Source: Eledone cirrhosa (lineage: Eukaryota). Taken from it: a stretch of 64,000 nt of DNA. A program made the translations under genes and the position numbers. The first letter of the stretch is position 1. Each line of letters opens with the position of its first letter. The notes beneath the pieces were generated by a model that saw only the letters and a program-made list of their open reading frames with translations, searched no databases and was not told the origin of the DNA. This document shows positions 1 through 64,000 of this stretch, piece by piece. The stretch spans positions 127,968,001 to 128,032,000 of the forward strand of contig OZ024743.1 of NCBI GenBank assembly GCA_964016885.1, read 5' to 3'.

Positions 1-643
1 GAAAGGATGAAAGGCAAAGTTAACCTCGGAAAAATAATATGAGTTAAAGATGCACAGTATTATAAAAGCTAATATTTTAAAACACTATGGAAGGCCGTAT
101 TGGCTAAAATATGTATCTGTCCATAAGCTGCATTATTTTTACTTTCATTAATGTTATTTAACTAGAGGTTACAAACATTAATTCCATTAATTACATATAT
201 GCGCCGGTTTATTTTCCTAGGGACATATATTTGCAAATGACACATATTTACACGTGTAGCCCCATTATAAGCTCACATACACATACACGGCACGTGTGTG
301 CTCATATAAGGTACACCCAATGCCTCTTCTCCACCATCTTATGTGAGCGCAAACATATACATAAGTACATGTGCACACAGACATACGCGTATATATACTG
401 TTAATATAACATTACTAATATACACAACGGAACTGTATTTGCAGAGTACATAAAAATGTGTATATTGTTGCACAAATAAACCTACACTTACATATATATA
501 TAATAAATATAGATAAATACGGACAATAATATCGTTTCACGCCCCTATACAGGTTTCTATACCAGTTGGGGTAAAGCTATATACTTATATACACATCATA
601 TGTAAGCACTCATACACATATGTACAAGTACACACACTCGGAC

Positions 644-700
<57 letters not shown>

Positions 701-702
701 TA

Positions 703-821
<119 letters not shown>

Positions 822-1131
822 TAGAAATGTAAGCTATCGCCGTATTTTGACTAAAGAAATTAAAGAAACTATTTAGCCTGATAGTGGGGTTAAGAACACT
901 CGGAGAAAATGGAAAAAGATGAGTATTGACGTACATGGCAGTCGAACCCACATGTTTGGTTATCCGGACTCCCATGTACGTCAATACTCATCTTTTTCCA
1001 TTTTCTCCGAGGGTTCTTAACCCCACTATCATGCTAAATAGTTTCTTTAATTTCTTTAGTCAAAATACGGCGATAGCTTACATTTCTAATAATTTCAAAC
1101 CCACTCGCTGTTTCGAAAATATTCTTACTTG
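822..1131. mobile_element. Fold-back mini-element in (TA)n: 117-bp inverted arms (822-938 / 972-1088), 33-nt spacer, one-sided 3' tail
   Basis: tagaaatgtaagctatcgcc...gacgtacatgg is the near-perfect reverse complement of ccatgtacgtc...cttacatttcta; (TA)n on both sides; no intact hammerhead core read. Confidence 0.85.
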
Positions 1132-1164
<33 letters not shown>

Positions 1165-1539
1165 AACAATGAGTTAGAGACTTTGTTGGTATGTAATCAA
1201 CAGAGCTATGTTCATAACAGATATGGAGCACTCGACAAAAATAAAATTTATCTGGAGTATTATAATAATAATAGTAATAAATTGAAAATATATCACTATA
1301 GCATCATAATTTATTTCGTCATATATATTTCAGGGATACTAAGTTATAGTATGCCTTCTTCAGACAAAATACAATATTAGATGTATAAAAATGTGATATA
1401 CTCATAAAAGAGATCTCATGCGATCAATTTAAAATGGGTATGTGATTCAAAATCTCAAAATTTTCTAGGATGTAAAGTTATGGGGAAAAATAAACAAATA
1501 AATAAATAATAAAGACAGTTAAAATAGACGCTTAAATCA

Positions 1540-2225
1540 AAATCAGTTTAGTTCAACAGTTCTTTCACGCTCTCGATAAATGTTTCCATAGAAACCATAA
1601 ATATTACCAGATTTTTAATAGAGATACTATCAAATTGCCATACTCTATAACTATGAACATCGCCCAAAATATAGCAAAAATTAATAATAGGAATCTTAAA
1701 TTGAATCAAATAACCCCAGCACTAACAATAGTAATATTGATAATAACATTAGCAATAATAATAATGTACACCTTAATAATAGAAACCTACCATCAAATAA
1801 TAACATAAAGAATTGCAATTGTAAGAACAGTCTATCTTGCTCGTTAAATAATAAATGCCTTGACCGCAATCTAGTGTATAAACGCATTGTTAAAACTAAT
1901 GATAAGTCGTATAACTATATAGGTGCCACTTCATCTAAATTTAAGGAAACATTGTATAACCACACGCATACTTTTAAACGAATGGATAAGAAATTCTCAA
2001 CTTCCCTATCTCAATTAATATGGTCTCTAAAATTATTCACTATCTTAGCAGAAGCTAGATAACCCCTCACCAAATGTAAATTCTTCTATCTCTAAATATT
2101 GTAATCTTTGAAATACAGAAATTCTCATTTTATTAGTAATACAAAATCTATTATTAATAAAAGAAATGAAATATTCAGTGGCTGTCTACACAAGATTTAC
2201 AAATCATTTCATAGAATATATAGCT
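1540..2225 (+). pseudogene. Penelope-like element remnant, GIY-YIG endonuclease C-terminal region
   Basis: Fragmented frames read FNRDTIKLPYS...NCNCKNSLSCSLNNKCLDRNLVYK...YNYIGATSSKFK...YNHTHTF...STSLSQLIWSLK; same motif order as the 38.0-38.8 kb copy; frameshifts and stops. Confidence 0.8.
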
Positions 2226-2365
2226 AAATTTATATATTTGTTCTATGTATATGATTGACTTAATTGTCATCTATATATAGATATATGGATATAATTATGG
2301 GTTCCCTTAGATATATGCATATATATATATCGTAACAGCATAATGAGTGCCATTATTTATTGACA

Positions 2366-2551
2366 AGGGCGGTGGATTGGCAGTATCAGTAGAGGATCGG
2401 ACGCCATGCTTTCCAGCATAGTTACGTCCCTTTACGATCTGAGTTCAAATCCCGCCGAGGTTGACTTTGCCTTTCACCCTTACGGGGTCGATAAAATAAA
2501 GTACCAGTAATGCACTGGGTAATTGCTGGCCTTGTGCCTAAAGTAGAAACA
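2366..2551 (+). mobile_element. tRNA-derived SINE with 14-bp target-site duplication
   Basis: A-box-like tggcagtatcagtag, B-box gagttcaaatcc, core gcctttca.ccttacggggtcgataaaataaagtaccag; attatttattgaca at 2352-2365 and 2552-2565. Confidence 0.9.
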
Positions 2552-2793
2552 ATTATTTATTGACATAATATATTATATGTATTATGCTCACATTATAGGC
2601 CCCAATACTAATTTCTTAAAATAATATAATTTTTATTATAATTAATATGAGTTCTTCCCGTTTGTTTGTTTATTTACTTATGTAAATACAGCCTTATAAC
2701 TTATAACACATAACTTATACCTTTATTTTTTCGTAACATTAGAATATAAGATATATATAGCGATCTATATACATATATATAAGCGTATGTATG

Positions 2794-2842
<49 letters not shown>

Positions 2843-4240
2843 TAAACGCTCACAAGCGGTCTATCGGCCGCTCTGTGTTGTTTTTGCCAAGAATAAGTAA
2901 ATGACATAGTCACTACTTTAAAAGTCATAGCGAATGGTCTTCCAAATGTTTTTAATTAAACATACAGTATATTGCCAAATATACTATACATACATTCATG
3001 TATACATTGCTATTTCAGAGCACCAATATATTAAAAAAAAACATTTCAAGCGTTTACTTTAACTGTCCTTATTATTCATTTATTTGTTTATTTTTCCCAA
3101 TAACTTTACATCCTAGGAAATTTTGAGATTTTGAATCACATAAATAAAATTTAAAAAAAATAAATAAACAAATAAGCAAAGCATTTAGTCAAACAATTCT
3201 CTAGGGAATATATGATAGTGCTAACAGTTAGAATCACTGGCTTACTGTATTCATACATGACACACACACGCGCATTTATATATATACTAGCTGAGGTACC
3301 CAGCTTCGCCAAGGTTAACAAATGATAAGAGAAGACCGGCAGAAGAGAAAACGTCTGTATTGAATGTAATGTCTTATTTACAGTGTGTGTGTATTGTGTG
3401 TGTGAGTGTGTGTGTGTGTGTCTGTGTGTGTGTGTTTGTGTGTGTTTGTATATATATATGTATGTGTGTGTGTGTGTATGTGTGTATGTATATATATATG
3501 TGTGTGTGCCTGTGTGAGTGTTCGTGTGTGTGCGCGCGCGTGTGTGTGTGTGTGTGTGCCTGTGTGAGTGTTCGTGTGTGTGTGTGTGTGTGTGCCTGTG
3601 TGAGTGTTCGTGTGTGTGTGTCTGCATGTGTGTGTGTAAACCACCGTTGGAATCGGAGACATAGGCCGCGAAACACGATCATCACTGACAACGAACTCGC
3701 AGAGAGAATCCCTTATGGTTGATTCCCAACCTGCTAGAAATAGCAGTCAGGTTGGTTAGCATACGTGGTATGTCTTTCTTTTTCTTTGGTGTTATAAAAT
3801 TAGTATCAATAAACTTTCCTTGATATACTATTATCCCAATCCTGTACATACTTTCCGATTGTCACTTTTCGTATTTTTCGTGTGATACGCGAAGGAACCA
3901 ACCAACAAACATCTCTTTTATATTATGTATAGGTTACTATATATCTTTTGTTTGTTCATTCAAAATATTTTTCAGCTAATTCTGTCGTACAATATACATC
4001 AGCAATCGTTATCTAATGTTTAAAACATATGAATAGCTGCGATATATGCACCATATCAATCAAAAACGATATGAGAATTGAATACCATACTAAAGCGCCA
4101 GTAAGCTTGCTAAGAACCTGCAGATAGAAATGTTAATAAATACAACATTTGGCTTGGGAAAACTTTAAGATGTTCTTTTATTGTAGGTTTCTTTTCTCCT
4201 TCTCTCCTTCCTCTCCTCTTCCTTCTTTATCCCCCCCCCC

Positions 4241-4282
<42 letters not shown>

Positions 4283-4927
4283 GGCTAGGTTTACCGGCAT
4301 TTTATCTTTTCCGGAATCCCCCCTCCACTCCAGTGCAAAGATACCGCACGCCCTCTCAAGTGTGTGTGTGTAGCGGGGGAGGGGCGTGCTCTGATGTTGG
4401 GTTTGAATAGTTTTTAGGATTCCCCAGTTCAGCAGCCAGTACGTTAAAAAAAATTGATAGTTACAACAATAAAGGTTGAACAGAGAACACGTTTTTTAAC
4501 AAATTTTACAATAATTTGTACAACCATAATGGAAATTCCAAGTAACAGAAAATACATAAATTACATTGTTAGAACCTCAGAGAATACAATATTTTTTGTT
4601 CGGCCCTCGAGAGCAAAGATGAAGAGATTGTTTGGCGAGCTCACCCTAGGCATCCTATATACAATTGACCATGGTTTTCCCAGATGAAGGCCAGCCACTT
4701 TTAGGGTTTGACCTTGAGCTTTGTTGATGGTAATCGCGAAGCTTAGTCTCTCTGTTGCTCGAGTAACATTTTTTCTTCTGGAAAATCTGATCTTGCGGCC
4801 AGGCTAGGACATTTTGTGTGGCATATCGGCAGTAACAATGACGATAAACCGTCTGTGCTTTCGTGAAATAAATACGTTTGTTTATATTTTGTTTTTGTGT
4901 ATGCAAAACTATCTGTACACAAATATA

Positions 4928-5018
<91 letters not shown>

Positions 5019-5233
5019 TTATAATTTATAATTTATCATTTATTTTGTTTGACCTGTTTAGCTTGATTTATTTTTTGGCTTAGGTGGTTAATGCCTTCTT
5101 AACCACTTTTTCAGTTTGTATGGCGTTTTAACATATTGTTTAGCTCTAGTTTTTTAACTATTGAGCGCTTGCCAGCATTTCTACGATTTTGCGTTTCGTT
5201 TCGCTTTTCTACCAGCCGAAATGCGATTCTCAC

Positions 5234-5279
<46 letters not shown>

Positions 5280-5651
5280 AAAACAGATTAAAGTTTAAGC
5301 TAAGAATCGCTGCTCTCACTCTTAACGGGATCTTCTGAAACTAAAAAAAATCAATCTGTGAACGCAGAAGTAAATATTTCGAAAAACGTTGCAACTGAAA
5401 GAAAACAGGAAGATGATAGTTTGGTTCGTGACGACGTTAGGAATGTCATATAACCGAAAGTGTTGACTTTTGAAAATTTTAAAGAAGTGAATATTTAAAT
5501 AATGTCTTTAATCTTTTAACAAAATTCAGTAGACGAAAATACCCTCACCTTTTTACTTGGAAAAAGTTACATCTATGGTGCAAATTTGGAGCTGTTTGGT
5601 CCAGCCGTTTGGCGGAAAGTTTGTTACCTACATACGGCCGCCAGATTTATA

Positions 5652-5685
<34 letters not shown>

Positions 5686-5688
<3 letters not shown>

Positions 5689-6355
5689 AAATTGGAGCTC
5701 GCTTCAAGCATAGCTTTATACAATATGTATAGAAATTTCGTATTTCGAAAGAAATACGATTTTAGGAAGCCGTGGCTATGCGAAGACCGGGTGGTTAACG
5801 GCCTCTGGTGTAGTCCAGCAGAAGCAAAGGGGACAGCCGTCTATGCATTTCAGGCTTGACTGGCCATTGTCAGGACGATCCCTCAGGCTGCTCTGCGACG
5901 GCTGGACTTGAAAACAGCCGAGAATATATAGTTTTCTCGTCTGTGTAAATGAGGTGATTAATCTCATTTGCATATGAAGCTGAATAAGTCGGCTCAACTT
6001 ATAATAGAAAAGAAATAGGATTTTGCTTCATGCATAGCATTATAGAATATGTATGGAAATTTCGCATATCGAAAGAAATACGATTCTAGGAAGCCGTAGC
6101 TATGCGAACACCGGGAGGCTAACGCCCTCTGGGTTTGTCCAGCAGAAGCAGGGGGGGGGGGGAGTTGAGCCAACTTATGGTGCTTCATATGCAAATGACA
6201 TTAATCACCTCATTTACACAGACGAGAAAACTATATATTCTCGGCTGTTTTCAAGTCCAGCAGTCGCAGAGCAGGCTGAGGGATCCTCCTGACGATGGCC
6301 TGTCAAGCCTGAAATGCACAGACAAGTATATAATGTGAAATGAAACTGGAAGGCC
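5686..6355. mobile_element. Composite A-B(inverted)-A-B element in (TA)n carrying a hammerhead motif in B
   Basis: A ~5686-5830 is a direct repeat of ~6010-6150; B 5839-5999 is the reverse complement of 6163-6323; flanked by (TA)n. Confidence 0.8.
6286..6323 (+). ncRNA. Minimal type I hammerhead ribozyme motif (each of the two copies has a core substitution)
   Basis: ctc CTGACGA tggc ctgtcaa gcct GAAA tgca c a gac; the mirror copy on minus (5839-5876) reads gtc CTGACAA...GAAA tgca T A gac; their consensus is canonical. Confidence 0.7.
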
Positions 6356-7348
6356 CATATATATATATATATGTGTGTGTATCTATATATATAAATGTAT
6401 GTGTGTATACATATATATATGTATGTGTGGAGGTGGGTATATGGTGATCTATATACACTGGTCATAGACACACACACACACACATATATATATATACACC
6501 CACACACATTCACATATATATATACACAACAAGACCACCAGTTCTCTTCCATTCGCCTTCTCTGTCTCCTCTCTCTCTCTCTCTCTCTCTATGTCTCTCT
6601 TTCAATCTACTCTGTCACAACCACTATCTCTTCCTCTCTATCTTTCTCTCTCTTTGTTTATGAAGGTACCCTATATGAAAGACTCCATATCTCGGGAATC
6701 CGTGTTCCGATTTACGTGAAACTTGTTTTATTCCATTTGTATTCCCATTTCAGGGGCAACTTCCTTTCAAAGTATTTTTCCATTATACGCCGTTTTGGTT
6801 GTATTACATTACAGACAAGCAAGCAAGCAAGCAATCTCAGAGTTTCAGTAGTATAAACACGTGGGGTAGTCACTCCACCATTACTACTGCTTGGAACCTG
6901 CCGGCCGGCTGAGAACAAAATACCTGTTGACGAAATGGCAGCCTTGTTCGATCGTTATACCAAAAGCTTACAACGAAAGCAGGCAGTATAATTGATGTAG
7001 ATGTCACAGAAACCTCCCAGTGGATTCTACCATCAATTTCCAGGAGGTCCAGGTAAATCTTTTGTTAACCTGTTTAACTTGCTTCGTTTTTTTGGGCTCA
7101 GGTGGCTATAGCTTCACGACCACCGTTTTCATTTTGTCTGGCCTCTATAACGTATATTAATTGCTCTGGTCTTCTTTTAGTCCATTGAGTGCTTGCCGCA
7201 TATCTCGAAATTTGCTTTCCGCTTTTTTTTTTTGCCACCGCCGAAATAGGATCTTGCCGAAATTATATTTGTATGCATGGCCTCAGCCGGATGGCTGAAA
7301 CAGGTAAAAGCGTAATATATATATATACATATGTACACACACACACAT

Positions 7349-7431
<83 letters not shown>

Positions 7432-7524
7432 ATATAGAAAAGCTTCCTATATTAAATATGTATACTCTGCTTTGTATTGAGTACCTTACTTACTGTGGTT
7501 AACCTCGATTGAACCCGGGATAAA

Positions 7525-7581
<57 letters not shown>

Positions 7582-8191
7582 TAAATCATGTCTTTAGAAT
7601 CATCAGATAATAAAATATATACTATTTCTTCTTCTAATTAGCATAATTAACCATATAAAAAATCAATTAGAACAAGCTATAAGAATAAATGCTCTTATGG
7701 AGAAATCTCCGACAAATAACCGAACGTAGCCTCTTCGCGGCGGCCTCAATCGAGTATTTATCCAACATTTCGACAGCATGTAGAAACTGACTAAATATAC
7801 CATCAACCATACACAATTAGGTGTAAAATTAAACTTAGAAGAAATGCGCACATACTGTAATTATATCTCTACCATGGTTTCTTCCTTATTTTTAGACATC
7901 CAAATAATAAGAATGTCCTGAGTTAGGATTCATCAGGAGACAAACTCAAAATCAGACATCTAGTTTTTCAATATATATATATGCACATGCACAGACTCAA
8001 TAGCCTGGATACATACACGCGCCCACATACATATATATATACACGTAACCACTCGCGTACGAGTGTACGGACATACTCAGGGATAGACTTCTAACTATAT
8101 GTACGTTCCTACCGTACAAATATTACTACACTTGCGCGAAGGCTTGCTGAATACACAAGCCGAAACCACTTGGCGCCGCAGTCGGGATTTA

Positions 8192-8228
<37 letters not shown>

Positions 8229-8591
8229 ATATATCTATCGTCCAAGATGGTTGACTGAATACGCACGTGTGTTTCCTTTTTCCATCCTCTGTATTTCCCT
8301 CATTTGTTCTCTGTTCCTTCCTTTTATCACCATTTACTTTCTATTTATCTTCTATTTCTAGCTTCTGACGAAAAACTAGTGTCCGAAAAGTAAAAATTCT
8401 CTTTCTGCTATTTCAAGCGTTAAACTAATATATTTCTTCCATGTACTGTTTTGTTTGTTTTGTTTTTTTGTTTTTTTCTGTTTACCTTTTACATACATGT
8501 ATGTATGTATGTATGTATGTATGTATGTATGTATGTATGTATGTATGTATGTATGTATGCATGCATGTATGTATGTATATATGTATGAATG

Positions 8592-8666
<75 letters not shown>

Positions 8667-8668
<2 letters not shown>

Positions 8669-9153
8669 GCCAACCCTTACATATGGTCATGGATCTTGGG
8701 TAATGACCGAAAGAATACGATCGCGAATACAAGCGGCCGAAATGGGGTTCCTCCGAAGGGTCTTTTGGGTAACGTTACTCGATTATCGTGCGTAGCTCGG
8801 ATATCAAGGAGTTGCTCAAGATGGAGCTGCTACTTCTCCAAATTGAGAGGTCACACCTCCGATATTACGGACATAGGGTTAGAATGTCCGAGGAAAGAAC
8901 CGTTGGACAGTTCAGATTTTACTGACAAAACCAACCGATAGGAGACCCAGGAGTAGGCCCCGAGCAAGATGGTTGGATTACATTCATGATCTCGGCTGGT
9001 CTCGCTTGGAGATCTAGTTGGATCAATTCGAGCAGGCTGCTGCTTTTGCTGACCCGTTGGAATGTGTGTTTGAAGACTCTGCTTCCGCGACCCTCCCAAG
9101 AAGAAGAAGAAGAAGAAGAAGAAGAAGAAGAAGAAGAAGAAGAAGAAGAAGAA
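8667..9153 (+). mobile_element. 5'-truncated RTE-clade LINE 3' end with (GAA)n tail
   Basis: [31 protein letters not shown], then a frameshifted RP.GRPR.RW-type C-terminus; ends in (GAA)n at ~9098-9153. Confidence 0.8.
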
Positions 9154-10070
9154 GGATTAAATTGCAATATCGCTCTTACTGGCACATCACAGATCGACAG
9201 AACGTGAGCAAGCACTTAACCACCAGCTGACGAATCCGATGTACAATAGAACAGGTACAAACTTTGATTATTCAAGATGATACCGTCACATCTCTTCTCT
9301 CATATTTCCTTTGTATGTAAATGTAACGTTTTAATCTATTTATTTTCTTATTTATTCAATTTAAAGTTCCGTTTAGAGCTAGTGACCCATGGTAGACTAG
9401 GGAAGGTATCTAGCATTCCTTAGAGTTAAAAAAAAAGATAAGACAGAGAGAGAAAAAAGGGAAGCCAACGTGAGGCAGAAAAAGCATAAATAAGGTGAAA
9501 TAAAAGTGAAAAACAAGGACAGCTTTAAAGTAGCTAGAAGCTTCTGTTATTGAATCTTTTCGTAGCCTCCATGTGCTGGAAGATTTGCATACAGTTGTTG
9601 GATCTTTAACAATGTATTGTATCTCCAATCTCCCATCAGCTTCATAGTGTCCTCTCTCTAAGACAGGTAGTTTCTGCATTGGAACAACAGTACCAAATAA
9701 TTTCTGGGCAGTTTCCACAAGAGCATACGTTTACCATAAAATTCTTAACGATATATCATTTGACATTTAATTTAGGATCGTCTCAATCAACAAGTAAGTA
9801 CCCAGCGTGGGACTAGGTAGTGTTAACAGCATTGGGATGATTTATCGCTTGGTTGATAAGTGATTGCTCCCGTTCTGTTGCTCGTCATCTGATATTACAA
9901 TAAGAACAATATTGCAGTTAATCCAGTAACGCATTTATGCACATATATATTTTTGCTCAATTCTTCAAGCGGGGAAAACGGGGGCTAAATGATGGTAACA
10001 TATACATATTATCATCATCCTTTAATGTAAGGGTTCGACATACATACATATATACATACATACACACACA

Positions 10071-10105
<35 letters not shown>

Positions 10106-10136
10106 GCACGCACACACACACACACGCACACGCATG

Positions 10137-10173
<37 letters not shown>

Positions 10174-10179
<6 letters not shown>

Positions 10180-10606
10180 ATGATATTAATAAATGGAAGC
10201 TATATTTATAAAACCATATTTATTCTATTATATAAATTTCAAGGGTACCAAAACTTTGGTACGCTCTCATCAGATAAAATACAAAGTTTGTTTTATAAAT
10301 ATTGACATATCCAGGAAGGAGATCTTAACGGTTCAAGTTTATCCAGGAAAAATCTTGAACAGTTAAGATCTCCTTCCTGGATATGTCAATATTTATAAAA
10401 CAAACTTTGTATTTTATCTGATGAGAGCGTACCAAAGTTTTGGTACCCTTGAAATATATATAATAGAATAAATATAGTTTTATAAATATAGTTTTCATTT
10501 ATTTAATATCATTGATATTATACTCCAGAAAACTTGTCGAGTGCTTCGAATCAGTTATAAATATATATGTTGAATTACCAACAAATTAAATATCCCTTTT
10601 TGCTTA
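10174..10606. mobile_element. Fold-back mini-element (~165-bp arms, 10174-10337 / 10354-10518) with hammerheads and a one-sided tail, in (TA)n
   Basis: Near-perfect inverted repeat centred ~10345; tail 10519-10606; (TA)n on both sides; same family as 53185-53320 and 54840-55189. Confidence 0.9.
10410..10470 (+). ncRNA. Type I hammerhead ribozyme (mirror copy on minus 10221-10281)
   Basis: tattttat CTGATGA gagcgtaccaaa-gt-tttggtaccctt GAAA tatata T A atagaata: stem I, stem II and palindromic stem III all pair. Confidence 0.85.
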
Positions 10607-10711
10607 TATATATATATATATATATATATATGCATGATAACTGCCACTTCTTTACAGAAGACTGCCATCTCATCAACAAATTCCCTGCTATTATGACACC
10701 CCCCCCCCCCC

Positions 10712-11790
10712 TTCGATGCTGTGCGGAACTCATCTGCAATGTCAGTTTCGACAGCGCGGGCTGGCAACAGGCGACGCTCCCAGCGAGGTTCGGTGGCCTC
10801 GGTCTCCGATCAGCTTCGGACCTAGCTTTACCTGCCTACCTCTCCTCTATCTCATCCTATTGTGCGCTCGTCAGCGAGGTTCTCAGTCAGACAGCCGAAC
10901 CTGACCTGCCCCCCCCCCCCCCCGAGATGGAACAAGCTCTGGCCTACTGGACAGGCGAAGGCCTCTCTATCCCCCAGTATACCACGGTCCAACGTAACTG
11001 GGGCGACATCAATTGCAGGTCCTCTTTCAGGCAGATAAAGTCTTGCTTTGGACCAAACCCTCCTCACTTGCCTCCGCTCCGCTTCTCAGCCCAACAGTGG
11101 AGCGTGGCTCAATTAGGTGCCCTCCCCATCAACCGGTACCCTACTTGATGATGAGTGCACTCGCATCGGAGTAGCCTAACGCCTTGGCCTCCGCGTGCGT
11201 GAGCCACATAAATGCTGGTGAGAGGCGGTTGTTGACAAGTTCGGCCTGCACCCTGTGTCTTGCCGCCAGAGCGTAGACCGCTTCCCCCGACACGCCGCTC
11301 TCAACGACATATTGAGAAGAAGCCTGGACGCAGCTGGCTTTCCATCTCAACTGAAGCCAGCAGGCTTAGACCGTGGAGAATGCAAGCGCCCTGGCGGAAT
11401 CACCCTCTTCCCATCCGAAGGAGGTAGATCCCTCACCTGGGACGTCATCTGCTGCGACACGTTTTTCTGCCTCCAACTTAGTCGCTTCGGCCACAAACCC
11501 TGGCATCATAGCCCGCCTCGCAAAAGAACGTAAAATAAACAAATACCGGGATGTGTCAGGCCGCTTCCTCTTCGCACCGGTCGCCGTCGAGACCTCAGGC
11601 GTACTTGGACCCCGCACTGCCGAGCTCCTCCGCAAAATCGGAGCATCGGTGGCCCGTCTGAGGAGGGAGCCCCGCGAGGTTGGGTGGCTGTTGCAGCGGG
11701 TGTCACTGGCCATTGTCTGGGGGAATGCTTTTGCGGTCTTGTCAGCGGGGCGCAGCACTTCTGCCCTCTTGCCCTAGGCGCAAAGCCCAA
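10712..11790 (+). mobile_element. 5'-truncated CRE-clade non-LTR retrotransposon (RT thumb, Cys/His finger, restriction-like endonuclease), degraded
   Basis: QQATLPARFGGLGLRSA; SC...RHAALNDILRRSL; KRP.GITL...WDV.C.DT; KINKY...FAPVAVETSG; WLLQRVSLAIVWGNA; split over several frames. Confidence 0.85.
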
Positions 11791-12379
11791 TCACCCCCCC
11801 CCCCCCCTTCTCTTCTGCGACACCAGCGCTCGACATCCCCTCCCATTCCCCTTCTTTTTTTTTTCTTTCTCTCTCTTTTTTCTATATTTCCCTATTCTTT
11901 CTTTCCGATTGATGACTGAACAAGCTTCGTTTAGGTCACCTTTTCTAAACCCTTCCCATGTGATATGGATGAACAGTGCGTCTCCAAAAAGGATGTTCAA
12001 GACTCCGCCGAAGCATGTTGCTGTTCAGGTTAACAATGCAGCGGCGTTAGGAAAAGACTCGAGCCGCCCACACGTAAATTTGTGACTATGTGCTTCTAAC
12101 TGGTCGAGTCTACAAACGTCACTACTCCTCCACCATCGTGGGACTTGTGAAGAAATATCTGCACATAAAGATGGCAATGCTACGTGCGTGTGTTACGCAC
12201 ATAGCATCCACTCCATCCTCACAGCTATGTGTCCAGTGACAAGCTAAGGCAAGATAACAGGACAGTTACGAGGTTCGTATGTTTTATTGTTATGGAGTTT
12301 AAACTCTCCAGGGGATGTAGCCGTACTCACCACGCTTAGCCAATTGCTGGTTGGTGAGGCTATTTCATCAGATCAAGGT

Positions 12380-12630
12380 TTTTCTTCATACCTTTTATAT
12401 TCTTTGTATAAAGTTTCAGGTCGTCCACAAAGAAGTTAAGTGTTAAGTTCGTGTTTCTGGCTTCCTATGAACCAATTACATACCCTTCATATTGCATAAG
12501 CATAAAGAACAAGGAGGTTATTGACAGTAGAATAGATCGGAGAGGCTGTCTGCTTGAAATATACCCCTACGATATTCTATTTTATCAGTGACAATATAAT
12601 CCCCCTTGTCTTCGGGATTGTGGCATAAGG
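12380..12630 (-). pseudogene. R4/Dong-type reverse transcriptase fragment
   Basis: Minus-strand IEYRRGIFQADSLS and downstream LNFFVDDLK motifs; interrupted upstream by a repeat shared with 29262-29400. Confidence 0.6.
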
Positions 12631-13069
12631 TTGTTTTGATTTGTTTCTTCAGAATTCGTACACATTGTTTTCCTCGGTCGTAAAAATGATAGAAAGATAA
12701 ATTACGATTGAAAAGTTGAGGTAAAATTATCAGAAAGATTTCACTTAGGTGACTTAGGCGAGCCATTTCTAAAGCTTCGCGGGTTGCCCATGACTGGTCT
12801 ATTGTGACACGTAGTGTCAAATTTCTCGGTGACAGGGCTGTTTCAAGGGACTGTTTGTGTATTTCAATTGTTTGTTGCTGATGGTCTGACTTGTAACTCG
12901 GCAACACATGTTGATTACATGTCCGAACTAGGAGACTGATCACTTATTGTTGTTATTTGTAAGGGTTTCACACTTTCGTTACTGTTTTGAATAAAAAAAA
13001 AGGGGGGAGGGGCTATTTTGTCGCAGCCAGTAAAATAACCCCCGCTCCCCCTCCGGCTATTTTGCCAGT

Positions 13070-13270
13070 AATAGTGTCAGACACCATGCTTTGTAGCATA
13101 GAATTGCAGCCCTTTGCGGTTCGAGTTCAAAACCCGCCGAGGTTAGCTTTGCCTTTCATCCTTACAAGGTCAATAAAATAAAGCACCAGTAATTCACTGG
13201 GGTCGATTTAATTGATTTTCCCGTCTCCCAAAATTGTTCGCCTTGTGCCTAAATCAGAAATCATTATTAT
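13070..13270 (+). mobile_element. tRNA-derived SINE
   Basis: cgagttcaaaaccc B-box followed by the same core and tail as 2366-2551. Confidence 0.8.
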
Positions 13271-14289
13271 GAAGGCAGGTAATGTTAAAAATAACAACAC
13301 ACAGATTTAACATAGAAAGTTTATTTATTTACACCACCAATTATTAAGACAATTTAAACCCTAACCCTAACCCGAAACCTAACTATAACACTCACTCTAA
13401 CTCTAACCCTATCCCGACATTTAGATTTGCCAGTAAAATAAGCTTAAAAAGCATGTTTCTCTATTTTACCGGGATCGGTAAAGTAGCCTATTCTTTAGAA
13501 TAATGTTTATGTTATTTTTACGCTTGACAAACGTTGTTTGTTGGCGTAATTATTTGACTGTAAATAATTCAGCTATAGGTGAAGCTCGTTCCAGTGTAGC
13601 TACATTCTGTTCATATAGCTAAGAGAAGGATCTTTTTTGCCATTTTATAACAATTATAGAGGTCATTATTGAGTTCGAAGCTCCAAGAAAAATGCAATTT
13701 ATAGTTTCGGTTCCTTGTGTAACAACAACTAAAAATATTATTTTTACCTTTCTCATTGTTATTTTTCTTCCATTCAGTCTTATTGCTATTGTCATGTCCA
13801 GATATGTTCATTGAAGCAAACCTTTGTAAAGTGAATGCAATATTTAGATGGATATTTCTATGATTTTGAATAAAAAGTGTCTTCAGAGAATATCATCTGA
13901 AGAATATCTCGTTATTCAACAGGACTTGTAGTTGTGGCATTACTTTTGGTAACAGCATTCATCTTAAATATAATGAATAGTCTCCCACGCCGTATGTACG
14001 AAAGCTCGCATCGATGGGTGTGTGTGTGTGTGTGTGTGTATATATGTGTATGTGTGTGTGTCTGTGTGGGTGTGTGTAATATAAACACTCCAGGAGTAAA
14101 CGCTATTAGAGACACTCATTAACCAGGTCTTATCATGCCAGTATTTTTGTGTTCTTTGATAATATCCAATTAACAAAAACTTACTGACGTGAACAACAAA
14201 ATTTGTGTAAAATAATGTGATAGTATGTTGTAGAGTATATATATAAATGTGTGTACATATACATATATATATGTATATGTATATATATA

Positions 14290-14672
14290 TATTAATAAAA
14301 GGAATTCCAAATTTGTCTGATTGACTCGTTTTATTTACAATCCTTTAAAATTTATAATGGTATTAGAATGAAATAGTATGGTGGAATATTAAATGTTAAG
14401 TGTTAATTGAACAAGTACTTTCATGCTTTCGCAATCTTCAAGTTCATAATGTGTGGTGACAACTTGACTGTCACCATACATTATGAACCTGAAGATTGCG
14501 AAAGCATGAAAGTACTTGTTCAATTAACACTTAACATTTAATATTCCACCATACTATTTCATTCTAATACCATTATAAATTTTAAAGGATTGTAAATAAA
14601 ACGAGTAAATCAGACAAAGTTGGAATTCCTTCTATTAATATAATCTTCTATACACAATCATACACACCCGTG
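14290..14672. mobile_element. Fold-back mini-element (172-bp arms, 14290-14461 / 14469-14640, 7-nt loop) with hammerhead, in (TA)n
   Basis: Near-perfect inverted repeat, short one-sided tail, TA-rich microsatellite on both flanks. Confidence 0.9.
14484..14522 (+). ncRNA. Minimal type I hammerhead ribozyme
   Basis: tgaac CTGAAGA t-tgc-gaaa-gca-t GAAA gtac T T gttca; palindromic AGTACT stem III; the mirror copy has C3->T. Confidence 0.85.
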
Positions 14673-14686
14673 TATATTTATCTATC

Positions 14687-14726
<40 letters not shown>

Positions 14727-14749
14727 CATATATATATATACATACATAG

Positions 14750-14830
<81 letters not shown>

Positions 14831-14897
14831 CATATATATATACATATATTTATATGTACATATATATATACATATATATATATACATATATATATAC

Positions 14898-14983
<86 letters not shown>

Positions 14984-14989
<6 letters not shown>

Positions 14990-15565
14990 AATGAATAATA
15001 ACATTTAGACATCATAAAAAGGTAATTTATTCCGTGTGCTTACAAATGTTTCCACGGTGGTTGTACAGCCTAGTTATGCTATGTGCAAATTTACAACTAT
15101 TTGCAAAACTCAATTATCAAATGCTGTGACAACTGTATCATCAGAGCAGAATGGTTAAAATGTACAATGTAAATACCCTTATGTGAGGTTATTGGAGAAG
15201 ATAGAGTATCTTCTCCAATAACCTCACATAAGGGTATTTACATTGTACATTTTAACCATTCTGCTCTGATGATACAGTTGTCACAGCATTTGATAATTGA
15301 GTTTTGCAAATAGTTGTAAATTTGCACATAGCATAACTAGGCTGTACAACCACCGTGGAAACATTTGTAAGCACACGGAATAAATTACCTTTTTATGATG
15401 TCTACCTGATTTTATTCATTCTTTATCTACACTCCGGAATACAGAAGGATCAGGAACTAAGTTTCTTCAACAATTCTTCCATAACTCGTTGAGTAACCTC
15501 TCACCGTACGTCAACCATATCCAGTGTAGTGATTAACCATTACTGCATCTAGGATAATCCTATAC

Positions 15566-15570
<5 letters not shown>
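14984..15570. mobile_element. Fold-back mini-element (198-bp arms, 15006-15203 / 15207-15404, 3-nt loop) derived from a Penelope-like 3' end, in (TA)n
   Basis: Palindrome centred at 15205 with no mismatches seen by eye; arm matches 39290-39535; tail to ~15570; (TA)n flanks. Confidence 0.92.
15262..15373 (+). ncRNA. Hammerhead ribozyme with extended (~85-nt) stem II (mirror copy on minus 15037-15148)
   Basis: tgct CTGATGA tacagttgtcacagc...gctgtacaaccaccgtg GAAA c-attt-g T A agca. Confidence 0.75.
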
Positions 15571-15599
<29 letters not shown>

Positions 15600-15836
15600 T
15601 GCGTGTGTGATTGTGTGTGTGTGGCTAATCAACTGGATTGGGTCTACGTTTGTCAATGTAACTTGAGAAAAGTGATCATTGCATTGAAAAAGAAATCCTC
15701 TCTTACACGTAAGATACTGGGAATGTGTTGGTCCCTAAACTGAAGATAGCCATTTTGTTAGGTTCGGTGGTTAAAATATGTTGTTTTATTTTAAATTAAA
15801 CATCTAGTTGTTTTTGTTGTTAGTGTCGTTTTCATT

Positions 15837-15974
15837 TAGTCCAGAATTAGCCGTCGAAACGGCTTGAGCTCAGCCGTCGGGGTCCTACTTGTTCCTATTA
15901 CCCACTCTACTACCCTAAGTATTGAGTACTTTGGTGCGTTATGGTCCACCTGGTTTCTTACCACATTTCCTTCG

Positions 15975-15977
<3 letters not shown>
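15837..15977 (+). mobile_element. 3' tail fragment of a TA-targeted repeat family (same as 60480-60620)
   Basis: gtccagaattagccgtcGAAAcggcttgagctc...cttcgtta then (TA)n; matches 60481-60620. Confidence 0.75.
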
Positions 15978-16058
<81 letters not shown>

Positions 16059-16256
16059 TATATATACAATAAAGTATGTCCATAGAATCATTTGATAAAA
16101 TATATACACCATTTCCTCTCCCAATCAGCATAATCAACCACACAAAAAAACAATTAAACCAGGCTATAAGATTAAAACACACCTATGAAGAAATAATAGA
16201 TAAATAAACGACAGCTATCTATTTGCGATCAACAGCCATATATATATATATTTGCG

Positions 16257-16894
16257 ATGCTTTCATCCTTCTATGTTGTTTACTTGTCTCACTCGCTTTA
16301 CGCGATTTACTTGTCCCAATAGCTTTATTTAGCTATTGCTCGCACCAACCTGAGGTATATGATTATCAATGCAATGAAATATCAATGACGGTTGGTAAAT
16401 CACTGACGAAGGACTATTTTTATCATATGTAACCCATGTGCAACCACGCAGTATTCTTCTTTCTTATGTTTTATATATATTTATATATATATACTTACTC
16501 ACTCTCTGTTTCTCCCCTTCTCACTTGTTCCCGTTTCGTTGGTAGTGGGGTTCTTTCCTTCTTTCTCACATCACACTCACGTCGGACGGTCTGTATTCTG
16601 AACGCTCATGAAATTCACCCAGATTATGCTGACCGGATAACCATGTTGCTTGTTTTTTTTTCCTATCTTCGGTTTGCCTTTATCCTTCTATGTTGTTTAC
16701 TTGTCTCACTCGCTTTACGCGACTCACTTGTCCCAATAGCTTTATTTAGCTATTGCTCGCACCAACCTGAGGTATATGATTTTTAATGCGATGAAACACC
16801 AATGATGGTTGGCAAATCACTGACGAGGGACTAATTTTATAATATGTAACCCATGTGCAACCAGGCAGTATTTCTCTTTCTTCTCATGTTTTTT

Positions 16895-16895
<1 letters not shown>
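16257..16895 (+). repeat. Partial tandem direct repeat (~210-bp unit at 16257-16470 and 16677-16895) of a TA-flanked family; third copy at 39555-39760
   Basis: atccttctatgttgtttacttgtctcactcgc...cactgacgagggact...gcagtatt repeated; flanked by (TA)n. Confidence 0.8.
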
Positions 16896-16987
<92 letters not shown>

Positions 16988-17005
16988 CATATATATATAT
17001 ATATT

Positions 17006-17169
<164 letters not shown>

Positions 17170-17537
17170 ATGTTGAAAAGATAACACACCAGAGAGAGAT
17201 AGTGCGCCATCAATAAAACAGGGAAAAACCACCAGTGTATGGAATCTATAACCTATGAAAGGCAGGGTAGACACACGATAATTAAAAATATAAATTAAAG
17301 TGTATATACATACCTCTATAACTATATAACACGCACTGGTGTATTACCTTATACATACATACAACTCCTACAGTCACGTAAATTTCTGAACCAGTAACCA
17401 ATCGGTTGATGGCATTGTGATGACGTGTAGGGATTTCAGTTGCTAATGTACAACTGTGTTTCCTGTCACATTCACTGTCATAGCCGACACGGACTGGAAT
17501 CGAATTCTGTCGATTGATTGGTTATTGATTAGGCGAA

Positions 17538-17650
17538 ACCCGCTGATGAAGCCATATGAGCTGATTGTGCATTGCTGCATAATAAATGCAGGCAGTGGAT
17601 GCTGTGCAATCTATTGCTGCATTAAGTGTGGCCGAAACTCGTGTACGGGT
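17538..17650 (+). ncRNA. Hammerhead ribozyme with extended stem II inside a microsatellite-flanked insert (~17170-17780)
   Basis: acccg CTGATGA agccatat...gtgtggcc GAAA c-tcgt-g T A cgggt. Confidence 0.8.
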
Positions 17651-17781
17651 AGAGTTTGCAGTACCCATCTACGTGTGCTGTAAATAACTCTGTGTCTACT
17701 CTGGGATTTTACATAACATTACCTATTGAGTACGCTGAGATGCAATCGGTACTAGCAGTGAAACTCATTCTAGTCGCGTAT

Positions 17782-17818
<37 letters not shown>

Positions 17819-17874
17819 AACATACTTCTGTGTCGGGGAAGGACTTATATTCATCGTAAAACTCCATGCAGTGC

Positions 17875-17913
<39 letters not shown>

Positions 17914-17925
17914 CGCGTGTGCGTG

Positions 17926-18014
<89 letters not shown>

Positions 18015-18059
18015 ATAGATCATATATATATATATATATATATATAATTATCACCTCAC

Positions 18060-18340
18060 CCACCTCGGCCTCTAGTCCACACTGTAAAGTGATCGTTTTG
18101 GTGCCACGTCAAAAAGCGCCCAGTCCACACTGTAAATGTGGTTGTGTAGGTGTCACGAGAAAAAGCGCCCAGCACTCACTGTAAATGAGGTTGGTGTTAG
18201 GAAGGGCATCCAACAGTAGAAACCATGCCAAAATCAGTTCTGTATGAGCACGGTCATCTGCTCTGGCTTGTCTCTTAACGGAACAACTCGTATAACCCAT
18301 ACTAGCGTGGTAAAACGGACATTAAACGGTGACGATGATA
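18060..18340 (+). mobile_element. SINE 3' portion (second family)
   Basis: ggttggtgttaggaagggcatcc...cccatactagcgtgg.aaaacggacattaaacg; similar 3' ends at 30490-30520 and 50740-50890. Confidence 0.55.
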
Positions 18341-18674
18341 TATAAATATGTGTGTGTGAGTGGAAGTTCGTATAAAAATATACCTTTTAAGTTGTCTAAC
18401 CATCAAAGTTCTCAATAAATATTTTACTATATGTTAGGCAATTAGAGATACAACATTTGTCTGAAAATTGTTGTATAAATGTGTTCAAGAAAATGGAATA
18501 ACTAAATCAGGAAATAATAGAAAATTTGCGGAGATGGGGACAGATCTAAATCTACATTCTTGGCCGGACGGTATATCTCAGCTACTGCGCCTTGCAGACA
18601 AGATGGCAAAAACATTGCCATGAAGAACAGCCAGCGATGCCTTTTGCACCAGCCATTTTATCTAAAAACCTAGG

Positions 18675-18870
18675 AAGGGCGGTGAATTGGCAGTATCGGT
18701 AGAGCATCAGACACCATGCTTTGCAGCATAGAGTTATGGCCCTTTACGTTCTGGGTTCAAATCCCCTCGAGGTTAACTTTGCCTTTCATCCTTACGAGGT
18801 CGATAAAATAAAGTACCAGTAATGCACTGAGATAATTGCTGACCATGTGTCAAAAGTATAAACAATTATT
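18675..18870 (+). mobile_element. tRNA-derived SINE
   Basis: Full-length copy of the 2366-2551 family (gggttcaaatccc B-box). Confidence 0.88.
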
Positions 18871-19105
18871 ATACAAAAAAATCTATAAATGTATAATTTC
18901 TACCATAATTAAATCCATCTAGCTTCTCTTGTCATTCTACATGTTGACGGTGAATTAATACGTCACTTTCCAAAAAACAGAGCAGTGTAGATGAAATATG
19001 GTTTGTTGTTATAAGGACAACAGATAGAGAGAAATACACACAGACACACACACACACATACGTATATCCCTGTACCTGTTGCCCTTATAACAACAAATCT
19101 TATAA

Positions 19106-19161
<56 letters not shown>

Positions 19162-19620
19162 ATAACCACACATAACATCGCATTCAGCCTTGCATCTTTT
19201 ACCCATATAACAGCAAATTTTGTTTAGAGCTTTCAGTATTTCAGAAGGCTGTGTATCATCTGTAGCGAAATGTGTGGTGAGGTCACAGAGAAACTAAACT
19301 AAACGGAAGGCTATCTATTGCTTATTTTATATATGTTGATTAATCAAAACGGCGGTCTAAAGCTGATAGGCTATAATAGACTGAAAAAAGTATATAATAT
19401 TCCTTATGATTAAGAAACAAAAATAAGAAAGGGGTGAAAAACAAGGATAGATGTGTTAAATGTTTCTATTGTTGAATCTTTTCTTAGTCTCGATGTAGGA
19501 AGCTCTTATTTATAGTTTCAAATCCATGACAATATATTACACCTCCGGCTTTAGTAGTTTTTTAATAAGTAGTTTCAAGATGTCCTCCTTCTCCGAATGG
19601 TAGCTTTTACATTACCACAA

Positions 19621-19803
19621 ATAATTGTTTCTACTTTAGGCACAAGACCAGCAATTATCAGTGCATTACTGGTACTTTATTTTATCGACCCCGTAAGGAT
19701 GAAAGGCAAAGTCAACCTCGGCGGGATTTGAACTCAGATCGTAAAGGGACGTAACTATGCTGGAAAGCATGGCGTCCGACCCTCTACCGATACTGCCAAT
19801 CCA
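19621..19803 (-). mobile_element. tRNA-derived SINE
   Basis: Reverse complement of the 2366-2551 family, highly similar. Confidence 0.88.
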
Positions 19804-20114
19804 CAATGCCCCAAAATGTTTCGATAGTTTCCACAAGAACATATTCTAGAGAAATCTATGGAGTCACAGATAAACTAAACGTCAGGTTATGAATTAATAT
19901 TATGAGACATATATAATGGCATTTCAAAGCGAGACTAAATGGATTACAATATGACAGCCACGGGAGAAAGTTATGCTTCTGTTTGTACAGCTGAAATAAG
20001 AGCAGACGTTACTTTTTCATAACATCAAACCTTTCCACATTATCTGCATAGTTATTATACTAATATATATACATATATATAACGTAGGTTGTATGAGTCT
20101 GTTTATGCGAGAGA

Positions 20115-20155
<41 letters not shown>

Positions 20156-20545
20156 CTGTTAGTGTGTATATTTGTGTTTCTCTGGGATGTCTCCGGCAAT
20201 GTGTTATGATATGTGGGTTGGGGGGGGGGGGGGGGGGTAGACGTGAGTTTGTGTGTGTGTATGTATGTACGTATGTATGTACGTATGTATGTATATGCGA
20301 GTTCTTTAACAGAAAATAGAGAGGTGGGGGGGGGGGGGCTCTTGGAAAGAAGATAGTAAAGTAGATGAAAATGACAATTGAGTTTTACGCTGCTATGGAG
20401 AGAAGAGGAGAGACTGTATGTGTATGTATGAGTGTGTACGAGAGAGAGAGGGGGGAGACAAACAGTCAGATTAGTAGAGAGATGAAGAGAAAGATAGGCA
20501 CACACACACACCACACACACACTTACACGCGTGCAGAGAGAACGA

Positions 20546-20576
<31 letters not shown>

Positions 20577-20687
20577 GGGGAGATGCAGGGGATAAGCTTC
20601 TGACGGAGAGAACACAAAATGACGTTAAGGTGAGACAAGCAGATAGGTAGATAAACAAATGGACGGACAGACAGACATACAGGTAGG

Positions 20688-20760
<73 letters not shown>

Positions 20761-20993
20761 TTCTTAATTTGCCACAAGGGCGCACAAGAAAAGGGGACAA
20801 TACAAAGACATGCCGGGGATTTTACATACAGTCGTGTAAAAAATATAAAAACAAACAATTACAACAATCGAAATCCCCAATAGGGGGGAAGCGCCACAAA
20901 TGGGTTGTTTAATACCCCGTCGATAGAACAACCCTCAACTCCAGGAGCGTGTTGTGCAAGTGCTCCTTTCTTCCTTTTGCTCTCTTCTTCAAC

Positions 20994-23900
20994 CTACAGG
21001 CTTATAAACAGAGAAGGCCCAATCACTCGGGCCATTTTCACTTCATTCACCCACCTTTCAGTAAATTTATTGGGGTGCAGTGCCTCTCTCTCCACCCTGA
21101 TTCTCCTTCTAAAGTGATACTTAAAGAAGGGAATCAATTGTTGTCCGGAGAGAAAGGCATCTGTCCTCAGTCCTCTCAACCTCGTCCACCATATAACTTC
21201 TTTCACCATAGCCACCGTACAGAGGAAAACCGCTTCTCTTTCGTTTTTGAAAGAGGCTGGCGGTTTGATCCTTACTATGGACTCGGCAGTCAACTGGATT
21301 TGTCCCATACGCGACAGAAGTTGTTCTGCATAGTTCCACAGGTCGGTTACGCCCGAGCAGTGTACAATTGCGTGCAGGACTGTTTCAATGTCCTGCGCGC
21401 ATCTTGAACACGTCCTCTTGAAAGGATCCCTGCCGGGGCGCCCGTGCCTGTAGATCTTGTCACGAACCGGTAGAGCTCCTCGGTAGCACTGCCAGGCCAG
21501 GGACCCCTGGAAGTTTTCCATAGGTCCCGGGCGGAAAGTCCTACCAAACAGACTGGTGAGCTCATCGTCGTCGACGCCTAGAGTCTCTCCGAGCACGTCG
21601 TCGCCCTTGTAACGTACAATCCCTCTATAGAATGTCGAAGTGGAGTCTCCACTGATTGCTGTGTCTGCTTGCCAGAGGACTGTGAGCGCCTGAGTGCATT
21701 CAATGTGCCAGGCGCCCATCGTTTTCGGTCTTTTCTTGACCCAGGACTGCAGCTCCGTCAGCGAGACGAGCTGTGGGAAATCCTGTTTCACAAACGGTGC
21801 CCACACCGCTTGGGGGTCGGTGAGGAATACCTGGAGATGCCGCAGCCTCAGCGCATGTTTGCGCATCATCAGCCACGGCATTCACAGCCCTCCGTTGGAA
21901 GGGTGCTGACAGCAGATGGATCTCCTCACCAGCGGAGCCTGCTTCTTCCACAGAAGCTGGAAGAGCATGCGTTCCATCTCGGCGAGGTGTTCACGGGGAC
22001 AAGGCACGACAGTCAAGCGGTAGTAGATGACGGTCGCTATGAAAGTGTTCGCCACCTCCTCCGCTCGACCTTTCAATGACAGTTTGCACTCTGCCCACTT
22101 CTGGGTGAGTGCAAACACTTTGGCCCTGACCTCGTTCCAGTTTTTCTCCACCTGGAGGTCTGGACCGAACCAGACCCCGAGCAATTTCACCGGTCCGTCC
22201 GTCCAGCGTCCAACGACGCTGTCAGACGTCATCGGTTTGCCTCTCCACGTACCGAGTTGCAAACCGACAGACTTGTCCGGGTTTAGTTTTGCTCCCGTCA
22301 GCGTTTCGTATTCTTTCAGTAAGTTGCCGATCACCCCGATTTCCGAGATGCTCGCCACCATTACTGTCACGTCGTCGGCATAAGCCGACGCCGCTTTGCG
22401 CAGTCCCGGTTCTAGAGGGATGCCCTGCAACAGCTCCAATTTCCGCAGTAGTGGCTCTAGAGTCAATACATACAGAATGGAGGAGAGAGGGCACCCCTGT
22501 CGAATGGAACGCGTGATTGCGAACGGTTCCAATAAGTAGCCGTTCACCTTGACCCTCGAGCAGATGCTGGTGTGCATCGCCTCGATCCAGCCTCTGAAAA
22601 CGGGGCCGAAACCGGCCGCCTTGAGAACCGCTTCCAAGTATCGATGGTCGACCCTATCGAATGCCTTAGACTGATCTAAATTGATCAGAGCCCCACCGAA
22701 GCCGGGTTTACTACCCACCCTCTCTATGATGTATCGCATGAGGTGGAGGTTGCCGTGTATGGACCTGGTCGGGATTGCACACGTTTGCGCTTTCCCTACC
22801 AGGTTCTCGACGACAAGCGCCAACTTCGTCGCTAGCACCTTGGCCAAAATCTTTAACTCTGTGTTGAGCAGAGTTATGGGCCTGAAGTTATCTAAAACGT
22901 CTCTCTTGTTCCCGTCTTTCCTGATCAGCGTTACTACGCCCTTGTCTGCAGAACCGGGAATTCTCCCATTCTGCTGCCAATTGCAGTAGACGGCTCCGAG
23001 GACGCCAGAGAACAAGTCCGGCATGCCTATGTAAAACTGATAGGGTAGACCATCTAGACCGGGTGACTTGCGTTTCCCGCAGCGGTCCAGAGCGTCCCGT
23101 ATCTCAGTGTCCGTGATCGGTCTTTTGCAGAACTCGACGTCCGTGTTCGAGAGACGCGGCAGGCCGTCGAGGTATGAACTAAAGTCCATTGCCCCGTTCG
23201 GCTCACCGTCGTTCTGCTCAAACAATCGCGCAAAGTGCTGCTGAAAGCCGCACACATTTGCTTGGGGTCAAGTAGCACGCGTCCGTTTTGGTCTTTCAAA
23301 GACCAAATCGTGGACTTGTTGCCACTTTTCGCCTCCGCCACTCGGGCACAGCTGACAGCTTTCGCTCCTTCGTTTCCTAGAGCACGTGTTTTGCTTCTGA
23401 CCACGCAGCCTTCGTGTTTTGCATCGAAGAACTGGTCCAGTGCCGTTCTCAACGCTAACACTCTAGCCGCGTTGCCACTTCTAAGTGCCTCCTCTACCTT
23501 GGTTACTAGTTCTCTTTCTATTTTGTTTTTCTCTAAGGCTAACTCTCTGCTAAACCCTATCGATTCTATTCTAATTGCTTTCCTTGAGAGAGTACCACCA
23601 TTTATTGTTGACGATGGCTCCCATTAACTGTTGCTTGACTAGTCTACTTATCCGTTCACTGTAAGCTTTACGTGCCGGAAACGAAACGTTCAGCTTCCAG
23701 TATCCGGGTCCTTGTCTATGTATTCTATCACGGTTGACTAAGCAGACGACTAATTTGTGATCTGAATAGGCAACCATGTGCATTCGTGGACAGCTTAACA
23801 TCTCCTTGTCCCTTTCTCTAATGAAGAACCTATCTAAATACGATCTAGATGTCCCACTGCGGTTTGCCCACGTCCACTGTGGTGCAGTCGGGAAATCCAG

Positions 23901-24429
23901 TCGATACCTATCGGCCAGTTCGAATTGGCCGATTAAAGTTTTGAGGCTGTTGCACCCGCCTTTATTGGGACATGCTCCCACATAGTCCCATCGTGCATCT
24001 AGGATACCATTCCAGTCCCCCACTAAAAGTAAGGAGCAACACGTTCCCAGAAAAGACTCTAGTCTGGCCGTGATTGCGATTGCCCGGTCGGGGCATAAAC
24101 GGCCACCAGTCTGAAGGCCCCACCTCCAATACTGTTCACGTCTAGGACTACCAGTCTAACCCCCCCCCCCCCCGGGTCCAAGTTTACTTGCTGTACTTCG
24201 ACGTCCAGGTTCTTCCGAAACATGACAACCACTCCCCCTCTACCTCCTGGCTGACAGAGAGATGCGTAGATCTCAAAGTGGTCGAAGATAGGGGTTTGTT
24301 GCTGCCTGTTGAGGATGCTGGACTCGGTGATGGCTATCACATCCATACCGTGTGATATAAAGTCGTTTAAAAGTTGGCCCTATTTTCAAGGCCACGCACA
24401 TTCACGCTTCCAACTCGTAAACTAGCCAT
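20994..24429 (-). pseudogene. LINE ORF2: AP endonuclease + reverse transcriptase + C-terminal Cys/His domain, with several frameshifts and one in-frame stop
   Basis: MASLRVGSVNVRGL, VYAP, GDWN, YLDRFF, SDH (APE); KSPGLDG, FRPITLLN, LDQSKAFDRV, RQGCPLS, AYADDV (RT); GGL*MP at 21882; CSRCAQDIETVLHAIVHC. Confidence 0.93.
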
Positions 24430-24794
24430 GTTGGTGAAGAAGAGTTGGAGAAAAAGGACGAAAGCGCACTTACCTTTTCGTTTCCTGGAGATCGGGTTGT
24501 TCAATCTCCATTTGGGTGCTGGATGGGGTGTTGGGTGGGGTGGGGAAACATTTTAACAGGACGCGGTTGATGGGTTTCTGGCAGGGGTTGCCCACATCCT
24601 GTGAAAATTTATTTTTCAGGTCATTATAGGTTTCCATAGAAACCCTTATAAGTTTAAGGTGTGGAGACGATTCTGCCTTGACGAAAGTTTTGCCCTCCGT
24701 CTCCACCTTGGGGTTTGGGGAGATGACCTCCATCAAACTCTTGTTATTTGTGTTGATGTATGCGTATTGTTGTTTGTGTTTTTGTTGTGTTGTT

Positions 24795-26007
24795 TTAGTT
24801 TGTTGTTCGTCTGGGAGTTTTCTTTTTTATGGTGGCTGCTTGTGTTTGGGGTGGTGTTGGTGTTGGTTTTGCTGGTAGGGGGATGTTTGACTGTGGTGTT
24901 GTATGTGTTGTTGTTTGTGTCCGTGGTTGTGTGTTGGTGTTGTGGTTGGGGGTTTTGTGGTGTCTCTTTTTTTGTTTTTTAGATTTCCGCGGCTCTCCCT
25001 CTTCTTCACTTAAAGAAGGAGAAGCAGCTTCATCCGTCGATGAATAATCATCGTCAAGAGTGTGGGGTAGGGGTATGTTGTGTGGTGGTGGTGTTTCGGT
25101 GTGTGTGTTTGTGGTAGTGTTTGATGGAGTGGGATGAGGTGGGGCTGTGTTCTTCAGGGGTGGTGTCTCTGTTTTTTCTGTTGTTGGTTGAGTGGCTGTT
25201 TGTTTTGGTGTGGTTGCTCGTTTCGTCTGTCGTTGTACTTGTGGTGGTGGTGGTTGTTTTGGTGTTGGTGTTGGTAATAGTGTTTTTTTAATGATGTTGT
25301 TGTGGTGCGTTTGTGAAGGACAAGAGGCTTTTAGGTGTGTTGTGCTACCACAGCGAAAGCAATGAAAGTTTCGTCCTTCTACCGAAATGTTTATTTTGTT
25401 GTTATCATCGATGACGACTCTTCCGGGTATTTTGGAGATTCTCTCAGGTCTGATTTGCAACAGAATCTCCAAATCAGTACCCGCCCACCTTTGTCGAATA
25501 GACTTTCGTATCGAAAGAATCATATCAGTTTCTGGCTCTACGAAGCCAGCTAAGATCCACCGGATGTTAATGTTTGGTGGTATATTTTTTATTTTTATTT
25601 TTTGTGTCCTTTTTCCCATGTATGTAGGGAAAAAGGTGAATGTTTTTGACACTATTGATGTCACAGAATGTTTTGGGGGCGAGTGCCCAGCTTTTAAACA
25701 GTACAGAAACACTTCTGCACTGTTTTCCTAGTTGGAGAAATTCGATATTTGCTAGAATTTCTTTCAAGGTATTTTCTATATCTCCATGGCTAACAAATAT
25801 CGGCTTTCTCGTGGTATTGGACACAGTCCTAAAGGTCACTGATCTTCGAACTGTGTCTTCTTTTATTTCAAGGCGTGAGTTAATTCTAAACCCACCATTT
25901 TCTTCGAAAGTTACAAATTTTCTCCCTTGCTGGAGCATATCTCTTGCATTGGAGATGTCAAGATTTATAAAATCTTGTTTTTTGTTAACTGTTTCAGCGA
26001 AAGACAT
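24795..26007 (-). pseudogene. LINE ORF1 (gag-like, CCHC zinc knuckle, Pro/Thr-rich tail), one frameshift near 25700
   Basis: MSFAETVNKK... (25567-26007) continues into 24795-25712 with CFRCGSTTHLKASC. Confidence 0.8.
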
Positions 26008-27046
26008 TTTTGTTTTTGTGTGGTGTTGCTGTTGTTGTTGTTGTTATCGTTGTTAGCCTCGGTGTTGGAAATATCAGTTCCTTGACGAGGTGAAACTTTA
26101 TGTGTAGATGTATCTGTGGAGTTGTTGATGTTTTTTTTTTCATGTGTATGTATGTTAATGGGTTTAATTCCTGTGTTTCATTTTTTTTCTGCTTCCACGG
26201 TAGAAACTGTACAATCTTCAAGTTGCAATATTTTTTTCCCTTTGTTGACAGTCGTATCTATGGCGACGTCCATAGTAGCAGAAGCAGATATAACGTTAAA
26301 ATCTGCCTCTTTCTCTCTCTTTTCTCTGTCGACGTTCTCCAGCGTTCCCTTCGTGATTATTCATGTTTTATAGTTGGCAAAATTTGATATTTTAAAACAA
26401 TTTTTATATTAAATTTAAAGCAGGTGCATGCCAGTGGAGGTTGGCAGCTAATAAGTTGTAGCTCGTTCTCTTAGCAAAACAAATGTAAATCTGAGCATTT
26501 CAGGAGCAAACAGGAAGGGAGCCACCAAAAATAATGTGGAAGCCACAAAGAGCGCATTTACTAAAGAGAAATTACCAGTGGGTTCTGTAGTATATATGTC
26601 AATTAGACACAGACTGTCGCTTGATCAATCTCGTTTGGCTCACCTGGATAAAAGTTCATGTTGTAAGACCCGAAAATGCAATAGCTCTAGGATATAACTC
26701 TGGCGATGTGTCCAAGGTTTTGAATTCGTGGGTGCATAAAGAACTTGAACTAGCTATAATTTCATTTCAATATTAGAAAAACGTAGTGCAGATATAACCC
26801 GAAGGTAACATAGAAAGCCACGAACATTGACACAAACCCCGGGACAAATTTGCAGATTGCTTAGAAAAAGACTCTATAGTGCACCCTCATTAACAAAGTC
26901 CTTTTTTTATATAGTGCTACCTCATTAACAAAAGACACACATATCCAAAGTGCAGAAACCAAAAGTGAGCTCTACAAAACCTGTTTATCTAGCACTTCGA
27001 ATAAATTCACATGTATTGCTACATATTGCCATTATTTCTCTTTAGA

Positions 27047-27362
27047 GAGTCGGACGCCATGCTTTCCAGCATAGTTACGTCTTTTTACGGTCTGAGTTCA
27101 AATCCCGCCGAGGTTAACTTTGCCTTTCATCCTTACGGGGTCGATAAAATAAAGTACTAGTAATGTACTAGGATAATTGCTGGCCTTGTGCCAAAAGTAG
27201 AAACAATTATTTCTCTTTACGTTCTGAGTTCAAATCCCGTTGAGGTTAGCTTTGCCTTTCATCCTTATGGGGTCGATAAAATAAATGCACTGGGATCGAT
27301 TTACTCGACTTTCTTCTCTCCCAAAATTGCTGGCCTTGTGATTAAATCAAAAACCATTATTT
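27047..27362 (+). mobile_element. Two adjacent tRNA-derived SINE copies
   Basis: gagttcaaatcccg...gcctttcatcctta.ggggtcgataaaat occurs twice. Confidence 0.85.
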
Positions 27363-27499
27363 CTGTACCAGAATCAGACTCGCCAGTTATTTATAAACAC
27401 ATAAATCCTTATGATTCAAGTAGTCAAATCTACTCTTTATTTTTCACCAGATGATTTTTCTAGTCCCACAAAAGATATCTTATTGAATCGACCTCCACC

Positions 27500-27817
27500 G
27501 GTTTCGTCGATGAGTGTTTCAGTTGTTCGATCAATCGAAATGCTCGTGAAATGAACGTGTAAGTGACTGAGCATTCTACGGACATGTGTACCCTGGATGT
27601 AATTCTCAGCGAAATTCAGCGTGGCTCAGTGAATGGTAAAGCTAGCCATTTTGATTACAAGTACAGTGCATCCAACAGCTTCTATACAGTTTCCAACGAC
27701 CCAATTTCACTCCCACGAATCACAGCTACGGTAAATAACACTTGCCCAAGATCCCACGCTGTAGTATCGAACTCGGGACTAAATTAGTTTAAAGAGAACT
27801 TCTTAACCATTCGGCTA
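27500..27817 (-). mobile_element. Diverged tRNA-headed SINE (third family; related copy ~33200-33510)
   Basis: Minus strand begins tagccgaatggttaagaagtt...gagttcgatac (A/B boxes). Confidence 0.6.
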
Positions 27818-28047
27818 CAGATATTTTATCACTGTTTCCTAATTGCAGAACATTACTTGTTTGTGTTTGCCAAAAATATAAGCTCTACATGCTTGTGTTT
27901 CTGGTAATTATAATCTCTATGCTGGTTTTCAATGCAATGTATTATATATGTTATCATTATTTCGCTTGTACTCTTATTTCGTTTAACTCCTTTCTAATAA
28001 CTTCCAGTTGAGAAGCTAATTATCATCTATTATTGAAACAGATATTT

Positions 28048-28141
28048 CATCATCATCATCATCATCATCATCATCGTCACATCGTTATCATTATCATCAC
28101 ATCGTCATCATCATCATATTGTCATCACAACTGCCACCACC

Positions 28142-28196
<55 letters not shown>

Positions 28197-28550
28197 TCAC
28201 ATCTAGATCATCCTCATCAGATAGTCATCAGCATCATCATCACCACATCGCCATCACCATCATTTCCTCATCATCCAATCGTCATTATCACCACCATCAT
28301 CATCGCATCGTCATCATCACATCGTCATCACCACCATCATCATCGCATCGTCATCATCTCATCGTCATCACCATTATCATCCAATCGTCATTATCACCAC
28401 CATCATCATCGTATCGTCATCATCACATCGTCATCACCACCATCATCATCACATCGTCATCACCATCATCATCACATCGTCATCATCACCATCATCATCA
28501 TCATGTCATCGTCATCCTCATCATCGTCGTCGTTCTCGTCATCATTATTA
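28048..28550. repeat. (CAT)/(CAC)/(CAA) trinucleotide low-complexity tract
   Basis: Degenerate catcatcat/caccaccac/acaacaaca runs. Confidence 0.9.
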
Positions 28551-29220
28551 TCAAGGTCATTACTAAAGACAGTCCACAATCCTAAGTAGGTGCAACCTCC
28601 AATTCATTTAAGAGAAGATTTTATTCTCACATTCATTCCTTTAAAAATCTTAAATTAGCTAATACCACCTTACTAGCCAAAACTGTTAAATTTTAAATGA
28701 AAAATATAGCCTACAACCTAAAATGGAGTGTCCTGAAGGGAACTAAGTCATATGAACGGGAATTGACTTTGCCTTTCATCCTTACGGAGTCGATAAAATA
28801 AAGTACCAGTAATGCACTGGGTATTTGCTGGCCTTGTGCCAAAAAGTAGAAACAATTATTATCATCATCATCACCACAATCATCACCATCCTCATACAGT
28901 ACTACATGCAACCCTACATAGAATCCTCTATACATATATATATACAGTTCTCCTATATTACAAAATCCTCCATACATACATTCCTATATGTATGTGATCC
29001 TGTAAACCCTGATAGAGTCGTAGGGGCGCCGGCTTGACATACGGGGTTTCTTGGGCATTTTAAGCCTGGGCCTGGGCACAGCAGATTTCTTCCAGAGAAA
29101 GACAGAAAGTGAGAGGAGAAAGATATATAGAGGAAGAATCGACTCCAGTATTAGACTGGTACTTTTTTTTATCGACCTCGAAAAGATGAAAGGCAAAGTT
29201 GACCTCGGTGGGTTTGAATT

Positions 29221-29510
29221 CAGAGAGCTGAGGCAACCTGCGGCCCGAAAAGCTTTCTGAATGGCTCGCCTAAGTCACCTAAGCGAAATCTTTCTGATTT
29301 TTTTACTCCAACTTTTCAGTCGTAATTTATCTTTCTAACATTTTTACGATCGAAGAAAACAACGTGTACGAATTCTGAAGAAACAAATCAAAACAACCTG
29401 AGTTATCGCCCTTTTTTATGTGGGCCCGAATATAAATTAGCGCTTGCGGCCCGCCTGAGGATGAGCCATATCTCATGCGGCCCGCTTCTCGAAAAAGGTT
29501 GCCCTCGCCT
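29221..29510. mobile_element. Probable hAT-type MITE (degraded)
   Basis: gaggcaacct...aggttgccctcgcctg termini with subterminal gcggcccg repeats; interior shared with 12629-12770. Confidence 0.55.
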
Positions 29511-29871
29511 GCCATAAAGTATTTAATCCGACGTTCTAACAACTCTGCCAATTCGCTGCCTTCACACTCCTACATATAACAACACTCACTAATGTTTGAT
29601 AAAATATACTTTATCATCTAAAAAGAAGTAACAGGTTTTATATTTAAGTAGTTATATGATGTAAATCTAACAGAATCTACAACGATTTAGCAAATAAAAA
29701 AGGACAACATTGATTGGCTTATCTTTAACATTGCAATAGCTTACATAAACGGAGGTAATCAAACTGTCTGCTGTCATTCTTCACTTATAATGGTTGCCTT
29801 TCTTCATGTTTTCCCACCGCAATTATTTCTGGTTGTTGGACTGATGATGTGTTTTTCTTGATGTGTGCATG

Positions 29872-29902
<31 letters not shown>

Positions 29903-29908
29903 GTGTGT

Positions 29909-29952
<44 letters not shown>

Positions 29953-29988
29953 CTTTCTCGCTTCTTTTTCTCTCTCTCTCTCTCTCGT

Positions 29989-30057
<69 letters not shown>

Positions 30058-30059
30058 GG

Positions 30060-30392
30060 TGGGTGAAAGCACATTGCTTAGTGGTTAGATCGTTGGGCTA
30101 GCAATTGAGTGGTTGTGAGTCCCGCACCGGGTGATGCGTTGTCTCCTTGAGCAAGACACTTTATTTTACGTTGCTCCAGTTTACTCAGCTGTAGAAATCA
30201 GTTGCGACGTCTCTGGTGCCAAGCTCTATCAGCCATTGCCTTTCCTTTGGACATTATCGATGGCGTGGAGGGGCGAGACTAGAATGCATGGGTGACTGCT
30301 GGTCTTCCACAGACAAACCATGCCCGGGCTTGTGCCTCGGAGGGAAGTTTTCTGGGTGCGAAACTAAGTTCATTAGTGACCGAAGAGGGCCT
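30060..30392 (+). mobile_element. Diverged SINE (tRNA-like head; related copy 55715-55980)
   Basis: tagtggttagatcgttgg...ttgagcaagacacttta...cctttcctttggaca...tgcatgggtgactgctgg. Confidence 0.6.
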
Positions 30393-30852
30393 TAAAAATA
30401 TATGTGTATGTCTGTGTGTGTGTGTGTGTATGTGTGTGTGTGTGTGTGAGTGTGCATGTTTGTGTGCGTGTGTGTCTGTGTGTGCCCAATCCATGCTAGC
30501 GTGGAAAGCGAACGTAAAATGCTCATCATGCTATAAATATATAATCATATATAATATAAATACATTATATATTATGTGTGTGTGCGTGCCTGTGTCTGTG
30601 TGTGTGGCTGTGTGTGTGTATCAGGGCTTATCGTTACCTTGTAAATATATGTTGTTCACCGGACACTGACAGCCAACAATCAGGAAGCAATTTGTTTTAA
30701 GCAGAAAACAGGGAAAAAAACACCACAAAAGTAGTATAAAAGAGAATGTTGATGTCTGGAGAAAGATAAATTGGTTGAGATATCTACAATAGAAGCCAGT
30801 TAAGAAATGGTAGAACTTTCATGTTTATATATATATACAGTATATATATACA

Positions 30853-30898
<46 letters not shown>

Positions 30899-31104
30899 AA
30901 GGCAGAGTTAATAACTCATACTGATACCCTGTAATTAACAAGCTCAAAGTATAAATACTGAGCATTTTAATAATATATGTAGGAATAAAAACAGTAAATC
31001 GTAATTTTAGACACACGATTTACTGTGTTTATTACTACATATATTTTATATATATATGTATACACATACATACACACACAACACGCACACACACATTTAT
31101 GTAT

Positions 31105-31597
31105 ACAGTTTTCCCCCTGAATTCGCGGGGATTTCGTTCCTAGAGCAGCAGCAAAGAGTGAAAAACCGCGAATATTGGACGTGGTCCATAAAAATGCCTA
31201 TAAAAGTCAAAATATAACGTAAAATATAATTGTTTCTACGTTAGGCACAAGGCCAGCAATTATCCCAGTGCATTACTGGTACTTTATTTTATCGACCCCG
31301 TAAGGATGAAAGGCAAAGTTAACCTCGGCGGGATTTGAACTCAGATCGTAAAATATAATAAAAGCGAGGGAGTATACTGTTACTCTCTAAAATGCTCAGT
31401 TAGCAGATAAGTAAGGTATACTGTTATTAATAATTTAGCGTTAAAATATATATATATATTACCATAAAAAAAGCCATTAAAAAATTGTGGAAGATATTTA
31501 TGATTCCGCGAATATGCGGTGGTTTCCACGAACAATTATTAGTTATTTTCTAAGGAAAATTTCGCGAATAACTGGGACCGCGAATGCCGGAGATACA

Positions 31598-31600
<3 letters not shown>
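31105..31600. mobile_element. Tc1/pogo(Tigger)-type MITE with a nested SINE fragment (31228-31350); second copy inverted at ~35790-36090
   Basis: ta|cagttttccccctgaattcgcgg ... ccgcgaatgccggagatacagtg|ta termini; interior matches the reverse complement of 35800-36080. Confidence 0.7.
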
Positions 31601-31658
<58 letters not shown>

Positions 31659-32510
31659 AAAAGTAAACGGAAAACAACATACCAAACGATACAGTACAAT
31701 GAACATATTAGTTTAACGCTTGATATAGTAAGAAAAGAGTCTTAATGTCTTGGACGCTAGGCCTTCATCAGAAGATAGAATGGAAAATAAAAGAAGAAAT
31801 AGAAAGAGTGAGAAGAGGAAGGAGAGGAAGAAACAGAAACAATTGTTTTTATTAGAAAAAGCATGTGCATGTTTAGCCAGTCATTTTGGAAAAATATATG
31901 TCAGAAGATATCTTAGATATTAGAGAGGTTTTGAAAGCGGGGTATTCTTTGTATATGTTGAGTAGGCGTGCGTGTGTGTGTAAGCTTCGGGTATGATGAT
32001 ATGGCGGTTCAACAGCAAACGGCTGAATTACGAAGTTTGGAGTCATTGTATGTCTCTGGGTGTGTGTTTATATGTGTGTACATGCTTGTAGCGGAGCTTA
32101 GATATATGTATAAATGCTGTTTGATTTATTCTTTAGTTCAAACATTTCTCATATGATTTTTTTTTTGTTTCACTAATTCTGTAGACATAGGAATGTGTTT
32201 AAATGGATTGTATATATAAAATACCTTTGTGGATTCTATTTTGGAACATTCCATGGAACGTACAGAATATACTGCGTACATTTTATCGAGGCACGAACAC
32301 TAACACATTGTAGGGTGTTGTGGGTGCGTTTTATCATGTCCCCTTCACTTGAGAGCTTATCACAGACTGTAGAGTCCTCTCAAACCATATATTGTTTCCG
32401 ATTGCAAAACAGGATAACCGCTGATCTCTCATCACGTTTACTTTCAGTGTCGTAGCACTTGTACTGATGCACGGACCTTTTGTATTAGGACATTTCACCT
32501 CAATATTAAA

Positions 32511-32594
32511 TATTGGGTCGTAAAATATGAAATTTGTAGAAATTTGTTGTTTTTTTTACAAATTTCTACCAATTTCATACTTGACGACTCAATA
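32511..32594. repeat. Short inverted repeat (37-bp arms)
   Basis: tattgggtcgtaaaatatgaaatttgtagaaatttgt / acaaatttctaccaatttcatacttgacgactcaata. Confidence 0.7.
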
Positions 32595-34054
32595 TATGTT
32601 TTGGTTTCTGGGTTTATTTGTCTATTCCCAATAAATAATAATTGTTTCTACTTTTGGCACAAGGCCAGTAATTAGCCAATACATTACTGGTATTTTATTT
32701 TATCGACCCCATAAGGATGAAAGGCAAAGTTAACCTCGGCGGGATTTATAATGTTATTTCTATTCCAGTTCAGTCATTTGATTGGAAATTAAATTAAACA
32801 ATAGTGGTTACTTGAAGTTGAGAATGACTTGATAGTGTGTACCAAGTTTTTGCTAATTGTCTTCGGTGTCTATGCGGTTGCGAGCAGAAAGAAAAACCTT
32901 CTCGACCCCACTCTCTTCACCCAGCAAGACATCCAGAATGAGACAACTAGGAGTGAGGGGACGCTGCTCCTTGACAGTTCGACTGGTACTTTCTTTATCG
33001 AACCCAAAATGATGAAAGAGAAACTACACCGCAGTAGAGATTGAACGAAAATCTCAGAGAGTCGAAACAAATGGCTTTGTTTCATAGAACCAAAGCCAGT
33101 TTGGGACGGGAAGGCATAATTTAGATAGAAGCACTTTAAAATGGGCCGGTTGGTATCAATAAAGATAAAGTCACTGGTCGGTGGTTTCGATGATGACCAT
33201 CCAGTCATTCAGTCAACTATACATCTGACTCGTGAATTAATGTGTATTTGGTTGAGTAGTCTACAGTCATGTGTACTTTTAACGTAATTCACGAGCTGAA
33301 TTAGTCTGATACAATATGTGACAAAGTTGGACTTTTGAATTACAGGCTCCATTCATCCGACGGGCTTCCATAGAGTTTCCGCCAACCTTATTTCATTGAC
33401 AAGGCTTAGGCCGACCCGATACTATGGTAAATTCACTTGTTCAAGATGCGATGCATTGAGCTCAAACCCGTGTCTTCATGATTGCAAAGCGAACTTCTAA
33501 ACCACGCAGCCATACATTTGCGACCATACAGATAGGATACGAACTAGCTAATGACACCTATGACTCATCAATTAATACTGTATCAACCCAAACATCTGTG
33601 TTGCTATTTGATGACGCCATCTTTTTATTCACGAATATTTGGGTATGCTGGTGTCTTATTTGATATATACTCAATGTACACTTTTCTTTCTCAGTTTAGA
33701 TTATTTTCCTGGCTAAAATTGCTCCTTAATTCTTCTCTTGAATGGCTGGAAAACAAATGCCCCTCGTTTAAGAATCACTGGCCTATAGTGATGGACGCCA
33801 TTAGTCAAAATGAACAAAATAACTGAGTCTTTACAAACGATGTTATAAAGCATTAACTCGATTTTTCCATTTAAGATTTACATTCCAAAATTCCTTGGTT
33901 TTCTTTTATTCCTTCTTTTAAGACGTTATCTAAATATATAGTTATATTGTAATGTGTTGACGTCATTCTCTGCTGCTGTTGTTTGATATTTCTGATATTT
34001 ATATATATATATATTCACATATTTATATATGTATACACACACACACACACACAC

Positions 34055-34142
<88 letters not shown>

Positions 34143-34638
34143 ATAGGAAGAGAGCGAATGAGAGAAAGGGAGAGAGAAATGAATAGACAGATAAACAGAT
34201 AGATAGCGCGAACTCGTTATCTTACTTATAGCATATTAGCCTTATTACATAGCTGTACCTATATTCACACATACATAGAAGAGAAACAGCCCCTTAGACA
34301 CACACACAAATGGGTAGATAAAAAGACAGTAAGATAGAATTACAAAGTACATATTGATATTTCCGCGAGAGAAATTGACACTTTTTTTTGTGTTAAATGT
34401 ATGTACATAATCGTAATGCATGCATTCAAGAAATATATTTGCAAACTATGCATATTTACGGAAGTTGTGAAGAAACAAAGTGAGGTGGGGCAGTAAACTC
34501 TACTTATATATAAATATATATATGATTCCAGTTCCTAAGAGAAATAACAACACTACCAGGAGCTGGACATATCGATGGATTGACGGAGTAAAACACACTT
34601 CAACAACATGTGTACCTGTCCTTCCCACACCAATTCGG

Positions 34639-34693
34639 ACTGCCTGAAGAGGTCACAGCCAATGATGGCTGTCACCGAAATATATATAGCTGT
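34639..34693 (+). ncRNA. Type I hammerhead ribozyme in a TA-flanked insert (~34523-34750)
   Basis: actgc CTGAAGA ggtcacagcca-atga-tggctgtcacc GAAA tatata T A gctgt. Confidence 0.8.
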
Positions 34694-34744
34694 ATATCTA
34701 TAATTTGTAATAAACGAAGCCAAATTTTACATATTTGACTTAAT

Positions 34745-34777
<33 letters not shown>

Positions 34778-34903
34778 ATGAGTATAACCGAAGTTGCAGC
34801 TGCAAGTAGCAGATTCGCATCGATTTTCAAAGGCTGTCACAAAGCACATATATATATTAAGAAAGACGGTTTTATTAGTACATCTTCATTTCATTACATA
34901 ATT

Positions 34904-34972
34904 CTATTATACGTATTTCAAAGATGCCAGAGTGGTTATATAACAACCCACTGGCATGTTTTCATCAGATAG
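34904..34972 (-). ncRNA. Type I hammerhead ribozyme
   Basis: Minus: ctat CTGATGA aaacatgccagtgggttg-ttat-ataaccactctggcatcttt GAAA tacgta T A atag; palindromic ATACGTAT. Confidence 0.82.
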
Positions 34973-36542
34973 TGTAAGATGTATTTTCCTATCTACTGAT
35001 TTGTTACTGATTTCTCACGGTGTTTACATCGGTGCCTAGTACACATATAAATAGTATTAGTATTCTAGTAGTTATATGTGGATTGGGAGACTATATTGTT
35101 GTTGGCATCTTGTGACTGCAAGTAGGTTACGGTATCAAATTACCAGAGCGGTCATTTTCAAGTTCATATATTTCGCAGATTTGGCTTGAATGAACTAATT
35201 TGTTCTTTTTATTTTTTAACTTAATTCTACGTGTTTATATTTCTATCCTAGGTATTAATTATTGGATAAGGAGATTTCCGTGTAACTATGTATTGATGTA
35301 TGGTTTAGTAATTATTTTATGGTCTATTTTAATTACGGAAGCGTTAACTAAATATTCTCCGGAAAGTTTTCGAGGTTTTATGCATACAGGTGTTAAATAT
35401 GTTGAAGTGTTTATTAATAACTTTGTATCATCTATTTATAATATTTTCCACACTACCAAAGCTTGGACTAGTCTTCAGCGACCAGGAAGGTAATCACTGA
35501 TTTCTCCCCCACCCTCGTAATGGATGGTAAATCCGAAAAGTTTTGGGACTAATAAATTTCTAAGGTAACTCTCAGTAATTCTTTTCTTTTAGTTTCTTTC
35601 TCACACTTTTTGCTTTCTACCTCAGCTCTCTCAGTTCTCTTCCGACTAGTTACCTTGATAATTCTAAGTCAGTTGCATTGCACGGCTTCCTAAACATACC
35701 CACTTTCTATTTTTATATTCCACAATGGTTCAAGCAAATCTCTACACTCTATTACACACACATACGTGTTACTTTAAATAATACTGAGTGTACATTCGCC
35801 ATTCACGGTCCCGGTTATTTGCGGAATTTTCTTTAGAACCTAACTAATAATTGTTCGTGGAGACCACCGCATATTCGCGGAATCCTTAATATCTTCCATG
35901 ATTTTTTAATGGTTTTTTCGTGGCAATATATATATTTTTCACACTTTTTAACGCTAAATTATTGACAACCGTATTTGCCGGCCTATATCTTACGTCATGT
36001 TTTGACGTTTATAGGCATTTTTATGGACCACGTCCAATATTCGCGGGTGTTCTAGGAACGTAGCCCACGCGAATACCGGGCGACAACAGTATATATATAT
36101 AAGCAAGCAAGAATGAAGTATCAATTTGGCATCTTATACATATTTTATTCGCTCGTGACGCCGCGCGTTTCGAAGTTGATCAGCGAAAGTTAGAATAGGG
36201 CATGATCGTCTGCTCTGGAATCGGTAGCTCCTCAGACGCGTGGATTTTCTAATGTGACATAGTACATCAGTCACTAGAATTATCGTGTCACCCCATTATA
36301 TATACGCGCAAAGCGCTGTCTTTTCATTCTGGGTGTTACAGTTATCAATAACCGGTGGCGATACAAACGACGAATCCTACATTGGTAGCTGGATAAAAGT
36401 AATATCATTGAGTGCTCAAACTGGTGAACCATCAGTAACTTAACATTACACACAAATCAACTACATACATGCATACATACATACATACATACATACATAC
36501 ATACATACATACATACATACATACATACATACATACATACAT

Positions 36543-37420
36543 CCTGATTCACAAAAGAGATAGGGATGCAGGCAAAACACCTAGATGTGATAACAAGTGC
36601 AGACTCTGCAGAACTAACATTGAAGATATCACCCATGTCATCAGCAGCTATCCAAAGATGTCATCGCGGTACTATCTACCTATGAGGCATGAAGTAGTGG
36701 CCAAAACACTGTACAATGCAGTTCGTAAAAAAGATAGCCCCGATAATAAACACATTAAAAGTTACAGCAATGTGGAAGACATCCATGTACATAATATGAA
36801 AGAGTACTGGTGGAATGTTTCAGTAAAAAACCCAATAAAATGCAGGCATAACAGACCAGATATTATGATATGGGACAGGGAGAAGAAAACATGCACAGTA
36901 GTGGCAATTAGCTGCACAGCAGATGCCAATATAATATCAAAAATTAGCGAAAAGGAGAATATTTATGCAGAACTGATGAGAAATCTGCTGATACTCCACC
37001 CTGATTACACCTTCAGATTTATACCTGTGATTATTGGGGCACAGGGATATGTTAGTAACTGCCTCAATACAAATCTTGAGAAGCTAGGCTTCACAGGAAC
37101 AGAAAGAACACAACTAGTTAGGAAATTACAAGTACAATCCATTAATGGAACAGTAAAAATATGTAAAACATTCCAAAAGTTTTGCATCTAATAACTGCAT
37201 ATACACATGTACAGATACAAAGCATATACACATGCACACATACAACTCAAAACATGCGCATCCACACATACAATAACATTCATATCTACACATGCATGCA
37301 TACATACATAATCTACCTAGTTGATGTTGTGTAAATTCCAATGAGAGAGTCTTGTATCTATGTTAGAAACCGACTCTCTCTCTATTGGGAAACAATTTGT
37401 GAAATTATAAAACCAGAAGA
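36543..37420 (+). mobile_element. 5'-truncated R4/Dong-type non-LTR retrotransposon (zinc finger + restriction-like endonuclease) inserted in (ACAT)n
   Basis: Open frame to 37191: CRLC...EDITHV, RHEVVAK, HNRPDIMIWD, SEKENIY, IPVIIGA; (ACAT)n at 36463-36542 and 37421-37500. Confidence 0.88.
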
Positions 37421-38019
37421 ACATACATACATACATACATACATACATACATACATACATACATACATACATACATACATACATACATACATACATACAT
37501 GATGGCTGCCCTCACGTTATCGATTACGGCCATTTCACAATATACCATTATTAATTATTATTAATTAATTCTATCGTGCAATACCTGTGCGTGAAGATTT
37601 TTTTTTAAGTGAGGGAAGACTGTGCACTGAGCCAATCCCGCTCTCTGAGCGACAGTAGCTATAACCCGAAAAGAAGAAAAGATCAACATCATCGGTAACT
37701 ACTGAGCCGCAGGTTTATGTCGGAGTTATCCCAGTTTCCTGAGTTGCCCTCTCCTAGAAGAATGCCCTGACAAAGGCTAGAAGTCCTTCACTCCCTGTGG
37801 TTTAACCGCGCAATCGGGTATCCAGCCCGACTATTTCTATGTCCTCGTGCATATACATACACATACATATGTATAGACATATTTACACATTTTTGGATGG
37901 CCGTTGACTCTTATGAGTTCTTCTGCCCTTTGTTAGGTTTTGTTTTTTGTCCTGCAGGGTGTCCAAAATCACCCTCCTCACCAAGTAAACTTGGTGGGGT
38001 TGCCGGTTTAGTCGCCGAC

Positions 38020-39193
38020 AACCTTATCTGGTATAATCCCATTTTTAATGCTTCGGTTAGTACAAAACTATCTCTTTCATTCTTTCAGTTAATCAACAAT
38101 CATTTCCCTAGTTCCCATAAATACAGTAAAATTCTGAACTCTAAAACTATTAAGCTATCATACTCCACTGCACCAAACCTTGAAGCATACATAAAAAAAC
38201 TTAACTTAAAGCAATTAAACAACACTACAAAACAAAATATTTTAATAACAGATGAGCATAACGTAATATCGGCCTCCAGCCACTAAATGGGAAACAGGTA
38301 TTACACAACCCACCTGTACTGCTATCCCAACCTATCCATGGTATACCCGCTACCCACAACAAAAACTGTAACTGCCACCTACCTGAAAGTAGTCCATTGA
38401 AGAATAAATGCCTAAAGTCCAACATTGTTTACCAATGCACTGTTCAATCGAACGACCAGAAATGGTATTACATCGGGTCTACCACTACCTCCTTTAAATC
38501 TCGCTGGTATCGTCATCGATTCTCAATTAAACATCCCATCACCGTTTTGTGACCACGCTCGCCAACAAGACCTGGCAACTCCGTGAACGCAACCAACAGT
38601 TCACCTTGAAATGGGATATACTTTCCAGCGCTAGTGCATATCGGAGTGGATTGAAGTACTGTAGGTTATGTAACCTTGAACTCTTTTACATCTTAAAATC
38701 CAAAAATAAATTACTAAATGATAGAATCGAACGATCATTATACTGCAACCACAAACTGAAGGCTAAATTCTCTCACTATAAAATAACTTAACATTCGAAC
38801 CCGTAACTATAAAATTGCTTTCTAGTTAACCACTTTCTCTTCCCCCACACTACAAGACAATACCCTGCTTATCACTATAAATGAAAACTTAGTGTAATTT
38901 GTAGATTACTACTATGAACTCAATGTACACCCACCCCATAGCTTTTGTCTGTCTCCTCTCTATCTCTCCCTCTCTATCCATTCCCCCCTCTCTCTCTCTC
39001 TCTCGTCCTAGGTCCACCTCCCTCCCTCTCCACATCTGTGAACCTGCCCTCTGTGGCAATAAATAATTCCAACCTTGACTATCAACGCATCGCTTAAGGT
39101 GGTCGCTTTAAGAGTAACCAGTATAATAAAACCCCTACCACAACATTTTGATTAAGATATCTACAAACCACTCTCTCCCATTTCTCCAACCAC

Positions 39194-39265
<72 letters not shown>

Positions 39266-39535
39266 CCCCTTCTTTTCTATCTTCCTTTTCTACTCTATCT
39301 TCCCCAATAACCTCACTTAAGGGTATTTACATTTTACATTTTAACCATTCTGCTCTGATGATACAGTGGTCACAGCATTTGATAATTGAGTTTTGCAAAT
39401 AGTTATAAATTTGCACATAACTAGGCTGTATAACTAGGCTGCATAACTACGCTGTATAACCACCGTGGAAACATTTGTAAGCACACAGAATAAATTACCT
39501 TTTTATGATGTCTACCTGTTATTATTCATTCTTTA
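38020..39535 (+). mobile_element. 5'-truncated Penelope-like element: GIY-YIG endonuclease region, 3' UTR and hammerhead-bearing pseudo-LTR ending in (TA)n
   Basis: IWYNPIFN...HFPSSHKYSKILN..TIKLSYS; NCNC...KCLKSNIVYQCTV...YYIGST; TTLANKTWQL...CRLCNLE...LLNDR...CNH; frameshifted. Confidence 0.88.
39351..39483 (+). ncRNA. Hammerhead ribozyme with extended stem II in the Penelope-like 3' end
   Basis: tgct CTGATGA tacagtggtcacagc...gctgtataaccaccgtg GAAA catttg T A agca; small internal triplication taactaggctg. Confidence 0.72.
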
Positions 39536-39757
39536 TTATATATATATATATATTATATGTTGTTTACTTGTCTCACTCGCTTTACGCGTTTCACTTGTCC
39601 CAATAGCTTATTTTAGTTATTGCTCGCACCAACGTGAGGTATATGATTTTTAATGCGATGAAATACCAATGATCATTGGCAAATCACTGATGAGGGACTA
39701 ATTTTATAATATGTAATCCATGTGCAACCATGCAGTATTCTTCTCCCCATATTTTTC

Positions 39758-39823
<66 letters not shown>

Positions 39824-39951
39824 GGTAAACAGAAATAACAACACAATCTGTACAGTATATGGAAGGTATATATTAGGTTAACGCTTGATATAGCAGGAAG
39901 AGGGTCTTAAGTTTTCGGACGCTAGTCCTTCATAAAAAGAATGTCCAGTTC

Positions 39952-39987
<36 letters not shown>

Positions 39988-40514
39988 TCATTCACCCTAA
40001 GTGATAAAAATGTAAGTTCACTCGGTTTCTGAAGATACTTTGTAATCTTACAGAAACAATTTTTACTTTTAGATAAAAGTTTGTGTATCATAAAAGCGAG
40101 AAAATATGTCGATGTTTCTACATACTGTGTTTCTTCAGTACATCACAACCATTAAGGTTCCTGTATTTACAACAACTTTTTGTTAGTTTCTAACATACAT
40201 AATTACCTGCTTCTCAGACAAATACTATTTTTTAGCATTGTTTCGGTGTTATTTTTATTGTTAGTTTGTATTGTTCTTGATGTTTTAGGTTGGGGTGCGG
40301 GGCTGTATAGAAAATAACTGAGAAGAATCTAGATTGTTGATTTAGTTTTCTTCTTGTTGTTAACGTGGGAAATTGCAAAAAAAGCGTGACGTACTATGCA
40401 TACTGCAAATGTAACTGGGGATTTGTGGCTGTGGTGATGGTGTGGGGGAGTGGAAAGGCATGAGAGAGGTAGTACCTATGAAGTAACCGTGAACTTATAC
40501 AAAATAATTACAAT

Positions 40515-41172
40515 AATTTTTTTCTAACATTGGCACATATCCAGCAACTTTGAAAGAAGGAGGATCGTTGATTATATCGACCCAAGTACCTAACTGGGAC
40601 TTAATGTTATCGACCCTGGATAGATGAACGGTAAAGTTCGCCTCGGCGGAATAAGACACCCAGAACTTAGTGACTAAATGCCGTAAAGCATTTTGTCCGA
40701 CTCTCTAACGATTATGACAATCCACCACTCTAAACAGTCATTTCTAATTTAGGTACAAGGTCAGCAAATTTCAGGAGGAAATGAACCTGATTAAATGGAC
40801 CCTAGAATTTGACGGGTACATTATTTTATCGATGCTGGAAGGATGAAAAGCAAAGCTGATATCAGCGAGATCTAAACTCAGAATGTAAAGAACCGGGACA
40901 CATATGGCTCCGCATTTGTCCGACGCTCTAACAACTATGCCAATCCACAGCTCTCAATAATAATAAGAATAAGAATTTCTGATTTAGGCACAATGCCAAC
41001 AATTTGAGGGAAGGAGAAAGTCGATTAAATCGACTCCAGTGCATTACCGGTACTTTATTTTATCGACCCCTCCCCCGTAAGGATGAAAGGCAAAGCTAAC
41101 CTTTTTGGGATTTGAACTCACAACATAAAGGGACGTAATCTATGCCACAAAGCATGGTGTCCGACGCTTGCG
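40515..41172 (-). mobile_element. Cluster of three diverged tRNA-derived SINEs
   Basis: Three successive ttatcga...gatgaa.g.caaag...aactca units. Confidence 0.75.
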
Positions 41173-41174
41173 AC

Positions 41175-43958
41175 CATTTTATCGTGGCTACAAAGCCTGA
41201 CATTGTAGGCCCATTCACGCTGGCCATCCTCGCTACATTCACCTAGCTTTTAACAAATGTATTAGGGGGTAGCCGTTCTCTCTTCACCTTCACTTTCCTT
41301 TCCAAGTTTATGAGGACGTGGCCGAAAAGGAAAGTGTCTGTCTTCAGTCCTTTCAGTCACGCCCACCACTCTTTCGCTACAGCCACCAGAGAGAATAAAA
41401 CTGCCTGCCCTTTTCGACCAAAAGAAGGCGGCGGAGCGATCTTTAGGGTGAACTCGGTCGATAACCAGATCCATCGTACACGCGACAATAGATGTTCAAC
41501 AAAACCCTACAAATCATTAACGCACGAATTCTGAACGAATGCATGCAGAACGGTTGTCGCTCTGCGGGCAACTCGGGTAGGTCCGTCTAACAATACTTCT
41601 GATCATGGTGAGTTTGTTTCGAACCAGTAGTGCGCCCACGGTAGCACTGTGAAGCCAGGTTGTCCACAGTCCTCGGTTCGAAAGTTCTCCGGAACAGACT
41701 GGTCAGTTCGATCTCGTCGAAACTCAGAGACTTTCCGAGATCATCATCGCACTTGCCCACCACTAGTCTTCTATAGAACGCTAGAGTAGAATTGCCACTG
41801 ACGGCATTGCCCGATTGGTAGAGGGCTGTGAGCGCCTGAGAATATTCTAGATGCCAGGCGAGCTGCGAAAAGACTTGTTTCACAAACTATGACTACACCT
41901 ATTCACTGTTTAGGAATATCTGGAGATTCCGTAGCCTCAGTGTATGTTTGCGAATCATCACGGTATGTCTAGCCTTCCGCGTAGAGAGTGGTAGCAGCAA
42001 GTTGAAGAGCAAGTTCTCCAATTTGGCGAGACGTGAACGGGAGCGAGGCACGAGGGTCAAACGGATGCGATCTACGCGTTCGCCACCTCCACCTGGCCTT
42101 TCAAGGATAGCTTCTTCTGGGCCTATTTCTGGTTGAGTGTGGCCACCTTGTTCATTATCTTGTCCCAGTTCTTATCCACCTGGAGATCTGGCCTAAACTG
42201 AACCCCGAGCAACTTCACTGGTCCATCTTTCCAGTATCCGACAACGTTGTTGAACTGCGTGGATTTTCCCCTCCATGTGCTGAGCTGAAAACCCACCGAC
42301 TTCTCAGTTTAGTTTTGCTCCCATCAACCTTTCATATTCTTCCGAGAATGTGCCGACCATCTCGATTCCCGAGGTGTTCCGTACTATCACATTGACGCCG
42401 CCCGCATATGACGACGCAGCCCTTTGGCGCCCCGATTTGAGTGGGATGCCCTGCAACAGTTGCAGCTTCTGATGTACTGGCTTGAGAGTCAGTATGTAAG
42501 ATGGGAAGAAAGAAGGCATCCTTGACGGACCGAGCGTCTGATGTGGAACGGTTCCAATAGGTGGCCCTTGACTTTGACCACCGAGCAGATGCTGAAGACG
42601 GGACCGATGCTGGCTACGTGAAGACAGCATCCAGGTATTGGTGGTCGACCCTATCGAAAGATTTCAGTTAATCCAAATTGATCAGAGCCTCACCGAAGCC
42701 AGATTTACTCCTTACCCTCTCCATGATGTATCGCATGAGGTGCAGGTTGTCGTATATAGACCTTGTCGGGATTGTGTATGTCTGTGCTACCCCTACCAAA
42801 CCCCTAACGACAAACGTCAGCCTTGTTAGCTAGCACCTTGGCCAAAATCTTAAACTCTGTGTTTAACAGAGTTATGGGCCTGAAGTTATCTAAAATGTCT
42901 CTCTTGTTCCCGTCTTTCCCCCATCAACATTACTAAGCCCTGACTCACAGAACTGGGAATCCTCCGGTTCTGTTTTGAAGAGATCGGAGAACAAGACTGG
43001 CATGTCTAGTTGAAGCTCATGGGGAAGACCATCCAAACCGGGTGATTTGTGCCTCGCACAGTCGGCCAGGGTTTCTCTTATTTCAACTACTGTTATCGGC
43101 TTTTCACAGCACTCCGTATCCGTCACCGTGAGTCGCGGCAGGCCGTTGAGATTGGAACTGAAATCCGCCACCGTTTCCGACCTCCCGCTCTCCTGAAACA
43201 GTCGTGCAAAGTGCTAGCAAAAAGCCGCACACATCTGCTTGGAATCGACCATCACATGTTCATCTCTGTCCGTCAAAGACCGAATTGTGGTTTTGTTACC
43301 ACGTTGTGCCTCTGCCCCTCGGTTCATCGAACAGTTTTTGTTCCCTCGTGTTTTGCATTGAAGAAATGCTGCGATGCCACTCTTAATCGCCTTTCTATTT
43401 TTTTAATCGCTACTTCTTTACTAAATGCTATCAATTATATTGTAATCGCTCTCGTGAGAGCACCGCAATACGTGTTATTGATGGCTGCCCCTGTCAACTT
43501 TCGCTTAACTAAAGTGCTAATCCGGTCTCTGTAGGCTTTACGCTGCGAGAACGGCATATTAAGCTTCCAGTAACCGGATCTCTATCTACGAGTTCTTTTT
43601 AGGTCAACCATGCAGATCACGAATTTGTGGTCTGAACAAGCGACTGTTTGGAATTGTAGACGCTCTATGCTATCCCTGTCAGCTAACCTAATGAAAAACT
43701 TCTCTATATACGATCTAGATGACCCTATCCGATTGGTTCTGGTCCACACTGGAGCATTTGGGAAATTTAGTCGATACCTGTCAGACAGTTGGAACTGCCT
43801 GATCAGGTTCTTGAGGTTTTTTGTACCCACCACTACTGTCGGCTACTTCCATACAATCCTAACGTGCGTCTGAGATGCTATATCAGTCCTCTTCTAACAG
43901 AAAAGGCCGAGACGTTCCTAGAAAGACTTCCAGACGCCTGAAGGAATCCGGCCGTCCG
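41175..43958 (-). pseudogene. Decayed L1/Tx1-type ORF2 homologous to 20994-24100
   Basis: CSDHKFV, KSPGLDG, LDNFRPITLLN-equivalent DNA at 42840-42900 nearly matching 22830-22920; many frameshifts. Confidence 0.88.
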
Positions 43959-46900
43959 GATAAGACATAAGACAATGTGTGCAGGATGTGTGTGAAATCT
44001 ATCATAAGACATAAGAGAATGTGTGCAGGATGTGTATGATCTATCATAAGACATAAGATAATGTGTGCAGGATATGTGTGAGATCTGACATAAGACGTAA
44101 AACATAATGCATACGGCAATGTATTGATAGTGTATGTGAGATTTATCATAAGATATGAGACAAATCGTTTGATAATGTATGGAAGGTGTGTGTGAGATGT
44201 TTCATAAGACATAAAACATGACATTTGACAATGTATGGAAGGTGTGTGTGAGATGTTTCATAAGACATAAAACATGACATTGGACAATGTATGGAAGGTG
44301 TGTGTAAGATGTTTCATAAGACATAAAACATGACATTTGACAATGTATGGTAGGTGTGTGTGAGATGTTTCATAAGACATAAAACATGACATTTGACAAT
44401 GTATGGAAGGTGTGTGTGAGATGTTTCATAAGACATAAAACATGACATTTGACAATGTATGGAAGGTGTGTGTGAGATGTTTCATAAGACATAAAACATG
44501 ACATTTGACAATGTATGGAAGGTGTATGTGAGATGTTTCATAAGACATAAAACATGACATTTGACAATGTATGGAAGGTGTGTGTGAGATGTTTCATAAG
44601 ACATAAAACATGACATTTGACAATGTATGGAAGGTGTGTGTGAGATGTTTCATAAGACATAAAACATGACATTTGACAATGTATGGAAGGTGTGTGTGAG
44701 ATGTTTCATAAGACATACAACATGACATTTGACAATGTATGGAAGGTGTGTGTAAGATGTTTCATAAGACATAAAACATGACATTGGACAATGTATGGAA
44801 GGTGTGTGTGAGATGTTTCATAAGACATAAAACATGACATTGGACAATGTATGGAAGGTGTGTGTGAGATGTTTCATAAGACATAAAACATGACATTGGA
44901 CAATGTATGGAAGGTGTGTGTGAGATGTTTCATAAGACATAAAACATGACATTGGTCAATGTATGGAAGGTGTGTGTGAGATGTTTCATAAGACATAAAA
45001 CATGACATTTGACAATGTATGGAAGGTGTGTGTGAGATGTTTCATAAGACAAACAACATAACATTTGACAATGTATGGAAGGTGTGTGTGAGATGTTTCA
45101 TAAGACATAAAACATGACATTGGACAATGTATGGAAGATGTGTGTGAGATGTTTCATAAGACATAAAACATGACATTGGACAATGTATGGAAGGTGTGTG
45201 TGAGATGTTTCATAAGACATAAAACATGACATTGGACAATGTATGGAAGGTGTGTGTGAGATGTTTCATAAGACATAAAACAAGACATTGGACAATGTAT
45301 GGAAGTTGTGTGTGAGATGTTTCATAAGACATACAACATGACATTTGACAATGTATGGAAGGTGTGTGTGAGATGTTTCATAAGACATAAAACATGACAT
45401 TGGACAATGTATGGAAGGTGTGTGTGAGATGTTTCATAAGACATAAAACAAGACATTGGACAATGTATGGAAGGTGTGTGTGAGATGTTTCATAAGACAT
45501 AAAACATGACATTGGACAATGTATGGAAGGTGTGTGTGAGATGTTTCATAAGACATAAAACATGACATTGGACAATGTATGGAAGGTGTGTGTGAGATGT
45601 TTCATAAGACATAAAACATGACATTGGACAATGTATGGAAGGTGTTTGTGAGATGTTTCATAAGACATAAAACAAGACATTTGACAATGTATGGAAGGTG
45701 TGTGTGAGATGTTTCATAAGACATAAAACAAGACATTTGACAATGTATGGAAGGTGTGTGTGAGATGTTTCATAAAACATAAAACAAGACATTTGACAAT
45801 GTATGGAAGGTGTGTGTGAGATGTTTCATAAGACATAAAACATGACATTTGACAATGTATGGAAGGTGTGTGTGAGATGTTTCATAAGACATAAAACATG
45901 ACATTTGACAATGTATGGAAGGTGTGTGTGAGATGTTTCATAAGACATAAAACATGACATTTGACAATGTATGGAAGGTGTGTGTGAGATGTTTCATAAG
46001 ACATAAAACATGACATTTGACAATGTATGGAAGGTGTGTGTGAGATGTTTCATAAGACATAAAACATGACATTTGACAATGTATGGAAGGTGTGTGTGAG
46101 ATGTTTCATAAGACATAAAACATGACATTTGACAATGTATGGAAGGTGTGTGTGAGATGTTTCATAAGACATAAAACATGACATTTGACAATGTATGGAA
46201 GGTGTGTGTGAGATGTTTCATAAGACATACAACATGACATTTGACAATGTATGGAAGGTGTGTGTAAGATGTTTCATAAGACATAAAACATGACATTGGA
46301 CAATGTATGGAAGGTGTGTGTGAGATGTTTCATAAGACATACAACATGACATTTGACAATGTATGGAAGGTGTGTGTAAGATGTTTCATAAGACATAAAA
46401 CATGACATTTGACAATGTATGGAAGGTGTGTGTGAGATGTTTCATAAGACATACAACATGACATTTGACAATGTATGGAAGGTGTGTGTGAGATGTTTCA
46501 TAAGACATAAAACATGACATTGGACAATGTATGGAAGGTGTGTGTGAGATGTTTCATAAGACATAAAACATGACATTGGACAATGTATGGAAGGTGTGTG
46601 TGAGATGTTTCATAAGACATAAAACATGACATTGGACAATGTATGGAAGGTGTGTGTGAGATGTTTCATAAGACATAAAACATGACATTTGACAATGTAT
46701 GGAAGGTGTGTGTGAGATGTTTCATAAGACATAAAACATGACATTTGACAATGTATGGAAGGTGTGTGTGAGATGTTTCATAAGACATAAAACATGACAT
46801 TTGACAATGTATGGAAGGTGTGTGTGAGATGTTTCATAAGACATACAACATGACATTTGACAATGTATGGAAGGTGTGTGTAAGATGTTTCATAAGACAT

Positions 46901-49440
46901 AAAACATGACATTGGACAATGTATGGAAGGTGTGTGTGAGATGTTTCATAAGACATACAACATGACATTTGACAATGTATGGAAGGTGTGTGTAAGATGT
47001 TTCATAAGACATAAAACATGACATTTGACAATGTATGGAAGGTGTGTGTGAGATGTTTCATAAGACATACAACATGACATTTGACAATGTATGGAAGGTG
47101 TGTGTGAGATGTTTCATAAGACATAAAACATGACATTGGACAATGTATGGAAGGTGTGTGTGAGATGTTTCATAAGACATAAAACATGACATTGGACAAT
47201 GTATGGAAGGTGTGTGTGAGATGTTTCATAAGACATAAAACATGACATTGGACAATGTATGGAAGGTGTGTGTGAGATGTTTCATAAGACATACAACATG
47301 ACATTTGACAATGTATGGAAGGTGTGTGTAAGATGTTTCATAAGACATAAAACATGACATTTGACAATGTATGGAAGGTGTGTGTGAGATGTTTCATAAG
47401 ACATACAACATGACATTTGACAATGTATGGAAGGTGTGTGTGAGATGTTTCATAAGACATAAAACATGACATTGGACAATGTATGGAAGGTGTGTGTGAG
47501 ATGTTTCATAAGACATAAAACATGACATTGGACAATGTATGGAAGGTGTGTGTGAGATGTTTCATAAGACATAAAACATGACATTGGACAATGTATGGAA
47601 GGTGTGTGTGAGATGTTTCATAAGACATACAACATGACATTTGACAATGTATGGAAGGTGTGTGTAAGATGTTTCATAAGACATAAAACATGACATTTGA
47701 CAATGTATGGAAGGTGTGTGTGAGATGTTTCATAAGACATACAACATGACATTTGACAATGTATGGAAGGTGTGTGTGAGATGTTTCATAAGACATAAAA
47801 CATGACATTGGACAATGTATGGAAGGTGTGTGTGAGATGTTTCATAAGACATAAAACATGACATTGGACAATGTATGGAAGGTGTGTGTGAGATGTTTCA
47901 TAAGACATAAAACATGACATTGGACAATGTATGGAAGGTGTGTGTGAGATGTTTCATAAGACATAAAACATGACATTTGACAATGTATGGAAGGTGTGTG
48001 TGAGATGTTTCATAAGACATACAACATAACATTTGACAATGTATGGAAGGTGTGTGTGAGATGTTTCATAAGACATAAAACATGACATTGGACAATGTAT
48101 GGAAGGTGTGTGTGAGATGTTTCATAAGACATAAAACATGACATTGGACAATGTATGGAAGGTGTGTGTGAGATGTTTCATAAGACATAAAACATGACAT
48201 TGGACAATGTATGGAAGGTGTGTGTGAGATGTTTCATAAGACATAAAACAAGACATTGGACAATGTATGGAAGTTGTGTGTGAGATGTTTCATAAGACAT
48301 ACAACATGACATTTGACAATGTATGGAAGGTGTGTGTGAGATGTTTCATAAGACATAAAACATGACATTGGACAATGTATGGAAGGTGTGTGTGAGATGT
48401 TTCATAAGACATAAAACAAGACATTGGACAATATATGGAAGGTGTGTGTGAGATGTTTCATAAGACATAAAACATGACATTGGACAATGTATGGAAGGTG
48501 TGTGTGAGATGTTTCATAAGACATAAAACATGACATTGGACAATGTATGGAAGGTGTGTGTGAGATGTTTCATAAGACATAAAACATGACATTGGACAAT
48601 GTATGGAAGGTGTTTGTGAGATGTTTCATAAGACATAAAACAAGACATTTGACAATGTATGGAAGGTGTGTGTGAGATGTTTCATAAAACATAAAACAAG
48701 ACATTTGACAATGTATGGAAGGTGTGTGTGAGATGTTTCATAAGACATAAAACATGACATTTGACAATGTATGGAAGGTGTGTGTGAGATGTTTCATAAG
48801 ACATAAAACATGACATTTGACAATGTATGGAAGGTGTGTGTGAGATGTTTCATAAAACATAAAACATGACATTTGACAATGTATGGAAGGTGTGTGTGAG
48901 ATGTTTCATAAAACATAAAACAAGACATTTGACAATGTATGGAAGGTGTGTGTGAGATGTTTCATAAGACATAAAACAAGACATTTGACAATGTATGGAA
49001 GGTGTGTGTGTGATCTATCATAAGACATAAGACATGACATTGGACAATGTATGGAAGGTGTGTGTGAGATGTTTCATAAGACATAAAACATGACATTGGA
49101 CAATGTATGGAAGGTGTGTGTGAGATGTTTCATAAGACATAAAACAAGACATTGGACAATGTATGGAAGGTGTGTGTGATCTATCATAAGACATAAAACA
49201 AGACATTGGACAATGTATGGAAGGTGTGTGTGAGATGTTTCATAAGACATAAAACAAGACATTGGAAAATGTATGGAAGGTGTGTGTGAGATGTTTCATA
49301 AGACATAAAACAAGACATTGGACAATGTATGGAAGGTGTGTGTGATCTATCATAAGACATAAAACAAGACATTGGACAATGTATGGAAGGTGTGTGTGTG
49401 ATCTATCATAAGACATAAGACATTGTGTGTGGAGGATGTA
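43959..49440. repeat. 56-bp satellite/minisatellite array (~93-95 units) with degenerate ~42-44-bp edge units
   Basis: Unit gacaatgtatggaaggtgtgtgtgagatgtttcataagacataaaacatgacatt(t/g); period 56 (e.g. 44227, 44283). Confidence 0.97.
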
Positions 49441-49647
49441 TTTTACATATTTTGTTACTGACGTTGGTTTTAACAGCACAGCTGAGAGGAAGGCAACTGA
49501 CTAACATATTTTAGTACTTGAAGTTGCTGCATAATGCAATGCATACATTGCTTTCTTTCTCTCTCACTCCTCCTCCTCCTTCTCTTTCTCTTTCCCCTCT
49601 TCTCTCTCCCCCTCTATATCTATAGCTATATATATATATGTGTGTGC

Positions 49648-49703
<56 letters not shown>

Positions 49704-49813
49704 GCACACACATATATATATAGAGATATAGATATATATATATGAGAGAGAGAGAGAGAATGAGAGAGAGATGGGGAGAGAGGGGAGGGAAAGAGATAGA
49801 AATATATATATAT

Positions 49814-49880
<67 letters not shown>

Positions 49881-50566
49881 CCTCTCACTCTCTCTACCAA
49901 AGACTACATTGCAATGACAGGTATTCGGGTGTTCTTGTATTTTTGATTTTTTGGTCTATGAAATATCTGTATTATTTATAAGTTACATTTCCTACACAAT
50001 GGGATGAAGATCGGTGCAGTGAAGACAGAGGTCATATTAGCAGGGTGTATTCCTCGTGAGTCACATTTTTGCAATCCCAGCAGGAATCGGTAGAGATTAA
50101 ATCGAGAGGACGGCTAAAGGCCGGACAAGTGATTATTTTAACTGACAGGTGACCCATGCTTGGGTAGTTCTAAATCTAACTTTGATAAGTAATTTGACAT
50201 TTTGTGTCAAGTACTACATGCGCTTACATGGCAAATGATGGTTAAAATGTTATAAATAGTCTTTACAAATGCTTCTGCAACACAGAGAATATCAAACACT
50301 GGGTCATGACACCTGCCTCAAAGATTTGTGCAGTTCTAACTTTCCTTTAGAATAAACTCTAGACTGGACGGCATCAGAATCTTTCCGTTCCAAGGCGGTA
50401 ATATCCTTATCTAGGATAGGATCTTTAGCGATACTTCCTGCAGCAGCAACATGGTGAAAACAGTGTCAGGCCCAGGCTTCGTATCCTGACAAGCTGAAGA
50501 TCATAAGCTGATAAAGTATCGGCCGCTCTCCAATAATTTCTTGTTGCACCTATAACGGTCGAAACA

Positions 50567-50630
<64 letters not shown>

Positions 50631-50661
50631 TATTTATATATCTATACACGAACAAACACAA

Positions 50662-50717
<56 letters not shown>

Positions 50718-51544
50718 CTAGTGTCACGAAAAACACACCTAGTACACTCTGTAAAGTTGTTCGTAGAAACCATGGAACGTAACGTAACTTAACGAGCAAG
50801 ATTGATCGCTCCCGACATGTCTGGTCTCGGACCGTGAAAACCCGTCCAACCCATACCAACATAGAAAGCGGATGTAAAATGATGATAATGATGATGAGGA
50901 GGAGGAGGAGGAGGAGGAGGATAGGAGGAGAAGGAAGGGGGTAAGTTGAGAATGTATCGGAGGATGAGGAGAAGGAGGGGGGAGGAGGAGGAGGAGGAGG
51001 AGGAATTTACTGCCTTTGTTCTTCACTTTTTTTTTTCCTACAGAAAAAAAGAACGGTGTATTTGGAGCGTTATTAAATCTGTTTGTTTTAGCATTACTAC
51101 AGTCATACAATAGCTCTATAGTAGTTTGAATAATCAAAATGACATGTTTATTTTGTAAAGAAGTATTTGCCGAAAATATACACACCAATACTCATGTTTA
51201 TAATTTTTTTTTTTTTTTTTTTTTCACATTTTCTTTGAGTGAGAAAAGCAGTTATTTCTGTCTCAGCCACATTTTAACCGTCACTAGAATACTAACAGTT
51301 ATTACAGTTATATAAGCTAATATTACTTTCCTAGTATTCCTGTCTAGAATATACTCACATTGTCCTGAAGAATCTCTAGATTATGAAAAGATGGTTAGTT
51401 TAATTATTTTAAAAACTGTTTTAAAAAATGATATATTATTGCCTTCAGATTTTATTTTTTCGCTACAATAAATGAATAAATGATCGATGGTGATTTCTTG
51501 AATTGAAGCAGGCACACGTACGGTCATTGTCTGCGATGTTTTCC

Positions 51545-51685
<141 letters not shown>

Positions 51686-51737
51686 CATATATACACACAC
51701 ACATACAGACATATATATTTATGTATTTATATGTATG

Positions 51738-51832
<95 letters not shown>

Positions 51833-51842
51833 CTTTGTATGA

Positions 51843-52165
51843 ACAGGAAAAGTAAACGGAAACAACAAAGCAAACAATGCAGTACAATGTAGGAATATAT
51901 TAGTTTAAACGCGCTGACTAACTACGCACATGTTTTTCTCCTAGGAAATATTTTTTCCATTTATCTATTTTATTTATTTATTTATTTATTTTTGTTACTC
52001 TTGTCTATTTTTTCTATTTCTTTTATCTTTCATTTTCTTTTTCGACGAAGGACTAACGCCTGAAACATTAAGGCGCTTTCCCTACTATATCAAGTGTTAA
52101 ACTATCATATAATATTTTATTGTATTGTTCTCCCGTGTTGCGTTTCCTTGTTGACTTTTCGTGTG
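51843..52165. mobile_element. Old fold-back-type element with decayed hammerhead (family also at 8250-8490, 31655-31890, 39820-39940)
   Basis: 51845-51910 is inverted relative to 52092-52160; t-cgacga aggac taac gcct GAAA catta core remnant. Confidence 0.55.
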
Positions 52166-52968
<803 letters not shown>

Positions 52969-53061
52969 AGGATTAAAATACTGGAGCGTGTTGGAGTTAA
53001 ACACCCTCTTCGTATTTTTTTCGGCTTGTATTGGCCGATAGTGCTTCTTGTGGTTTTGATT

Positions 53062-53099
53062 GCCCTGATGAGTCCTAAATAGGACGAAACATTGTTGGC
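53062..53099 (+). ncRNA. Canonical minimal type I hammerhead ribozyme in a ~180-bp TA-embedded insert (52969-53148)
   Basis: gcc CTGATGA gtcc taaata ggac GAAA c-att-g T T ggc. Confidence 0.9.
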
Positions 53100-53144
53100 T
53101 AATAAAGACTTTTGATGTATTGAAGGCTTCTTTGCTTTATTTTC

Positions 53145-53184
<40 letters not shown>

Positions 53185-53364
53185 AAGTTATATTTAAAAT
53201 TGTTGGGTTACAACTAGTAAATATTTATAACTGATATAAAAGCACTCGACAAATATTTGGAGTATATTTGCAATATTAAATAAATGGAAAACTATATTTA
53301 TAAAACCATATATATATTTAATGCGCATAATAAAATACATGGACTCTTTTAACCATCTTTTGAT

Positions 53365-53445
<81 letters not shown>

Positions 53446-53534
53446 GAAAAGTATGTGTATATATAAATATATATACACATACATACAAATACATAAATAT
53501 ATATGTCTGTATGTGTGTGTGTGTATATATATAT

Positions 53535-53603
<69 letters not shown>

Positions 53604-53612
53604 ATTTATTTA

Positions 53613-53670
<58 letters not shown>

Positions 53671-53677
<7 letters not shown>

Positions 53678-54615
53678 TAAAATAACAGATTAAAGTTTAA
53701 GCAAAGAATCGTGTAATTGTTATCAACGGTCCACACAATGACGTATTATCTTCGCTTTTTCCGTTCATTGCCAGAGAACGTCTCCACGAACCACCTAAAA
53801 AGAATATTAGTCTATGACTTCATTTATACTATAAATATATATGTCTGTATACAATTTATGTGCGTATATTTACATACGTTTATATAATTATATGTATACA
53901 CGTACACACACATATATATATATATTTTTTTTTAATATATATTTTTTTATGTGTATTTGGTGTATACGTTCGTATGTGTGCGGGTACAGGCGTTGCGTGA
54001 GTTCTGTTTGCGCGTGCATGGTGTTTTGTGTACGTGCTTCTATTTGCATACCCATGGCGGGTGTTTTCGCGTATGCATGTGTATGTACGTATATGGATGC
54101 GTGCATGTATGTTTTCAATTTTTGTTGATTTCAATTACCACTGTAATTTATTTACATTATTCTTAACTCTGAAGCCGAGAATCATTCGGTTTCCTAAATA
54201 GAATTTTAGTCTACGACTTCAGTTATACCATAAACGTGGTTTTGTCTTTGCGTGTAATTGTTCTCATCGATCCACACAATGACGTATTATCTTCGCTTTT
54301 TCAGTTCATTGCCAGAGAACGTCTCCACGAACCACCTAATAGAATATTAGTCTACGACTTCATTTATACTATAAACGTGGTTTTGTCTTTGCGTGTAATT
54401 GTTTTAATCGCTCCTAATCATGACGTATTATCTTCGTTTTTTTTCATTCTTTGCCAGGGAACGTTTCCCCGAACCAAAGTATCGTCTTCGGTTGCAACGT
54501 TTTCGAAATATTTACTTCTGCGTTCACAGATTGATTTTTTTAGCTTCAGAAGATCCCGTTAAGGGTGAAAGCAGCGATTCTTTGTTTAAACTTTAATCTG
54601 TTATTTTAATAAATA
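53671..54615. mobile_element. TA-flanked element with 41-bp terminal inverted repeat and internal ~140-bp tandem units
   Basis: 53671-53711 is the reverse complement of 54575-54615; unit gtgtaattgtt...gacttcatttatactataaa at ~53711, ~54252 and partly ~54392; 3' part also at 5280-5400 (minus) and 60104-60217. Confidence 0.75.
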
Positions 54616-54699
54616 TTTGCTCTACGGTTCTTATATATTTGATATATATTTATCCTTGTCGAGCCCGCTTTGGATTTTAGTCTTCAAATTTATTATTAT

Positions 54700-55279
<580 letters not shown>

Positions 55280-55651
55280 AAAACATCGCAGACAATGGCC
55301 GTACGGGGCCTGCTTCAACTCAAGAAATCACTCCTTTTGAAAAGCCGTAGGGATATCTGACACAGACACAAATTTATAGCGAAACAAACTCTATCTGTAG
55401 TTTGTCCATGAGTTTAATAGTTATTGAAACGTTTTGTACATTTTAATTCAGCTTTTCCGGTTATTATGTATTTTCCGTTTGTTCATAGATTATATGCATT
55501 GCATCAAAGTGGTTTTTCAACCCATGTAATTCTAAACACACTTCTGTGTGTGTTTATTTCTATATATTATATTGTAAAGAGCCTAGGTTTCAAACTTTGA
55601 GCTCATAAATTATAGGGTATTAACGCGAGTTTTATATATATAATATATATA

Positions 55652-55706
<55 letters not shown>

Positions 55707-57437
55707 ATACGAGTGAAGGTTCGTGACCTACCGGTTAGAATGTGAAATTGTGAGTTCGATTTCTGGGCCGAGCGGCGCACCAAGAAGAGAGTTGCGGTTA
55801 CACTAGAGCCATGTTGTATTAGTGTTTACCTTTCCCTTGGACAACTTTGGTGGCATGAAAAGGGTATACTTGCATGCACGGGTGATTGCTGCTCTTTCAC
55901 AAAAACACCTTGCCTGGACTCGTTTCTTGCAAAGGAACTTTCCATGTGCAAACCCATGGTCAGTCGTAACTGAGGGGTACCTTTTTTTCATATACAAGCA
56001 AATGAAGAATTTTCTCTCGATCTGCTAGAAATACCAATGAAATCTTTCTAATTTTCAATAAGAAATATTTTCATTTTCAATAGCTCTCAAAATACCGTAT
56101 TTGGTGGCATATAATACCCACTTTCTTTTTTTTCAGAAAACCCCAACTGGGGTTCTTATCAGCTGACCAAACCACTTTACGTGTTACTGAGCTGTGAAAA
56201 TGATGATAGGTATGACACCAACCATCTGCCTAATGTCTTCGTTTCTGATTCTGTCCCTTCTGGTTATACCAGCTGTTTGCCAGAATAAATTGAGGCAAAT
56301 GTAAACGTTGAATAAAACGGGTCAGGAGGGTTAAAATAACTTTTAAAATGAGAGAAACAAAAGAAAAGAATAGTCAATGATTGAAACCCAGCCAATGAAA
56401 TTCTATAATAATGTTTAAGATATCTCATTAACTGGGGATATGGTGGATTATTCAGTAGATAAAGGAAAGGAAGAACAACAGCAACTACGTCTAACATAAT
56501 AACATCAAGCACAATAACAACAACAGCAACAACATCAGGCACAATAACAACAACAGTGATGCAATCCATTAAGATATCGCTGTCTTTAACGGGGCACAAC
56601 GCCAGCTTTCTAAAAAAAAAAAAAAAAGTATAACAGTTGATTTAATCGACTATTACACATTTCGGGGTTTATAAAGTAGAATATAAGGATGGCGGCGAAT
56701 TGGTTCAATTGTTAGTCTTGATAGTTGCTACACATGGTCTTTGATACATATGGTCTTTGATACATCTGCTACTAGTATGCTGATAAGCTAGTACAACGTA
56801 TCTCCAGACGGATAGAGTGGGTCCGTAGCTTTGGTTAGCGACTACTCTAGTGCTGGCAACACGAACAATTAGGGCGAGGGTATAAATGCCAGGTTGGTAT
56901 CTGGCGCCGGGTAACCCACAACACGGAGGAGAAAGCACCTTCTTCAAGACTTGGCTGTCAAATTCTTTCACATGTGTGTAGTAGTGGCGCCCACACACAT
57001 TATTAGCTATTTGAAAAGATGATGGATTTCGCAACTGACTGCACCAGGATTCCTGTTCCTCAGGGAACCGCACCATATGGGGGACGGGGAGTTCTGGGGC
57101 ATGAGAGTGAGATCCATCATCTCGACAGTAGTCGAAGAATGATGATGATGATGATGACATATGGTCTTTGATGTAAAGTGGCAGCAACATAAACGAATTC
57201 CTGTATGGGTACTTTTCAAAAGTAAGTTAAAAGATCAGAGGACGTCAACTCTATCTAACAGGACATTGTACATGACTTTCTGAACATGAAAGCTTGTTCT
57301 GTGGGATCCACGGTACGGAATGGGAAATGTAAGAAGTGCCGTGCCACATCTCTTGACAACCCGAAGCAGGAAACTGAATTGGAATCTATCACAGGAACAG
57401 AAGAGGGCAATGTTGTGCACGTCAAGTCATATATATA

Positions 57438-57545
57438 TAGCGAGATAGAATGGCTCTTCCAGCGCATCTCCCTTACCTACCATCCTCCGGGGAAACGGCT
57501 TCTCCATTCTGTACCCCGGGGCTGTGGGGCGGCCAGCACGTGAGA
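57438..57545 (+). pseudogene. Extreme 3' remnant of a CRE-clade retrotransposon
   Basis: EIEWLFQRISL followed (frameshifted) by RGNGFSIL; compare WLLQRVSLAIVWGNAFAVL at 11.7 kb. Confidence 0.6.
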
Positions 57546-58433
57546 TTCCATTTGCTCACGATACAGAGAGATGGGGATAGAGAGAGAGATGGAGGCGATG
57601 ACGGTGGCAGTTCGGCTCTTCCGTGTTCGGACACATTGTACCTGTCAAGAGTGTATTTTCATATTTACACATCTTCCTGTTTATTGTTTTATATATATGT
57701 GTATATATATATATTCTTTTTATAGCAATATCAGTAGTAACGCTAATATATTGACAACCTAAAGCAAGACACTTGCCTGGAATTTCTCCAGGAACTGAAA
57801 ATGACAATGATGGATAGAGAAGTGGGGAAGAGAGCATCGTTGCTTTGGCCTAAGTAAGTATTCATTCTAGTCATGTATGTTCTGAGTCCAAATCTCACCT
57901 CCTGTTACCGGGAAAATAATAACATGATAATACTGGGAGCCCCTATCAGTAAAACACCCAAGAGGCCTATTCTGAAATATAACCTCATATGAGTCCTGCT
58001 AAGCCTACACAGTTGTTAGTTGTAATAACAAAAACAAAACCCATCAAGAGTAAGCTGTTCCATTGATCAAACAACCAGAACACTCGCCGTCTGTACCGAT
58101 AAACATATACACGCACACAACCCCCCACCATCATCCCCACCACCACCACCACACACATACATACGTCCGCACGCATATATATACTGTTCGATATTTAGTT
58201 TAACATTCTATCATCTCTGCGAGCTTATCTCCACCTTCCACCAATTCTTAACTTCCTGTAATGATTTAGCAGAAAATATCTAAAATACATTTGTTAATTC
58301 AAATGTTTATAGTATCTTTACTGCTGGACAGATCGCTGTGAAAATCTGCTGGAAATTAAAGTAAGGAGTTTCATTTTGAACGTATTTTTTAAGAACGTCT
58401 TGCTAATGTGATTTCATGTTTGTTAGTTTAAAT

Positions 58434-58947
58434 CAGAGGTTCTCGAACTCCCCCCCCCCCCCCCCCCCACCGCCCCCATCAAGTCCATGAAATACCCTCA
58501 GCGGTCCCAACCCTATTTCCAGAGAGACCTACCTACACGCAAATTGTAAATAATATATAATAAATTAAATCCTTAATTTATATATAATAATAATCGTTTT
58601 TACTTTAGGCACAAGGCCAGCAATTACCCAGCACATTACTGGTACTTTATTTTATCGACCCCCGTAAGGATGAAAGGCAAAGTGAACCTCGGCAGGATTT
58701 GAACTCAGACTATAAAGGGGCATAACTCTATGCTGCAAAGCATGGCGTCCGACCCTCTACCGATACTGCCAATCCCCCGCTCTTTATATATTCCCCTACT
58801 ATATTTATATATATGTATCATTTGATATTTAATATACTATTATATCATCTCTACCGCCATGCCACAGCCTCTTTAGGCCCTAGTGGCCCCGGACTTTCTC
58901 AACGCCCCCACCCTCCAGGGGGTAGCGCCCACTTTGAGAAACCTCTG
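58434..58947. mobile_element. hAT-family MITE with 8-bp TSD and nested SINE (~58588-58782, minus)
   Basis: TSD gtttaaat at 58426-58433 and 58948-58955; termini cagaggttctc... / ...gagaaacctctg. Confidence 0.88.
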
Positions 58948-59535
58948 GTTTAAATGTTTACAGTATTATTACTAGTGGACATATCTTTGTGAAAATATGC
59001 AGTAAACTAAAGTAAATGCTTTAGTTTTTAATCTGATACGGTCATAGTGCTATTCTGTACTTTTCAAGAATGTCTTGCTTGTGTTGTTTCAAGCAGTATT
59101 AAAGTAAATAATTCAGTTTTTAATGCCATGCACCCATAGTATTTGCTGTTTCGTACTTTATACGTGGTACAGGGCGTTAAGTATTAATTATCTCTATAAT
59201 ACTCACAAGAATTTTTCACCAGTTGAAAGATTTCACTCTGGCAACAGGTGGTTCTTTATAATTCATAGCTGTGTTTAGTCTGCACTAATTGTTGGCTTCA
59301 AGCGGGATCCTCGAGCAGGATTTTTTCTTTCTTATCTGTAAATGCTTCAACATAGAAGCTAATCCTCAACGTTATTGATGTTTTGCTAGTTAAAATATAA
59401 TACCTAATGTCGCTTAAAAGCCAGATTGTGGCAAGAATAAGGTCAGTGCAACAAGATGGATTTTTTTTTTTCTTTGCTTGTTTTACATTTTTTCTTTGAG
59501 TAGTTTTACTTCAAAAATGTTTTACATATAAATTG

Positions 59536-59623
<88 letters not shown>

Positions 59624-59628
<5 letters not shown>

Positions 59629-59790
59629 TACTACAGGACTAGAACTGTTTCATTCGAAGGAAATCATCAGGATTTCCTTCAAATGAAACAGTTATAGTCT
59701 TGTAGAAGCCATTTTTAGAATAAATATTTATACTCTGCTATGTATTGAGTACCTTATTTACTGGGTTACCCCCGATTGAATCCGGGATAC
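59624..59790. mobile_element. Small fold-back (42-bp arms, 59624-59665 / 59671-59712) with truncated hammerhead and one-sided tail
   Basis: Minus reads CTGATGA tttc-cttc-gaat GAAA cagt T C tagtcc; tail 59720-59790 matches 7453-7522; (GA)n and (CA)/(TA) flanks. Confidence 0.78.
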
Positions 59791-59821
59791 ACACACACGC
59801 ACATATATATATATATATATA

Positions 59822-60010
59822 GTAATAATTGTTTCTACTTTTTGGCACAAGGCCAGCAATTATCCAAGTGTATTACAGGTACTTTATTTTATCGACCCCG
59901 TAAGGATGAAAGGCAAAGTTAACCTCGGCGGGATTTGAACGCAATCCGTAAAGGGACGTAACAAAGCATGGCGTCCGACCCTCTACCGATACTGGCAATC
60001 CACCGCCCTT
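59822..60010 (-). mobile_element. tRNA-derived SINE
   Basis: Reverse complement of the 2366-2551 family. Confidence 0.88.
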
Positions 60011-60050
60011 AATAATAAAGACTAAAATCTTAAAAGGGGTCGATAAGGAT

Positions 60051-60092
<42 letters not shown>

Positions 60093-60103
60093 CCGTAGAG
60101 CAA

Positions 60104-60217
60104 ATATTTATTATTTGTACAGATTAAAGTTTAACCAAAGAATCGCTGATTTCACCCGTAAAAGGGTGAAATCAGCGATTCTTTGCTTAAAGTTTAATCT
60201 GTACAAATAATAAATAT
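60104..60217. mobile_element. Small fold-back (54-bp arms, 6-nt loop) in (TA)n
   Basis: atatttattatttgtacagatt...ttcaccc gtaaaa gggtgaa...gtacaaataataaatat; arm matches 54563-54615. Confidence 0.85.
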
Positions 60218-60224
60218 ATATATA

Positions 60225-60296
<72 letters not shown>

Positions 60297-60422
60297 AAAC
60301 AATAAATATTTGATTTTTGAGCTTCTCAATAAACCAGCTCAATAGACTTTGTCCAGAGCCATAATAATTCAATACTTGAGTTATATATATATATATATAT
60401 AAAAATATATATATATATATAT

Positions 60423-60620
60423 ATAGGAACATTTTCAAGATCCGTCTGCAGAGCTCAAGCCGTTTCGACGACTATTTCTAGTCCAGAAATAGCCGTCGAA
60501 GCGGCTTGAGCTCTGTCGTCGGGGTCTTGAGCATTTTCCTATTACCCACTTTACTACCCTAAGTATTGAGTACTCTGATGCGTTATGGTCCATCTGGTTC
60601 CTTACCACACTTCCTTCGTT
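60423..60620. mobile_element. Small fold-back (60423-60479 / 60485-60542) with one-sided tail in (TA)n
   Basis: cagagctcaagccgtttcgacgactatttct agtcc agaaatagccgtcgaagcggcttgagctctg; tail matches 15837-15977. Confidence 0.8.
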
Positions 60621-62296
60621 ATATATATATATGTATATAAGTAAAAAACAAAAACAATATCAAAGAGTGCCGTACAAACAGTGTTGTTATTAGGTTCACG
60701 TTTAAGAGTGGGGGGGAGGGGGCGTTTCGGGTATAAGCTCTTCATCAGAAGACAGGTGGGAAGATGAAGAGTTCCGAGAAAGTGTGAGGGGGGGAGTGGT
60801 GGAAAGACATTAAAATAAAGAGGGGGGGGAATTAAATGGAAGGAAAAAAAATGAAAATGGAAACAAGTGATGAAAGGGTGTGAGACATGTAGAGGTGGTG
60901 GTGAGTGGATGGAGGGGGAAGGAGAGGGGAGAAGGAAATTGGGGGTCCAAGCGGGGAGGGCGGAAGGTGGTGTGTGTGTATGTGTGTAGGTGTACGTAGG
61001 TATACGCGTGGATGTAAGTGTGAGAGTTGGGGCAGAACAGGGTTCCATGCTCGTGTATTAGGAAAACCAGTGCATACGTGGGGTGGGGTGGGATGTCAGT
61101 CTGTGTGTGTGTGTGTGCGTGTGGATGGAGAGGGGTCGGAAGGGGTAGGGGAGAGGGAGCGTGCGGAGTCCGGAGACAGAGTAGGTGTATGTGAGTATAC
61201 GCACGTGTGTGTGTGTTTTTGTGTGGTGTGGATACGTGGGAATGTATGGTTGCATGTGTGCGAAAATGGTGTAAGTGTTTGTGTGTGTGTGTGTGTGTGT
61301 GTGTTCCTGGGTGTTTTTCCGGTGATTGTGTGGACAGATGGTGAAAAAATCCGGGTATAAAGGTGGCTGTCCAGAGCCTGTGACCAGTGGTATAGGATCC
61401 GTGAAATTGGTGAGGAGAAAGTAGAAAGTTGTGGGGCGCGCGCAACAGGAAGTGGTCATATATATATATATATATTGAAAATAGGAGGCGCTGAGGACAC
61501 AAACACTTTTATAGACGAACTTTGTGAAAATCCAACCAATGAAATGAAGAACATCGCGCGCACACACGTACATTATTCATTGTTAATGTCAACGAAGTAC
61601 TTTTTCTCAAACAAACTCTTTAACGGCAACAAGTCAATCGGGAGGCCCCTACACAGTTAAACTGCGTGCAAGAAATAGCAATCAAATCTCCCTTAAATGA
61701 TAACCTACTTTCTTTAAAAAGGAACTACATATTGAAATGTCAGGGATAGACTGTTTTTAAATCATAGGCCCGTTTCATCCGAACTATTGTATTGAACAAA
61801 TGTATCCCCACCAGTTGTTGGCTATGCTTGACAATGAGTTTGTATCCGCACAGTTAATTTCCAAGGTAGGAGCCTGGTCAAGATGTTTTTGTGGGAGACT
61901 AGTAGTTGCTGAAGCATATCAATTTCCGCTCTTCACACCAATGACATTGTCCAAAGGAAAGGTAAAAGACAATACAGCTTGACATCAGTGTTGTCCGAAC
62001 TCAACTTCTTTTATCAACACAACACATCGCTTGATCGGGCAATTGAATTCGCAATATTATAATCGTGAAACCAACACCCTAATCACTAAGCTATGCACCT
62101 TCGCGGACCATAAGTCTATAAAGGTGTATGCTGAATTAGAAGACGGTGTCTAGTGGAGTATCCATCTACTCACTAAAACATTTTTAACACTTCTAGTCCT
62201 AGAACAGCTACAAACGTGGACAAGATACACATTGAATACTTCTAGTCCAATAATGGATACAAATGGGGACAAAATACACTTTGAACACTTCTAGAG

Positions 62297-62940
62297 TAAT
62301 AATTGTTTCTACTTTTGGCACAAGGCCAGCAATTATCTAAGTGTATTACTGGTACTTTATTTTATCGACCCCGTAAGGATGAAAGGCAAAGTTAACCTCG
62401 GCGGGATTTGAACTCAGTCCGTAAAGGGACGTAACTGTGCTGCAAAGCATGGCGTCCGACCCTCTACCGATACTGCCAATCCACTGGTTTCTGATTTAGG
62501 CACAAGGACAACAGTTTTAGAAGGTAAAGTCGATTTTATCGACCATGTAAGGAAAAAAGGCAAAGTTAACCTTGGCAGGATTTGAACTCAGAACGTAGAA
62601 AGTCGTTGCTAAATATCGCAAAGCATTTTGTCAGACACCCTACCAATACTGCCAGTCTACCGCCCTAATTCTAGTAATAATGGCTACAAATGCGAACAAA
62701 ATACATTTTAAGCACTTCTAGTCCAATAATGATTTCTAATTTTGGCACAAGCTCAGCAGTTAGGGGGAGGAGAATGTCGATTATATCGTCCCCTTTATTT
62801 GATTGGTACTTCATTTTATAGACCCCGAAAAGATGTCTGATAAAGTTGACCTCGGCGGTAGTTGAACACAGAATGTAAAGAGCTGAAGAAATACTGCAAC
62901 GCAATTGTTCGACGCCCTAATGACTCTGCAAATCCAGCGA
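62297..62940 (-). mobile_element. Cluster of three tRNA-derived SINEs interrupting an older ~47-bp tandem repeat
   Basis: SINEs at ~62297-62484, ~62488-62667 and ~62730-62938; acttctagtccaataatgg.tacaaat..gacaaaatacac units at 62188-62294, 62670-62728 and 62940-63010. Confidence 0.8.
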
Positions 62941-64000
62941 CGACTACAAATATAGACAAAATACACTTTAAATACTTCTAATTCAACGATGGCTACAAAT
63001 GTAGACAAAAATCTTTTTCTTCTCTCTTAACATTCGACATGTTTTTATACACAATGAATACTAAGGAGGTCTTTGAAGCCGTCACTCAACCTGCTAGAAA
63101 TAGAAGCCGAATTTCTACGAAATAACATTACTCTCTTTAAAATGGAAGAACACCTTGTATAATGTTGTCCTAGATACACTATGTTTGAAAACGAAGACAG
63201 ATTAGTCACTAAAAATAATGCTAGAAACAGAAGTCAAATCGCCACAAAATCAAAGCTTCTCGTCTAAAAAAATGAAAGAACATATCGTATAATGTAATCC
63301 TAGATACACTATGTTTGAAATAGAAGACAGCAAAGTCGTGGTTGTGACGCTTTTGATGCTATATCTGCTTCCCCAGACCTAACAACACAACAATGGTGAC
63401 AACAATAGCAACGACGACGACAACATATTGCAGACTGACTGTGAGCTATGTTACGGTGTTTTTCATGTTCGTTGGTGGCCGTCAATTAATTTACACCAAT
63501 AGAATTGTTGAAATGAGCTTTATCAAATCTAAATATACCAAATGTTTCTGTGATCCAGGTGTTGAAATCCCGTAAGTCTGGGCCACACTCGTTTAATGTT
63601 GATGTAATTGAATAATAGATAGGGGTGCGTCGGGGTATGTAGGGATATGTTAAAATATGTTGGGGGTATGTGGAGATGTGTTGAGATAGGTGGAGGTGTC
63701 TTAGGGTATGTTTGGGATATGTTGGAGGTTGTTAGAGTATGTAGGAGTATGTTGAGACATGTTGAAGTGCTTTGGCGTATATTTGGGGTATGTTGGGGGT
63801 ATGTTGAAATATGGTGGGGTAGGCTGAGGGTATGTGGAGGTAGTGTGTATGGAATTATGTTGCACTGAAGGTTACTGACAACACGAAAATACATTGAATG
63901 TGTGAAACAGACGGTGTGGACTGATATCCTAGTTGCTATCATTCACACACAAATATATACACAGATAGAAACGCATACACACGAATACACATATACACAA

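Follow-up and report, generated by a model that had tools for sequence, protein, structure and literature searches.

The palindrome at 15006–15404 of the window (the whole 64,000-nucleotide stretch of Eledone cirrhosa contig OZ024743.1 that was analysed) is a Hydra-clade Penelope-like element (PLE) inserted into (TA)n in head-to-head form and with severe 5′ truncation. The locus is an ordinary one-off product, one of dozens of the same design in the genome, and its structure is of a known kind. The useful result is a family-level pairing rule. Head-to-head insertions of this element strictly combine one tailed with one tail-less end, a pattern that points to one RNA, read from two fixed start sites, as the likely template of each insertion. 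If true, a single genome shows how the inverted pLTRs and one-sided tails of PLEs arise, an origin named as unresolved in the available text of PMC8557442 and PMC3846280.

Structure of the palindrome

An exact scan returned 15006–15203 and 15207–15404 as the longest perfect palindrome, confirming the original prediction of an apparently perfect palindrome with 198-bp arms and a 3-nt loop. The loop, GAG at 15204–15206, is flanked by TA on both sides. Imperfect arms reach 220 bp (outer limits 14984 and 15426), adding four mismatches at positions 199, 200, 203 and 205 from the loop, all within the outer 22 bp. The left arm (14984–15208, minus strand) is a tail-less PLE 3′ end that stops against (TA)n at a position termed site B. 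The right arm (15207–15426, plus strand) contains the matching 220 nt of the element, read in sense, and continues into a 144-nt tail (15427–15570, plus strand), present on this arm only, that runs from site B to a second position termed site A. This continuation had earlier been overlooked as element sequence. Both arms contain the TA at 15207–15208, a 2-nt overlap that bears out the microhomology proposed at the loop. As had also been noticed, the left arm includes 5 nt more of the element at its 5′ side; it aligns from position 39291 of a related copy in the window, 5 nt beyond the right arm.

The insertion is bordered by a (TA)n-rich microsatellite on the left (14680–14985) and a (TA)n microsatellite on the right (15569–15596), and no target-site duplication was readable in this flanking (TA)n. 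As DNA, the 443-nt palindromic stretch has a predicted hairpin fold of −252 kcal/mol.

The element family

When the arm was queried against its own 3.0-Gb genome, the best non-self match was 98% among the best 40 of 1709 candidates scored. The same 144 nt as 15427–15570 follow the arm in most of the 30 loci retrieved and are therefore element tail, which starts at site B and ends at site A against (TA)n. Exact 30-mers counted 1233 tail-less ends against TA and 318 read-throughs into the tail, numbers that are lower bounds and not mutually comparable, the two patterns favouring different subfamilies. TA runs follow most of the A and B ends examined, in a locus sample part of which was picked with a TA-containing pattern, and both ends of the window palindrome. 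In some subfamilies the tail is longer and its last stretch different.

Longer copies of the family carry RT, a cysteine linker and GIY-YIG. Complete RT plus GIY-YIG ORFs of 773 and 775 aa were present in two of 16 long loci, both on the minus strand (L255, 1733–4054; L256, 2016–4343, within a large inverted double insertion). This intact-ORF subfamily is only ~90% like the window arm plus tail, and the actual source of the window insertion has thus not been located. The unit measures ~3.18 kb. Partial tandems occur among the family loci as well as inverted copies, and in them 48 nt separate site A from the ATG of the next ORF; a reading of the tail as the start of the ORF was rejected on this ground. 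The 773-aa ORF contains RWK (aa 37), DKT (aa 115), YRDD (aa 346), CxCX5C (aa 633), CxxC (aa 731) and CxH (aa 759), and 31 longer homologues are 35–47% identical to the RT part. Pfam returned neither an RT nor a GIY-YIG match for the whole 773- and 775-aa ORFs. Natural copies (L037, L255 and L256) served as references.

The family has the features of an EN+ PLE: one ORF with RT followed by GIY-YIG, pLTRs formed from direct or inverted partial tandems, an optional tail at one end, and a hammerhead motif in the pLTR. The Hydra clade is defined by RWK, DKT, CxCX5C, CxxC and CxH (Craig et al. 2021, PMC8557442). All of these motifs, with DKG replaced by DKT, are found here together with insertion into (TA)n, and by motif match to that definition, as given in the available text, the family belongs to the Hydra clade. 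Further likenesses to the clade as described there are the single ORF with C-terminal GIY-YIG, the pLTR hammerhead, the partial tandems, the inverted 5′-truncated copy and the tail at one end only. In contrast, Hydra-clade units are generally under 3 kb and the tails of the PLEs covered in that text measure 30–40 bp, against ~3.18 kb and 144 nt in Eledone; thousands of ends in one genome and a 67-nt loop II also set this family apart. Two short peptide strings from the ORF were absent from the text of the PMC8557442 supplement, in which gapped alignments could hide them, and the family may be an unnamed member of the clade.

A sibling copy at 38 kb

The original prediction recognized the arms as the 3′ end of a PLE represented at 38.0–39.5 kb, and treated it as the autonomous driver family of the palindrome. 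Common family membership was upheld by alignment: the right arm matches 39296–39536 over 241 columns with 10 mismatches and one 21-nt gap (87.1%, E = 2e-86). The GIY-YIG remnant is likewise real. Broken linker and GIY-YIG coding sequence at 38026–38788 (plus strand) corresponds to aa 523–773 of the intact family ORF in three frames by tblastn, and the Pfam GIY-YIG score (22.1 bits, E = 1.9e-4) falls just below the cut-off of 22.6. The role of driver did not hold. The copy (38025–39536, plus strand) is 5′-truncated and tail-less, contains frameshifts and stops, and lacks RT, the YRDD motif being absent from the window; the intact RT and EN ORF of an autonomous PLE is therefore missing. At 4.6% difference from the right arm, it ranks only 63rd of 177 arms, the nearest of which differ by 2.1–2.3%. 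The 38-kb copy is thus a sibling of the palindrome. Its hammerhead (39355/39468, plus strand) has a 21-nt duplication in loop II. Neither a tail nor an inverted partner was found near it; a different dispersed repeat (~37420–38023) abuts its 5′ end, a possible place of a former inverted partner.

A hammerhead motif in the arms

The end of the 38-kb copy that matches the arms had been described as ribozyme-bearing, and a type I hammerhead motif with conserved core and helices is indeed present in the right arm at 15262–15373 (plus strand), with a mirror copy in the left arm (core 15144 and 15052, minus strand), though an Rfam scan of the arms gave no hammerhead match at the gathering score nor at E ≤ 10. 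On the plus strand the motif comprises a 4-bp helix I (15262–15265/15370–15373), the CUGAUGA core (15266–15272), a helix II of nine positions (15273–15281/15349–15357) with a 67-nt loop II, GAAAC (15358–15362, with GAAAC...GUA spanning 15358–15369) and a 2-bp helix III, the predicted cut falling after 15369. As a sequence motif, it was assessed by pair counts on a proposed structure in 170 copies. The core is 1.3% variable versus 6.0% in loop II, with N7 freely variable, and helices I and III are 96–99% paired. Helix II shows compensatory changes (G-C 126/A-U 28; U-G 108/A-U 27) that come largely from one subfamily and thus reflect few independent events. One helix position is A-C in 131 of 167 copies, and RNAalifold run without constraints on 80 copies failed to return the hammerhead.

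A change at 15279 that is private to the window arms breaks a helix II G-C pair. The hammerhead fold of the window arm lies 11 kcal/mol above the predicted minimum (−13.1 versus −24.2), and that of copy L037 4 kcal/mol above it. Self-cleavage by the predicted hammerhead of the window copy is doubtful, and the 5′ ends of family copies show no pile-up at the predicted cut. Consistent with metazoan PLE hammerheads (Cervera and de la Pena 2014, PMC4209133), helix I has 4 bp, helix II has ~8–9 bp with a mismatch, and helix III is tiny and near-palindromic, implying dimers; the 67-nt loop II and the failure of Rfam to detect the motif differ from the hammerheads in the available text of that study, which had already observed opposite-strand hammerhead motif pairs 100–700 bp apart. 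Elsewhere in the window, 53059–53103 (plus strand) is a canonical type I hammerhead (RF00163, 35.1 bits, above the Rfam gathering score).

Pairing of tailed and tail-less ends

Loci were gathered with two site-B 30-mers (160 loci, first in genome order, contigs C1–C3) and around BLAST matches (50 loci). Picking by 30-mer leans to some subfamilies, and every locus so picked contains one B-spanning arm. A head-to-head partner was present in 75 of the 160 pattern-picked loci and none was visible in 85, of which 60 were viewed only to ±1.5 kb. Removal of duplicates left 90 distinct inverted insertions, comprising 73 pattern-picked, 16 BLAST-picked and that of the window.

Exactly one site-B end was found in each of the 90 insertions. 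The partner end is site A in 87 and lies inside the tail in three, and no B/B or A/A pair occurs among the 90. Two further long loci, L259 and L264, look tail-to-tail symmetric at the junction, yet they run on across the ORF to finish at B. In 10 of 90 insertions the start of the tailed arm lies no further 5′ than site B, such that the arms do not overlap and nothing is duplicated; the longer arm can be either one, by up to 2.4 kb. As judged from approximate BLAST ends, 51 junctions have an overlap, seven are blunt and 32 contain extra bases. Junctions differ from one examined inverted insertion to the next, the exceptions being local duplications and a few end positions that recur. Arms share subfamily variants whatever the spacer, as in L186, where 35 of 37 departures from the column's commonest letter are shared and two differ.

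Near-symmetric junctions, with 5′ ends within 5 nt, are 3–4-fold above chance. Nine were found in 73 insertions versus 2.4 expected by shuffling (p = 0.0004) and 2.9 by shuffling within tail haplotypes (p = 0.001), with a weaker excess for arms of at least 100 nt (5 of 40 versus 2.0 expected, p = 0.04). The window palindrome belongs to this common class. Some members are loop-less, with perfect junctions at self-complementary sites (L109, L125 and L193), and several near-symmetric junctions fall on natural hairpins of the element.

PLE insertions often have an inverted 5′-truncated copy and a tail at one end (PMC8557442; PMC3846280). The inverted-pLTR Penelope insertions of Adineta vaga and Drosophila virilis, as presented in the available text of PMC3846280, resemble those of Eledone in their head-to-head repeat, junction palindrome with short overlap, optional tail on one inverted pLTR and AT-rich targets. 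Unlike them, the window insertion is reduced to two pLTR-sized arms, and the present sample is large enough to count pairing and symmetry. We found no published count of end pairing in PLE inverted insertions, in a search mainly of openly accessible papers.

Origin of the insertions

Read back from the end products, that is, from the anatomy, the family, the tailed/tail-less pairing and the TA overlap observed here, the best explanation is probably twin priming at two fixed RNA sites 144 nt apart, followed by joining of the short cDNAs. A GIY-YIG nuclease from an intact copy elsewhere would cut both strands of (TA)n. One target end would prime at site B and give rise to the tail-less arm, while the other would prime at site A and give rise to the tailed arm. 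The trailing RT would displace the first cDNA, so that both arms copy one RNA and are born identical; we take PLE RT to be without RNase H and able to displace a cDNA. Both RTs would stop within 5 nt of each other, at the same broken RNA end or the same stall, and the two cDNA ends would anneal at TA and be joined by end-joining. Because one RNA offers each site once, this model accounts for the absence of B/B and A/A pairs. It likewise accounts for the sharing of subfamily variants between arms at any spacing, for the existence of tail-only inversions and for the frequent joint stopping of the two arms. We propose more tentatively, at just short of an even chance, that each insertion uses both fixed RT start sites on a single RNA and never the same one twice, with RTs that often stop together and thereby produce perfect palindromes.

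In L1, priming by the second target end falls at variable internal positions, and the inverted segment does not usually repeat the 3′ segment, whereas in this family that position is fixed and overlapping arms are usual. L1 twin priming, in which both cut ends prime cDNA, results in a head-to-head join (10.1101/2024.12.14.628481). In vitro, both strands of AT-rich DNA are cut and extended by the protein of PAc (Poseidon_Ac), whose RT begins at two internal positions marking the limits of the tail (Frangieh et al. 2024, PMC11167929). The Eledone family likewise has two start sites bounding the tail, an AT-rich target and a hammerhead upstream of the start sites. The PAc sites, however, lie inside the ORF start and ~30–40 nt apart, while those described here precede the ATG and are separated by 144 nt. 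PAc also belongs to another clade (Poseidon), and the available text of PMC11167929 does not assign its two start sites to the opposing ends of a single inverted insertion. The 144-nt spacing makes the Eledone family an unusually clear test system for two-site priming, offering hundreds of insertions, well-separated start sites, intact ORFs and a countable rule for an in vitro assay. The family also steadily supplies long palindromes to an animal genome.

Other origins of the window palindrome were weighed against twin priming. Fold-back self-priming, in which a tail-less cDNA ending TA-GAG-TA copies itself and is captured by a short tailed second cDNA, is the rival at this junction and rather improbable. 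TA-GAG-TA, with its 2-bp stem and 3-nt loop, fits this route equally well, and self-priming has been proposed for palindromic PLE junctions in the available text of PMC3846280. The excess of near-symmetric junctions over both shuffled expectations, and the position of several of them on natural hairpins of the element, also speak for it. Fold-back would be a branch of the insertion reaction described above, yielding the near-symmetric class only; it cannot have made the 10 insertions whose arms do not overlap, and loop-less junctions at self-complementary sites fit end-joining and not a physical hairpin. Moreover, the tail would still require a second priming, a 2-bp A-T stem is weak, and the other near-symmetric loci lack an excess of differences in the outer 25 nt (2 of 322 sites versus 51 of 2146).

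Far less probable is a MITE-like non-autonomous palindrome mobilised by the neighbouring 38-kb element. This idea draws on the common family, the common window and the long terminal inverted repeats, but the 38-kb copy is without RT and other inverted insertions have their own junctions. Moreover, the palindrome junction is single-copy in the 3.0-Gb genome, allowing up to two mismatches. The palindrome is thus not an amplified mini-element, which refutes the MITE-like reading in this assembly and leaves the fold-back mini-element of the original prediction unsupported, and the many dispersed copies with the same internal structure that mark a MITE-like family were not found. Hardly more credible is a sequencing or assembly artefact, either a fold-back read or polishing that equalised the arms. 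In the six read runs examined, which contain the family, no listed piece spans the palindrome, and the unique flank at 15571–15817 had no coverage in the four runs aligned there. Against an artefact, the two ends differ as family biology predicts, with a one-sided tail, separate flanks and four arm mismatches, on which basis a sequencing fold-back was rejected. Seven of nine other near-symmetric palindromes (at least 100 shared sites) retain 3–12 arm differences, many near the loop; assembly therefore does not equalise arms in general.

Arm identity and later history

The right arm has two variants common to both arms (15228 and 15279) and two of its own (15409 and 15411). The 15228 and 15279 changes occur together in no other copy and each singly in one other examined locus; they are absent from the 39 other best matches (best 40 of 1217 candidates), and none of these best 40 is a sibling above 97%. 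The window tail has one private change. Over the inner 198 bp there are no differences, the two unshared events both falling within the outermost 22 bp (post hoc probability by chance 0.01). Over 220 bp, the four arm differences amount to 1.9%, the family mean. The later history of the locus was probably ordinary mutation, then one conversion tract that re-equalised the inner 198 bp and copied the two private changes into both arms.

Arm-to-arm conversion, one of two explanations first offered for arm identity, is thus plausible at the window locus, but short loops have no family-wide effect. Loop-size-dependent conversion was tested across the family and not found, arm differences being 1.89% in nine near-symmetric versus 1.95% in 25 spaced loci (at least 100 shared sites, p = 0.91). 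Short-loop palindromes of the family have persisted long enough to gather about 2% arm differences, and the instability that was first predicted for the palindrome is unsupported. Arm divergence does not track tail divergence (rho 0.18, p = 0.26), which makes tails a poor clock. The clearest candidate for conversion between inverted repeats is the inverted insertion L032 (1728–2683 and 2681–4908; G000:C5:97.77 Mb), with a 1.3-kb spacer. Its 856 compared sites are identical between arms, the longest identical pair, and it has five private shared changes and a nearest sibling at 97%.

The second explanation, a very young insertion, was not supported. In its fullest form, the insertion came from a source already carrying both private changes and underwent no later conversion, a history that we regard as rather improbable; it bears on age alone and fits either insertion mechanism. 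In its favour, arms of the family would be born identical, and among the 28 other loci that have 150 or more shared sites, eight show identical runs of at least 150 bp and three, including L032, are without any difference. However, neither private change is found in the 39 other best matches (of 1217 candidates), the nearest relatives are 2.1–2.3% away, and the insertion has four distal mismatches and a private tail change. The intact ORFs found, moreover, are of a subfamily that resembles the arm plus tail at only 90%.

Other repeats in the window

At 14288–14680, 300 bp from the palindrome and sharing its (TA)n run, another family has left a second head-to-head palindrome built in the same way. 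Its arms of ~174 bp are 97% alike and separated by a 7-nt loop; it contains a minimal hammerhead-like core from 14489 and a ~43-nt tail on the right arm only. Inverted copies resembling it are present in L097, L118, L171 and L254. Short-loop inverted repeats with 80–95% arm identity occur at 819–1091, 10169–10522, 54925–55189, 59624–59712, 60104–60217 and 60423–60542, and spaced inverted repeats at, for example, 5839–6323 and 18682–19804. These repeats are possibly insertions of the same kind from other families. Related PLE linker/endonuclease remnants, 37–40% identical to the family ORF, lie at 1527–2032 and 28586–28765. The end of a very abundant repeat, ~100-fold deeper than the PLE of the palindrome in related runs, is located at 15830–15980; it can also end at 15898 against TA, shows strand-switch joints in the reads, and may be a PLE-type end. 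A tandem array with a 56-bp unit, ~93 copies or more and a strong G skew occupies ~44000–49400.
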